This document shows positions 1 to 50,077 of a stretch of DNA of 50,077 nucleotides, in pieces. Numbering within the stretch: position 1 is the first letter of the stretch; each line of letters opens with the position of its first letter. The position numbers were made by a program, and so were the translations under genes. The notes below the pieces were generated by a model that was given only the letters and a program-made list of their open reading frames with translations, did no database searches and had not been told where the DNA came from. This DNA comes from Actinomycetales bacterium (GTDB taxonomy: Bacteria > Actinomycetota > Actinomycetes > Nanopelagicales > Nanopelagicaceae). The stretch is taken from positions 1 through 50,077 of the forward strand of contig QYQH01000004.1 of the NCBI GenBank assembly GCA_007280395.1. Reading direction: 5' to 3'.

Positions 1-437
1 AAGCCCTTGCGAGATAGGAGGCCGTGAACTCTGCGATAAATTACATCGTGATCTAGGTGAGAGCAGGAGCGGAATTTACGTTCTGCCAAGGTGAAGGCCA
101 TCTTGTATTCATCTTCATCATCAATTTTTTCGAGGGCCTCATCAATTATGTCCTGTGAGACCCCTTTAAATTTAAGTTCCTGGGCGATTGAACGCTTCGA
201 TAACTTCTTCTGGCGTTGACGGGATTCACTCCAAATTTGGGCGAACTCCAAATCATTTAACAACCCTTGAAGCTCTAACTCATCTAGAACGGCGGCGGCA
301 ATTTCATCCTCTACGCCACGTTTCTTTAAGTGGGCATGTAGCTCGGCCCTACTCTTCGCACGTGGTGCCAACGCGTAATGCGCGGTGGTTAACGCGAAAG
401 AGTAGGGATCTGCTTCTATTTCTTGACTATTACCCAA
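1..437 (-). CDS. recX: Recombination regulator RecX (3' end truncated by window edge; not in ORF track)
   Basis: Manual translation from TTG at 437: MGNSQEIEADPYSFALTTAHYALAPRAKSRAELHAHLKKRG...LELQGLLNDLEFA..W...R...KKLSKRSIAQELKFKGV...LLSRKG. It has RecX motifs and lies directly downstream of recA. Confidence 0.9.
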   Translation of the reverse strand, partial: MGNSQEIEADPYSFALTTAHYALAPRAKSRAELHAHLKKRGVEDEIAAAVLDELELQGLLNDLEFAQIWSESRQRQKKLSKRSIAQELKFKGVSQDIIDEALEKIDDEDEYKMAFTLAERKFRSCSHLDHDVIYRRVHGLLSRKG

Positions 438-441
438 TTTA

Positions 442-1524
442 TTAGAAATCAACCTCAGCGGTTGCTTCATCAATTGCGGCTACGAGTTCAGCATCGACAA
501 CGATTGGAACATAATGTTCACGAATCTTCTTCTCGATATCGTTTGCAAGATCAGGATTGTCAATCAAGAATGCACGAGCATTCTCTTTTCCTTGACCGAG
601 TTGATCTGCTTCGTAGGTATACCAAGCTCCAGCCTTTTTAACGACTCCGACTTCAACGCCGAGATCGATAAGTGAGCCTTCGCGTGAGATTCCGACGCCG
701 TAAATAATGTCGAACTCTGCCTGCTTAAATGGCGGTGCCATCTTATTCTTAACAACTTTGACGCGGGTGCGGTTTCCGACTGCATCATTGCCATCTTTAA
801 GGGTTTCAATACGGCGAATATCGAGACGGATTGAGGCGTAGAACTTAAGTGCTTTTCCACCTGTTGTTGTCTCTGGAGTTCCAAAGAAGACGCCGATCTT
901 GTCACGCAATTGGTTAATGAAGATTGCGGTGGTATTTGATTGATGGAGTGCGCCAGTAATTTTACGAAGTGCTTGTGACATCAAACGTGCCTGCAAGCCC
1001 ATATGTGAATCGCCCATCTCGCCTTCAATTTCTGCGCGAGGTGTTAGGGCTGCAACTGAGTCAACAACGATTACATCAATTGCGCCAGAGCGAATCAACA
1101 TATCCATGATCTCAAGTGCTTGTTCACCAGTGTCTGGTTGTGAAACTAAAAGTGCATCAATATCGACGCCCAATTTGCGGGCATACTCTGGATCAAGTGC
1201 GTGCTCGGCATCAATAAATGCTGCGATACCGCCAGCCTTCTGCGCATTTGCAATTGCATGAAGTGCAACAGTTGTCTTACCTGAAGATTCTGGTCCGTAA
1301 ATTTCTACGATACGGCCTCGAGGTAGACCACCAATTCCAAGTGCGATATCTAGCGCAACTGAACCGGTTGAAATTACTTCCACAACTTGTGGGCCGCGAT
1401 CGCCCATCTTCATAACTGAACCCTTACCGAATTGACGCTCGATTTGGGCAAGTGCACTTTCTAAGGCTTTGGTGCGATCTGAATTCTGCTTCTCAGATTG
1501 TTTTTCAGGCTGTTCTTTAGCCAT
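442..1524 (-). CDS. recA: Recombinase A (no intein)
   Basis: GPESSGKTT Walker [32 protein letters not shown]. Confidence 0.99.
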
Positions 1525-1561
1525 GTTTTTGACCTTTCATCGATCATCGTTATCGGTCCTG

Positions 1562-1583
1562 AAGGTACGGAGACCCACCGACG
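1562..1583 (-). promoter_or_regulatory. Proximal recA promoter, RecA-NDp/PafBC-type
   Basis: Minus strand reads CGTCGG-TGGGTCTCCG(10 nt)-TACCTT, matching TGTCGG-N10-TANNNT with one mismatch. Confidence 0.7.
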
Positions 1584-1673
1584 GCAGAGGCATGGCATCT
1601 GCGGAATTGTGGAACCGCTCAGGCTGGGTATATCCGAGCTTTTAGCGTTGAAGCCGCCGGCACGAATAGGTAA

Positions 1674-1703
1674 AGGGTAGCCGAACATCTGTTCGAATGG
1701 CAA
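1674..1703 (-). promoter_or_regulatory. Distal recA promoter (-35 TTGCCA, 18 nt, -10 TACCCT)
   Basis: Sigma-A-like hexamers with the SOS box lying in the spacer. Confidence 0.6.
1682..1695. promoter_or_regulatory. LexA operator (SOS box)
   Basis: CGAAC-ATCT-GTTCG, an exact match to the actinobacterial CGAAC-N4-GTTCG consensus, upstream of recA. Confidence 0.92.
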
Positions 1704-1712
1704 CAACACGCC

Positions 1713-1755
1713 GAAACCCCTAATCGAATCTCCACGGAGACCGATCAGGGGTTTC
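1713..1755. terminator. Stem-loop after the APC permease gene, probable terminator of the accessory operon
   Basis: GAAACCCCT...TCTCC-AC-GGAGA...AGGGGTTTC inverted repeat 36 nt past the permease stop; the U-tract is weak on the minus strand. Confidence 0.65.
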
Positions 1756-1791
1756 TAGTCTTTCTACTTTTTAAGCGTTATCACTTATTGC

Positions 1792-3255
1792 TTATCTATT
1801 TGTGCGGAATGGACCAGCAGTTCCATTCTTGAGTCGATTGCGAAGCACAGCAAAATACCAAACAGCAGCTGCTAGCTCGAAGTAAATCGCCATTTTTGCT
1901 ACTACATGGCTTCCGGCAGGAAGAGTCATGCAGAGAACTACGATTATTGCCCAGGCGATGCCAACATAACTGAGTGGGACAAGTTTCTTGCCCATGTCGT
2001 AGTACTGAGCAGGCGCACTTGGAATTTTATTATTCTTTGTTCCAATGACGGCTGCAACTAGTACCGAACCATAAGTTATGTAAAGCACAACGCTAACTAT
2101 TCCCAATACCTGAGAGGCAATTCCTGATGAAAGGAATGTTACGCCTATTGCAAAGGCTCCAACTAGAAGAACAGCAGCAATAGGTGTCTTAGTATTTGGG
2201 TTTACTTTTGCAAATGTCTTTGAGAAAGGAAGCATATTATCTCTAGATAATGAATAACATGTACGTGTAGCTACTGTTACATTTGCAAGTAAACACGAGA
2301 ACATGGATACAAAGCAAACAACCTGTAGCAAGAATCCACCAGCAGAACCAAAATGAGATTCAAAAATTGAAATCATTGGGTTTGCTGATGTTGAGTTAAC
2401 AGTGTCCGCAATTGGGCCAGGAATCGCCATTGCGAATATTGCGAATACTCCTAAGCCTGCTAAACCAGAAATAATTACTGCGCGGCGCATCGCTTGTGGA
2501 GCAACCTTGCGGGGATCATGAGTCTCTTCCGCTAAGTCAGCAGAACCTTCCCAACCAGCGATTGTCCAAATTGGAAGAAGTAGAGCTGTTGCAATCGCAG
2601 TTATGTTAATTGCTCCTCCGGTACTAGAACCCCTCTGGAAAAGAATGCTTGCACCTTGCTTATTAGCAAAGAAGGCGATTCCAATTCCAAGAAGAAGAGT
2701 TAGGCCGATAGTTCCAACAAGTTCAATACTTGCTCCACCATTATTTATGCGAGCAGTCAATTTGATCGAAATTATATTCACAATTACTGCAAAGACGATT
2801 CCAATAGTTGAAAGCATGATGATGTTTGCATGTGTTGGCTTATCCCAGAAATCTGGAGCGAAGACCGACGCTGTTGCTACAGCGATACCTGCAGAACCAA
2901 CGAATTGGCAGAGCAGAGCATTCCAGCCAGTAAACCAACCATAGGATGGATTAACTAAGCGTGAAGCCCAGTGATACGCATACCCAGTGATTGGAAGTCG
3001 AACTGCCAAGTGGCCATAAACAGCAGACAATAGAAGTGTTCCTGCGATTACTGGAAGCCATAACCAAATAGCGACGCCGCCAATAGTTTGGAATGGTTGT
3101 GCAAATAAAGTGAAGACAGTAGTTGTAACACTGATCATTGAGAAAGCTAGTGCGAAAGATGAAAATCCACCCATCGTACGTTTAAGTTCTTCTTTATAAC
3201 CAAAAGCGCCGAGCACTTTATCTTCTTGAATGTCTTGATTATCGTTATACGGCAT
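1792..3255 (-). CDS. APC-superfamily amino acid/polyamine-type permease
   Basis: About 12 hydrophobic segments; FGYKEELKRTMGGFSSFALAFSMIS, GWEGSADLAEET, YSLSRDNMLP motifs; SD GAGGAG at 3261-3266. Confidence 0.9.
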   Translation of the reverse strand: MPYNDNQDIQEDKVLGAFGYKEELKRTMGGFSSFALAFSMISVTTTVFTLFAQPFQTIGGVAIWLWLPVIAGTLLLSAVYGHLAVRLPITGYAYHWASRLVNPSYGWFTGWNALLCQFVGSAGIAVATASVFAPDFWDKPTHANIIMLSTIGIVFAVIVNIISIKLTARINNGGASIELVGTIGLTLLLGIGIAFFANKQGASILFQRGSSTGGAINITAIATALLLPIWTIAGWEGSADLAEETHDPRKVAPQAMRRAVIISGLAGLGVFAIFAMAIPGPIADTVNSTSANPMISIFESHFGSAGGFLLQVVCFVSMFSCLLANVTVATRTCYSLSRDNMLPFSKTFAKVNPNTKTPIAAVLLVGAFAIGVTFLSSGIASQVLGIVSVVLYITYGSVLVAAVIGTKNNKIPSAPAQYYDMGKKLVPLSYVGIAWAIIVVLCMTLPAGSHVVAKMAIYFELAAAVWYFAVLRNRLKNGTAGPFRTNR

Positions 3256-3366
3256 TTTTACTCCTCGTCATTGAGATTCTTTGAGAAAAACAAACGTTGG
3301 TAAACGTTAACTAAAATTAATCTAAAAGGGAAGATGTCTCGATATTAAGTTTTAAGTTTGTGGGGC

Positions 3367-4131
3367 TTAATCCATATACGCTCCCCCGTTTACTGAGATT
3401 GCTTCACCGGTAATAAAGTCGGCATCTGGGCCCGCTAGAAAAGCCACAACCTTCGCTACATCTTCGGGTGTCTCTAAGCGGGCAAGAGGGGTGTCATTAA
3501 TCCAAAGTTTTTTTACACTCTCGGGATCAGTTCCGCGGAGTTGTGCCTCCCACGCTAATTCCCGATCTTGCATTGGCGTTGCTACAAATCCTGGACAGAC
3601 ACAATTAACTCGAATTCCATGTGGCGCTAATTCAAAGGCCATTGCTTGAGTCAGGCCGAGTACTGCAAACTTACTTGCAACATAATCAGCAAGGAATGGA
3701 ACTCGCCCCTGCTTTGCCGCCATCGATGCGGTGTTAATAATTTTTCCTTTTATACCAAGTTCAATCATTTTTCTTGCAACCGCTTGTCCGCAGTAGAAAA
3801 TTCCATAGGTATTTACTTCAAAACTACGTTTTAAATCTTCTGGAGATACATCTACAAACTTTTGCATCTTTGAAATACCGGCATTTGAAACCCAAACATC
3901 AATCCCACCAAAATCTTTGACAACCTTATTTACTAATTCGCTTGAGGCGGTTGGGTTCGTTACATCCAATTGTTCAGCTACTGCGCCTTTCAATTCACTT
4001 GCTACTTTTTGCGCACTCTTTAAATCAATATCGGACACGACAACGGTATAGCCGCGGGAGAACAACTCTCGGGCGATTGCTGCACCGATTCCTGATCCTG
4101 CTCCTGTTACTACGGCTACCTGATTGCTCAT
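3367..4131 (-). CDS. Short-chain dehydrogenase/reductase, probable NAD-dependent polyol/sugar dehydrogenase
   Basis: TGAGSGIG, SNAG, catalytic YVASK; acidic residue after beta-2 (SDID) suggests NAD preference. Confidence 0.9.
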   Translation of the reverse strand: MSNQVAVVTGAGSGIGAAIARELFSRGYTVVVSDIDLKSAQKVASELKGAVAEQLDVTNPTASSELVNKVVKDFGGIDVWVSNAGISKMQKFVDVSPEDLKRSFEVNTYGIFYCGQAVARKMIELGIKGKIINTASMAAKQGRVPFLADYVASKFAVLGLTQAMAFELAPHGIRVNCVCPGFVATPMQDRELAWEAQLRGTDPESVKKLWINDTPLARLETPEDVAKVVAFLAGPDADFITGEAISVNGGAYMD

Positions 4132-4139
4132 TTATCCTC

Positions 4140-5630
4140 CTAATTAGTTCTTGCTAATTTATGTGAAATTTCCCGAGTTGATGTTTGTAGCTCCAGATAC
4201 ATTCCATAGCGCTCTTGATATCTCGCTTTGTTACTTCCGTTAGGCTCGATGATTTCGCCTTTTTCTAAAGCACCATCCACATATGACCAATCGCTAATTG
4301 CCCCACTTCCTATGCCTGCAATAACTGCTGCTCCGAATGAAGCTCCGGGATGGTTAATAATTGAAGTCAAATTCTTGTCGAGTACATCTGCAAGAATTTC
4401 TCGCCATAACCTTGATTTTGAGCCACCATTTGTAACCTTTGGGCTCTTAACAATTAACCCGCGCTCGGCAAAGATTTGAAAGTGTTCTTTAAATCCATAG
4501 GCAATCGCTTCGAGAAATGATCTATGAATATCGCCACGTGTTGTTCCAAGATGCAGCCCAGAAATAACGCCTCTCAAGTTCGGATCATGCAGAGGAGATT
4601 TTTCACCCAAAAAATATGGAAGTGTAAGTAACGCACCTGCTTCACTGTTCTGCGCCTCATTATCAAGAGTTTCGAGGTCAACGCCATTTAATATTTTTTG
4701 CTCCCAGCGAAGTAGTGAACCACTAGTCGCCATGCAACCGTTTGGTAACCATTTTCCAGGGATTGGGTGAGCATCTAAATACAATCTGGGATCGATAAAA
4801 AATTCATCGCTAACTGCCAAGATATCTCCTGCGCCGCCAAGTTTTACCAAACAATCTCCGTGGCTATTTAAGCCAGCGCCATAAGCTGAGAGCACGTGGT
4901 CGGCTCCACCTACGTAAATTGCTATTCCTGCTTGTAGACCAGTTTCAATTGCAGCCGCTTTAGAAACTTCACCAACTGGAGTACCAGGGTCTAGCGGAGT
5001 TAATAGCTCTGGCCAAGAAATATTTGTAGCGCTTATGACTTCACTAATAGGTTGCTTATCCCAACCATATAAACCACTTTCGATTGCCCAGTTACGTTCG
5101 ACATGTGGTTTTGCACCTAAGCGCATTGCAATCCAGTCATATGATCCAGAAATCAACTTCGCTCTCCTCCAAATCTCGCTCTCATTTCGCGAGAGCCAAA
5201 GGGCCGTTGGAGCAACCGACTGCTGTGTCAACAACGATCCCGTGAGTGAAAGCAAATCTAACCCTTCTAATTTTGAAGATAACTCAGATATCTCGCTAGT
5301 AGCGCGAGCATCATTTTGAAGTATCGCCCGACGCAGAACCTGACCATTTTCATCTGAAATTACAACCGCAGGGACCATTCCAGATATTGCGACGGCAGAA
5401 ATATCTGTGCTCTTGCAATTAGCTTTAGCAATTAATTTCGGTATCGCAATGCAAAGGCTCTGCCACCACTCATCCGTATCGGCTTCAGCCCACCCAGTGT
5501 GTTCGTTATATAGGGCCAAGCTTTCGGAGACGGTGGCACAAATACCTTTCTCCACATCCAACAAGACAGCCTTAAGTCCAGAAGAGCCGATATCGACTCC
5601 AAGGATTAAGGTTGAATTGTTTTTAGGCAC
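4140..5630 (-). CDS. FGGY-family carbohydrate kinase (xylulokinase-like)
   Basis: LGVDIGSSG, ILQNDAR, GGADH, PYFLGEKSP, GGSKS. Start moved from 5693 to GTG at 5630, which overlaps the BtpA stop by 8 nt. Confidence 0.9.
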   Translation of the reverse strand: MPKNNSTLILGVDIGSSGLKAVLLDVEKGICATVSESLALYNEHTGWAEADTDEWWQSLCIAIPKLIAKANCKSTDISAVAISGMVPAVVISDENGQVLRRAILQNDARATSEISELSSKLEGLDLLSLTGSLLTQQSVAPTALWLSRNESEIWRRAKLISGSYDWIAMRLGAKPHVERNWAIESGLYGWDKQPISEVISATNISWPELLTPLDPGTPVGEVSKAAAIETGLQAGIAIYVGGADHVLSAYGAGLNSHGDCLVKLGGAGDILAVSDEFFIDPRLYLDAHPIPGKWLPNGCMATSGSLLRWEQKILNGVDLETLDNEAQNSEAGALLTLPYFLGEKSPLHDPNLRGVISGLHLGTTRGDIHRSFLEAIAYGFKEHFQIFAERGLIVKSPKVTNGGSKSRLWREILADVLDKNLTSIINHPGASFGAAVIAGIGSGAISDWSYVDGALEKGEIIEPNGSNKARYQERYGMYLELQTSTREISHKLARTN

Positions 5631-6426
5631 TACGGGCCGCCTCAATAAATCTCTTTGCTCGCTCTGGATCCACTTCATTCCACGTGTAGCCATCGCGCTT
5701 TAAATCGCTACCAACAATGCAGCCATCCGCATATTTGAAGAATTCTTTTATCGTGGTTGAACGAGCACCAGTGTTTAACAAGACCGGAATCTCTTTTTCG
5801 ACCGCTTCGCGAACATCTGCCACAGTCTTCACATCAGGCTGACTTCCAGCCATTGGACCAGAAACTAAAATAACATCTGGCAAACTTGAAACGACTGTTG
5901 ATTTAGCCATCTGCGCCGGAGTTCGTTGCCCAATACTTGATGCAAATTCCGGAGTTATATTTGCAAAAATTGCTAGATCATCGCGACCAAAATTGCGGCG
6001 ATTGCGCAAAAGCGTTGCAGCATCAGGAGTCCACAAGCCCATATCTGACTCCCAAGTTCCAGTAATTACTTCACGCATAAAATATGCACTACTGCCGACA
6101 GCGATAGCCATTGCACACTGTTCATCCCAGAGAAAATCTACGCCGAATGGAATATCGGTTGGCTTGCACTCTGTCACCACCCGTGTCATAACTGCCGATG
6201 CTTCTAACCCAGCGTTCAGTTGGTATGGGCGGTCGCCTTCATTACAGAAGAGAATGGCATCAAAGCCTGCTTTTAATAACTCTTCAGTATCTCGTTTTAC
6301 ATGATCTATTAGACCTTGCACACCCTTTGCAGCATCGTAAAGTGGTGTTCCTGGGAGTGGCGGAACATGTGCCATTGCAATTAAAGGTTTTTTAATATTT
6401 GGAAAGATTTTCGAGAAGCGAGACAT
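5623..6426 (-). CDS. BtpA/SgcQ-family protein (TIM-barrel, function unknown)
   Basis: IAMAHVPPLPGTP, NEGDRPY, PFGVDFLWD, IVGSDLKRDG are family signatures. Confidence 0.9.
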   Translation of the reverse strand: MSRFSKIFPNIKKPLIAMAHVPPLPGTPLYDAAKGVQGLIDHVKRDTEELLKAGFDAILFCNEGDRPYQLNAGLEASAVMTRVVTECKPTDIPFGVDFLWDEQCAMAIAVGSSAYFMREVITGTWESDMGLWTPDAATLLRNRRNFGRDDLAIFANITPEFASSIGQRTPAQMAKSTVVSSLPDVILVSGPMAGSQPDVKTVADVREAVEKEIPVLLNTGARSTTIKEFFKYADGCIVGSDLKRDGYTWNEVDPERAKRFIEAARSA

Positions 6427-7226
6427 TAGTTACCTTCCTGGTTATTTTTTTCATTTCGAATTGGTTCTACGTGAATTACTTCGATTCCTGCATCTCTAAT
6501 CTGTGAAATTACTTTGTTATTTGGTGAGGCATTTGTAATTAAGATATCTACCACATCAATTGGAGCCACATTTGCAAAAGCAACTTTTCCTATTTTTGTG
6601 GCATCGGCGAGAACTACGACTCGGCTGGCTGCGCTTATCGCTTCTTGTTTAACTCTTGTGTCATCAAGGTTATATTCAGTTAACCCTTTACTAGAACTTA
6701 TGCCGGCTACTCCTAAGAACACCGTGTCACAATTTAGATCTGAGAAAGAACTCTCAGCGCGAGCGCCTATTAAACTCATCTCGCCGTTACGGAGAATTCC
6801 GCCAGTAACAATTGTTCTAATATTTGGTTTCGCTGAAAGTTCCCCAGCAATCAGAATTGAACTCGTTATTAGCGTCAGTTGTAACTTTGCATCGATTGCA
6901 CGAGCCAATTCGAGGGTGGTAGTTCCAACATCGATAATTGCGGTCTCGTTATCGGATAAAAGAGCGGCAGCGGCTCGCCCAATTCGCATCTTTGCTTCAT
7001 GCTCAAAACCAGTCCTTGTGATTATTGGAGGTTCGTATGAACGACTCTGAGATGGGATTGCGCCGCCTCTCACCCGGCGGATATAGCCATCGAACTCCAA
7101 CGTTTCCAGATCCCGCCGAATCGTCATCTCTGAGAGACCAAATTCTTTTGCTAGCTCTGAGATTGCCGTTTCGCCAGAGGAATTCAAACGATCAAGGATT
7201 GCCTGTTTTCGAAGGGTTGACTTCAT
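6426..7226 (-). CDS. DeoR/GlpR-family transcriptional regulator
   Basis: N-terminal HTH LSEMTIRRDL..L...G...RVRGGA; sugar-phosphate sensor domain IDVGTTT, LADATKIG. Confidence 0.95.
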   Translation of the reverse strand: MKSTLRKQAILDRLNSSGETAISELAKEFGLSEMTIRRDLETLEFDGYIRRVRGGAIPSQSRSYEPPIITRTGFEHEAKMRIGRAAAALLSDNETAIIDVGTTTLELARAIDAKLQLTLITSSILIAGELSAKPNIRTIVTGGILRNGEMSLIGARAESSFSDLNCDTVFLGVAGISSSKGLTEYNLDDTRVKQEAISAASRVVVLADATKIGKVAFANVAPIDVVDILITNASPNNKVISQIRDAGIEVIHVEPIRNEKNNQEGN

Positions 7227-7232
7227 CTCTGT

Positions 7233-7270
7233 AGGCTAACTCTTGATTCACAAAATACAACTGTATTTTG
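7233..7270 (-). promoter_or_regulatory. Leaderless promoter of the DeoR operon with candidate operator palindrome at 7251-7270
   Basis: -10 TAGCCT (7233-7238) 6 nt before ATG; CAAAATACA-AC-TGTATTTTG perfect inverted repeat over the -35 region. Confidence 0.7.
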
Positions 7271-7306
7271 ATAATTTCTAACACATATTCACATTTTGGA
7301 GATTAA

Positions 7307-7498
7307 CTACCTAAATTTGGCTGGCATCTGTGGGTTATGAGCGACTACGCCCTTCCAGATATCTCCTGGCTCTTGGCCGGTTAAAAGGGCTTCTTCAACC
7401 GTTAAGCCACCTAATTCAGCGTGAACGGTGTCGCGGCTATAAGTTGTTGGGTCTGGAAAATACTCAGCCATGCGAGCGCGCAGCTCTGTTATCCGCAT
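7307..7498 (-). CDS. DUF3046 domain protein
   Basis: MRITEL...F...Y..D.V..ELGGLTVEEAL..G..P..IW pattern; this family normally precedes recA in Actinomycetota. Confidence 0.85.
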   Translation of the reverse strand: MRITELRARMAEYFPDPTTYSRDTVHAELGGLTVEEALLTGQEPGDIWKGVVAHNPQMPAKFR

Positions 7499-7528
7499 TT
7501 ATTCAGCCCTCTTAACCTCTTAAGCTTA

Positions 7529-8026
7529 TTACGCAAGTGATCTGGCGATTTGTTCGGCTTGGTGTGCTGATTCAGCCGGGGCCAATGGTGAGGCAATCTG
7601 GCCAATCAGCCAGTGCAGCACCAGGCTGGAATTATTTAAACCAAAAATCTTAGTTAGCGACTCTTGAACCGTTGCCCAAAGCGGGTGCTCGCTGATTGTT
7701 ACAAAGCTGGCGATATCTTCAGGGTCAGTCTCGGTCATCTTTCGCAGCGCCTTATCCCCTGAAATCTCGCGAGATAGAACTAGAAGCGCATCCTTTGGAG
7801 TTGGTGAGTTAGCTGCAAGATCTGCAAGGCGTAATATTTCGGATTCGAGAAGGCTAAGCATCATCTCTTCTTTATCTGCAAAGTGGTTATAAACCGTGGC
7901 TCGTGAGACTTGGGCACGAGCGGCGATATCGACCATATTGGATTCATAAGAGCCAACTTCAGTAATAACTATTTTGGCACCCAAAAGGATTGCAGTTTTT
8001 GAACGTTGGGCTGGGGCCACAGTCAT
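7529..8026 (-). CDS. TetR/AcrR-family transcriptional regulator
   Basis: DIAARAQVSRATVYNHFADKEE HTH. Confidence 0.9.
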   Translation of the reverse strand: MTVAPAQRSKTAILLGAKIVITEVGSYESNMVDIAARAQVSRATVYNHFADKEEMMLSLLESEILRLADLAANSPTPKDALLVLSREISGDKALRKMTETDPEDIASFVTISEHPLWATVQESLTKIFGLNNSSLVLHWLIGQIASPLAPAESAHQAEQIARSLA

Positions 8027-8068
8027 CGCTTAATCCAATATCCGGAACTTTCGTCGCTAGCTAAGAAG

Positions 8069-8347
8069 CTAAGCGGCGGCTTCTACAACGCTAAGTGATG
8101 GAGCTTCTGTTGCGCGAATTGCAAGTGATACATCTGAGATAACTGTTAACAATGAGAGATCGAGCGCTTGGCAGATTGAATTTAGAAGCTCCGAAGATGC
8201 TTCTTTCTGGCCACGTTCTACTTCAGATAAATAACCCAATGAGACGCGTGCTGATTTTGCAACATCGCGAAGGGTGCGCCCTTGGGAAATTCGCGCTTGG
8301 CGCAGGGTGCTGCCGATATGGGTTCGAAGAAGTATCACGGGATTCAC
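8069..8347 (-). CDS. clgR: XRE-family HTH regulator, ClgR-like
   Basis: [34 protein letters not shown]; pgsA-cinA-clgR synteny. Confidence 0.85.
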
Positions 8348-8823
8348 AAGAGAAGGATACGCGAAAAAGTGGCTAATGCGCTCTCAATTGTGGACTTTCT
8401 TACCGTGGCGCGATCGCCCGCTATCGAAAGTTCAACGGCAATAACCTCTTTTTTTGTGGCAATGGCGAGCCATACCGAACCGGCGCTCTTTCCATAAGCC
8501 TTGCCCGGACCTGCTACCCCGGTAGTTGAAATTGCGAAATCAGATTTAAATATTTTGCGCACGCTCTCGGCCATCGCCTTTGCAACTTCTTCAGATACTG
8601 CGGTGTGCTTTGAAATCAACCGCTTTGGGATTTCTAGTAATTTCACTTTGCTGGAATCGGTGTACGTGGTAATTCCGCCAAGGAAGACTTCAGATGATCC
8701 TGGAACTTCAGTAAGTGCGGCGCCTAGTCCGCCACCAGTTAGTGATTCGGCTACGGCCAGAGTCTTGCCAGATTTTCTTAATTGTTTAATGACGGTTGTT
8801 GCTAATTCTAAATCCGACTTCAT
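8344..8823 (-). CDS. cinA: CinA C-terminal domain protein / NMN deamidase PncC-like
   Basis: [26 protein letters not shown]. Confidence 0.9.
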
Positions 8824-9353
8824 TTCTTCAAGACCTTCTTGAAGTAATCAAAGCCAGTCGTGATTGTTAGGTAGATAGCGACAGCCATAAATGCATCACG
8901 TGGAATGTGTAACCAAGTTGGCAGCGGCAAGATATAGAAACCGGTTCCAAAACTTTGGAACGTTGCCTTTAACTTTCCACCTTTACTTGCTGGGATTACC
9001 CCATCTTTGATGACAGTGAGGCGAAGAATTGTGACCGATACTTCACGAACCAGAATTAGAATCGTCACCCACCACCATAATTTGCCCTGCATCGAGAGGC
9101 CAATCATTGCAGCGCCAATTGCGACCTTATCAGCGACCGGATCTAGAAATGTTCCAAAGCTTGTTATCTGCTTTCGAGATCTTGCGATTCGACCATCAAA
9201 GAAATCGGTAAGTCCAACGGTAAAGAAACCGCCCCAGGCAATTATCCGCCAAAGCGAGTCATCTCCACCATTCTTAAAGAGTGCGTATAAGCAGAATGGG
9301 ACTGCGACCAACCTTGAAATAGTTAAGGTATTTGGCAGGTTTAAATATTTCAA
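8820..9353 (-). CDS. pgsA: CDP-diacylglycerol--glycerol-3-phosphate 3-phosphatidyltransferase
   Basis: [20 protein letters not shown]...[11 protein letters not shown] motif; TTG start. Confidence 0.93.
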
Positions 9354-10756
9354 AGTGGAACCGCAATCAAATCCACACCGGAGGTCTCGGTAACAACAGC
9401 ATCGACATACTCGCCAACTTTATATTTAGCGCGGCCCTTTATAAAGGTAGAGCCATCAACTTCTGGACCTTGGTGTTCGGCACGGCCTTCTTGGCCTTCT
9501 TCATCCTCAATTAGAACACGTACATGTTCACCGATTCGCTCTTCCGCCCTTTGCATAAGAAATTCATCTACCAACTTAGAGAGCAATTCCACGCGTGAAT
9601 TGATTACATCTTGATCAACCTTATTTTCTAGGGTGAGCGCCTCAGTTTTATCTTCATCGGAGTAGCCGAAAACTCCAATGGCATCTAGGCGAGCCCGAGA
9701 AATGAAATCTACAAGCTCTTCAAATTCAGCTTCGGTTTCACCAGGAAATCCAACGATTACATTTGAGCGAATACCTGCTTGTGGCGATAACGCACGAATT
9801 TGGGAGATTAAATGCAGGAATGAATCTGTGTCACCGAAGCGGCGCATTCTGCGCAGAACAGTAGGGCTTGCATGTTGGAAGGAGAGATCAAAATATGGCA
9901 CAACTTTTGGGACCGAGACCATTGCTTGGATAAGTGATGGCCGCATTTCGGCTGGTTGTAGATAAGAAAGTCGGATTCGTTCTACGCCTTTAATTTTTGC
10001 AATTTCGGGGAGTATATTTTCAAGTACTTTTAAATCTTTAAAATCTTTGCCGTAAGAAGTCGTATTTTCACTGACCAGGAATAACTCAGTAACTCCCTGT
10101 TCAGCAAGCCAATGCGCCTCTTCAATAATTTCAGTTGGGCGCCTTGAAACAAATGAGCCACGGAACATCGGAATCGCGCAGAACGAACATCTGCGATCGC
10201 AGCCTGAGGCAATTTTGAGTGGCGCGATTGGAGCGTTATCTAATCTTTTTCGATTAATTGCCACACTTGGCGAGTTAGGTGCAACTAGTGTCTGCCGGTC
10301 GGCTGGCGCGATTGGAAGTAGGGCACGGCGATCCTTTGGCTTATGTGCAGCGATGGATCCACCAGAAATAATTGTCTGCAAGCGAAGTGAGATATCTTCA
10401 TAGTCATCGAATCCAAGAATTGCATCGGCCTCTGGCAGCGCATCTGAAAGTTCATCGCCATATCGTTCAGCCATACAACCAACAGCTACAACGGCTTTTG
10501 TAGTGCCATTAGATTTGAGGGAATGAGCCTCTAAAAGCGCATCCACCGAATCTTTCTTTGCACTTTCAATAAAGCCACAAGTATTTATTAGGGCAACTTC
10601 AGCAAGTGCGGGATCATCAACTAAAGTCCAACCATCGGCGGCTAATCGGCCGGCAAGTTCTTCGGAGTCAACTTCATTTCGCGCACAACCAAGGGTTACG
10701 AGCGCAACAGTTCTACTCTTCTTAGAAATTACGGCTTCGGCGCTCATCTGCGCCAT
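9350..10756 (-). CDS. rimO: Ribosomal protein S12 methylthiotransferase (true start may be ATG at 10747)
   Basis: [18 protein letters not shown], radical-SAM CDRRCSFC, C-terminal TRAM-like domain. Confidence 0.95.
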
Positions 10757-10785
10757 CTTACAGGGGGTTAAGTTTTAAGTTGAAC

Positions 10786-11535
10786 TTAACCGTTATTTGA
10801 ATTCGCTGGGCTAAAGGAGAGGTGAACTACTTCCCCAGTACCGCCTGGTGTTCCAATATCTTCACCATTTACATTGAGTGAAACCGCGGCGGCATTTCCA
10901 ATAGTTACCTGGAGAAGTTGATCTGCGCCAAATGACTTAGCTTCGCCGTTCTTGATTGACCCACTAAATATTTGTACGCCACTTTCATCTTGGATTCCCA
11001 CCCAAGATTTTCCAGAAATACCTGTAACAACTAGAGAAACACCTGTTGTCTTTGTAGCGACAACTTGTGAGTTTTCGTCTGTAGTTGAAGGGGCCACAAC
11101 TTGGCTTGACGGAGCCACTGTTGAGGTCTTGTTAGTTGGGAAGAGTGAGATAACTGCGGGAACTGCGATTAGAAGTGCAACCACACTTGCCGCGACCGAT
11201 GCGAGAGCTTTATAAGAAATTTGAGGACGTGCTGTGCGAACTTTTACCACGCTGTTTTCTACTAAGAGGTCAATCATTGGTCGATCAAAGTCACCAGTGA
11301 CTTGGGCGAACTTCTCAATTAAATCATCGCCGTTTAACTTAATAACTTTTGCAATTGAGCGGATATGTCCGCGCGCATATGCATTTCCACCGCAACTTGA
11401 GAAACTATCTGATTCGATATCATTTATTACTGTCTCACGGATGCGAGTAATCTCAGCAACTTTCGCAATTGTGTAACCGGTACGTTCGCGGGCGCCGCGA
11501 ATCTCGGTACCGAGAGTTAGATTTTCTAAACTCAT
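10786..11535 (-). CDS. rodZ: RodZ-like protein (HTH, TM helix, DUF4115)
   Basis: N-terminal HTH with YARGHIRSIA, single TM segment, C-terminal SW...IGNAAAV.L.VNG; ftsK-rodZ-rimO synteny. Confidence 0.85.
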   Translation of the reverse strand: MSLENLTLGTEIRGARERTGYTIAKVAEITRIRETVINDIESDSFSSCGGNAYARGHIRSIAKVIKLNGDDLIEKFAQVTGDFDRPMIDLLVENSVVKVRTARPQISYKALASVAASVVALLIAVPAVISLFPTNKTSTVAPSSQVVAPSTTDENSQVVATKTTGVSLVVTGISGKSWVGIQDESGVQIFSGSIKNGEAKSFGADQLLQVTIGNAAAVSLNVNGEDIGTPGGTGEVVHLSFSPANSNNG

Positions 11536-11554
11536 TTATTTTCCTCTTGCTTGA

Positions 11555-11606
11555 AGACCTTCGAAACCTTGGAGACCTTGGAAACCTTGGAAGGGGATTT
11601 CCAAGG
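11555..11606. repeat. Four 9-bp tandem repeats (ARACCTTSG) plus an inverted copy of the core
   Basis: agaccttcg-aaaccttgg-agaccttgg-aaaccttgg (11555-11590), then aa-ggggat-ttccaagg (to 11606). Confidence 0.9.
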
Positions 11607-11733
11607 CCCTAAGGGTAAAACCCCATGAGCCCTTTCTACAAGTCCGATCAAGCCAAAAGATAGATATGAGGTGAATTCACCCCTAACCCTGACCCCCAGT
11701 TAAAAGTTCCACGCTGAATTACAGCTATTGAAT

Positions 11734-14064
11734 TTAGAGGTTACCTTGTAGCTGTTCTAAGACATCTGGCATCTGTTCGGCGCTGATAAGAACAGTACGT
11801 GCTTTGGAACCTTCAGTAGGGCCGACAATTCCACGACTCTCCATCAAATCCATTAACCGTCCAGCTTTTGCAAAACCAATTCGCAATTTGCGTTGCAGCA
11901 TAGAGGTAGAACCAAATTGCGTTGATACTACAAGTTGTACTGCTTGCAATAACAAATCAATATCATCACCAATATCATCTTCAATTACATGGGCTTTTAC
12001 TGGCGCTGTTAGATCGAGTCGATACACCGGTTGTAGCTGTGATTTAACGTGATTAACAATTGCTTCAGTTTCCCGTTCTGAAACATATGCCCCTTGAATT
12101 CGCATCGCCTTGCTTGCGCCCATGGGCAAAAAAAGCGCATCGCCTTGGCCAACTAATTTTTCTGCACCCGGGGTATCTAAAATAACTCTAGAATCAGCAA
12201 GGCTAGATGTGGCAAATGAGAGTCGAGATGGGACGTTCGCTTTAATAAGTCCAGTAACAATATCAACGCTTGGACGCTGGGTTGCAATCACTAAGTGAAT
12301 ACCGGCGGCTCTTGCAAGCTGAGTAATACGAACAATTGAATCTTCAACTTCGCGGGCTGCGATCATCATTAGGTCAGCCAGTTCGTCGATGATAACTAGT
12401 AGATATGGATATGGCTCAAGAACTCGTTCACTGCCTTCAGGCACTGTTAATTTTCCTGAACGAACCGCCTTATTGAAATCGTCGATATGTCTAAATCCAA
12501 ATGCCGATAGATCGTCATAACGCATATCCATTTCACGAACGACCCAAGCAAGTACATCTGCAGCCTTCTTTGGGTTAGTGATAATTGGTGCGATTAAATG
12601 TGGGATGCCTTCATAGCTTGTAAGTTCCACACGCTTTGGGTCAATCATTACAAGTCGCACATCATCTGGTGTTGATCGCATAAGAATCGAAACAATCAGG
12701 GAGTTAATCATCGAAGATTTACCAGCGCCAGTTGCACCTGCAACTAAAAGGTGGGGCATTTTCGCTAAATTAGCACAGATGAAATTACCTTCGACATCCT
12801 TACCAAGAGCAATAACCATCGGGTGGGTATCGTTTCTTGCGACCGAAGAGCGCAGCACATCACCGAGTGCAACGATCTCGCGATCAGAATTTGGAATTTC
12901 AATACCAACTGCAGACTTGCCTGGAATTGGCGAAAGAATTCGAACATCACCGCTTGCAACTGCATATGAAATGTTCTTTGCTAAGGCGGTAATCGCCTCG
13001 ACTTTTACCCCATTACCTAGTTCTACTTCATAACGAGTGACCGTCGGCCCGCGCATAAAACCAGTAACTCGACATTCAACACCAAACTGCTCAAATACTT
13101 CGGTAAGTGCTGCCACAACTACATCATTCGCCTTTGATTTTGCCTTTGCGGCTGGACCGGTCTTAAGTAAATCCATCGAAGGTAATTCATATTTTATGTC
13201 ACCAGTCAATAACATTTGTTTTGCGCGCTTTGGAACTTCGGCGACCGCAGCTCTTACTTGGGTTGGCTCGCGAGGAATCTCGACGGTGAATTCTTCATCG
13301 AAACTCTCTTCATCGAACTCTTCATCCTCTTCATGGCTGATAAATCCTTGAACAAGTGGGGTTTCAAATGGTGGCGTATCGGAAATTTCAAAGGCCTCTT
13401 CGGCGCGTGCCGCTCTTGCATCAGAAACCTTGCCACTTCCCCAATTAAATAGGGCGGAAATTCGCTCAATTACTTTAGATACCGGAGTCGCCGTAATTAC
13501 TAATAGCCCGAAGAAGAGAAATATTACAAGAATTGGAATGGCAAGAATAGTTGTTACAAGTGCAACTAGCGGAGTTGAAATACCGTAACCGATCCAACCG
13601 CCGCCATTTCTAATTGCGGTCTCTCCGGTGCCACTTGATCCATTAATTATGTGAAGTAGTCCAGTGATTGTTATAAGTAATACGAAAGTTCCAACGATTA
13701 TGCGACCGGTAGCTTTGGCATCATCTGGGGCTTTAAAAAGCCGAAATGCGAAGTAGCTAAATATTACTGGCGCGAAAGTTCCAAGTCGGCCAACTATTCC
13801 GAAGACTGCGGCATATATTCCGTGCCCCACAGCGTTGTCTAAGTGGAACCAGACTCCAGCAGCCGAAATTAATCCGAGAACAAATACTAAGAAAGCCCAT
13901 CCATCCCGTTGATGCGCAGGATCTAAATCTTGGGCGCCACGGAAGATAAAACGAATTGAAGAACCGAGCGTTTTTGCAATGAAGCGCCAGATTGCTCCAA
14001 CTCCACGAGCAGCGCCATTGGCTGCCGCAGATTTCTTACTTGATGCTTTTTTTTTCGCGGCCAT
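11734..14064 (-). CDS. ftsK: DNA translocase FtsK
   Basis: N-terminal 4TM domain, PHLLVAGATGAGKS, IDELADLMM, LARAAGIHL..ATQRPS, gamma domain STSMLQRKLRIGF. Confidence 0.98.
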   Translation of the reverse strand: MAAKKKASSKKSAAANGAARGVGAIWRFIAKTLGSSIRFIFRGAQDLDPAHQRDGWAFLVFVLGLISAAGVWFHLDNAVGHGIYAAVFGIVGRLGTFAPVIFSYFAFRLFKAPDDAKATGRIIVGTFVLLITITGLLHIINGSSGTGETAIRNGGGWIGYGISTPLVALVTTILAIPILVIFLFFGLLVITATPVSKVIERISALFNWGSGKVSDARAARAEEAFEISDTPPFETPLVQGFISHEEDEEFDEESFDEEFTVEIPREPTQVRAAVAEVPKRAKQMLLTGDIKYELPSMDLLKTGPAAKAKSKANDVVVAALTEVFEQFGVECRVTGFMRGPTVTRYEVELGNGVKVEAITALAKNISYAVASGDVRILSPIPGKSAVGIEIPNSDREIVALGDVLRSSVARNDTHPMVIALGKDVEGNFICANLAKMPHLLVAGATGAGKSSMINSLIVSILMRSTPDDVRLVMIDPKRVELTSYEGIPHLIAPIITNPKKAADVLAWVVREMDMRYDDLSAFGFRHIDDFNKAVRSGKLTVPEGSERVLEPYPYLLVIIDELADLMMIAAREVEDSIVRITQLARAAGIHLVIATQRPSVDIVTGLIKANVPSRLSFATSSLADSRVILDTPGAEKLVGQGDALFLPMGASKAMRIQGAYVSERETEAIVNHVKSQLQPVYRLDLTAPVKAHVIEDDIGDDIDLLLQAVQLVVSTQFGSTSMLQRKLRIGFAKAGRLMDLMESRGIVGPTEGSKARTVLISAEQMPDVLEQLQGNL

Positions 14065-14122
14065 AATGGCTAACCTTAAAGCGTTCGATAAGCGTGATAT
14101 CTAAGGCGCGCCGCTATTCCGC

Positions 14123-15805
14123 TTAGACCTCGATGACTACAGGAACGATCATTGGTTTACGACGATGCTTATCGCCAACCCAACTTCCGACAGTTTTTCT
14201 AACAACTTGTTGAAGTTGATGCGTTCCATTAATTCCATTTCCAACAGCTGTCGCAAGTGCTTTTTCAATCATGCCCTTAACTTCGTTGAAGAGCGCATTA
14301 TCTTCAGTGAATCCGCGAGCGTGGATATCTGGTCCGGCAACAATCTTTCCAGTTTGTGATTCGATTACAACGACAACTGAAATGAATCCCTCTTCACCCA
14401 AGATGCGGCGATCTTTCAAAGAACTTTCGGTAATTTCACCGATGCTCTGACCATCGACATAAACGAAACCAACTGGAATTGCTCCAGCTACATCTGCATA
14501 ACCATCAGCCATATCAACGACGATGCCATTTTCAACAACTAAAGTATTTGTTCTAGCAACACCGGTTTTGATAGCTAGCTCAGCATTAGCTCGCAGATGT
14601 CGCCATTCACCATGAATCGGCATGACATTCTTTGGCTTAATAATGTTGTAGCAATACAACAGCTCACCAGCTGATGCGTGGCCCGATACGTGAACCATTG
14701 CGTTTCCTTTATGAACCACATTTGCGCCAAAGCGAGTTAGTTCATTGATTACTCGGTAGACCGGATTCTCATTTCCTGGAATAAGTGAAGAAGCCAGAAT
14801 TACAGTGTCGCCTTTACCCACTTGAATTTCATGATCGCCATTTGCCATACGTGAAAGCGCTGCGAGTGGTTCACCTTGGGATCCGGTGCAAATCAGAACT
14901 ACCTTGTCGCCATAATCTTTTAGGTTCTTGGAATCAACAATTAAATTAGGTGGAATATGCAAGTAACCAAGATCTTCAGCCAATTTCATATTGCGAACCA
15001 TGCTGCGGCCAACGTAGGCAACCTTGCGACCGTGACTTTCCGCGACATCAATTATTTGTTGAATTCGGTGAACGTGTGAAGCGAATGAAGCAACGATTAC
15101 TCGACGCTCAGTCTGGCGAATTACTCGATCAAGGACGGGGCTGATATCGCGCTCTGCAGTTGTAAAGCCTGGAACATCGGCATTCGTCGAGTCAACCATA
15201 AATAAATCAACGCCCTCGGCACCTAAACGTGCGAAGGTAGCTAAATCTGTTATCCGACCATCTAGTGGAAGTTGATCCATTTTGAAATCGCCAGTAGCGA
15301 GAACTAAACCTGCCGGTGTGCGAATTGCAATTGCGAGTGCATCAGGAATTGAGTGATTAACTGCAATAAATTCCAATTCAAAGGGTCCAAATTTTTGCTT
15401 CATCCCAGCTTTAACTTCAACCATTGGTGCGGTAATTCGACGCTCTTTCAGCTTTGCTCCAGTAAATGCCAGAGTTAACTTAGAACCAACGATTGGGATA
15501 TCACTGCGTTCGCGAAGTAGATAAGGAACTGCTCCGATGTGATCTTCGTGGCCATGTGTAAGTGCTACAGCAACAACATCATCTAAACGTTCACGGATAT
15601 ATTCAAAATCGGGCAAGATTAAATCGATACCTGGTTGGCTCTCTTCCGGGAAGAGAACACCGCAATCAACTACTAATAACTTTCCTTCATATTCAAATAC
15701 CGTCATGTTGCGACCGATTTCACCGAGCCCACCCAGTGCCACTATGCGCAGAGTTTTTGGAGCGAGCTTCGATGGATAGGGTAAATCTGGATGAGGATGA
15801 TTCAT
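14123..15805 (-). CDS. rnj: Ribonuclease J
   Basis: LGGLGEIGRNM, THGHEDHIG, HVSGHA, PIHGE. Confidence 0.97.
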   Translation of the reverse strand: MNHPHPDLPYPSKLAPKTLRIVALGGLGEIGRNMTVFEYEGKLLVVDCGVLFPEESQPGIDLILPDFEYIRERLDDVVAVALTHGHEDHIGAVPYLLRERSDIPIVGSKLTLAFTGAKLKERRITAPMVEVKAGMKQKFGPFELEFIAVNHSIPDALAIAIRTPAGLVLATGDFKMDQLPLDGRITDLATFARLGAEGVDLFMVDSTNADVPGFTTAERDISPVLDRVIRQTERRVIVASFASHVHRIQQIIDVAESHGRKVAYVGRSMVRNMKLAEDLGYLHIPPNLIVDSKNLKDYGDKVVLICTGSQGEPLAALSRMANGDHEIQVGKGDTVILASSLIPGNENPVYRVINELTRFGANVVHKGNAMVHVSGHASAGELLYCYNIIKPKNVMPIHGEWRHLRANAELAIKTGVARTNTLVVENGIVVDMADGYADVAGAIPVGFVYVDGQSIGEITESSLKDRRILGEEGFISVVVVIESQTGKIVAGPDIHARGFTEDNALFNEVKGMIEKALATAVGNGINGTHQLQQVVRKTVGSWVGDKHRRKPMIVPVVIEV

Positions 15806-16695
15806 TAGTTAAGTGTTACTCCACCTTGTCGTAGGTCCTCCCGCAGTTGCGCTATTTGCGCAGCGGTGGCATCGACAAGTGGCAATCTAGTAAATCCGCC
15901 AGGTAGGCCCATTTCATTTAGTGCGGCCTTAGTCAATATCGCACCTTGGGTGCGGAAGGTTCCGGTGAATACCGGTAATAATTTCTGATGTATTTCAAGT
16001 GCGCGATCTGCCTTTCCAGCAAACCAGGCATCTAGCATTTCACGAAGACCACTTCCAATAGTGTGACCACAAACCGAAACGAATCCAACTGCGCCAACTG
16101 ATAAAAGTGGCAAATTCAAAATATCGTCACCAGAATAAACTGGAATTCCAGAGCGTTTAATTACCCATGAAGTTGCAGCAACGTTGCCTTTCGCATCTTT
16201 TAGCGCAGCAATCTTTGGGTGTTCAAAAAGTTCGACAATGGTGTCACTCTCTATCTCAATTCCAGTTCGTCCGGGAATGTCGTACATCATTACGGAGAGA
16301 TCAGTTGCATCAGCCATTGCGCGGAAGTGTGCTGCGATGCCAGCTTGTGGTGGCTTGTTGTAATAAGGAGTTACAACTAAAAGCGCATCTGCGCCGGCCT
16401 TTGCTGCCCGCTTAGCCTGAACAACAGAGTGCGAAGTTTCATTATTTCCAGCACCAGCAATTACATGAATTTTTGATCCAACTACTTTCTTAACAACGCT
16501 AACAATCTGATCTTTCTCATCATCACTTGTAGTTGGGGCTTCACCGGTTGTGCCATTTACGACGATGCCATCATGTCCCGTTGAAACTAAGTGCGCAGCT
16601 AAGGTTTCAATACCAGCCCAATCAATCTCGCCATCTTTTTTAAATGGCGTGACCATGGCGGTCATTAACCGGCCAAATGGTGGTGTGATACTCAT
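15805..16695 (-). CDS. dapA: 4-hydroxy-tetrahydrodipicolinate synthase
   Basis: GTTGE, VTPYYNKP, YDIPGRTG, LKDAKG. Confidence 0.97.
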   Translation of the reverse strand: MSITPPFGRLMTAMVTPFKKDGEIDWAGIETLAAHLVSTGHDGIVVNGTTGEAPTTSDDEKDQIVSVVKKVVGSKIHVIAGAGNNETSHSVVQAKRAAKAGADALLVVTPYYNKPPQAGIAAHFRAMADATDLSVMMYDIPGRTGIEIESDTIVELFEHPKIAALKDAKGNVAATSWVIKRSGIPVYSGDDILNLPLLSVGAVGFVSVCGHTIGSGLREMLDAWFAGKADRALEIHQKLLPVFTGTFRTQGAILTKAALNEMGLPGGFTRLPLVDATAAQIAQLREDLRQGGVTLN

Positions 16696-16715
16696 GCACC
16701 TAGGTTACACGTTAA

Positions 16716-17465
16716 TTATGGCGCTATGCGACCGGATTTCTGGAATGCCGCGTAGGTCATCGGCATTAATTCGGCAAAGCACTTCTCCATTTTCTCAGCG
16801 ACCATCTCAATTTCACGTTGCGGATATGACGGGAAATGCGAGCCCTCACTTGATGTTCGAAGTGAAAGGAAATTCATTAAAGCTCTTGCATTCATAGTTA
16901 CATACATCGAGGAATAAAGAGTTACTGGAAGAACCACGCGGGCCACTTCACGAGCAACGCCAGATGCCAATATCTTCTGATAATTTTCATAAGCAAGGAT
17001 GCAACTCTCTTTGATTGCGCTAATGGTGATATCTAATTGTTCTGGTGTTCCGTCCACAAAGGTATATGCACCGGTTTTACCAACTTGAACTAACTTACGA
17101 TCCTTATTTGGAATATAAAAAACCGGACGAAGTTCCCGATATCGACCACTCTCTTCATTATAAGAAGCGATTCGATGGCGCATAAATTCACGGAACACAA
17201 AGATTGGAGCAGATACAAAGAAGGTCATCGAAGTATGTTCAAATGGACTTCCATGACGTTCCCGAGCAAGGTAATTAATTAGCCCTGCATCGCGATCGCT
17301 GGACTCGCCAAATTTTTCTAGCGTCGTCTCTCCTGCTGTTGATACCCGAGCCGCCCAGATAACATCAGCATCGCTGGCGCTCGACTTAACCAACTCAACG
17401 GTCATGTCATCACGGAAAATAATTTCTTGTATTGTCTCTTCGAAATCGGGAGTATCGGTGTTCAT
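16716..17465 (-). CDS. thyX: FAD-dependent thymidylate synthase
   Basis: HGSPFEH and the ThyX motif RHRIASYNEESGRY. Confidence 0.97.
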   Translation of the reverse strand: MNTDTPDFEETIQEIIFRDDMTVELVKSSASDADVIWAARVSTAGETTLEKFGESSDRDAGLINYLARERHGSPFEHTSMTFFVSAPIFVFREFMRHRIASYNEESGRYRELRPVFYIPNKDRKLVQVGKTGAYTFVDGTPEQLDITISAIKESCILAYENYQKILASGVAREVARVVLPVTLYSSMYVTMNARALMNFLSLRTSSEGSHFPSYPQREIEMVAEKMEKCFAELMPMTYAAFQKSGRIAP

Positions 17466-17521
17466 AGGGCGACCCTATATAAAATTGCGCCATCCGCCGT
17501 GGATTAGGGCATACTTTCGGC

Positions 17522-18163
17522 GTGTCAGTGAAGCGAGATTCATTTAGTGTCTCAATAACGGTCGGTGCTTATGGCAGTGCATTTGGCGCGGCCGCTGTAG
17601 CAGCGCATTTCTCAGTTCTTCAAGCATGCATGCTCTCACTCCTACTTTTCTCTGGTGCATCTCAATTCGCAGTTGTTGGCGTAATCGCTGCTGGTGGGAC
17701 TCCAATCAATGCGATTGCGACATCAACTTTGCTTGGAACCCGAAATGGTTTATATGGGCTCAGGCTTGCTCCAATATTAAAACTGCGCGGCTTCAAACGA
17801 ATTGTTGCGGCACAAATAACTATTGATGAATCTACTGGCGTAGCTCTTGCCCAAAATAGCGAGAGCGATATGCGAAAAGGCTTTTGGTATACCGGTTTTG
17901 GCGTCTATATTTTCTGGAATTTATTTACTCTTGCCGGCGCACTTGGCGCACAAGCAATTGGTAATCCCTCAGCTTGGGGCTTGGATGCTGCAGTTCCCGC
18001 AGCATTTCTCGGTTTACTTTGGCCCAGACTTTCAGATCGTAAATCTTGGGTGCTTGCAGGATTTGCGATAGTTTTAGCGCTGACACTTACGCCCTTCATT
18101 CCTGCTGGAATTCCAATTATCTCTTGTACCTTGCTTGCAGTAATTATTGGGTGGCGCAAATGA
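17522..18163 (+). CDS. azlC: AzlC-family branched-chain amino acid exporter permease
   Basis: MLSLLLFSGASQFA, TIDES, WGLDAAVPAAFL. Confidence 0.88.
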   Translation: MSVKRDSFSVSITVGAYGSAFGAAAVAAHFSVLQACMLSLLLFSGASQFAVVGVIAAGGTPINAIATSTLLGTRNGLYGLRLAPILKLRGFKRIVAAQITIDESTGVALAQNSESDMRKGFWYTGFGVYIFWNLFTLAGALGAQAIGNPSAWGLDAAVPAAFLGLLWPRLSDRKSWVLAGFAIVLALTLTPFIPAGIPIISCTLLAVIIGWRK

Positions 18164-18468
18164 GCGCGTTCTGGATTGCAGTTATTGGATCAAGTGCGCT
18201 GGCTTTTGCGATTAAATTCATCGGTGCATCCGTGCCTCAAACTTTTTTAAGCAACCCACGAATCCTTCGAATCAATACTTTGATTCCTGTGGCACTATTA
18301 TCGGCACTAATTGCTGTGAACACATTTGCAAATAAAACTCAATTAGCCCTTGATAACCGAGCTTTAGGAATGGCTGCCGCAGTTGTGCTATTAATAGCCA
18401 AAGCACCGTTTCCAGTTGTTGTTATAGGCGCGGCTATGACATCTGCTCTTGCCTATCGCTATATTTAA
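18160..18468 (+). CDS. azlD: AzlD-family small membrane subunit
   Basis: ATG at 18160 overlaps the azlC stop (ATGA); MSAFWIAVIG...KFIG...PVALLSALI; 102 aa, hydrophobic. Confidence 0.85.
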   Translation: MSAFWIAVIGSSALAFAIKFIGASVPQTFLSNPRILRINTLIPVALLSALIAVNTFANKTQLALDNRALGMAAAVVLLIAKAPFPVVVIGAAMTSALAYRYI

Positions 18469-18719
18469 AGAAGCTTTAGCGCTTCCAACTTAGCTTTCAA
18501 ATCGATATCTGAAGGTTCAGTTAGATGTGTTCCATCGCTGAAAACAATCACGGGAATTGATTGCATGCCACCATTTATTTCAACGACTTTATCGGCTGCT
18601 GACTTATCTGCCTCAACATCAATGTAGGTGTATTCAACGTTATTAGAATCTAAGAATTTCTTTGATCTGCGGCAATCCCCGCACCATTCTGCGCCATACA
18701 TTAAAACATTACTCATCAT
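18465..18719 (-). CDS. Glutaredoxin-like protein / mycoredoxin (start may be 18716)
   Basis: MYGAEWCGDC, NGG.QSIPVIVF.DG..LTEPS. Confidence 0.88.
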   Translation of the reverse strand: MMSNVLMYGAEWCGDCRRSKKFLDSNNVEYTYIDVEADKSAADKVVEINGGMQSIPVIVFSDGTHLTEPSDIDLKAKLEALKLL

Positions 18720-18725
18720 TACTCC

Positions 18726-19475
18726 TTAATTAAGATCCATGTAGTTTTCGAGGCCAAAAGTTAGCCCTGGATTTTCGCCAACTTTACGAATAGCCAATAA
18801 AACGCCAGGCATAAAGCCAGTGCGATCTATTGAGTCATGGCGAATCGAAAGCGTTTCTCCGATATCACCCAAGATGACTTCTTGATGGGCTACCAAACCA
18901 CGCAGACGAACCGAGTGAATATGAACATCGCCAATTTTTGCGCCACGAGCACCAGCTAACTCTGAGGTTGTGGCATCTGGCATTGTGGCTTTCTTAACAC
19001 TTGCACGCGCCTCATTTATTAGTTCGGCGGTACGCGCCGCTGTACCTGATGGCGCATCCGCTTTTGCAGGGTGATGTAATTCAACAATTTCTACTGATTC
19101 AAAGTATTTAGAAGCTTGGGCGGCAAATTGCATCATGAGAACCGCACCAAGTCCAAAGTTTGGAGCAATTAACGCTCCTATTTTTGGATTTGCCGCCAAC
19201 CAAGATTTGATTTGTACCAACTTTTTCTCATCGAAACCTGTAGTTCCAACGACAACGTTTATTCCATTATTGATTGCGAAATCGAGGTTACCCATAACTG
19301 CATCAGGATGGGTGAAATCAACTATTACTTGCGCGCCACTAGAGATTAACTTCTCTAGGGAATCACCAAGATCTAATTGCGCAACGACTTCAAGATCAGA
19401 TGTTCCGGAAATAGCCTTAACACTTTCTGATCCCATGCGACCTTTGGCCCCTAGGACAGCAACTTTGATACTCAT
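18726..19475 (-). CDS. dapB: 4-hydroxy-tetrahydrodipicolinate reductase
   Basis: GAKGRMG, VVGTTG, ELHHPAKADAPSGTA. Confidence 0.97.
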   Translation of the reverse strand: MSIKVAVLGAKGRMGSESVKAISGTSDLEVVAQLDLGDSLEKLISSGAQVIVDFTHPDAVMGNLDFAINNGINVVVGTTGFDEKKLVQIKSWLAANPKIGALIAPNFGLGAVLMMQFAAQASKYFESVEIVELHHPAKADAPSGTAARTAELINEARASVKKATMPDATTSELAGARGAKIGDVHIHSVRLRGLVAHQEVILGDIGETLSIRHDSIDRTGFMPGVLLAIRKVGENPGLTFGLENYMDLN

Positions 19476-20743
19476 GCAATCACCTTCTCAAATTTAGCGG
19501 TACTTCTAAATGGCCCTACGAGTGCAAGGGTAGCGGGAGCGCTAAACAAGTCGCGTGCTAATTGATGAATTTGCTCAGGTGTTACTGCTTTTACCTTGCT
19601 CAAAATTTCATCAAAGCTCATAATTTCACCATAAACAAGTTCGCTCTTGCCAATTCGACTCATACGAGAGCCAGTATCTTCCTGGCCCAGAATTAAGCCA
19701 CCAGTTACCGCACCTTTTGCTCTCGAAATCTCTTCATCAGTTAAACCGCGTTGTGCTACTGATTCACTTATGTCGCGCATAAGTTTTATTACCTCTTCCG
19801 CTTTCTCGGTTCGGCACCCAGCATAAAAAACTAACGTTCCAGTACCGGCAAATTGTTGTGGATAGGCATAAGTTGTATATGCCAGACCACGCTTCTCGCG
19901 AATCTCCTGAAACAATCTCGAAGCCATTCCGCCACCAATTGCTGAGGAGAGAACGCTTAATGCAAATCTGCGGTCATCGCTGCGGGCTAAACCCGGAAAG
20001 CCATAGAGAATATGGGCTTGCTCAGTCTTGCGATCAATCAAACCAATTTCACCAAGACCTGGTGTCTTAATCGGAGTGGATGCTCTAACTTCATGTTTGT
20101 TACTAGGAACATCCAAGAAGCCATCCCTAGAGATCGCCGCTTCAACCATCTTCACAACTTTTTTATGTTTAATATTTCCGGCTACTGAAATAACTAAATT
20201 CTCTGGCTGGTAGTGTTTTTTATAGTAATTAAAGATTGAATTCCTTGGCATCTTATTAATTGAATCAACAGTTCCCAAGATTGAACGGCCAATAGGTGAA
20301 TCACCGTAATAAGTAGCTAAATAGAGTTCATGAATATAGTCAGATGGGTCATCGTCGCGAACGGCGATTTCGCTCAACACAACCTTACGTTCGGAGTCCA
20401 CGTCTTCCACAGTGAAAGTTGAAGAGGTAATCAAATCTGTAACAACATCGATTGCTAAAGGTAGATCAGTATCGATTACTCGGGCATAAAAGCAGGTGTA
20501 TTCCTGGCCGGTAAATGCATTCATCTCGCCACCAACTGCTTCAATCGAAGATGAAATTTCGAGAGCGGTGCGACGCTTTGTTCCTTTGAAAAGTAAATGT
20601 TCTAGAAAGTGGGAAGCTCCCGCGACGGATTTTGATTCATCGCGAGAGCCAACGTTTGCCCAAATTCCTACCGCAGCGGATCTCGACGTACTGACTTCTT
20701 CAGTAACAATTCGCAGCCCGCTGGGCAAGATTGTCTTACTCAA
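19472..20743 (-). CDS. M16-family (pitrilysin) zinc peptidase, PepR-like
   Basis: HFLEH inverted zinc motif, SRLFQEIREKRGLAY; pnp-pepR-dapB synteny; TTG start abuts the pnp stop. Confidence 0.93.
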   Translation of the reverse strand: MSKTILPSGLRIVTEEVSTSRSAAVGIWANVGSRDESKSVAGASHFLEHLLFKGTKRRTALEISSSIEAVGGEMNAFTGQEYTCFYARVIDTDLPLAIDVVTDLITSSTFTVEDVDSERKVVLSEIAVRDDDPSDYIHELYLATYYGDSPIGRSILGTVDSINKMPRNSIFNYYKKHYQPENLVISVAGNIKHKKVVKMVEAAISRDGFLDVPSNKHEVRASTPIKTPGLGEIGLIDRKTEQAHILYGFPGLARSDDRRFALSVLSSAIGGGMASRLFQEIREKRGLAYTTYAYPQQFAGTGTLVFYAGCRTEKAEEVIKLMRDISESVAQRGLTDEEISRAKGAVTGGLILGQEDTGSRMSRIGKSELVYGEIMSFDEILSKVKAVTPEQIHQLARDLFSAPATLALVGPFRSTAKFEKVIA

Positions 20744-22954
20744 TTATTCGCCGGCTTCCTTACCAGGAACCGTGCCATCTGCAAGAACTGGAACCAATGA
20801 GAACTTACCCTTTGGATCAATCTCTGCAATTTCAACTTCGATCTTCTCGCCAACCTTCATAACTTCTTCAAGGTTTTCGATGCGCTTTCCACCATGCAAT
20901 TTACGAATCTGCGAGATGTGAAGCAAGCCATCTTTACCTGGGACAAGTGAAATGAAAGCACCGAATGTTGCAAGCTTCACGATACTTCCGTTGAAGCGCT
21001 CTCCCACCTTTGGAACAACTGGGTTTGCGATTGCATCAATCATGGCCTTAGCGGCTTCTGCTTGTGAACCTTCAAGTGCGCCGATGTAGACAGTTCCATC
21101 ATCTTCGATGGTGATATCTGCGCCCGTCTCATCTTGAATTTGGTTAATCATCTTGCCCTTAGGTCCGATGATTGCGCCAATAAGTTCAACAGGAACCTTG
21201 ACCGAAATAATGCGAGGAGCAAGAAGGCTCATCTCATCAGGTGCATCGATTGCTTGGTTCATGATGTCAAGAATTGTTAGACGTGCTTCTTTAGCTTGAA
21301 GCAGCGCTGATGCCAAGATTGATGCTGGAATTCCATCAAGTTTGGTATCTAGTTGTAGCGCAGTAACGAACTCCTTCGTTCCTGCAACTTTAAAGTCCAT
21401 ATCTCCGAAAGCATCTTCTGCTCCGAGAATATCTGTGATCGCAACGTATTCAGTCTTGCCATCAACGACATCTGAAATTAGACCCATTGCAATACCTGCA
21501 ACTGCTGCCTTAAGTGGAACACCAGCATTTAGCAGCGACATAGTCGATGCACATACTGAACCCATTGATGTTGAACCGTTAGATCCAAGAGCTTCTGAAA
21601 CTTGGCGAATTGCATATGGGAATTCTTCACGTGTTGGAAGAACTGGAAGCAATGCGCGCTCTGCAAGAGCACCGTGGCCGATTTCGCGACGCTTTGGTGA
21701 ACCAACACGACCAGTCTCGCCCACAGAATATGGTGGGAAGTTGTAGTTGTGCATATAGCGCTTGTGATTCTCTGGGCTCAAAGTATCTAGTTGTTGTTCC
21801 ATCTTTAACATGTTCAAAGTTGTAACACCAAGGATTTGAGTCTCGCCGCGTTCGAAGATTGCGGAACCGTGAACACGAGGTATAACTTCAACCTCTGCTG
21901 TGATTGCACGAATATCGCGAATTCCGCGACCATCGATACGAATCTTGTCGCGAAGTACGCGTTGACGAACTAGATTCTTTGTAACTGAACGAAGGGCTGC
22001 AGAAACTTCTTTCTCACGGCCTTCGAAGCTAACAGCAAGCTTCTCTTTAACAACTTTGTTGATTTCATCTAGCTTTGTTTCGCGCTCTTGCTTTCCAGCA
22101 ATTGTTAGCGCCTTAGCCATGTCATCTTTTGCTGCTGCTTCAACTGCAGCATATGCGTCATCTTGGTAATCCAAGTAGACCGGGAATTCACCAGTTGGCT
22201 TTGCAGCAACCTTTGCGAGATCCAGTTGTGCTTGGCAGAGAATTCGAATAAATGGCTTTGCAGCTTCTAGACCTTCGCCAACAATCTCTTCAGTTGGTGC
22301 CTTTGCGCCAGCCTTAATGAGGTTAATTGTCTGAGTTGTAGCTTCTGCTTCAACCATAATGATTGCAACATCACCATCAATAATTGAACCAGCAACAACC
22401 ATATCGAAGACTGCTTTCTCCAAATCAGAGTGATTTGGGAATGCAACCCATTGGCCTTCAATCAAAGCGACGCGAACGCCACCGATTGGACCAGAGAATG
22501 GCAAGCCAGCAAGTTGTGTTGACATTGATGCTGCGTTAATAGCAAGTACGTCATACATATGATCAGGGTTAAGTGCCATAACAGTTACGACAACTTGGAT
22601 TTCGTTACGAAGTCCCTTTACGAATGATGGACGAAGTGGGCGGTCAATTAAACGACAGGTAAGAATTGCATCTTCTGACGGACGACCTTCACGACGGAAG
22701 AAAGATCCTGGAATCTTTCCTGCGGCATACATTCGCTCTTCTACATCCACAGTAAGTGGGAAGAAATCGAATTGATCCTTTGGCTGCTTTCCAGCAGTTG
22801 TTGCAGAGAGCAACATTGAATCATCATCTAAATAAACAAGCGCAGTTCCTGACGCTTGACGTGCTAGGCGGCCGGTTTCGAACCGGATTTCGCGCTTTCC
22901 ATATTTGCCGTTATCAATTACTGCAACGGCGGTCTTAACATCTTGACCTTCCAT
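20744..22954 (-). CDS. pnp: Polyribonucleotide nucleotidyltransferase (PNPase/GpsI)
   Basis: [36 protein letters not shown] and S1 domains. Confidence 0.99.
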
Positions 22955-22981
22955 AGGTCGACTCCATTTCTAATGAACACA

Positions 22982-23077
22982 CATCAGCAACGGATCTTCG
23001 ATGGAAGCCCACGGGATCTATTTATTTTATAAAGATAGAAGGCCCGGAAGCCACAACCGAGGACCGATTCACTGATG
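22982..23077 (-). ncRNA. pnp 5' leader long stem-loop (Actino-pnp-like cis element)
   Basis: Minus strand CATCAG..CGGTCCTCGGTTGTGGCTTCCGGG...CCCGTGGGCTTCCATCGAAGATCCG..CTGATG nested pairing in the rpsO-pnp spacer. Confidence 0.75.
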
Positions 23078-23093
23078 AGTGAGTTTTGCTAAT

Positions 23094-23363
23094 TTAGCGA
23101 CGAATACCGAGTTTTTCGATAATCGCTCTGTAACGTGTTACATCGGTCTTTGCAAGATATTGCAGGATACGACGACGCTTACCGACCATAAGAATTAGAC
23201 CACGACGGTTGTGGTGATCGTTCTTATTTACCTTTAGGTGTTCGGTGAGTTCTTCAATTCGCTTTGATAGCAATGCGACCTGTGCTTCAGGGCTTCCTGT
23301 GTCAGTAGCGGAAGCGCCGTACTTTGCAATAATTTCTTTTTTAACTGATGGTTGTAACGCCAT
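23094..23363 (-). CDS. rpsO: 30S ribosomal protein S15
   Basis: [27 protein letters not shown]. Confidence 0.99.
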
Positions 23364-23446
23364 TTGGTACTCCCTTTACTTTCACGAGGGCCTCGGTGTG
23401 ATTCACGAAGGCTCGATTGCTCGCTTGTTGTGGGGCAAGGCTACCA
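23364..23446 (-). promoter_or_regulatory. rpsO promoter (extended -10 TGG-TAGCCT) and structured leader, probable S15 autoregulatory element
   Basis: TAGCCT at 23438-23443; CGAGCCTTCG...CGAGGCCCTCG imperfect stem before the SD. Confidence 0.5.
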
Positions 23447-23483
23447 GCGCCATTTGATCTGGAGAAATCCACCCGATCTGCTC

Positions 23484-24374
23484 TTATTTTAAGCGGGTAA
23501 ATCCTGTCAATTCAGCGGCCGTATCACAATCGGCCTTCATCTGAATAAGCAAAGAATCTAGTGACTCAAATTTCAAGGTATCGCGAAGTCGGTGAGTGAA
23601 TTCAATGGTTGCGAGGTGGTCGTATAAATCTAAATCCTTCTGATCAATTGCATATGCCTCAACCTGGCGACCACGTATTCCGGGAAAAGTTGGATTGGTT
23701 CCAATTGAAATTGCTGCTGCCCAACGGATATTTTCTACAGTTAACCAACCTGCATAAACGCCATCTGCTGGAATACATGCAAGGGAATCAAGTCCAATAT
23801 TTGCAGTTGGGTAGCCAATTTCGCGGCCACGCTTTTCACCATGAACAACTGGTCCAACCAAGTAGTGGCTACGTGTTAAAAGTTCTGAAGCACGAACAAC
23901 GTCGCCATCGAAGATTAAGCCACGAATTCGAGAAGAGGAGACTGGATTTCCACGATTCTCTGAGAGCTTTACGACCGTAGTATCAAAACCTTTTTTCGAC
24001 TTCTGCAGAGTTTGTGAAGTACCCTCAGCTTTATGACCAAAGGTGAAGTTTTCGCCCACAACAACATGTGTTGCAGCAAGTTGTTTTACCAATATTTGAT
24101 CTATAAATTCTTCAGGGGTAAGGGCTGCAAATTCTTTGGTGAAATCAATAACTACAACTTCATCGGCGCCATGAGCCTTTAACTGAGTGATTCGATCTTC
24201 AAGTGGAAGCAATTGCATTGGAGTTCGCTCTGGTGCAAAGATCGAAGTTGGGTGTGGATAGAAAGTTAGCGCAATTACTCTGCCCTCTGCTTTCGCTCTC
24301 TTAAGCAGCTCTTGGTGCCCAGCATGAACGCCATCGAAGATTCCGATGAGAACGCAGTTTCCAGGTTGAGCCAT
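23484..24374 (-). CDS. ribF: Bifunctional riboflavin kinase/FAD synthetase
   Basis: GIFDGVHAGH, VSSSRIR, GREIGYPTAN. Confidence 0.97.
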   Translation of the reverse strand: MAQPGNCVLIGIFDGVHAGHQELLKRAKAEGRVIALTFYPHPTSIFAPERTPMQLLPLEDRITQLKAHGADEVVVIDFTKEFAALTPEEFIDQILVKQLAATHVVVGENFTFGHKAEGTSQTLQKSKKGFDTTVVKLSENRGNPVSSSRIRGLIFDGDVVRASELLTRSHYLVGPVVHGEKRGREIGYPTANIGLDSLACIPADGVYAGWLTVENIRWAAAISIGTNPTFPGIRGRQVEAYAIDQKDLDLYDHLATIEFTHRLRDTLKFESLDSLLIQMKADCDTAAELTGFTRLK

Positions 24375-24378
24375 TGGA

Positions 24379-25245
24379 TTATTCTTTCACGCTTACCAGG
24401 GTTGGGGTCGCAACATTCTTTCCATCAATCTCTTTATCTATGAGCAACGCCACAAATTCCCCGCTCTGATCTAGGGCTGCGACCGCTCCCGATTTATTAC
24501 TTGCAGGAATAACGCGACCAAAAGAGATTTCATTGGCTTCTGCAAAATCTATAGTTCGAATCGGCAAGATCCGCGAGATTCCAGATGCTACTGAAATCAA
24601 GTTATTGCTATCGAGTTCGGAGCACTCGGTGATACCAAATGGTGAAACTAAGGTACGGCGCAGCGACGTTAGATGGCCGCCAACTTTCAATAGATCGCCA
24701 AGATCGCGTGCGATTGCCCGAATATAAGTTCCAGCGCTACAGGTGACGACAACTTGGAGATCAATAAATTCGCCGACAGTTGTTATAGAAAGAACATCTA
24801 TCTCGGAGATATTTACCTCGCGGGCAGGAATATCTACAACTTCCCCATCGCGAACTCTCTGATGTGCGCGCTTGCCATCAATTTTTATTGCAGACACTGA
24901 ACTAGGTTTTTGTGCAATGTTGCCGATAAATTTCGTTACACCTTCACGCACCTGATCTTCACTAATTCCAGATGCATCTGTTGTTGAAGTAACTTCACCT
25001 TCACGGTCATCAGTATGTGTAGCCTGGCCTAAACGAATAGTTGCTTCATATTTCTTGGTGCCATCAGTAACATATTGTAAAAGTCTAGTTGCTGCGCCAA
25101 CGCCTAAAACCAAGACACCTGTCGCCATTGGGTCGAGAGTTCCGGCATGCCCAACTCGCTTCGTTCCGAATACTTTTCTCGCCTTAGCCACAACGTCATG
25201 ACTTGTCATGCCAGCGGCTTTATCAATCAGCGCGAAGCCATGCAT
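24379..25245 (-). CDS. truB: tRNA pseudouridine(55) synthase
   Basis: VGHAGTLDPMATGVL, CSAGTYIRAIARD. Confidence 0.97.
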   Translation of the reverse strand: MHGFALIDKAAGMTSHDVVAKARKVFGTKRVGHAGTLDPMATGVLVLGVGAATRLLQYVTDGTKKYEATIRLGQATHTDDREGEVTSTTDASGISEDQVREGVTKFIGNIAQKPSSVSAIKIDGKRAHQRVRDGEVVDIPAREVNISEIDVLSITTVGEFIDLQVVVTCSAGTYIRAIARDLGDLLKVGGHLTSLRRTLVSPFGITECSELDSNNLISVASGISRILPIRTIDFAEANEISFGRVIPASNKSGAVAALDQSGEFVALLIDKEIDGKNVATPTLVSVKE

Positions 25246-25253
25246 AATTATTT

Positions 25254-25673
25254 TTACTCTTCAGCGTGCTTGTATGGATCAGCTTCGCCAGCCGGCTTTG
25301 CACCTTCACGAGCTTTAGCAAGTTCAGCATCTTTGCGCGCAACTTCAAATAATAAATTGTTCATTGCGGATGCGCTCTCTTGTAAACCATCTTGGAAGAA
25401 TTCAAGTGATGGCGTAATTCGAAGCCCAAGAGTACGGCCAACTTCAGTTCGCAACATTCCGCGCGCTGAATTAAGGGCAATTGCAGTTGCGCTTTGTGCC
25501 GCTTCATCACCAAGCACAGTATAAAAAATAGATGCTTGTTGTAGATCGCCAGTTACTCGCACATCGGTAAGAGTTATGAAGCCAAGACGCGGATCTTTAA
25601 CCCGCGTCTCAAGAGCTCCGGCAACTATCTCTTTAATTCGGTCTGCCACTTTTAATGCACGATTCGAGGCCAT
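25254..25673 (-). CDS. rbfA: 30S ribosome-binding factor A
   Basis: KDPRLGFITLTDVRVTGDLQ, LRITPSLEF. Confidence 0.97.
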   Translation of the reverse strand: MASNRALKVADRIKEIVAGALETRVKDPRLGFITLTDVRVTGDLQQASIFYTVLGDEAAQSATAIALNSARGMLRTEVGRTLGLRITPSLEFFQDGLQESASAMNNLLFEVARKDAELAKAREGAKPAGEADPYKHAEE

Positions 25674-25676
25674 TTG

Positions 25677-28379
25677 TTATACGCGCTTCTTCTCGCGTAA
25701 CTCGTAGGTCTGAATGATGTCGCCAACTTGAATGTCTTTGAATGAACCAAGTCCGATACCGCACTCGTAGCCATCCTTAACTTCAGTTGCATCATCCTTG
25801 AAGCGACGCAATGAATCAACTACTAGACCTTCGCCAACTAGAACACTATTTCTAAGTGTTCTCGCCTTAGCGTTACGTCGAATAGTTCCATCTTGAACCA
25901 AGCAGCCAGAAATATTTCCGAACTTGCTTGATTTGAAGATATCGCGAACTTCAGCGTTACCAAGAACAACTTCTTCAAACTCTGGCTTTAGCAAGCCCTT
26001 GAGTGAAGCTTCAATCTCTTCAATTGCATTGTAGATAACGGTATAGAAACGAATTTCTACGCCTTCAACTTCAGCAAAGGTTGCAGTTTGTGGTTCTGGC
26101 TTAACGTTAAAGCCGATGATTACAGCAGTCGAAGCAGATGCAAGAGTTACATCGCCCTTTGTGATTGCACCAACACCGCGGTGGATAACGCGAAGATCAA
26201 CCTCACTTCCAACATCGAGTTGTAGCAAGGCATCTTCCAGCGCTTCAACCGAACCAGAAACGTCACCCTTAAGAATGAGGTTAAGTGTGCTGATCTTGGA
26301 TTGCTCCATGAAATCTTCAAGTGAAACTTTCTTACGTGTCTTAGCAAGCAGCGCATTTCGCATTGCGAGTTGACGCTTTTCGGCAATCTGGCGAGCAGTT
26401 CTGTCATCTTCAGCGACTATGAATGAATCACCAGCACCAGGAACAGATGTGAAACCAAGTACTTGAACTGGGCGAGATGGACCAGCTTCAGTAACGGCAT
26501 CTCCGTTCTCATCTAACATCGCACGAACACGACCAAATGCTCCACCGGCAACGATTGCATCTCCGACGTGCAGCGTTCCGCGTTGAACAAGAACTGTGGC
26601 AACTGGGCCACGGCCCTTATCTAGGTTCGCTTCGATCGCAACACCACGAGCAACATCGTCGGCAATTGCACGAAGATCGATTGCGGCATCTGCGGTAAGA
26701 AGAATTGCATCGATGAGAGCATCAATACCTTCACCTGATTTCGCAGATACGTTTATGAACATTGTTGTTCCGCCGTACTCTTCTGCGATCAAGTTGTATT
26801 CAGTTAATTGCTGACGAATCTTGTCTGGGTTTGCACCCTCTTTATCAACCTTGTTTACCGCTACAACAATTGGCACATCGGCCGCTTGCGCATGGTTTAA
26901 GGCTTCAATTGTTTGTGGCATTACGCCATCATCCGCAGCGACTACTAGTACTGCGATATCAGTTACCTTCGCGCCACGAGCACGCATTGCGGTGAATGCT
27001 TCGTGACCCGGAGTATCGATAAATGTAATCGCGCGATTTTGACCTTCATGATCATGGTGAATTTGATAAGCACCAATGTGCTGGGTAATTCCACCTGCTT
27101 CGCCGCGACCGACTTCGGTCTTGCGAACTGCATCCAACAAACTTGTTTTACCGTGATCAACGTGGCCCATAACCGTAACGATTGGCGAGCGCACAACAAG
27201 ATCTGCCTCATCGATATCGGCAAGCTCTTGATCAAGGTCAATATCGAATTGTTCAAGAAGTTCGCGATCTTCATCTTCTGGGCTTACAACTTGAATTTTA
27301 TAACCAAGTTCTGCCCCAAGAAGTGTGAAGGTATCTTCATCAACAGATTGTGTAGCAGTAACCATTTCACCTAAGTGAAATAGCGCAGAGACTAACGCGG
27401 CTGGATCGCCGCCAATTTTCTCTGCAAAATCCATAAGGGTTGCGCCGCGACGTAGGCGAATTGTTGACTTGCCATCGCCGTGTGGAATGACTGCGCCACC
27501 AAGTGATGGTGCCGCCATATTGTCGAACTCTTCACGTAACGCTTTCTTACTCTTATGCGCCTTGCGAGATTTTCCACCTTGCTTTCCAAATGCACCAGCA
27601 GTTCCGCCACGTTGATGACGGCCACCGCCTTTACCGCCTGGACCACCTGGACCACCAAATGTTGTTGGTGCGCCACCAGCGTTTGCGTTCGGTGTGCGAT
27701 ATGGAGAATTTGAATTTGGTGCGCTAGTTGTTGAACCGCCGGGACCACCCTGACCACCCTGACCACTTGGACGGCCACCACTTGTTGGTGCTCCAGTTGT
27801 TGGACGATTTTGTTGCGGTCTTGCAGCGAAACCTGGACGAACAGATCCTGGACGTGCACCTGACATTGGTGGACGTTCACCTGGACGCAATGGTCGTTGT
27901 GCTGGTGGGCGTGGCATGGCATTTGCACCAGAACCACCACTTGAACCAAATGGATTATTTCCAGCGCGAGGAGGACGTGGCATTGAAGGTGCAGCAGGTC
28001 TAACCGCTGAAGTTGGAGTTACTGGTGCGACAGGTGCAACAGGTTTTTCTGGAGCAACCGGAATTTCGCTCTGGGCTTTTGAAAGTTGTTCGCGGGTTGC
28101 TTCTGGAAGGGCGGCAAGTGCCGCTTCAATCTCTTCTGCAGTTGGGACGGCTGCTTTCTTCGCAGCAACCTTCTTAGCTGCGGCTTTCTTAACTGGTTTT
28201 GGTGCAGCATCTGCGGGCTTGAGATCTGGGAACTTATCCATCAACTTGCGCACAACGGGTGCCTCAACAGTTGATGATGCAGATCGAACGAACTCGCCGA
28301 CTTCTTGTAACTTAGCGAGGAGCTCTTTGCTCTCTAAACCTAAATCTTTTGCTAATTCGTAAACGCGGACCTTTGCCAC
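25677..28379 (-). CDS. infB: Translation initiation factor IF-2
   Basis: [28 protein letters not shown]; GTG start. Confidence 0.99.
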
Positions 28380-28418
28380 AGTTGCCTTCCTGTCTTGGCC
28401 CCACGTCTTAATTGGAGC

Positions 28419-28439
28419 CTAAATTAATGCCTTAATCAT
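28419..28439 (-). CDS. infB-leader mini-ORF 3 (MIKALI*)
   Basis: ATG ATT AAG GCA TTA ATT TAG; its start overlaps the mini-ORF 2 stop as ATGA. Confidence 0.5.
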   Translation of the reverse strand: MIKALI

Positions 28440-28456
28440 GAGCGCGAGGTGCTCAT
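28436..28456 (-). CDS. infB-leader mini-ORF 2 (MSTSRS*)
   Basis: ATG AGC ACC TCG CGC TCA TGA, starting 2 nt after the mini-ORF 1 stop. Confidence 0.5.
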   Translation of the reverse strand: MSTSRS

Positions 28457-28458
28457 GG

Positions 28459-28497
28459 TTACTTAGTTTCCCAATTTGGGTTTGACTTGCTTGACAT
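28459..28497 (-). CDS. infB-leader mini-ORF 1 (MSSKSNPNWETK*)
   Basis: Strong SD AAGGAG (28506-28511) 8 nt before ATG; 12 codons then TAA. Confidence 0.6.
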   Translation of the reverse strand: MSSKSNPNWETK

Positions 28498-28517
28498 AGC
28501 TTTCGCTCCTTATATTT

Positions 28518-28766
28518 TTACAACTTGTTAGTTAAAAATTTCTCCAGCGGATCTGTAGAAAGATTCTCATCTGTTCTAAAGGCCCGTTGAAATGATCTGC
28601 GCTCCTTTGCCACATCGAAACAACTTCGATGTAACCAAGCACCGCGACCAAATTTTCGGTGATCTTCATCAGGCAGAACCTGATTTCCGATCCGAACTAC
28701 GCGAAGTAATTCCCTGAAGTTCTCGCGCTTGCGACAAGCTATGCAGCTCCGAATCGGAATCGGCAT
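28518..28766 (-). CDS. ylxR: YlxR/RnpM-family (DUF448) RNA-binding protein
   Basis: PIRSCIACR, LLRVV, GRGAWLH; nusA-ylxR-infB synteny. Confidence 0.92.
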   Translation of the reverse strand: MPIPIRSCIACRKRENFRELLRVVRIGNQVLPDEDHRKFGRGAWLHRSCFDVAKERRSFQRAFRTDENLSTDPLEKFLTNKL

Positions 28767-28853
28767 CTCTTATCCCTCACATTTGAAACTAGCAGGGGCC
28801 AACCTTACTCGCGAAAATCAGATGTTCCCAATCAGCGAGGAACCGCCCTGCGA

Positions 28854-29879
28854 TTATGCGGGAAATTCACCCTCTTCTTCAACCTCTTCTGGCTTTGGCT
28901 TTTGAATCCGCTCAACTGGATTATCTGGGTGGATATCAATTCGCCATCCAGTAAGCCTTGCTGCAAGACGAGCATTCTGGCCATCTTTTCCAATTGCAAG
29001 TGAGAGTTGGTAATCCGGAACAATTACTTTCGCAGATTTACTTTCAAGATCAACAACCTCGCAACTTGAAACTTTTGCTGGGGCAAGGGCATTTGCGACA
29101 TAAACTGCTGGATTTTCTGAGTAATCAACGATGTCAATCTTCTCGCCATTTAACTCATCCATAACGGCCTTTGCGCGAGCACCAACTGGGCCGATAAGTG
29201 CGCCTTTAGGACTTACACCTGCGCGGTGTGAACGAACTGAAACTTTACTTCGGAATCCTGGTTCGCGAGAGATCCCAACAATTTCAACGATTCCATCTTT
29301 TAACTCTGGAACTTCTAGCGTGAAGAGAGTTTTAACAAGGAGCGGATGAGTTCTAGAAAGTGTTACTTCTGGTCCCTTAAGCCCTTGCTTTACATCTACA
29401 ACAAAACACTTAATCCGTTGACCGTGTATATATGTTTCGGTGGGAACTTGTTCGACAGGTGGGATTTTTCCTTCGACGCGACCTAGGTCAACATAAACAA
29501 TTGTTGAATCACGGCCTTGCTGAATTACTCCAGAAATTACCTCGCCGACGGTAGCTGAAAATTCTTCAACGACGTCCGCATCTTTTGCGGCCCGCATCCG
29601 CTGTTTAATCTCTTTGCGAGTGATTGATTTAATTACTTTCTCGAAACCTTCAGGCATATGAGTGAGCGTTTCGGTATAAATTCCCTCTTCATCAAATTGT
29701 GGAACATGGATCAAGATTTCACCATCAACTCGATTTAAAACTGCGCGACCTTGTGGCTTAGCATCTTCCAACTCGACATAAGCTTCAGTAACGGCATTTT
29801 CAATTGCGCTAATCATTTTCTCGAGTGGAATTTCACGCTCAATTGTTAACGCAATAAGTGCGTCGACATCTACACTCAT
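28854..29879 (-). CDS. nusA: Transcription termination/antitermination factor NusA
   Basis: S1 and KH domains: [45 protein letters not shown]. Confidence 0.97.
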
Positions 29880-30310
29880 TTGAATTCAATTTCTAAGACG
29901 GCTCGCTTTATATCTTCAAAAGATACTTTTTCAGTGCCAACAAGAACTGTAGCTTCAGTTGATTCACCGATTCGACCTTCAATAACAGCGCCACTTACCA
30001 TTGTGATTTTTACCAGTCGATCAAGGTTCTTGCGCCAGTGGCGGGGTTTTGTAAGGGGCCGATCTAGGCCAGGTGAAGTTACTTCAAGAGTAAAAGCACC
30101 ATCCCCCAGAACTGGCAGCGCCTCGATAACTTCGGAAATCTGTTTTGTTACAACGGTTACTTGATCTAAATTTAAATGGGTATCGCTATCAACAATTACC
30201 GTGAGAATTTTAACTTTTCCAGCAGTCGTAATTGTGAGCTCTTCTAGGTAATTTCCAGTTGCTTCAATTATTGGCCGGATAGCGGCGCTTACTTCTTCGT
30301 TTAATGGCAT
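29876..30310 (-). CDS. rimP: Ribosome maturation factor RimP
   Basis: FTLEVTSPGLDRPL...HW; upstream of nusA. Confidence 0.95.
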   Translation of the reverse strand: MPLNEEVSAAIRPIIEATGNYLEELTITTAGKVKILTVIVDSDTHLNLDQVTVVTKQISEVIEALPVLGDGAFTLEVTSPGLDRPLTKPRHWRKNLDRLVKITMVSGAVIEGRIGESTEATVLVGTEKVSFEDIKRAVLEIEFK

Positions 30311-30337
30311 CTCGCCTAGCCTTTCCAGTATTAAGTT

Positions 30338-31105
30338 TTAATTAGCGAGCCAATCATAACCCACTTTCGCAATCAGAATTGTCGTCACTACTAAGAATAC
30401 TTTTCGTACCAGTGGCGAACCACCACGTATTGCCAATCTTGACCCGAAGATAGCGCCACAAACATTTGCGAGGGCGAGGGCGAGCCCCAGCTTCCACCAG
30501 ATATGACCAGTTAATTGAAAGGAGATAATCGCACCGAAGTTTGTCGCAATGTTTACCAATTTTGCGGTGGCAGATGCTTTTAGAAATGCATAACCGACTA
30601 AACCAACCAACAAGAAGACTAAAAAGGTTCCGGTTCCAGGCCCAAAGATTCCGTCATAGAAACCAATGGTTAAACCAAGGCCAATAACTATCTGGTGGCG
30701 CCTGCGATCTGTAAATCGCAAGCTTTCAGTTATTCCAAGTTGCGGCTTGCGCCAGGTATAGATTGCAACGCTAATAAGCAAGAAAATTATTAACGGTCTA
30801 AATACTGAAGTCGGGAAAGTACTTGCAAGCCTGGCGCCCAAGGCCGAACCAACAAAAGCCGGAAGAGCCATATATGAAGTCAGCTTTAAATCAGGTTTAA
30901 CACTTCTAAAATAATTTGCTGCGGCTGATGAAGTTCCAAAGATAGAAATTACTTTATTTGTGCCAAGAATTAGCGGGATTGGCTTTTCGGATAGGCCGAT
31001 CAAAAGCGCTGGGAGTTGAATTAGCCCACCACCACCAGCCTTTGCATCAACAAAACCAGCAAAGCCTGCTGCGATTACTAGAAAGATTGCGGTTTCAATA
31101 CTCAT
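30338..31105 (-). CDS. TSUP/TauE-SafE family membrane transporter
   Basis: AGFVDAKAGGGGLI, LGTNK, GFYDGIFGPGTGTF. Confidence 0.9.
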   Translation of the reverse strand: MSIETAIFLVIAAGFAGFVDAKAGGGGLIQLPALLIGLSEKPIPLILGTNKVISIFGTSSAAANYFRSVKPDLKLTSYMALPAFVGSALGARLASTFPTSVFRPLIIFLLISVAIYTWRKPQLGITESLRFTDRRRHQIVIGLGLTIGFYDGIFGPGTGTFLVFLLVGLVGYAFLKASATAKLVNIATNFGAIISFQLTGHIWWKLGLALALANVCGAIFGSRLAIRGGSPLVRKVFLVVTTILIAKVGYDWLAN

Positions 31106-31119
31106 GTGGCCCCAACTAA

Positions 31120-32850
31120 TTAAGAATTCAATACCTTTGTAGTTATCTCAGTGACGGCCTTTAAAAGTTCAATCTCAGTTTTTTCACCAGTACTGCGTAC
31201 TCGGAATTCAACTTTACCCTCGGCAAGAGCTTTGCCAACGATTACAATAAATGGGATTCCGATTAGCTCGGCATCTTTGAATTTAACACCGGCACTTGCT
31301 TCGCGGCGATCATCAAACATCACGCGCAAGCCTTTCTCCTCCAAATCTTCTGCCAAGGTAAGTGCGGCTTTAAATACTTCATCCTCCTTGCCGGTTGCAA
31401 CAATATGAATATCTGCAGGAGCAATTTCACGTGGCCAATTAAGCCCGATCTCATCATGAGTCTGCTCTGCAATCGCAGCAACTGCGCGCGATACTCCAAT
31501 TCCATAAGAACCCATCGTCACAACTTGAGATTTTCCATTCTGATCTAAAACAGTTAAATCAAGAGCCTGGGCATATTTGCGGCCTAGTTGGAAGATGTGG
31601 CCAATTTCAATCGCTCGATCAATTACAACCGGAGTTTCACACTTTGGACACAAATCACCTGCGCGAACTTCAGCTGCTTCTAAATATTTTTCAACTTCAA
31701 AGTCGCGGCCATTGGTTAGGAAACGAACGTGTGTGTTCTTCTTATTTGCACCAGTAATCCAATGTGAACCAGGAACGATTCTTGGATCTGCGTAAACCGT
31801 AACACCTAGTTTCTTTGCATCTTGTGGTCCAACATATCCCTTGACAAGTGCTGGGAACTTTGCGAAATCTCCATCTTCAAAGAGTCGAAGTTCTTGAACT
31901 CCTGGCAAATTTGCCTGCAGACGTTTTAAATCAACTTCGCGGTCTCCGGGAACCAAAACAGAAATTGCTTTATCATCGGCCATCAGTAGCACATTCTTTA
32001 AAGTATCTGATGCTTGATGTCCGATACCAAATTTCGAATTTAATAAATCTACAAGTGAGTCAATCGTTGGAGTATTTGGTGAATCGAATTCATCCATTGC
32101 TGCAGGTACAGAGCCAGAATATGGCGCAACTTTTGTGACCATCGCTTCAACATTTGCGGCATAACCACATTTGTTACAGAGCACATAAGTGTCTTCACCG
32201 GTTTCACATGGTGCTAAGAATTCTTCAGAACCAGAACCACCCATAGCGCCAGATACTGCTGAAACTATGTTGTATTTGAGGCCAAGTCGATTAAAGGTTT
32301 TTATATAAGCTTCGCGATGTTTATTGTAAGAAGCGATTAAGCCAGCATCATCGATATCAAATGAGTATGAATCCTTCATAACAAATTCACGTCCACGAAT
32401 GATTCCGCTGCGTGGTCTAGTCTCATCACGGAATTTAGTTTGAATTTGGTAGATCGAAAGTGGTAAATCTTTGTAAGAAGAGTATTCACCCTTAACCATC
32501 AAGGTAAACATCTCTTCATGCGTTGGTCCTAGTAAATAATCATTTCCGCGACGATCTTGCAATCTAAATAAATCTGGTCCGTACTCTTCCCAACGATTCG
32601 TCTTCTCATATGGTTCGCGTGGCAAGAGCGCTGGAAAGTGAACTTCCTGAAACCCTGCGGCATCCATCTCTTCGCGGATTATGCGCTCGATATTTCGATA
32701 TGTGATGTAACCAAGTGGCAACCAGGAATAAACACCAGATGCGATTCGGCGAACGTATCCCGCGCGAACTAATAGGCGGTGGCTGGCTACCTCGGCATCT
32801 GCTGGATCATCACGAAGGGTGCGCAGCAGCAAGGTAGACATTTTTAACAT
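31120..32850 (-). CDS. proS: Proline--tRNA ligase (bacterial type with INS editing domain)
   Basis: [48 protein letters not shown]. Confidence 0.98.
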
Positions 32851-32868
32851 GGGCTTACCTTACCGAAT

Positions 32869-34020
32869 TTATTTAGCAGTTACGGTTGGCGTTCCGCTTT
32901 CAACGCCAGCAGCTTCCATTTCATCGGCTAATCGCATAGCTTCCTCGATAAGAGTTTCAACAATTTGGCTCTCTGGAACAGTCTTTATTACTTGACCCTT
33001 AACAAATATCTGGCCCTTGCCATTTCCTGATGCAACCCCAAGATCTGCCTCGCGCGCTTCACCAGGCCCATTTACTACGCAACCCATTACTGCAACGCGA
33101 AGTGGAACTGTCATTCCTTGCAATCCAGCTTGTACTTTCTCTGCCAAGGTATAAACATCAACTTGGGCGCGGCCACATGATGGACAAGAAACAATCTCTA
33201 ATTTACGTTGGCGAAGATTAAGTGATTCGAGAATTGAAATTCCAACTTTTACCTCTTCAACCGGTGGCGCAGAGAGTGAAACGCGAATTGTGTCGCCAAT
33301 TCCTTCTGACAGGAGAATTCCAAATGCAGTTGCAGATTTAATTGTTCCTTGAAAGATTGGACCAGCCTCTGTTACACCAAGATGAAGTGGATAATCACAT
33401 TTGCTGGCAAGTAATCGATAAGCCTGAACCATTGTTACTGGGTCGTGGTGTTTAACTGAAATTTTAATATCGCTAAAGCCATGCTCTTCAAAAAGTGATG
33501 CCTCCCAGAGCGCAGATTCGACAAGCGCTTCTGGAGTTGCTTTGCCATATTTTGCTAGAAGTCTTGGATCGAGAGAGCCAGCATTAACACCAATACGAAT
33601 TGGAACTCCTGCGTCACCCGCAGCTTTTGCAACTTCTTTAACCTTGTCATCAAATTGTTTGATATTTCCGGGGTTAACGCGGACTGCTGCGCAACCTGCA
33701 TCAATTGCGGCAAAGATATATTTTGGTTGGAAATGGATATCTGCGATTACCGGAATTTGTGACTTCTTAGCTATCTGGGCAAGTGCATCAGCATCATCTT
33801 GACTCGGTACCGCTACGCGAACTATTTGGCAACCAGATGCAGTGAGTTCAGCAATCTGTTGCAGGGTGGCATTTACATCTGAGGTAAGTGTCGTGCACAT
33901 TGATTGGACACTTACTGGGGCATCTCCACCGACTAGAACTTTTCCAACTTTAAGTTTCTTACTTTTGCGGCGAGGCGCCAGAGTAGGTGGTGGCGCGGTT
34001 GGCATTCCGAGGTTTACCAT
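32869..34020 (-). CDS. ispG: (E)-4-hydroxy-3-methylbut-2-enyl-diphosphate synthase
   Basis: [30 protein letters not shown]. Confidence 0.98.
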
Positions 34021-34034
34021 GGTTGCATCCTAGA

Positions 34035-35252
34035 TTATTGGTAGAGATTTATTGGATTGAAAATATCTGCAGCAAGTAGGAGAAGTGAGAGAACTGCCAA
34101 TATTGCAAAAACTGCGAGCGTCAGGGGCACTAGCCTCTCGACATCGATTGGTGCTGGCGGACTTTCTTTCCGCTGTTTGGCTCGTAATCGTCGTACGCCA
34201 TCAACAATCGCAACTGCCATGTGGCCACCATCAAGCGGTAGGAGTGGAAGCAGGTTAAATACACCAACAAAGATATTTAGACTGGCGATAATAATTAAGA
34301 AGGAAGCAATCTTCTCTCGAGATTGTAATTTTGGATCACTTGCTGTTTGTGCACTAACTCTGGCAACTCCGACAACTCCGACCAAGCCCTGGGCATCGCG
34401 CTTTTCGCTGCCAAAAGTCTGACGTACTAGCGCCGGAATCTTAGTAGGAAGAGAGATCAGCGATGTAACACTGTTACTTAGAAGATCTTTCGTTAAGCGG
34501 GCGCTATTTGCAATCGCCTTAAATGAACCATCTTTACGCGTCCCAAGTTTATTAATTACTCCAAGGTAGCCAATCTTTTTACCATCTAAAGTTCGGGCTG
34601 CGGGAGTAATAGGAATTAAGAGCCGCTCGCCATTTCGCATTACAGTGAGCGTTATCTCCCTATTTGCTGAAGCACGAATAGTTGTAGTGTAATCAGACCA
34701 ATTATCAAATTCTTTACCGTTTATAGCGACAACCTGATCATTTGCTAGTAAGCCAGAAATCTTCGCTGGTGAAGGAGCAGATGTTGCCGAACATTTAGTA
34801 TCAGTAACTCCGCTCGAAGTATTTAGAACACAAGGAACAACTTCGCTGATGGTATTAGTGACTGTGGTAACGCCAACGCCTGCGAGAAGAATGAAAAGAA
34901 TTAGAAAACCAAGAACAAAGTGCAGGAAAGAACCAGCTCCGAGAACGATTAAGCGTTTTGGAACAGAGGCTAAGTAAAAGGCGCGATGCTTTACATCTTC
35001 AGGTAACTCTTCATTTACTGACATGCCAGAGATTCGGCAGTATCCACCAGCGGGAATTGCTTTGATTCCAAACTCAGTTTCGCCTCGTTGAAATGACCAG
35101 ATCCTTCTGCCAAAACCGAGAAAGAATTCGGTAACTCGCATCGAGAATTTCTTAGCCGTTAAATAATGCCCAGCTTCATGGACCATAACTGAGAAGAGAA
35201 GTGCAACTACAAAGGCTAAAACTCCGAGAATACCTAAACCTGGAAAATTCAC
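34035..35252 (-). CDS. rip1: M50 site-2 intramembrane zinc protease (Rip1/RseP) with PDZ domain
   Basis: HEAGH, NLLPLLPLDGG; dxr-rip1-ispG synteny. Confidence 0.9.
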   Translation of the reverse strand: MNFPGLGILGVLAFVVALLFSVMVHEAGHYLTAKKFSMRVTEFFLGFGRRIWSFQRGETEFGIKAIPAGGYCRISGMSVNEELPEDVKHRAFYLASVPKRLIVLGAGSFLHFVLGFLILFILLAGVGVTTVTNTISEVVPCVLNTSSGVTDTKCSATSAPSPAKISGLLANDQVVAINGKEFDNWSDYTTTIRASANREITLTVMRNGERLLIPITPAARTLDGKKIGYLGVINKLGTRKDGSFKAIANSARLTKDLLSNSVTSLISLPTKIPALVRQTFGSEKRDAQGLVGVVGVARVSAQTASDPKLQSREKIASFLIIIASLNIFVGVFNLLPLLPLDGGHMAVAIVDGVRRLRAKQRKESPPAPIDVERLVPLTLAVFAILAVLSLLLLAADIFNPINLYQ

Positions 35253-36397
35253 TTGCGCTCCTGAACTAATTGGGCTGATATAACTCTTGAATCATTCTCG
35301 ATAGCACTGACATCAGCGAGCGATCTTATTGTTACCGGTGAATTTCCGCCTAACTTCTGAACTGTTGCATCAACTACATCAACGATTTGAGCAAATGAGA
35401 TCGCGCCATTTAGAAATCCTTCTACCGCAACTTCATTGGCCGCATTAAAGATTGCTGGAAGTCCCCCACCGAGTTCACCGCATCTGCGAGCTAAATCTAC
35501 GGCTGGAAACTTTGTGTTATCAATTGGTGCAAAATCCCAAGAGTGGCTTAGATTCCAATTGATAGGAGGCGTCGCTTTAGGAATTCGGTTGGCACCAGAA
35601 ATTGCATATGCAATTGGGCCCTTCATATTTGGCGGACTAGCCTGTGCGATGGTTGAACCATCTACAAATTCCACCATTGAATGAACAATAGATTGTGGAT
35701 GAATTACTGCACTGATTTTGGAATATGGAAGATCAAAGAGGTAGTGCGCTTCAATAATTTCTAAACCTTTATTCATTAACGTAGCAGAGTTAATTGTTAC
35801 GACCGGACCCATCGACCAAGTTGGATGGTTTAGCGCTTCGGCGACTGTGATATCTGATAGGTCGCTACGATCCCTAAATGGTCCACCACTCGCAGTCAAA
35901 ATAACTTGCTTTACTTCCGAAGCCTTACCGCTTAAGAAACATTGGTACAAAGCAGAGTGTTCGGAGTCAACTGGAATAATTCGATCTCGCCCGAAAGCCA
36001 TTACCAAATCGCCACCTGCTACAAGTGATTCCTTATTTGCGAGCGCAACTTTATTTCCCACCGAAAGTGCCGCAAGTGTTGGTCCAAGTCCGATTGATCC
36101 AGAAATTCCATTTAGTACAACGCCACAAGTCATCGCTGCAATTTCCGATGCTGCAGTTGGGCCATCGATTACTTGGGTCTTGCCCAGTTTTGAAATTAAA
36201 ACCTCTCGATTTCCCGTAGTTGCTACTACCGGTACCGAAAACTTATTTGCCTGTTCTGCTAAAAGTTCAAGGTTTTTAGAGCCTGCCGAAAGACCAATTA
36301 CTCGGAACTTATCTGGGTTAGCCTCAACTATTTCTAGCGCTTGGGTTCCAATTGATCCCGTTGAACCAAGGATGACTAAATCGATAGGAGCGGACAC
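35249..36397 (-). CDS. dxr: 1-deoxy-D-xylulose-5-phosphate reductoisomerase
   Basis: LGSTGSIG, LANKES, PVDSEH, NKGLE..EAH. Confidence 0.98.
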   Translation of the reverse strand: MSAPIDLVILGSTGSIGTQALEIVEANPDKFRVIGLSAGSKNLELLAEQANKFSVPVVATTGNREVLISKLGKTQVIDGPTAASEIAAMTCGVVLNGISGSIGLGPTLAALSVGNKVALANKESLVAGGDLVMAFGRDRIIPVDSEHSALYQCFLSGKASEVKQVILTASGGPFRDRSDLSDITVAEALNHPTWSMGPVVTINSATLMNKGLEIIEAHYLFDLPYSKISAVIHPQSIVHSMVEFVDGSTIAQASPPNMKGPIAYAISGANRIPKATPPINWNLSHSWDFAPIDNTKFPAVDLARRCGELGGGLPAIFNAANEVAVEGFLNGAISFAQIVDVVDATVQKLGGNSPVTIRSLADVSAIENDSRVISAQLVQERK

Positions 36398-36515
36398 TCC
36401 CCCATTCTAAGTAGTAATAGGCAGAAAATTTGCTTCAGATCGACTGCGTCCATGACTGGTCCAAATTCCCAGCAAATTATCAAAGGAGGAAATGAAGCTT
36501 TTTCCAGCCGCTAAC

Positions 36516-37940
36516 TTAAGAGTCGAAGCCAAGCCCTAGTACATCCAAGAGTTTAAGCCACAAGTTTCGCTTGCCTTGATTCATATCTGATTTATTAATT
36601 GACCATTGCGTTAATCGAATAAAGATAAATTTAAATGGTTCTGGTGGGAATGGCAGCGGCTTCTTTCTAACCATGCGCAATCTGGTCCGCTCATTATCTT
36701 CACTATCTAAGAGATCCAACATGACTTGAGCACCGAAGCGAGATGCTCCAACACCAAGTCCGGTATATCCCATTACATATACGACTCTTCCGCGATGGGC
36801 TTGGCCCCAGAATTGGGTGAAGCGCGAGCAAGTATCAATTGCACCGCCCCAACCGTGAGTGAATTTAATTCCCTGTAGCTGTGGGAAAGTTTCCAAAAAT
36901 GCTTGTGCCAGGTGTGCGTAAGTTTCAGCACTGCTCTCATATTCGTGGCGAACTTTTCCACGGAAGTTATAGATAGCGTCATATCCGCCCCACAAAATCT
37001 CATTATCTTTAGTTAGGCGGTAATAGTGGAATTGATTTCCAGCCTCTGAAAGTCCTTCGCGATTCTTCCAACCAATTGATTCCATCTGGGCTGGTGTAAG
37101 TGGCTCTGTAACTAATTGAAAATCGTAGACTGGAACAACATATTTCTTAGCGCTCCTGATCAGTGAGCGATAAACATTTGTTGCGAGTGCAACTTTCTGC
37201 GCGAATACTTTTCCATATGGAGTGTGAACAGTAATTCCTGTACTTGTGCGTTCTAGTCGTAGCGCGCTGGTGTTTTCATAAATTTGTACTCCACTGGCAA
37301 TACAAGCTTGTTCAAGGCCCCAAACTAAACGTGCTGGATCGACAAGTGCAGTTCCATCTGGATCCCAAAGTCCACCAACAGATAGCGGAGAATTAACACG
37401 AGCTTGCATTTCTTTTCTACTTAAAACTTCAACGCTATCGCCAAATGAATTACGGAGATTAGCTTCCTCAATTATTCCTTCCATCTGCCACTCTTCATTA
37501 GCAACACTGATCTCACCCGTCAATTCAAAACCACAATCAATCTTGTACTTCTTAATTGTTGCTTCAATACCTTCAAGATTTTCGCGACCCAACCGTTCGA
37601 TGATTGCCATCTCATCTTTGAAGCGGTTGTAACCATTCATAAATCCATGAGTTAAGGAGTAGCTGCAGAATCCACCATTACGACCGGATGCACCAGCACC
37701 AGTTTCGAGTTGTTCAATAATTATTACCTTGCGCTCTGGGCTCTTCTCTTTGGCTAATAGCGCGGTCCAAAGTCCGGTATATCCGGCGCCCACAATGCAT
37801 AATTCAGTTGTTGTTTCACCAATAAGTGTTGGATGAGCTTCAGGTTCTAATGGGTCAGCATCGAGCCAATACAACTGAGGTTGCATATGCGAGAGATGTT
37901 TTAAATAGGAGGAGTCGTTGTTAGCAATCAAGTTAGCCAT
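36516..37940 (-). CDS. FAD-dependent oxidoreductase (DadA/PuuB-like), probable amine/polyamine oxidase
   Basis: IVGAGYTGL, GASGRNGG, GYTGLGV; follows the pot operon. Confidence 0.8.
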   Translation of the reverse strand: MANLIANNDSSYLKHLSHMQPQLYWLDADPLEPEAHPTLIGETTTELCIVGAGYTGLWTALLAKEKSPERKVIIIEQLETGAGASGRNGGFCSYSLTHGFMNGYNRFKDEMAIIERLGRENLEGIEATIKKYKIDCGFELTGEISVANEEWQMEGIIEEANLRNSFGDSVEVLSRKEMQARVNSPLSVGGLWDPDGTALVDPARLVWGLEQACIASGVQIYENTSALRLERTSTGITVHTPYGKVFAQKVALATNVYRSLIRSAKKYVVPVYDFQLVTEPLTPAQMESIGWKNREGLSEAGNQFHYYRLTKDNEILWGGYDAIYNFRGKVRHEYESSAETYAHLAQAFLETFPQLQGIKFTHGWGGAIDTCSRFTQFWGQAHRGRVVYVMGYTGLGVGASRFGAQVMLDLLDSEDNERTRLRMVRKKPLPFPPEPFKFIFIRLTQWSINKSDMNQGKRNLWLKLLDVLGLGFDS

Positions 37941-37964
37941 CGCGTAATCCGGCCGAAACCGGGA

Positions 37965-38798
37965 TCACATCTTCCGGCGGTTTACTAGTTGCCCCACGAT
38001 AACAATTGTTAGGGCTAAGAAGAACATTGCAGAGCCAATTACATTTGCCTGTGCTGGAATTCCCCGAGCTGCAGATACGTAAATAAATTTAGGAAATGTC
38101 GTCAAAGTTCCAGAGTTGAAGTTTGTGATGATGAAATCATCAAAGGAGAGGCTAAATGCCAGAAGGGCGGCACCTGCAATGCCTGGTGCTACTAAAGGCA
38201 AGGTAACTCTTCTAAATGTTTCAAACTCATTTGCATAGAGATCCATCGCTGCCTGTTCAAGTCTGGGATCTAGGCTTGCGATACGCGCCTTAACCGTAAC
38301 AACAACAAAAGAGATACAGAAAACAATATGTGCAATAACTGTTGGCCAGAAGCCAGGATTAATTTTAAATACTAAAAATAGTGAGAGCAGAGAAGCACCT
38401 AAAACAATTTCTGGAGTTGCCATTGGCAAGAAGATCAGAAGATTGGATGCTGAGCGACCTTTAAAATTATGGCGCCCGATAGCAAATGCAATCATGGTTC
38501 CCAGAATTGTTGAGAAGAACGTTGCAAGGAAGCCAATCTTTATTGAGTTGCCAAGAGCGCTGCAAACTTCGGGCGCACCACATGGATTCTGCCAGTTCTT
38601 GAAGGTAAAGGCCTGCCAAATTAGATTGCTCTTGCCAGCATCATTAAATGAGAAGGCGAAGGTATATGCAACTGGAATAAATAGGTAGGTAAAGGCAAAG
38701 ATTGCATAGATGCGAATTAAGTTCCGGCCAATCCATCTTTGAATGCGTGCACCGGTAGGAATTGTTGGAATCGTTGCATCTTTAACTTTTTGGCTCAT
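37965..38798 (-). CDS. potC: Spermidine/putrescine ABC permease PotC
   Basis: LEQAAMDLYA EAA loop, FSLSFDDF. Confidence 0.88.
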   Translation of the reverse strand: MSQKVKDATIPTIPTGARIQRWIGRNLIRIYAIFAFTYLFIPVAYTFAFSFNDAGKSNLIWQAFTFKNWQNPCGAPEVCSALGNSIKIGFLATFFSTILGTMIAFAIGRHNFKGRSASNLLIFLPMATPEIVLGASLLSLFLVFKINPGFWPTVIAHIVFCISFVVVTVKARIASLDPRLEQAAMDLYANEFETFRRVTLPLVAPGIAGAALLAFSLSFDDFIITNFNSGTLTTFPKFIYVSAARGIPAQANVIGSAMFFLALTIVIVGQLVNRRKM

Positions 38799-39643
38799 AC
38801 CAACTCCTCCGTTCCAGCTTTTCGTATGTAGAGCGTTACTAGAATCAGAATTGCCGCCATCAAAGTAAATGAGAGTGCTGCGGCAGTCGGGTAATCAACA
38901 ATCTTGAAGAATCTAGATTCAATTACGTTACCGATCATCTTTGTAGTTGGATCACCGAGAATTGAAGCATTTACATAGTCACCAGCTGCTGGGATAAATG
39001 TCAGCAGCGTTCCGGCGACAACACCAGGCATAGAGAGTGGAAGAGTGACCCGTCTAAATGTGGTGAAGCCATTGGCATAAAGATCCCCAGATGCTTCAAG
39101 GGTTCTTGGATCAATACGATCAATCGATGCAAAGAGTGGCAGTGTCATAAATGGCAGGAAGTTATATGTCATACCCATTACAACGGCGAATGAGGTCGAG
39201 GTAAGAGTTGTGCTCTGACTGATAATTCCAAGTGAACGAAGAGTAGGAATAACGAAACCCTCTTCACCTAAGATCTGCTTCCAAGCAATTGTTCTAAGTA
39301 AGAAAGATGTGAAGAAAGGTGCAACTACAAGCACCAACAATAAGTTCTTATATTTTCCAGCTTTGAAGGCAATCGCATAAGCCAATGGGTATGCAATTGC
39401 CAGCGCTAGAAGGGTAGAAATTGTTGCAAAGAGAAACGAGCGACCAAATTGCTCTCTATTTGAGACAAAGGCATCAATATAATTTCGAAAGTGAAGAGTC
39501 TGCTCGTATTGCCCAGTATCTCCCCCAGCAATCTTTGTTTGCGTAGAAGTTTGGGCTAAGTTAATAATCGGCAGAATAAAGAAAGTGAATAGAAAACCAA
39601 ATCCAGGAAGTAAAAGTAAATAAGGAGTGCGATTCTTACCCAT
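38795..39643 (-). CDS. potB: Spermidine/putrescine ABC permease PotB
   Basis: PFFTSFLLR, YNFLPFMTLPL, LEASGDLYA. Confidence 0.88.
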   Translation of the reverse strand: MGKNRTPYLLLLPGFGFLFTFFILPIINLAQTSTQTKIAGGDTGQYEQTLHFRNYIDAFVSNREQFGRSFLFATISTLLALAIAYPLAYAIAFKAGKYKNLLLVLVVAPFFTSFLLRTIAWKQILGEEGFVIPTLRSLGIISQSTTLTSTSFAVVMGMTYNFLPFMTLPLFASIDRIDPRTLEASGDLYANGFTTFRRVTLPLSMPGVVAGTLLTFIPAAGDYVNASILGDPTTKMIGNVIESRFFKIVDYPTAAALSFTLMAAILILVTLYIRKAGTEELV

Positions 39644-39645
39644 TT

Positions 39646-40794
39646 TTACTCTTCGTCAAGAACTTCTGGTTCGACTTCTGATCCCGCGGTTGCATCTTCA
39701 TCGCCTCGAAGTGCAAAGGTAAATGTTGGCTCCCATGAAATATTTACAGCATCGCCCTTTTTAAATGGTGCCACGCCATCATCATTCTGTTCGAAGACCA
39801 TGAGTTCTTGGCCCCATGGCATCTCGACCTGGTATTGGGTTGAAACACCGATATAGGAAACATCTTCAATATGGCCACCAGTTAGAACATTTCCGCGAGT
39901 TTGGGTATTTAACAGTGAGATACGGAATTTTTCGGGACGGATGCCGGCATATGTTGAGTTATCAATCGCATGCGATCTGCTCTTTGGTAGCGCAATCTTC
40001 TGGCCATAAAGATCAACTATAAGTGAGTCGCCATCATTTCCTGAGATGGTTCCTTTAATCAAGTTTGATTGGCCAAGGAAGTTTGCGACATATGCAGTTT
40101 CAGGATTGTCATATAGATCTGCTGGAGAACCCATCTGTTCGATATGACCCTCATTCATAACGGCGATAGTGTCCGCCATTGTCATGGCCTCTTCCTGGTC
40201 GTGAGTTACGTGCACGAAAGTTAGGCCGACCTCTTTCTGAATCCACTTAAGTTCTATCTGCATCTGGCGACGAAGTTTCAAATCAAGTGCACCCAGAGGT
40301 TCATCTAGTAGAAGTAACGCTGGACGGTTCACGATTGCGCGGGCTAAGGCGATGCGTTGTTGTTGTCCGCCAGAAAGTTGGGTTGGTTTACGCTCTGCCA
40401 GATGCGGTAGTTCAACAAGGTTTAGAACTTTATCAACAGCTTCTTTAACGCCTTTCTGACCGCGGCGACGAAGTCCAAATGCAATATTTTCAAAGATTGT
40501 TAAATGTGGAAATAGCGCATAGTTCTGGAAGACAGTATTAATTGGTCGTTGGTATGGCTTAGTTGTTGTGATATCAGTTTCACCAAGATGAATGCTTCCT
40601 GCAGTTGGTTCTTCCAGGCCAGCAATCATTCGAAGTGTAGTTGTCTTTCCACAACCTGATGGCCCAAGCAGAGCAAAGAACGAACCTTTAGGAATAGTAA
40701 GAGTTAGATCATCAACTGCGGTGAAATCACCATAAGTCTTGGTGAGTCTTGTTAGCCGAAGATCGCCTCGCGCTTCTATTGAGGCTTTTGTCAC
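39646..40794 (-). CDS. potA: Spermidine/putrescine ABC ATP-binding protein PotA
   Basis: [34 protein letters not shown] domain. Confidence 0.92.
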
Positions 40795-41982
40795 TTAATT
40801 TCCTGCAGCTTTTTGGAAAGCTTCAGTCCAAGAAGTTTCTTCATCAGTTGTTAGCGAGCGGAAGACATGTAAGTTCGCGAGGGTTTTTTCAGTTGGGAAA
40901 ATATATTCACTCTTTGCTAGCTCTGGATCGATCTTCTCCATCTCAGCTTGAGCGCCTTTTACTGGACATACATAATTTACATATGCCGCAACTTGCGCAG
41001 CAACTGCTGGATCGTAGTAATAATTAATAAGCGCTTCAGCGCTTTTCTTGGCTTCAGCTGTTGCGGTGTAAGGAATCATCAAGTTATCTCCAGAAATTGT
41101 TCCGCCAGATTCTGGAATTGCGAAATCAAATTTGCCCTTATTCTCTGAAGCAAGGATGAACATATCTCCGGACCAGCCTATAACTGCGGCTGCATCGCCA
41201 GAGGTTAAATCTTGAGCGTATTCATTTCCCTTAACTCCTCGAATCCAACCATCAGAAATCTTCTTTGCCATAAAATCTACAGCGCTCATATATTGATTTT
41301 CAGTGACCTTTGTAATATCAACACCTTGCGCAAGGAGAATAATTCCAATGGTGTCACGCAATTCACTTAGGACCACAATCTTGCCCTTGTTCTGAGGAGC
41401 AAAGAGATCATCAAGTGTGCGAATTCCCTTTGGATTCTTCGCTGTGTTCCAACCAAAGCCCGACATAATTCCCTGCCAGGTAAGTGATTGTTCACGCTTT
41501 GGATCATAAGAAGGGCTAGCTAATGTAGCTAAAATATTTGATGCATTTGGAATATTGGCGCCATCGAATTTTTGGGTGTAACCAAGTCGAATCCAACGTG
41601 CAGCCATCCAATCGGTAGGCGTCACGATGTCATATCCAATATCTTTCTTTAATTTTAATTGCGCTTGAACTTTGCCGAAGAACTCATCGTTATCGTTGTA
41701 ATCTTCGAAATACTTTGTTTCAATTCCGGTCTTCTTGATGAATGCCTCAAGTGAAGGGTACTTCTTGGTCTTGCTATCAAAATCTAAGTAAAGCGGCCAG
41801 TTTCCCCAACGTAACGCTGCGCCTTTTCCGCCAGAACTTCCACCACTTGATCCACAAGATGCAAGAAAAGCTGCGGCGCCTACGCCACCGATACCGGCAA
41901 ATACTCCGCGTCTTGAAATTTTCGCGGAAATAATATCTTTCAATCCTGGTTGGATCTCTTCGTGGGAGTTATCTGTAGTCAT
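40795..41982 (-). CDS. potD: Polyamine ABC substrate-binding lipoprotein PotD/PotF with Tat signal
   Basis: SRRGVF twin-arginine motif and LASC lipobox; NWPLY, GWSGD, DNLMIP. Confidence 0.87.
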   Translation of the reverse strand: MTTDNSHEEIQPGLKDIISAKISRRGVFAGIGGVGAAAFLASCGSSGGSSGGKGAALRWGNWPLYLDFDSKTKKYPSLEAFIKKTGIETKYFEDYNDNDEFFGKVQAQLKLKKDIGYDIVTPTDWMAARWIRLGYTQKFDGANIPNASNILATLASPSYDPKREQSLTWQGIMSGFGWNTAKNPKGIRTLDDLFAPQNKGKIVVLSELRDTIGIILLAQGVDITKVTENQYMSAVDFMAKKISDGWIRGVKGNEYAQDLTSGDAAAVIGWSGDMFILASENKGKFDFAIPESGGTISGDNLMIPYTATAEAKKSAEALINYYYDPAVAAQVAAYVNYVCPVKGAQAEMEKIDPELAKSEYIFPTEKTLANLHVFRSLTTDEETSWTEAFQKAAGN

Positions 41983-42038
41983 TGCACCACTCTCTTCTTA
42001 GGGCTAGCTCGTAATCAGCAACTATTGAGAACGGGGAA

Positions 42039-42070
42039 AGTCTAGCCCCACGAAGTTGCGATATTGCAAC
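42039..42070 (-). promoter_or_regulatory. potD promoter (-10 TAGACT) with near-perfect palindrome GTTGCGATATTGCAAC
   Basis: TAGACT at 42039-42044; palindrome at 42055-42070 over the -35 region. Confidence 0.5.
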
Positions 42071-42107
42071 AGAAATGAGGCGAGTTTTTCCAAAAAATTA
42101 CTGGGGA

Positions 42108-43535
42108 TTAGGCGTTGAGGTTTGTCATGATGTGTTTGATACGGGTGTAATCCTCGAAGCCATAGCTCGAGAGATCCTTGCCATAACCAGAGCGCTTGAA
42201 TCCACCATGTGGCATCTCAGCGACGATCGGGATGTGGGTATTAATCCAGACACAACCAAAATCAAAGGCTCTTGCACATCTCATTGCTCGACCATGATTA
42301 CTTGTCCAGACACTTGAAGCAAGGCCGTAGGCAACGCCGTTAGCCATTGAAATCGCTTCTGCCTCATCCTTAAATTTTTGGACAGTAATTACTGGTCCAA
42401 AAATCTCGTTCTGAATCATCTCGTCATCTTGGCGAAGGCCTGCGATAACTGTTGGTGCGAAGAAATAACCTGGACGATCAACTTTGCTTCCACCAGCAAC
42501 AATCTTCGCGTGGCTTGGGGTGCGCTCAACAAAGCCAGAAACTCGCGCAAGTTGGTCGGCGTTATTTAGAGCGCCATAAAGCACATCTTCAGTTGGGCCA
42601 CCAGTTGCAATATTATTCTTTGCTTGATTTGCAAGAAGTTCGACAAATTTATCGTAGACATTTTCCTGGACTATTACTCGAGTAGCCGCAGTGCAATCCT
42701 GGCCAGCATTAAAGAAGCCAGTGATTGCTATATTTTCAGCAGCGTTTTCAAGGTCGGCATCATCAAATACAACTACTGGGGCTTTACCACCAAGTTCAAG
42801 GTGTACTCGCTTTAATTCACTCGCTGCAGATTTAGCAACTTCAATACCTGCACGAACTGATCCGGTAATCGAAACCATGGCAGGTATCTTGTGTTCAACA
42901 AGTGTGCGTCCAGTTTCACGGTCGCCACAAATAACATTAAATACGCCCTTTGGTAGAAACTCTGACATAACTTCTGCCATAAATACAGTTGATGCTGGAG
43001 TTGTATCACTTGGCTTTAAAACAACAGTGTTGCCTGCTGCAATTGCCGGTGCCCACTTCCAAACCGCCATCATCATTGGATAGTTCCATGGGGTTACTTG
43101 TGCGCATACGCCGATTGGTTCACGACGGATAAATGAGGTCATTCCGCGCATATATTCGCCCGCTGATTTACCTTCAAGATTTCTGGCAGCACCCGCAAAG
43201 AAGCGAATCTGATCTAACATCGGTGGAACTTCTTCGGAAGTAGTTAGAGATATTGGCTTACCGGTGTTCTCCACCTCTATTGCAATTAGCTCATCACTTC
43301 TTGCCTCGAAGGCATCTGCAATTTTATTTAGTGCGCGTTGACGTTCAGCTGGAGTTGTATCGCGCCATTCGACAAAAGCGCTACTTGCGGCGCTGAGTGC
43401 GCTATCGACATCATCCACTCCAGAGACTGGGGCTGTTGCATATGCCTGACCTGTGGCTGGATTAATAATTTCACTTGTTGCACCAGACTTTGCTGGTAAG
43501 GATTTTCCAGCAATAAAGTTATTTAGCTTTTTCAT
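42108..43535 (-). CDS. Gamma-aminobutyraldehyde dehydrogenase (PatD/YdcW-like)
   Basis: [41 protein letters not shown]. Confidence 0.88.
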
Positions 43536-44646
43536 CCTCAGAGATTATCTCGGACGCGGCCAATTGACCACATGCGCCATCAATTTCTCGACCTCTTGTG
43601 TCTCGAACCGTTACTGGAACTTTATAGCTCTCTAAAACCCGAACGAACTCCGCTTCATCTTCGGGGCGAGATGCAGTCCATTTTGAACCAGGGGTTGGAT
43701 TTAGTGGGATTAAATTCACATGGGCATTTCGATTCTTCAAAAGACGTCCCAATAAATCTGCGCGCCAAGCCTGATCATTAATGTCCCGAATCATGGCGTA
43801 TTCAATTGAATAGCGTCGACCTGTCTTTGCTTCATATTTATCAGCAGCGGCTAAAACTTCACGAACTTTCCAGCGCGAGTTGATAGGAACCAAAGTATCG
43901 CGAAGTTCATCATCCGGAGTGTGAAGTGAGACTGCAAGTGTTACTGGAATTCCTTCATCGCAAAGTTTCTCAATTCCATTTACTAAACCAACCGTTGAAA
44001 GCGTTACCGACCTTGCACCAATTCCAAGTCCATCTGGTTGTGGCGCGGTGATATTTCTAATTGAACGCATTACTGGGTTGTAGTTAGCCATTGGTTCGCC
44101 CATGCCCATGAAGACCACATTTGAAAGTCTGGTTTCTCCGCCCGGTAATTCGCCATCAGCACAGATTCGTGCAGCTGCAACAACTTGAGCGGTAATTTCG
44201 CCGGCAGTTAGATTGCGGGTTAGCCCTGCTTGCCCGGTTGCACAGAAAGGACAATTCATTCCACAGCCAGCTTGTGAAGAGATGCAGACCGTAGTGCGAT
44301 CGGAATAGCGCATCAGGACGCTCTCGACTAAAACTCCGTCATGCAATCGCCATAAATCTTTACGAGTCTTGCCACTATCTGTTGTAACAGATTTAACCAG
44401 GGTAATTAACTTTGGAACGAACTCTTTGGCAAGGGTCTCACGAAGATCTTTCGGGATATCACTCCAGGTTTCAGTATCGTCGTTGTAATGTGTAAAGAAG
44501 TGAACCGCCATCTGGTTTGCCCGAAATGCTGGAATTCCAAGTTCAATTGCTAAGGCTTTGCGCTCGGCCGGATCTAAGTCCGCAAAATGTTTTGGTGGCT
44601 TTACTCGTTGCTTTGGCTCGTCAAAGACTAATTTTAACTCGCTCAT
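43519..44646 (-). CDS. rlmN: 23S rRNA (adenine(2503)-C2)-methyltransferase
   Basis: [27 protein letters not shown]. Confidence 0.97.
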
Positions 44647-45491
44647 ATCTTGAAGTGCCTAATAAATTCGAGAGCAAACCAGACCGCTGGTCCAGTGAAT
44701 AAGACGGAGTCGATTCGATCGAGCATTCCCCCGTGGCCAGGCAAAATAGTACCCATATCTTTTATCGCTAAATCTCGCTTCACGGCTGATTCAATTAAAT
44801 CCCCACATGTTGCAGTAACTACCGCAAGTAAACCAATTGCCGCACCGATCCACCAAGTATGCCCAAGTGCATATTGAAATATCAGCGCTGAACCAATAGT
44901 TGTTGCAATTATTGAACCAATTAAACCTTCCCAAGTCTTCTTTGGAGAGATGTGAAGAGCCAGTGGGTGTTTGCCAATTAAGACCCCAAAAATATAAGCG
45001 AAGGTATCGTTACAACTTACGAGAACTACGAGCGTGAAAATTCGAGCAAGACCCTCTTTATCGTGGGCTAGCAGCAGAATAAAACCGCCGAGAAAAGCTA
45101 GATAAAATATTGCAAATGCTGCAGCAGTAGATTTACGGACAAAATCTTTAGGGTTTTTGAAGAGAATATAAACCAAGACATTTGGGATTGCGATCGCGGT
45201 TGCAACTGCCAATCCAGATACTCGACCAAACCAAGCAGCCGCAAGCAGAATAGTTATTGCTGCTGCTATTACATTTCCTGGAAGTTCAATGCCGCCAGCC
45301 TTATATGCCCGAATTAGCTCTCTTGCTGCTAAAAGTATTGCAACCCAAACAAAAATTGCGAAGAGAAATTTAACAAATGAAATAGTTACAAAGACCACTG
45401 CGAGGAGGGAAAGTGAAACAAGGATTGAAGGCCCTAATTTGCGTCCAGCCCTGGCATTGATCGCCTCATTTAGCGAGTGAAAGTCATCCAT
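44643..45491 (-). CDS. cdsA: Phosphatidate cytidylyltransferase
   Basis: [19 protein letters not shown]...[17 protein letters not shown]. Confidence 0.96.
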
Positions 45492-45494
45492 AAT

Positions 45495-46058
45495 TTAAAC
45501 TTCGAGAAGTTCGGCCTCTTTATGCTTCAAGAGTTCATCGATTTTTGCTACGTGATCTGAAGTTATCTTCTCTAAATCTTTCTCACCGCGAGCTACATCA
45601 TCTTTCCCAGCAAGTCCATCCTTCTCTAACTTCTCCATCGCCTCTTTTGCGGTGCGGCGAATGTTGCGAATTGAGATTCGAGAATCCTCAGCCTTATTAC
45701 GTGCAACCTTGATGTAATCCTTACGACGCTCTTCAGTTAATTGTGGGAAATTTACGCGAATAACGCCACCATCGGATGCTGGATTTACCCCGAGATCTGA
45801 TTCGCGAATCGCTTTTTCGATTGCTGCCGATGCGCCTTTATCGAATGGCGAAACAATCGCCATACGTGGTTCTGGAACTTGGAAAGAGGCAAGTTGTGAG
45901 AGCGGTGTCATTGCTCCATAATAATCGACGACAATCTTCGCAAACATCGCAGGATGGGCGCGACCAGTACGAATTGCGCCGAAATCTTCCTTCGCAACTT
46001 CAACTGCCTTATTCATCTTCGAAGTTGCATCACCTAAAGCTGTTGAAATATCGCTCAT
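45495..46058 (-). CDS. frr: Ribosome recycling factor
   Basis: IRTGRA, LTEERRK, IRNIRR. Confidence 0.98.
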   Translation of the reverse strand: MSDISTALGDATSKMNKAVEVAKEDFGAIRTGRAHPAMFAKIVVDYYGAMTPLSQLASFQVPEPRMAIVSPFDKGASAAIEKAIRESDLGVNPASDGGVIRVNFPQLTEERRKDYIKVARNKAEDSRISIRNIRRTAKEAMEKLEKDGLAGKDDVARGEKDLEKITSDHVAKIDELLKHKEAELLEV

Positions 46059-46075
46059 GTTCTCCCCTTATAGCC

Positions 46076-46792
46076 TTACGAAACTAAAGTTCCGACGCTA
46101 TCGCCACGAACTGCTCGTGCGATATTGCCCTTGTTCTTCAAATCGAAAACAACAATCGGAAGGTTATTTTCTCGGCATAAACTAAATGCCGCGGCATCTG
46201 CTACTGCTAATGACTTAGATAAAACATCATCGAAACTTATGTTCTGGTACTTAACTGCTGAGGGATCCTTCTTTGGATCGGCTGAATAAACACCATCAAC
46301 TCCACTCTTTGCGAGTAAGAGCGCTTCGGCACAAACTTCAAGTGCGCGTTGCGCAGCAACGGTATCTGTTGTAAAGAATGGCATTCCAGCACCAGCACCG
46401 AAAATTACTACGCGCCCCTTTTCTAAGTGTCGGATAGCGCGGCGAGGAATATAAGGCTCAGCAACTTGCCCCATTGTGATTGCGGTCTGTACTCGGGTAT
46501 CAATACCCTCTTTTTCTAAAAAATCTTGAAGCGCTAGACAGTTCATAACTGTTCCGAGCATTCCCATATAGTCGGCGCGAGCGCGATCCATTCCACGTTG
46601 TTGTAGTTCTGCGCCACGGAAATAATTACCGCCACCTACAACGATTCCGATTTGAATTCCGCTGCGAACTACATCAGCGATTTGAGTTGCAACATCATGA
46701 ACTACATCGGGATCTACACCGATACCTTTTTCGCCACCAAATACTTCGCCAGAAAGTTTAAGGAGCACTCTCTTATAACCTTTGCGGGCCAT
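46076..46792 (-). CDS. pyrH: UMP kinase
   Basis: [28 protein letters not shown]. Confidence 0.98.
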
Positions 46793-46851
46793 ATTTAAGT
46801 GCTCCTTATCTACTTTTCTTACTAGTTTCTTATTAGTTCTAATAGGCGAGA

Positions 46852-47679
46852 TTACTGTCCAACTCGGAATCGGTGAAATGCCGACACGGCTGTCTTTGCC
46901 TCATCTGCGATTTGCTGAACGGTCTTCTTGGCATCTTTAGCGAAGGCTTGCTCAAGCAAGCTAACTTCCTTAACAAAACCAGTTACGCGGCCCTCAACAA
47001 TCTTGGCGATTGATGCCTCAGGCTTACCCTCTGCGCGGGCACTCTCTTCGGCGATGCGACGTTCGGTCTCAATGCTTTCGGCAGGAATATCTTCGCGACG
47101 AACGAATTGTGGAGCGAATGCTGCAATATGTTGCGCAATATCTTTTCCAGCTTCAGCTGCATCCTTAACAAGTTGAACCAAAACTCCAAGTTGTGGTGGC
47201 AAATCTGGGCTAGTGCGATGCAAATAAAGTGAGACTGGAGAACCTTGAAGAACTGCTACCCGGCGAAGTTCGATCTTCTCGCCGAGAGTTGCATTTCCTA
47301 AGTCAATTACTTCTTGAACAGTCTTACCGTTTGCCATTTTTGATGCGCCAAACTCTGCAATCTCGCCAATCTTGCTTGAAAGCAAGTGGGCTAGAAGTTC
47401 ATCTGCAAGCTCTTGGAAGCGATCGCCCTTTGCGACGAAATCAGTTTCACAATTCAATTCAAGCATTACGCCAACATCGCCCTCAGCCTTAGCAAGCACC
47501 AAACCATTTGATGTTGTACGGCCTTCGCGCTTTGTTACGCCTTTTTGCCCCTTAACGCGGATAATTTCAACGGCTTTTTCGTAATCGCCATCTGCTTCAT
47601 CAAGCGCCTTCTTGCAATCAAGCATTCCGGCAGCTGTTGCTTCGCGTAATCTCTTTACATCTTCAGCGGTGTAAGCCAA
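46852..47679 (-). CDS. tsf: Elongation factor Ts (start corrected to TTG at 47679)
   Basis: (M)[33 protein letters not shown]; SD-like GGAG within the last rpsB codons. Confidence 0.97.
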
Positions 47680-47684
47680 TTTAA

Positions 47685-48539
47685 TTATTCTCCTGTTACT
47701 TCTGTAATTGCTTCTGTAGTTGTTTCTGTAGTTACCTCTGCGGCTGGAGCATCGCCCTTTGCGAGAAGATCTTTCTCCCAATCAGCAAGTGGTTCTTCGC
47801 TCTTTGCAGTTTCAGCAACTGGTGCGACCTTATCGGCAGCAGCGGCTGCATTTGCAGAGCGTGCAGCAAGACCAGCAATTGCAGCATCAGTAATAACGCG
47901 GGTTAGAAGTGCAATTGAACGAATCGCATCATCGTTACCGGGGATCTTGTAATCGACTTCATCTGGATCGCAATTTGTATCCAAGATTGCAACTACTGGA
48001 ATTCCTAGCTTGTGTGCTTCTGCAACAGCAAGGTGCTCTTTCTTAGTATCAACAACCCAAATTGCGCTAGGTAACTTAGTCATGTTGCGGATACCTTCAA
48101 GGTTCTTAGTTAGCTTCTCGCGTTCGCGACGAAGAACTAGGAGTTCCTTCTTTGTTAAAAGTTGGTCATTTGTATTCTCGAGAAGTTCGAGTTCCTTAAG
48201 ACGTTGAATTCGCTTGTATACGGTTGGGAAGTTTGTAAGCATTCCACCAAGCCAGCGCTCTGTAACGTAAGGCATTTGCACGCGAGCAGATTGCGCCTTG
48301 ATTGACTCATGTGCTTGCTTCTTGGTTCCTACGAAGAGGATATGTCCGCCTTTAGCAACGGTGTCTTTAATGAATTCGTAAGCACTATCAATTAGTGCAA
48401 GTGATTGTTGGATGTCGATGATGTAAATACCGTTGCGCTCAGCAAATATGTAGCGCTTCATCTTTGGATTCCATCGACGAGTTTGGTGTCCGAAGTGGAC
48501 TCCGCTGTCGAGAAGTTCTCGCATTGTTACAACCGCCAT
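47685..48539 (-). CDS. rpsB: 30S ribosomal protein S2
   Basis: [33 protein letters not shown]. Confidence 0.99.
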
Positions 48540-48719
48540 GGCGGCACACTCCTTCTTGCCAACTTCTTGCGAAGTTAGCTCTCGGTTAATGGACCAACTT
48601 TTGTTGGCCCTCTAGCACTTAAACGCCGACCAGTTGCCTGGACCGAAATGGCTCTTGCTAAGTGCGTGAAGTCACCGCAATCTCACTTTTACATGGGTCG
48701 TGGTGCAGGGCAAATACTA
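48540..48719 (-). promoter_or_regulatory. rpsB promoter (-10 TAGTAT) and long structured leader, probable S2 autoregulatory leader
   Basis: TAGTAT at 48714-48719; hairpins CCAAC-AAAA-GTTGG and GCTAACTTC-GCAA-GAAGTTGGC (48558-48579) just before SD AAGGAG. Confidence 0.55.
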
Positions 48720-48760
48720 CCCGAGGAAATGTGATCCAAAATCCACCACAATAGCCAGCG

Positions 48761-49681
48761 TTATGCGCGTGGATGGGCCTGTTTGAAGGCTTGTTGAAGT
48801 CTTTGAGTTGAAACGTGAGTATAAATCTGAGTAGTTGCAAGTGATGCATGTCCCAATATCTCTTGCACCGTTCGTAAATCGGCACCGCCTTCCAATAAAT
48901 GCGTTGCTGCAGAATGTCTCAATGCGTGAGGCCCCATACGTTCATAACCTTCTAGCGCAGATAGCGCTTCATATACAACGGTTCGAACTGCACGTTGATC
49001 AATTCTTTTCCCACGAGCCCCCAAGAAGAGTGCGTTCACTGAAATATTTGTTGCAACATGTGGGCGTCCATCTTTGATCCACGCCTTTAATGCTTTCATA
49101 GCTGGGTTGCCAATAGGAATTGTCCGTTCCTTATTTCCTTTACCTAATACGCGAATTGTTTGTCGCTCATAATCTACTGAATCAAAATCTAGGCCACACA
49201 ACTCACTCACTCGGGCTCCGCTTGCATACAGCACTTCAACCATCGCACAATCTCGCAGCGATATGGGTGAATCTCCTTCTTCTCCAACGCGAAGTGCAAG
49301 AGCGTCCATTGCAAGAGTTGCACTAGGAATATCTAATACTTCAGGAAGCGTGCGGTGTGGTTTTGGCGTTACTAGTTGCACTCCAACATCAGTTTCTGTA
49401 TATCCCTTTTTCTTCGCCCACTTAGTAAATAATCGTATAGATACTGCTCTGCGAGATAATGAAGTGCGAGCTCCACCTTTTACTTGCATATTGGCAAGCC
49501 ATGAACGAATGTGAGAAAGTTCTAATTTCGAAATATCGGTAATACCTAGAGCGCCTAAATGTGCCGTCAAACTCTCAAGATCACCAAGGTAGGCACGGAT
49601 TGTGTGATCGGAGAGGTGACGTTCTGTTCGTAAATTCTTTTCAAATGCGTCAATAATTTCTGCGAATTCAGAGTTAGACAT
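48761..49681 (-). CDS. xerC: Tyrosine recombinase XerC
   Basis: LYASGARVSE, GKGNKER, PHALRHSAATHLLEGGADLR..QEILGH, TTQIYTH; upstream of rpsB as usual in Actinomycetota. Confidence 0.93.
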   Translation of the reverse strand: MSNSEFAEIIDAFEKNLRTERHLSDHTIRAYLGDLESLTAHLGALGITDISKLELSHIRSWLANMQVKGGARTSLSRRAVSIRLFTKWAKKKGYTETDVGVQLVTPKPHRTLPEVLDIPSATLAMDALALRVGEEGDSPISLRDCAMVEVLYASGARVSELCGLDFDSVDYERQTIRVLGKGNKERTIPIGNPAMKALKAWIKDGRPHVATNISVNALFLGARGKRIDQRAVRTVVYEALSALEGYERMGPHALRHSAATHLLEGGADLRTVQEILGHASLATTQIYTHVSTQRLQQAFKQAHPRA

Positions 49682-49690
49682 GTACCTAGG

Positions 49691-50077
49691 TTACTCGGAG
49701 GTCCTGCCTTGTCGGATGAGGCCGAAGGTAAGCGCATCCTCGAGCGCCATCGCCGAGGCTGCAATAACGTTTTCGTGCACGCCAATGGTGCTCCATTCAC
49801 CATGTCCATCACTTGTTTCAACTAATACGCGCGTTACCGCTCCAGTTCCTAAGCGACCTTCAAGGATTCGAACCTTGTAATCTGTGAGTTCAAGAATTTC
49901 TAACTCAGGGTAAAACTGTTTTAACCCAGAACGAAGCGCGTTATCGAATGCGTTAACGGGTCCGTTTCCTTGACCATTGCAAGAGATCTTTTTACCTTGT
50001 GCAGTAATTGTTACTTCAGCTTTAGTTGTAATGCTTTGATCAGCTGATTTCTCAACAGTGGTAAGCCAATGTTCAAT
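49691..50077 (-). CDS. cimA: Citramalate synthase, C-terminal regulatory domain (5' part outside window; not in ORF track)
   Basis: Manual translation: ...GNGPVNAFDNALR...YPEL..LELTDYKVRILEG..GTGAVTRVLVETSDG.GEWSTIGVHENVIAAS..AL.D...*. Confidence 0.85.
   Translation of the reverse strand: MEHWLTTVEKSADQSITTKAEVTITAQGKKISCNGQGNGPVNAFDNALRSGLKQFYPELEILELTDYKVRILEGRLGTGAVTRVLVETSDGHGEWSTIGVHENVIAASAMALEDALTFGLIRQGRTSE

Follow-up and report, generated by a model that had tools for sequence, protein, structure and literature searches.

The feedback loop of IF3 is textbook material, and no translational feedback on IF2 was found described. The spacer in front of infB, the gene for IF2, raises the question of whether such a loop might exist in a group of Actinomycetota. 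In the window (the whole stretch of 50,077 nucleotides analysed here), this spacer contains a strong Shine-Dalgarno (SD) sequence, a chain of three mini-ORFs and two hairpins, all on the minus strand and all upstream of the GTG start of infB. A preliminary description had read these elements as a relay in which ribosomes pass through successive stop-restart steps whose efficiency depends on IF2 or fMet-tRNA, and its coordinates for the SD, the three mini-ORFs, the hairpins and the infB start all match the minus strand. The points at issue are whether the chain is more than a chance arrangement, whether it is likely to be translated, and how it could act on infB.

Layout of the ylxR-infB spacer

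The gene order is nusA-ylxR-infB, and a YlxR family protein is present at the equivalent position in relatives. Named matches closest to the N-terminus of the window IF2 include records from Candidatus Nanopelagicaceae and Planktophila, which makes this freshwater family the likely source of the window. The features are listed below in window coordinates, with duplex energies calculated against an assumed anti-SD motif.

28518..28766, minus strand: ylxR-like ORF, 82 aa, with a GRGAW motif
28506..28511, minus strand: SD of mini-ORF1, AAGGAG, putative entry to the relay; duplex energy −7.4 kcal/mol
28459..28497, minus strand: mini-ORF1, MSSKSNPNWETK and a stop codon, read from the sequence
28436..28456, minus strand: mini-ORF2, MSTSRS and a stop codon, with a weak SD (−4.2); its stop overlaps the mini-ORF3 start as ATGA
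28419..28439, minus strand: mini-ORF3, MIKALI and a stop codon, with no real SD (−2.3)
28437..28457, minus strand: hairpin pairing AUG2 with AUG3 (CATGAGC/GCTCATG), a genus-specific accessory
28397..28419, minus strand: hairpin P1 (GGCTCCA/TGGGGCC)
28413..28419, minus strand: P1 5′ arm (anti-anti-RBS), predicted to lie under a ribosome terminating at stop 3
28397..28408, minus strand: P1 3′ arm, the putative anti-RBS arm, with two alternative partners
28385..28391, minus strand: infB SD, AGGAAGG, −8.8 kcal/mol, outside P1
28361..28379, minus strand: infB GTG start (at 28379) and codons 2-7
28361..28369, minus strand: predicted target of the anti-RBS arm within infB
25677..28379, minus strand: infB, encoding IF2 (900 aa, two IF2_N matches over the cut-off), the candidate regulated gene

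The ylxR-like ORF stops 21 nt 5′ of mini-ORF1. At the first junction of the chain, mini-ORF1 and mini-ORF2 are separated by a 2-nt gap, and an in-frame TAA-CCA-TGA means that the usual overlap is still present there. At the other end of the chain, the last base of the mini-ORF3 stop is the first base of P1.

P1 is followed by the purine-rich AAGACAGGA, with no U-tract, and no terminator-like site was found on the minus strand at P1. An intrinsic terminator or attenuator, which would require a GC hairpin followed by a U-tract on the coding strand, was rejected for this position. Farther upstream, in the nusA-ylxR spacer directly 3′ of nusA (28843-28824, minus strand), a short hairpin with a U-rich tail has a terminator-like score, and it may set read-through into ylxR-infB.

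Position 28447, in the loop of the AUG2/AUG3 hairpin, is T on the minus strand of the window and G in four RNA-library runs and most relatives in the genus; mini-ORF2 accordingly reads MSTSRS in the window and MSTARS in the variant. The RNA runs cover small shares of the stretch, and RNA-library contigs of close relatives span the region from ylxR through the leader to the infB start (X1, 28339-28655; X2, 28339-28776). These contigs are uninformative on transcription, ends and strand, and hence were excluded as evidence.

Conservation and reading frames of the mini-ORF chain

Taken alone, the window is only mildly unusual. A loose chain of at least three ORFs appears in 38 of 2000 dinucleotide shuffles (150 nt), and a comparable upstream chain is located at 9 of the 842 ORFs of at least 200 aa in the window's genome, infB included. 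Relatives were gathered by the IF2 N-terminus (219 loci), and their spacers were taken by alignment-based extraction. After the exclusion of five loci that were too short or had no start, three from unpublished genomes and 13 with identical spacers, 198 Actinomycetia spacers remained, and those with group labels span 42 groups. A chain was counted as strict when every start overlaps the preceding stop as ATGA or GTGA. By this definition, all 198 spacers have chains of at least two ORFs, compared with 18.8% of 3960 shuffles, and 168 have chains of at least three, compared with 2.1% of the shuffles; when the window-type 2-nt gap is permitted, the latter count is 184. In a second draw, taken from one order and one family via YlxR (60 loci, minus eight already known and two without a usable infB start), 49 of 50 loci have a chain of at least three ORFs; the genomes are related, and locus counts in both draws therefore overstate independence.

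A chance origin of the chain was dropped because of this conservation. The suggestion in the preliminary description that similar start-stop chains precede infB in other actinomycetes is borne out by these counts, as is the chain in the comparison with shuffled controls that it proposed. Beyond Actinomycetia, the chain was found in none of the 20 usable loci (30 fetched) from other classes of the phylum, in which ylxR often extends right up to infB. As judged from these comparisons, the chain is a real, class-wide cis-regulatory element of Actinomycetia. In several of the classes that lack it, infB is apparently TTG-started (L223, L224, L228, L231, L234, L240 and L249), which is possibly another route for tuning IF2 translation.

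The junctions are of few types (ATGA 395, GTGA 31 and the 2-nt gap 19, of 445), and of 414 spacings between neighbouring (A/G)TGA motifs, which range from 8 to 38 nt and are mostly 11, 14 or 17, 377 are 2 mod 3. It could be argued that these repeated AUGAG(C/U) words are protein sites, for NusA, YlxR or IF2 itself, and that the ORFs are incidental. Codon 2 of ORF2 is Ser (AGC or AGU) in 136 of 191 loci, which is more than the overlap requires and would suit such sites. Protein sites would leave unexplained, however, why the spacing keeps frame over such different distances, why AUGA and GUGA are interchangeable, and why the last ORF is always closed beside the hairpin by a stop of any type (TAA 77, TAG 74 and TGA 33, n=184), and this explanation is very improbable. 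The chain appears to behave like translated sequence, unlike a repeated binding site.

ORF1 is four codons long in 115 of 184 relatives, and ORF2 and ORF3 are five or six codons long in 169 and 153 of the 184, respectively. Median SD pairing energies across 191 loci are −7.2 kcal/mol for ORF1, −2.8 for ORF2, −1.9 for ORF3 and −9.6 for infB. With SDs this weak at ORF2 and ORF3, translation of both would depend on restart. The relay architecture is thus directly legible in the aligned spacers, and the relay reading of the preliminary description is upheld in that respect by the class-wide architecture, the preserved frame and the lack of strong SDs at ORF2 and ORF3; the signal that it proposed is taken up below.

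The mini-ORF peptides drift (MSTR, MKLK, MGTR, METK, VKHQR), and neither a conserved stalling peptide nor a stretch of sensing codons was found in them, as both peptides and codons vary. A leader-peptide attenuator of the classical kind, responding to Ser, Thr or Arg, or a set of functional micropeptides, might be envisaged from the frequency of Ser at codon 2 and of Arg CGA before UGA, and from the geometry of stop and hairpin, which resembles that of attenuators. Such a device would be expected to leave other traces: there are no single-codon runs, the peptides differ widely, TCA takes the place of CGA in the window's lineage, and three frame-shifted ORFs would be superfluous. The chance that this is the function of the chain is slight.

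The hairpin that pairs AUG2 with AUG3 is present in the window, as first described, but it was given too much weight. Both AUGs lie within it at 18 of 19 loci from the window's genus, at 7 of 30 other low-GC loci and at 20 of 140 high-GC loci, and it was rejected as a core part because it is confined to the window's genus.

Published data on the chain are sparse. In M. tuberculosis, the equivalent of ORF1 (MSTP and a stop codon, at 3147962) is catalogued as putatively leaderless, with a mapped 5′ end, and an isoform of ylxR ends in an ATGA overlap with it (PMC9094748). The available retapamulin (Ribo-RET) tables of that paper contain no initiation peak within the chain; the region is apparently masked as leaderless (according to its methods, the first 50 nt of leaderless ORFs are masked), and the start of infB itself is likewise undetected in these tables. 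The leaderless M. tuberculosis start site is absent from the available TSS table of PMC4633059, which has one TSS at −278 instead. No rows for the presumed M. smegmatis locus tags were found in the supplements of PMC4633059, and infB or IF2 has no match in the supplements of PMC7247131.

Hairpin P1 and its predicted alternative partner at the infB start

A common register for P1 is fitted by 150 of 196 loci, 131 of which have at least five contiguous pairs. One pair covaries (C-G 63, U-A 55, U-G 13). The adjacency of last stop and hairpin noted in the window is general, as 129 of the 131 loci have a 5′ arm that begins −1 to +5 nt from where the last stop ends, and the position of the leader ORF lets a terminating ribosome cover this arm, as in an attenuator. 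P1 leaves the infB SD free. The 5′ arm resembles infB codons 3-5 (at least five of seven bases identical in 100 of 131 loci), and the 3′ arm is therefore able to pair with either. The preliminary description had rightly placed a hairpin at the last stop, where it is conserved, but had missed the complementarity of its 3′ arm to the infB start, and hence the sign of the switch.

Across loci, the sequence of the 3′ arm shows complementarity to infB codons 3-7, to the SD, or to both. Two states are predicted for the window: an ON fold, in which this arm is held by the 5′ arm, and an OFF fold, in which it binds infB codons 4-7 and the start region. In the OFF fold, 28408-28400 pairs with 28369-28361, and the start codon is enclosed by further predicted pairs. 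Lineages with a different N-terminus follow the same scheme using other sequences. Those of Nocardia, Rhodococcus, Amycolatopsis and Micromonospora use the 3′ arm against the SD and a second segment against the codons, and some second-draw families carry an anti-SD within the hairpin.

The effect of occluding the 5′ arm was modelled by forcing everything up to 9 nt past the stop to be single-stranded, with the opening cost of the RBS taken over −14 to +15. In the masked fold, an RBS-closing helix (via the coding region, the SD or both) forms in 190 of 196 loci and in all 50 loci of the second set. Folding predicts that masking raises the opening cost by a median of 4.6 kcal/mol, with a rise of more than 1 kcal/mol in 165 of 196 loci and a fall of more than 1 kcal/mol in 5. 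When the P1 pairs and loop are scrambled as a control, the masking shift drops from 5.7 to 1.8 in the first set and from 7.5 to 1.8 in the second, and the real masked cost lies above that of the scrambled control in 187 of 196 and 48 of 50 loci (235/246). The window itself is barely above its control, with a masked-minus-free shift of 3.6 compared with 2.9. Two mutually exclusive helices, one of which closes the infB RBS and start, are predicted from these folds, and covariation in both helices supports this switch.

The second of these helices involves protein-coding sequence, and its synonymous positions appear to be constrained. The duplex between arm and codons is stronger than the mean of synonymous recodings in 171 of 196 loci, with p≤0.1 in 55 of 147 high-GC and 45 of 49 low-GC loci. 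The third base of an Arg codon is paired with its partner in the arm in 115 of 150 loci (C-G 70, G-C 31), compared with 77.9 (maximum 96) after shuffling, and in 89 of 105 compared with 74.8 when only high-GC loci are considered. In an unfitted alignment of 28 rows, the same positions are C-G in 9, G-C in 9, U-A in 3, G-U in 1 and unpaired in 6, and six slid registers of this alignment are all lower in paired cells and in covariation score. The covariation is imperfect in a fixed register (G-G 8/150, U-C 15/150), and some of these cases resolve by a bulge. On a FastTree tree of 141 of 167 loci, which is built from short proteins and is rough enough to serve only for counting repeated changes, there are four single-branch changes from C-G to G-C and about eight uncompensated single-tip changes.

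Codon usage points in the same direction. Of 97 high-GC loci, 85 use CGG for the covarying Arg codon, compared with 379 of the 1931 Arg codons (20%) of the gene body. All 50 low-GC loci use GTC for Val4, compared with 18% in the gene body. The synonymous sites of codons 3-7 are also invariant within the window's genus (18/18), which is weak evidence alone because codons 11, 25, 26 and 28 are equally invariant.

These results bear on the possibility that coupling is positive, with the chain delivering ribosomes to infB or melting a hairpin for it, and IF2 thereby tied to the translation of ylxR or nusA. Ribosome delivery is a proposed function of short upstream ORFs (PMC12548453), a hairpin 12-19 nt 5′ of the start could itself impede 30S loading, and in 86 of 163 loci, the ylxR frame closes with a stop that overlaps a start as NTGA, a count that is discounted because stops in several frames catch any read-through frame. 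However, the last stop lies a median of 44 nt from the infB start (5-95%: 36-63) and does not overlap it, infB has a strong SD of its own outside P1, masking of the 5′ arm closes the RBS far more often than it opens it, and positive coupling provides no role for the covariation between the arm and the infB codons. It is distinctly unlikely.

Some loci depart from the common form. In family f85 (L310-L312), YlxR was not found in three of three genomes, and the leader is a variant built of two short ORFs, to which a third, GTG-started ORF is sometimes added; in L310, this third ORF crosses the SD and ends immediately 5′ of the infB start. Pairing between arm and infB is predicted in two of these three loci, with a helix of 12-13 bp in L310 and L312. 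In L174 and L177, AUG2 is lost (AAGA or CAGA instead) while the hairpin and the U-A form of the arm:codon pair are kept, a possible degenerate or reduced form.

A proposed re-initiation switch and its known relatives

The reading favoured here, with a probability of about 0.58, is that the leader acts as a translational attenuator, counting re-initiation events and repressing infB under efficient initiation, such that IF2 would limit its own synthesis. Ribosomes would have three routes into ORF1, namely its SD, arrival from ylxR and a leaderless 5′ end; with some exceptions, leaderless translation in vitro is stimulated by IF1 and IF2 (PMC9031893). Two successive terminate-restart steps would follow, each of which, we infer, requires IF2 and fMet-tRNA, and with two restarts, arrival at stop 3 would depend steeply on the capacity for initiation. 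In an E. coli reporter, re-initiation was raised by IF2 and lowered by IF3, and formylation mattered, with the IF2 effect resting partly on mutant tRNAs (PMC2268962). Because IF2 enhances re-initiation in that report, lower IF2 activity would be expected to cause a steep fall in arrivals at stop 3.

A ribosome at a start protects approximately 15 nt, and at stop codons its footprint ends approximately 12 nt past the stop (PMC9094748). Given these distances and an ORF3 of five or six codons, a ribosome waiting at AUG3 would stay short of the hairpin, and only one that has initiated and elongated to stop 3 would reach it and cover the 5′ arm. This ribosome would melt P1, and the freed 3′ arm would clamp the infB start and RBS. 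With IF2 plentiful, infB would be OFF; with IF2 scarce or inhibited, P1 would remain intact and infB would be ON, resulting in negative feedback on IF2 synthesis. The predicted sign of the switch, in which a ribosome at the last stop turns infB off, is the new element here. Even without a ribosome, OFF is more stable than the fully open ON fold (by a median of 6.4 kcal/mol; −17.6 compared with −11.1 in the window), and because OFF is the lower-energy fold, the ON state is probably captured kinetically, with P1 transcribed first and a 30S subunit then binding the SD.

The same OFF switch could instead read the IF3:IF2 ratio, recycling, fMet-tRNA supply, ppGpp or temperature, in which case it would not be strict autoregulation by IF2 level. 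All of the structural evidence is equally compatible with this, and sequence alone does not reveal which of IF2, IF3, recycling or ppGpp would be sensed. The effects of excess IF3 and of formylation on the E. coli reporter (PMC2268962) would fit such inputs, and published models of restart by 30S or 70S ribosomes disagree, with a positive role for IF3 in the 70S-scanning model (PMC12548453). On the other hand, the leader accompanies infB also in a family in which YlxR was not found, which makes the infB product the simplest ligand, and both infC (PMC5472188) and eIF5 (PMC8892498) provide precedents for factors that sense their own step. A switch set by some variable other than IF2 is possible, if unlikely. 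The odds are about even on a more specific form of IF2 autoregulation, in which the relay is an ultrasensitive IF2/fMet-tRNA meter that shuts off infB via a strand exchange encoded in synonymous codons, as a counterpart of GCN4/eIF5-type control. GCN4 and ATF4 are subject to re-initiation control, and GCN4 senses the delivery of initiator tRNA by re-initiation.

In ermC- and cat-type leaders, the position of the ribosome on a leader ORF selects between exclusive helices, one of which hides the RBS. The same choice of helices by ribosome position is predicted for the infB leader, but here the stalling peptide or codon run is missing, the predicted input is successful restarts rather than stalling, arrival represses, and the anti-RBS target is N-terminal coding sequence in most lineages. 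Ribosome-mediated translational attenuation is mentioned in PMC2965389 and PMC12548453. Termination-reinitiation at ATGA/TGATG overlaps (PMC6728339, PMC12548453, PMC2268962) shares with the leader the NUGA junction and the SD-poor downstream starts, and stops and starts overlap or nearly touch at the leader junctions. The known cases in the available texts couple real genes and act positively, whereas the downstream ORF in the leader is not the protein gene itself: ORFs of four to six codons are linked two or three times in succession, and the series stops approximately 44 nt short of infB, at a switch predicted to be negative.

Autoregulation of infC (PMC5472188) similarly involves a factor gene that reports its own step in negative feedback, as proposed for infB. 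The sensor of infC is a single odd start codon, whereas infB has a strong SD and a start that is GTG in the window and nearly all Actinomycetia loci inspected, and its sensor would be the upstream relay and RNA switch. The inhibitory uORFs of eIF5 (PMC8892498), in which more upstream initiation gives less main protein, follow the logic proposed here. The eIF5 and GCN4 systems belong to eukaryotic scanning, however, and the infB leader to a bacterial polycistronic mRNA, with repression predicted to occur via RNA refolding. The rimP-leader attenuator is found in the same rimP-nusA-infB operon (PMC2965389). As described there, it consists of a U-tract terminator ahead of rimP and contains no ORFs, whereas the infB element is internal to the operon and directly before infB; assignment of the infB leader as a rimP-leader was rejected because of this different position and make-up. 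Overall, the leader is predicted to work like a translational attenuator fed by termination-reinitiation, with a logic like that of infC and the eIF5 uORFs. Full membership in each known class fails, as the leader has no stalling peptide, no odd start codon, no gene overlap and no U-tract.

No Rfam 15 match at the gathering score was obtained for the window (best E 0.85) or for nine related loci. No description of the element was found in the open-access literature searched, and the available text of a 2025 review of translational coupling does not mention infB. If the proposal is correct, this would be the first translational autoregulation of bacterial IF2 found in the literature covered, and the first case found of chained mini-ORFs serving as a counter. 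An element of approximately 100 nt would then set the level of an essential factor throughout the class, from freshwater streamlined lineages to Nocardia, Rhodococcus, Amycolatopsis and Micromonospora, and would place synonymous codons near the beginning of the essential gene infB under a non-coding constraint. It gives sharp, signed predictions, and would be a natural reporter for the factors and the ribosome form (30S or 70S) behind re-initiation.

The chain also varies in length. In L250, L260, L308, L292, L105 and L043, it has four or five ORFs, some of which are apparently tandem duplications of a unit, and in L083 and L258, the middle or last ORF is much longer. It may be that the number of restarts tunes sensitivity.
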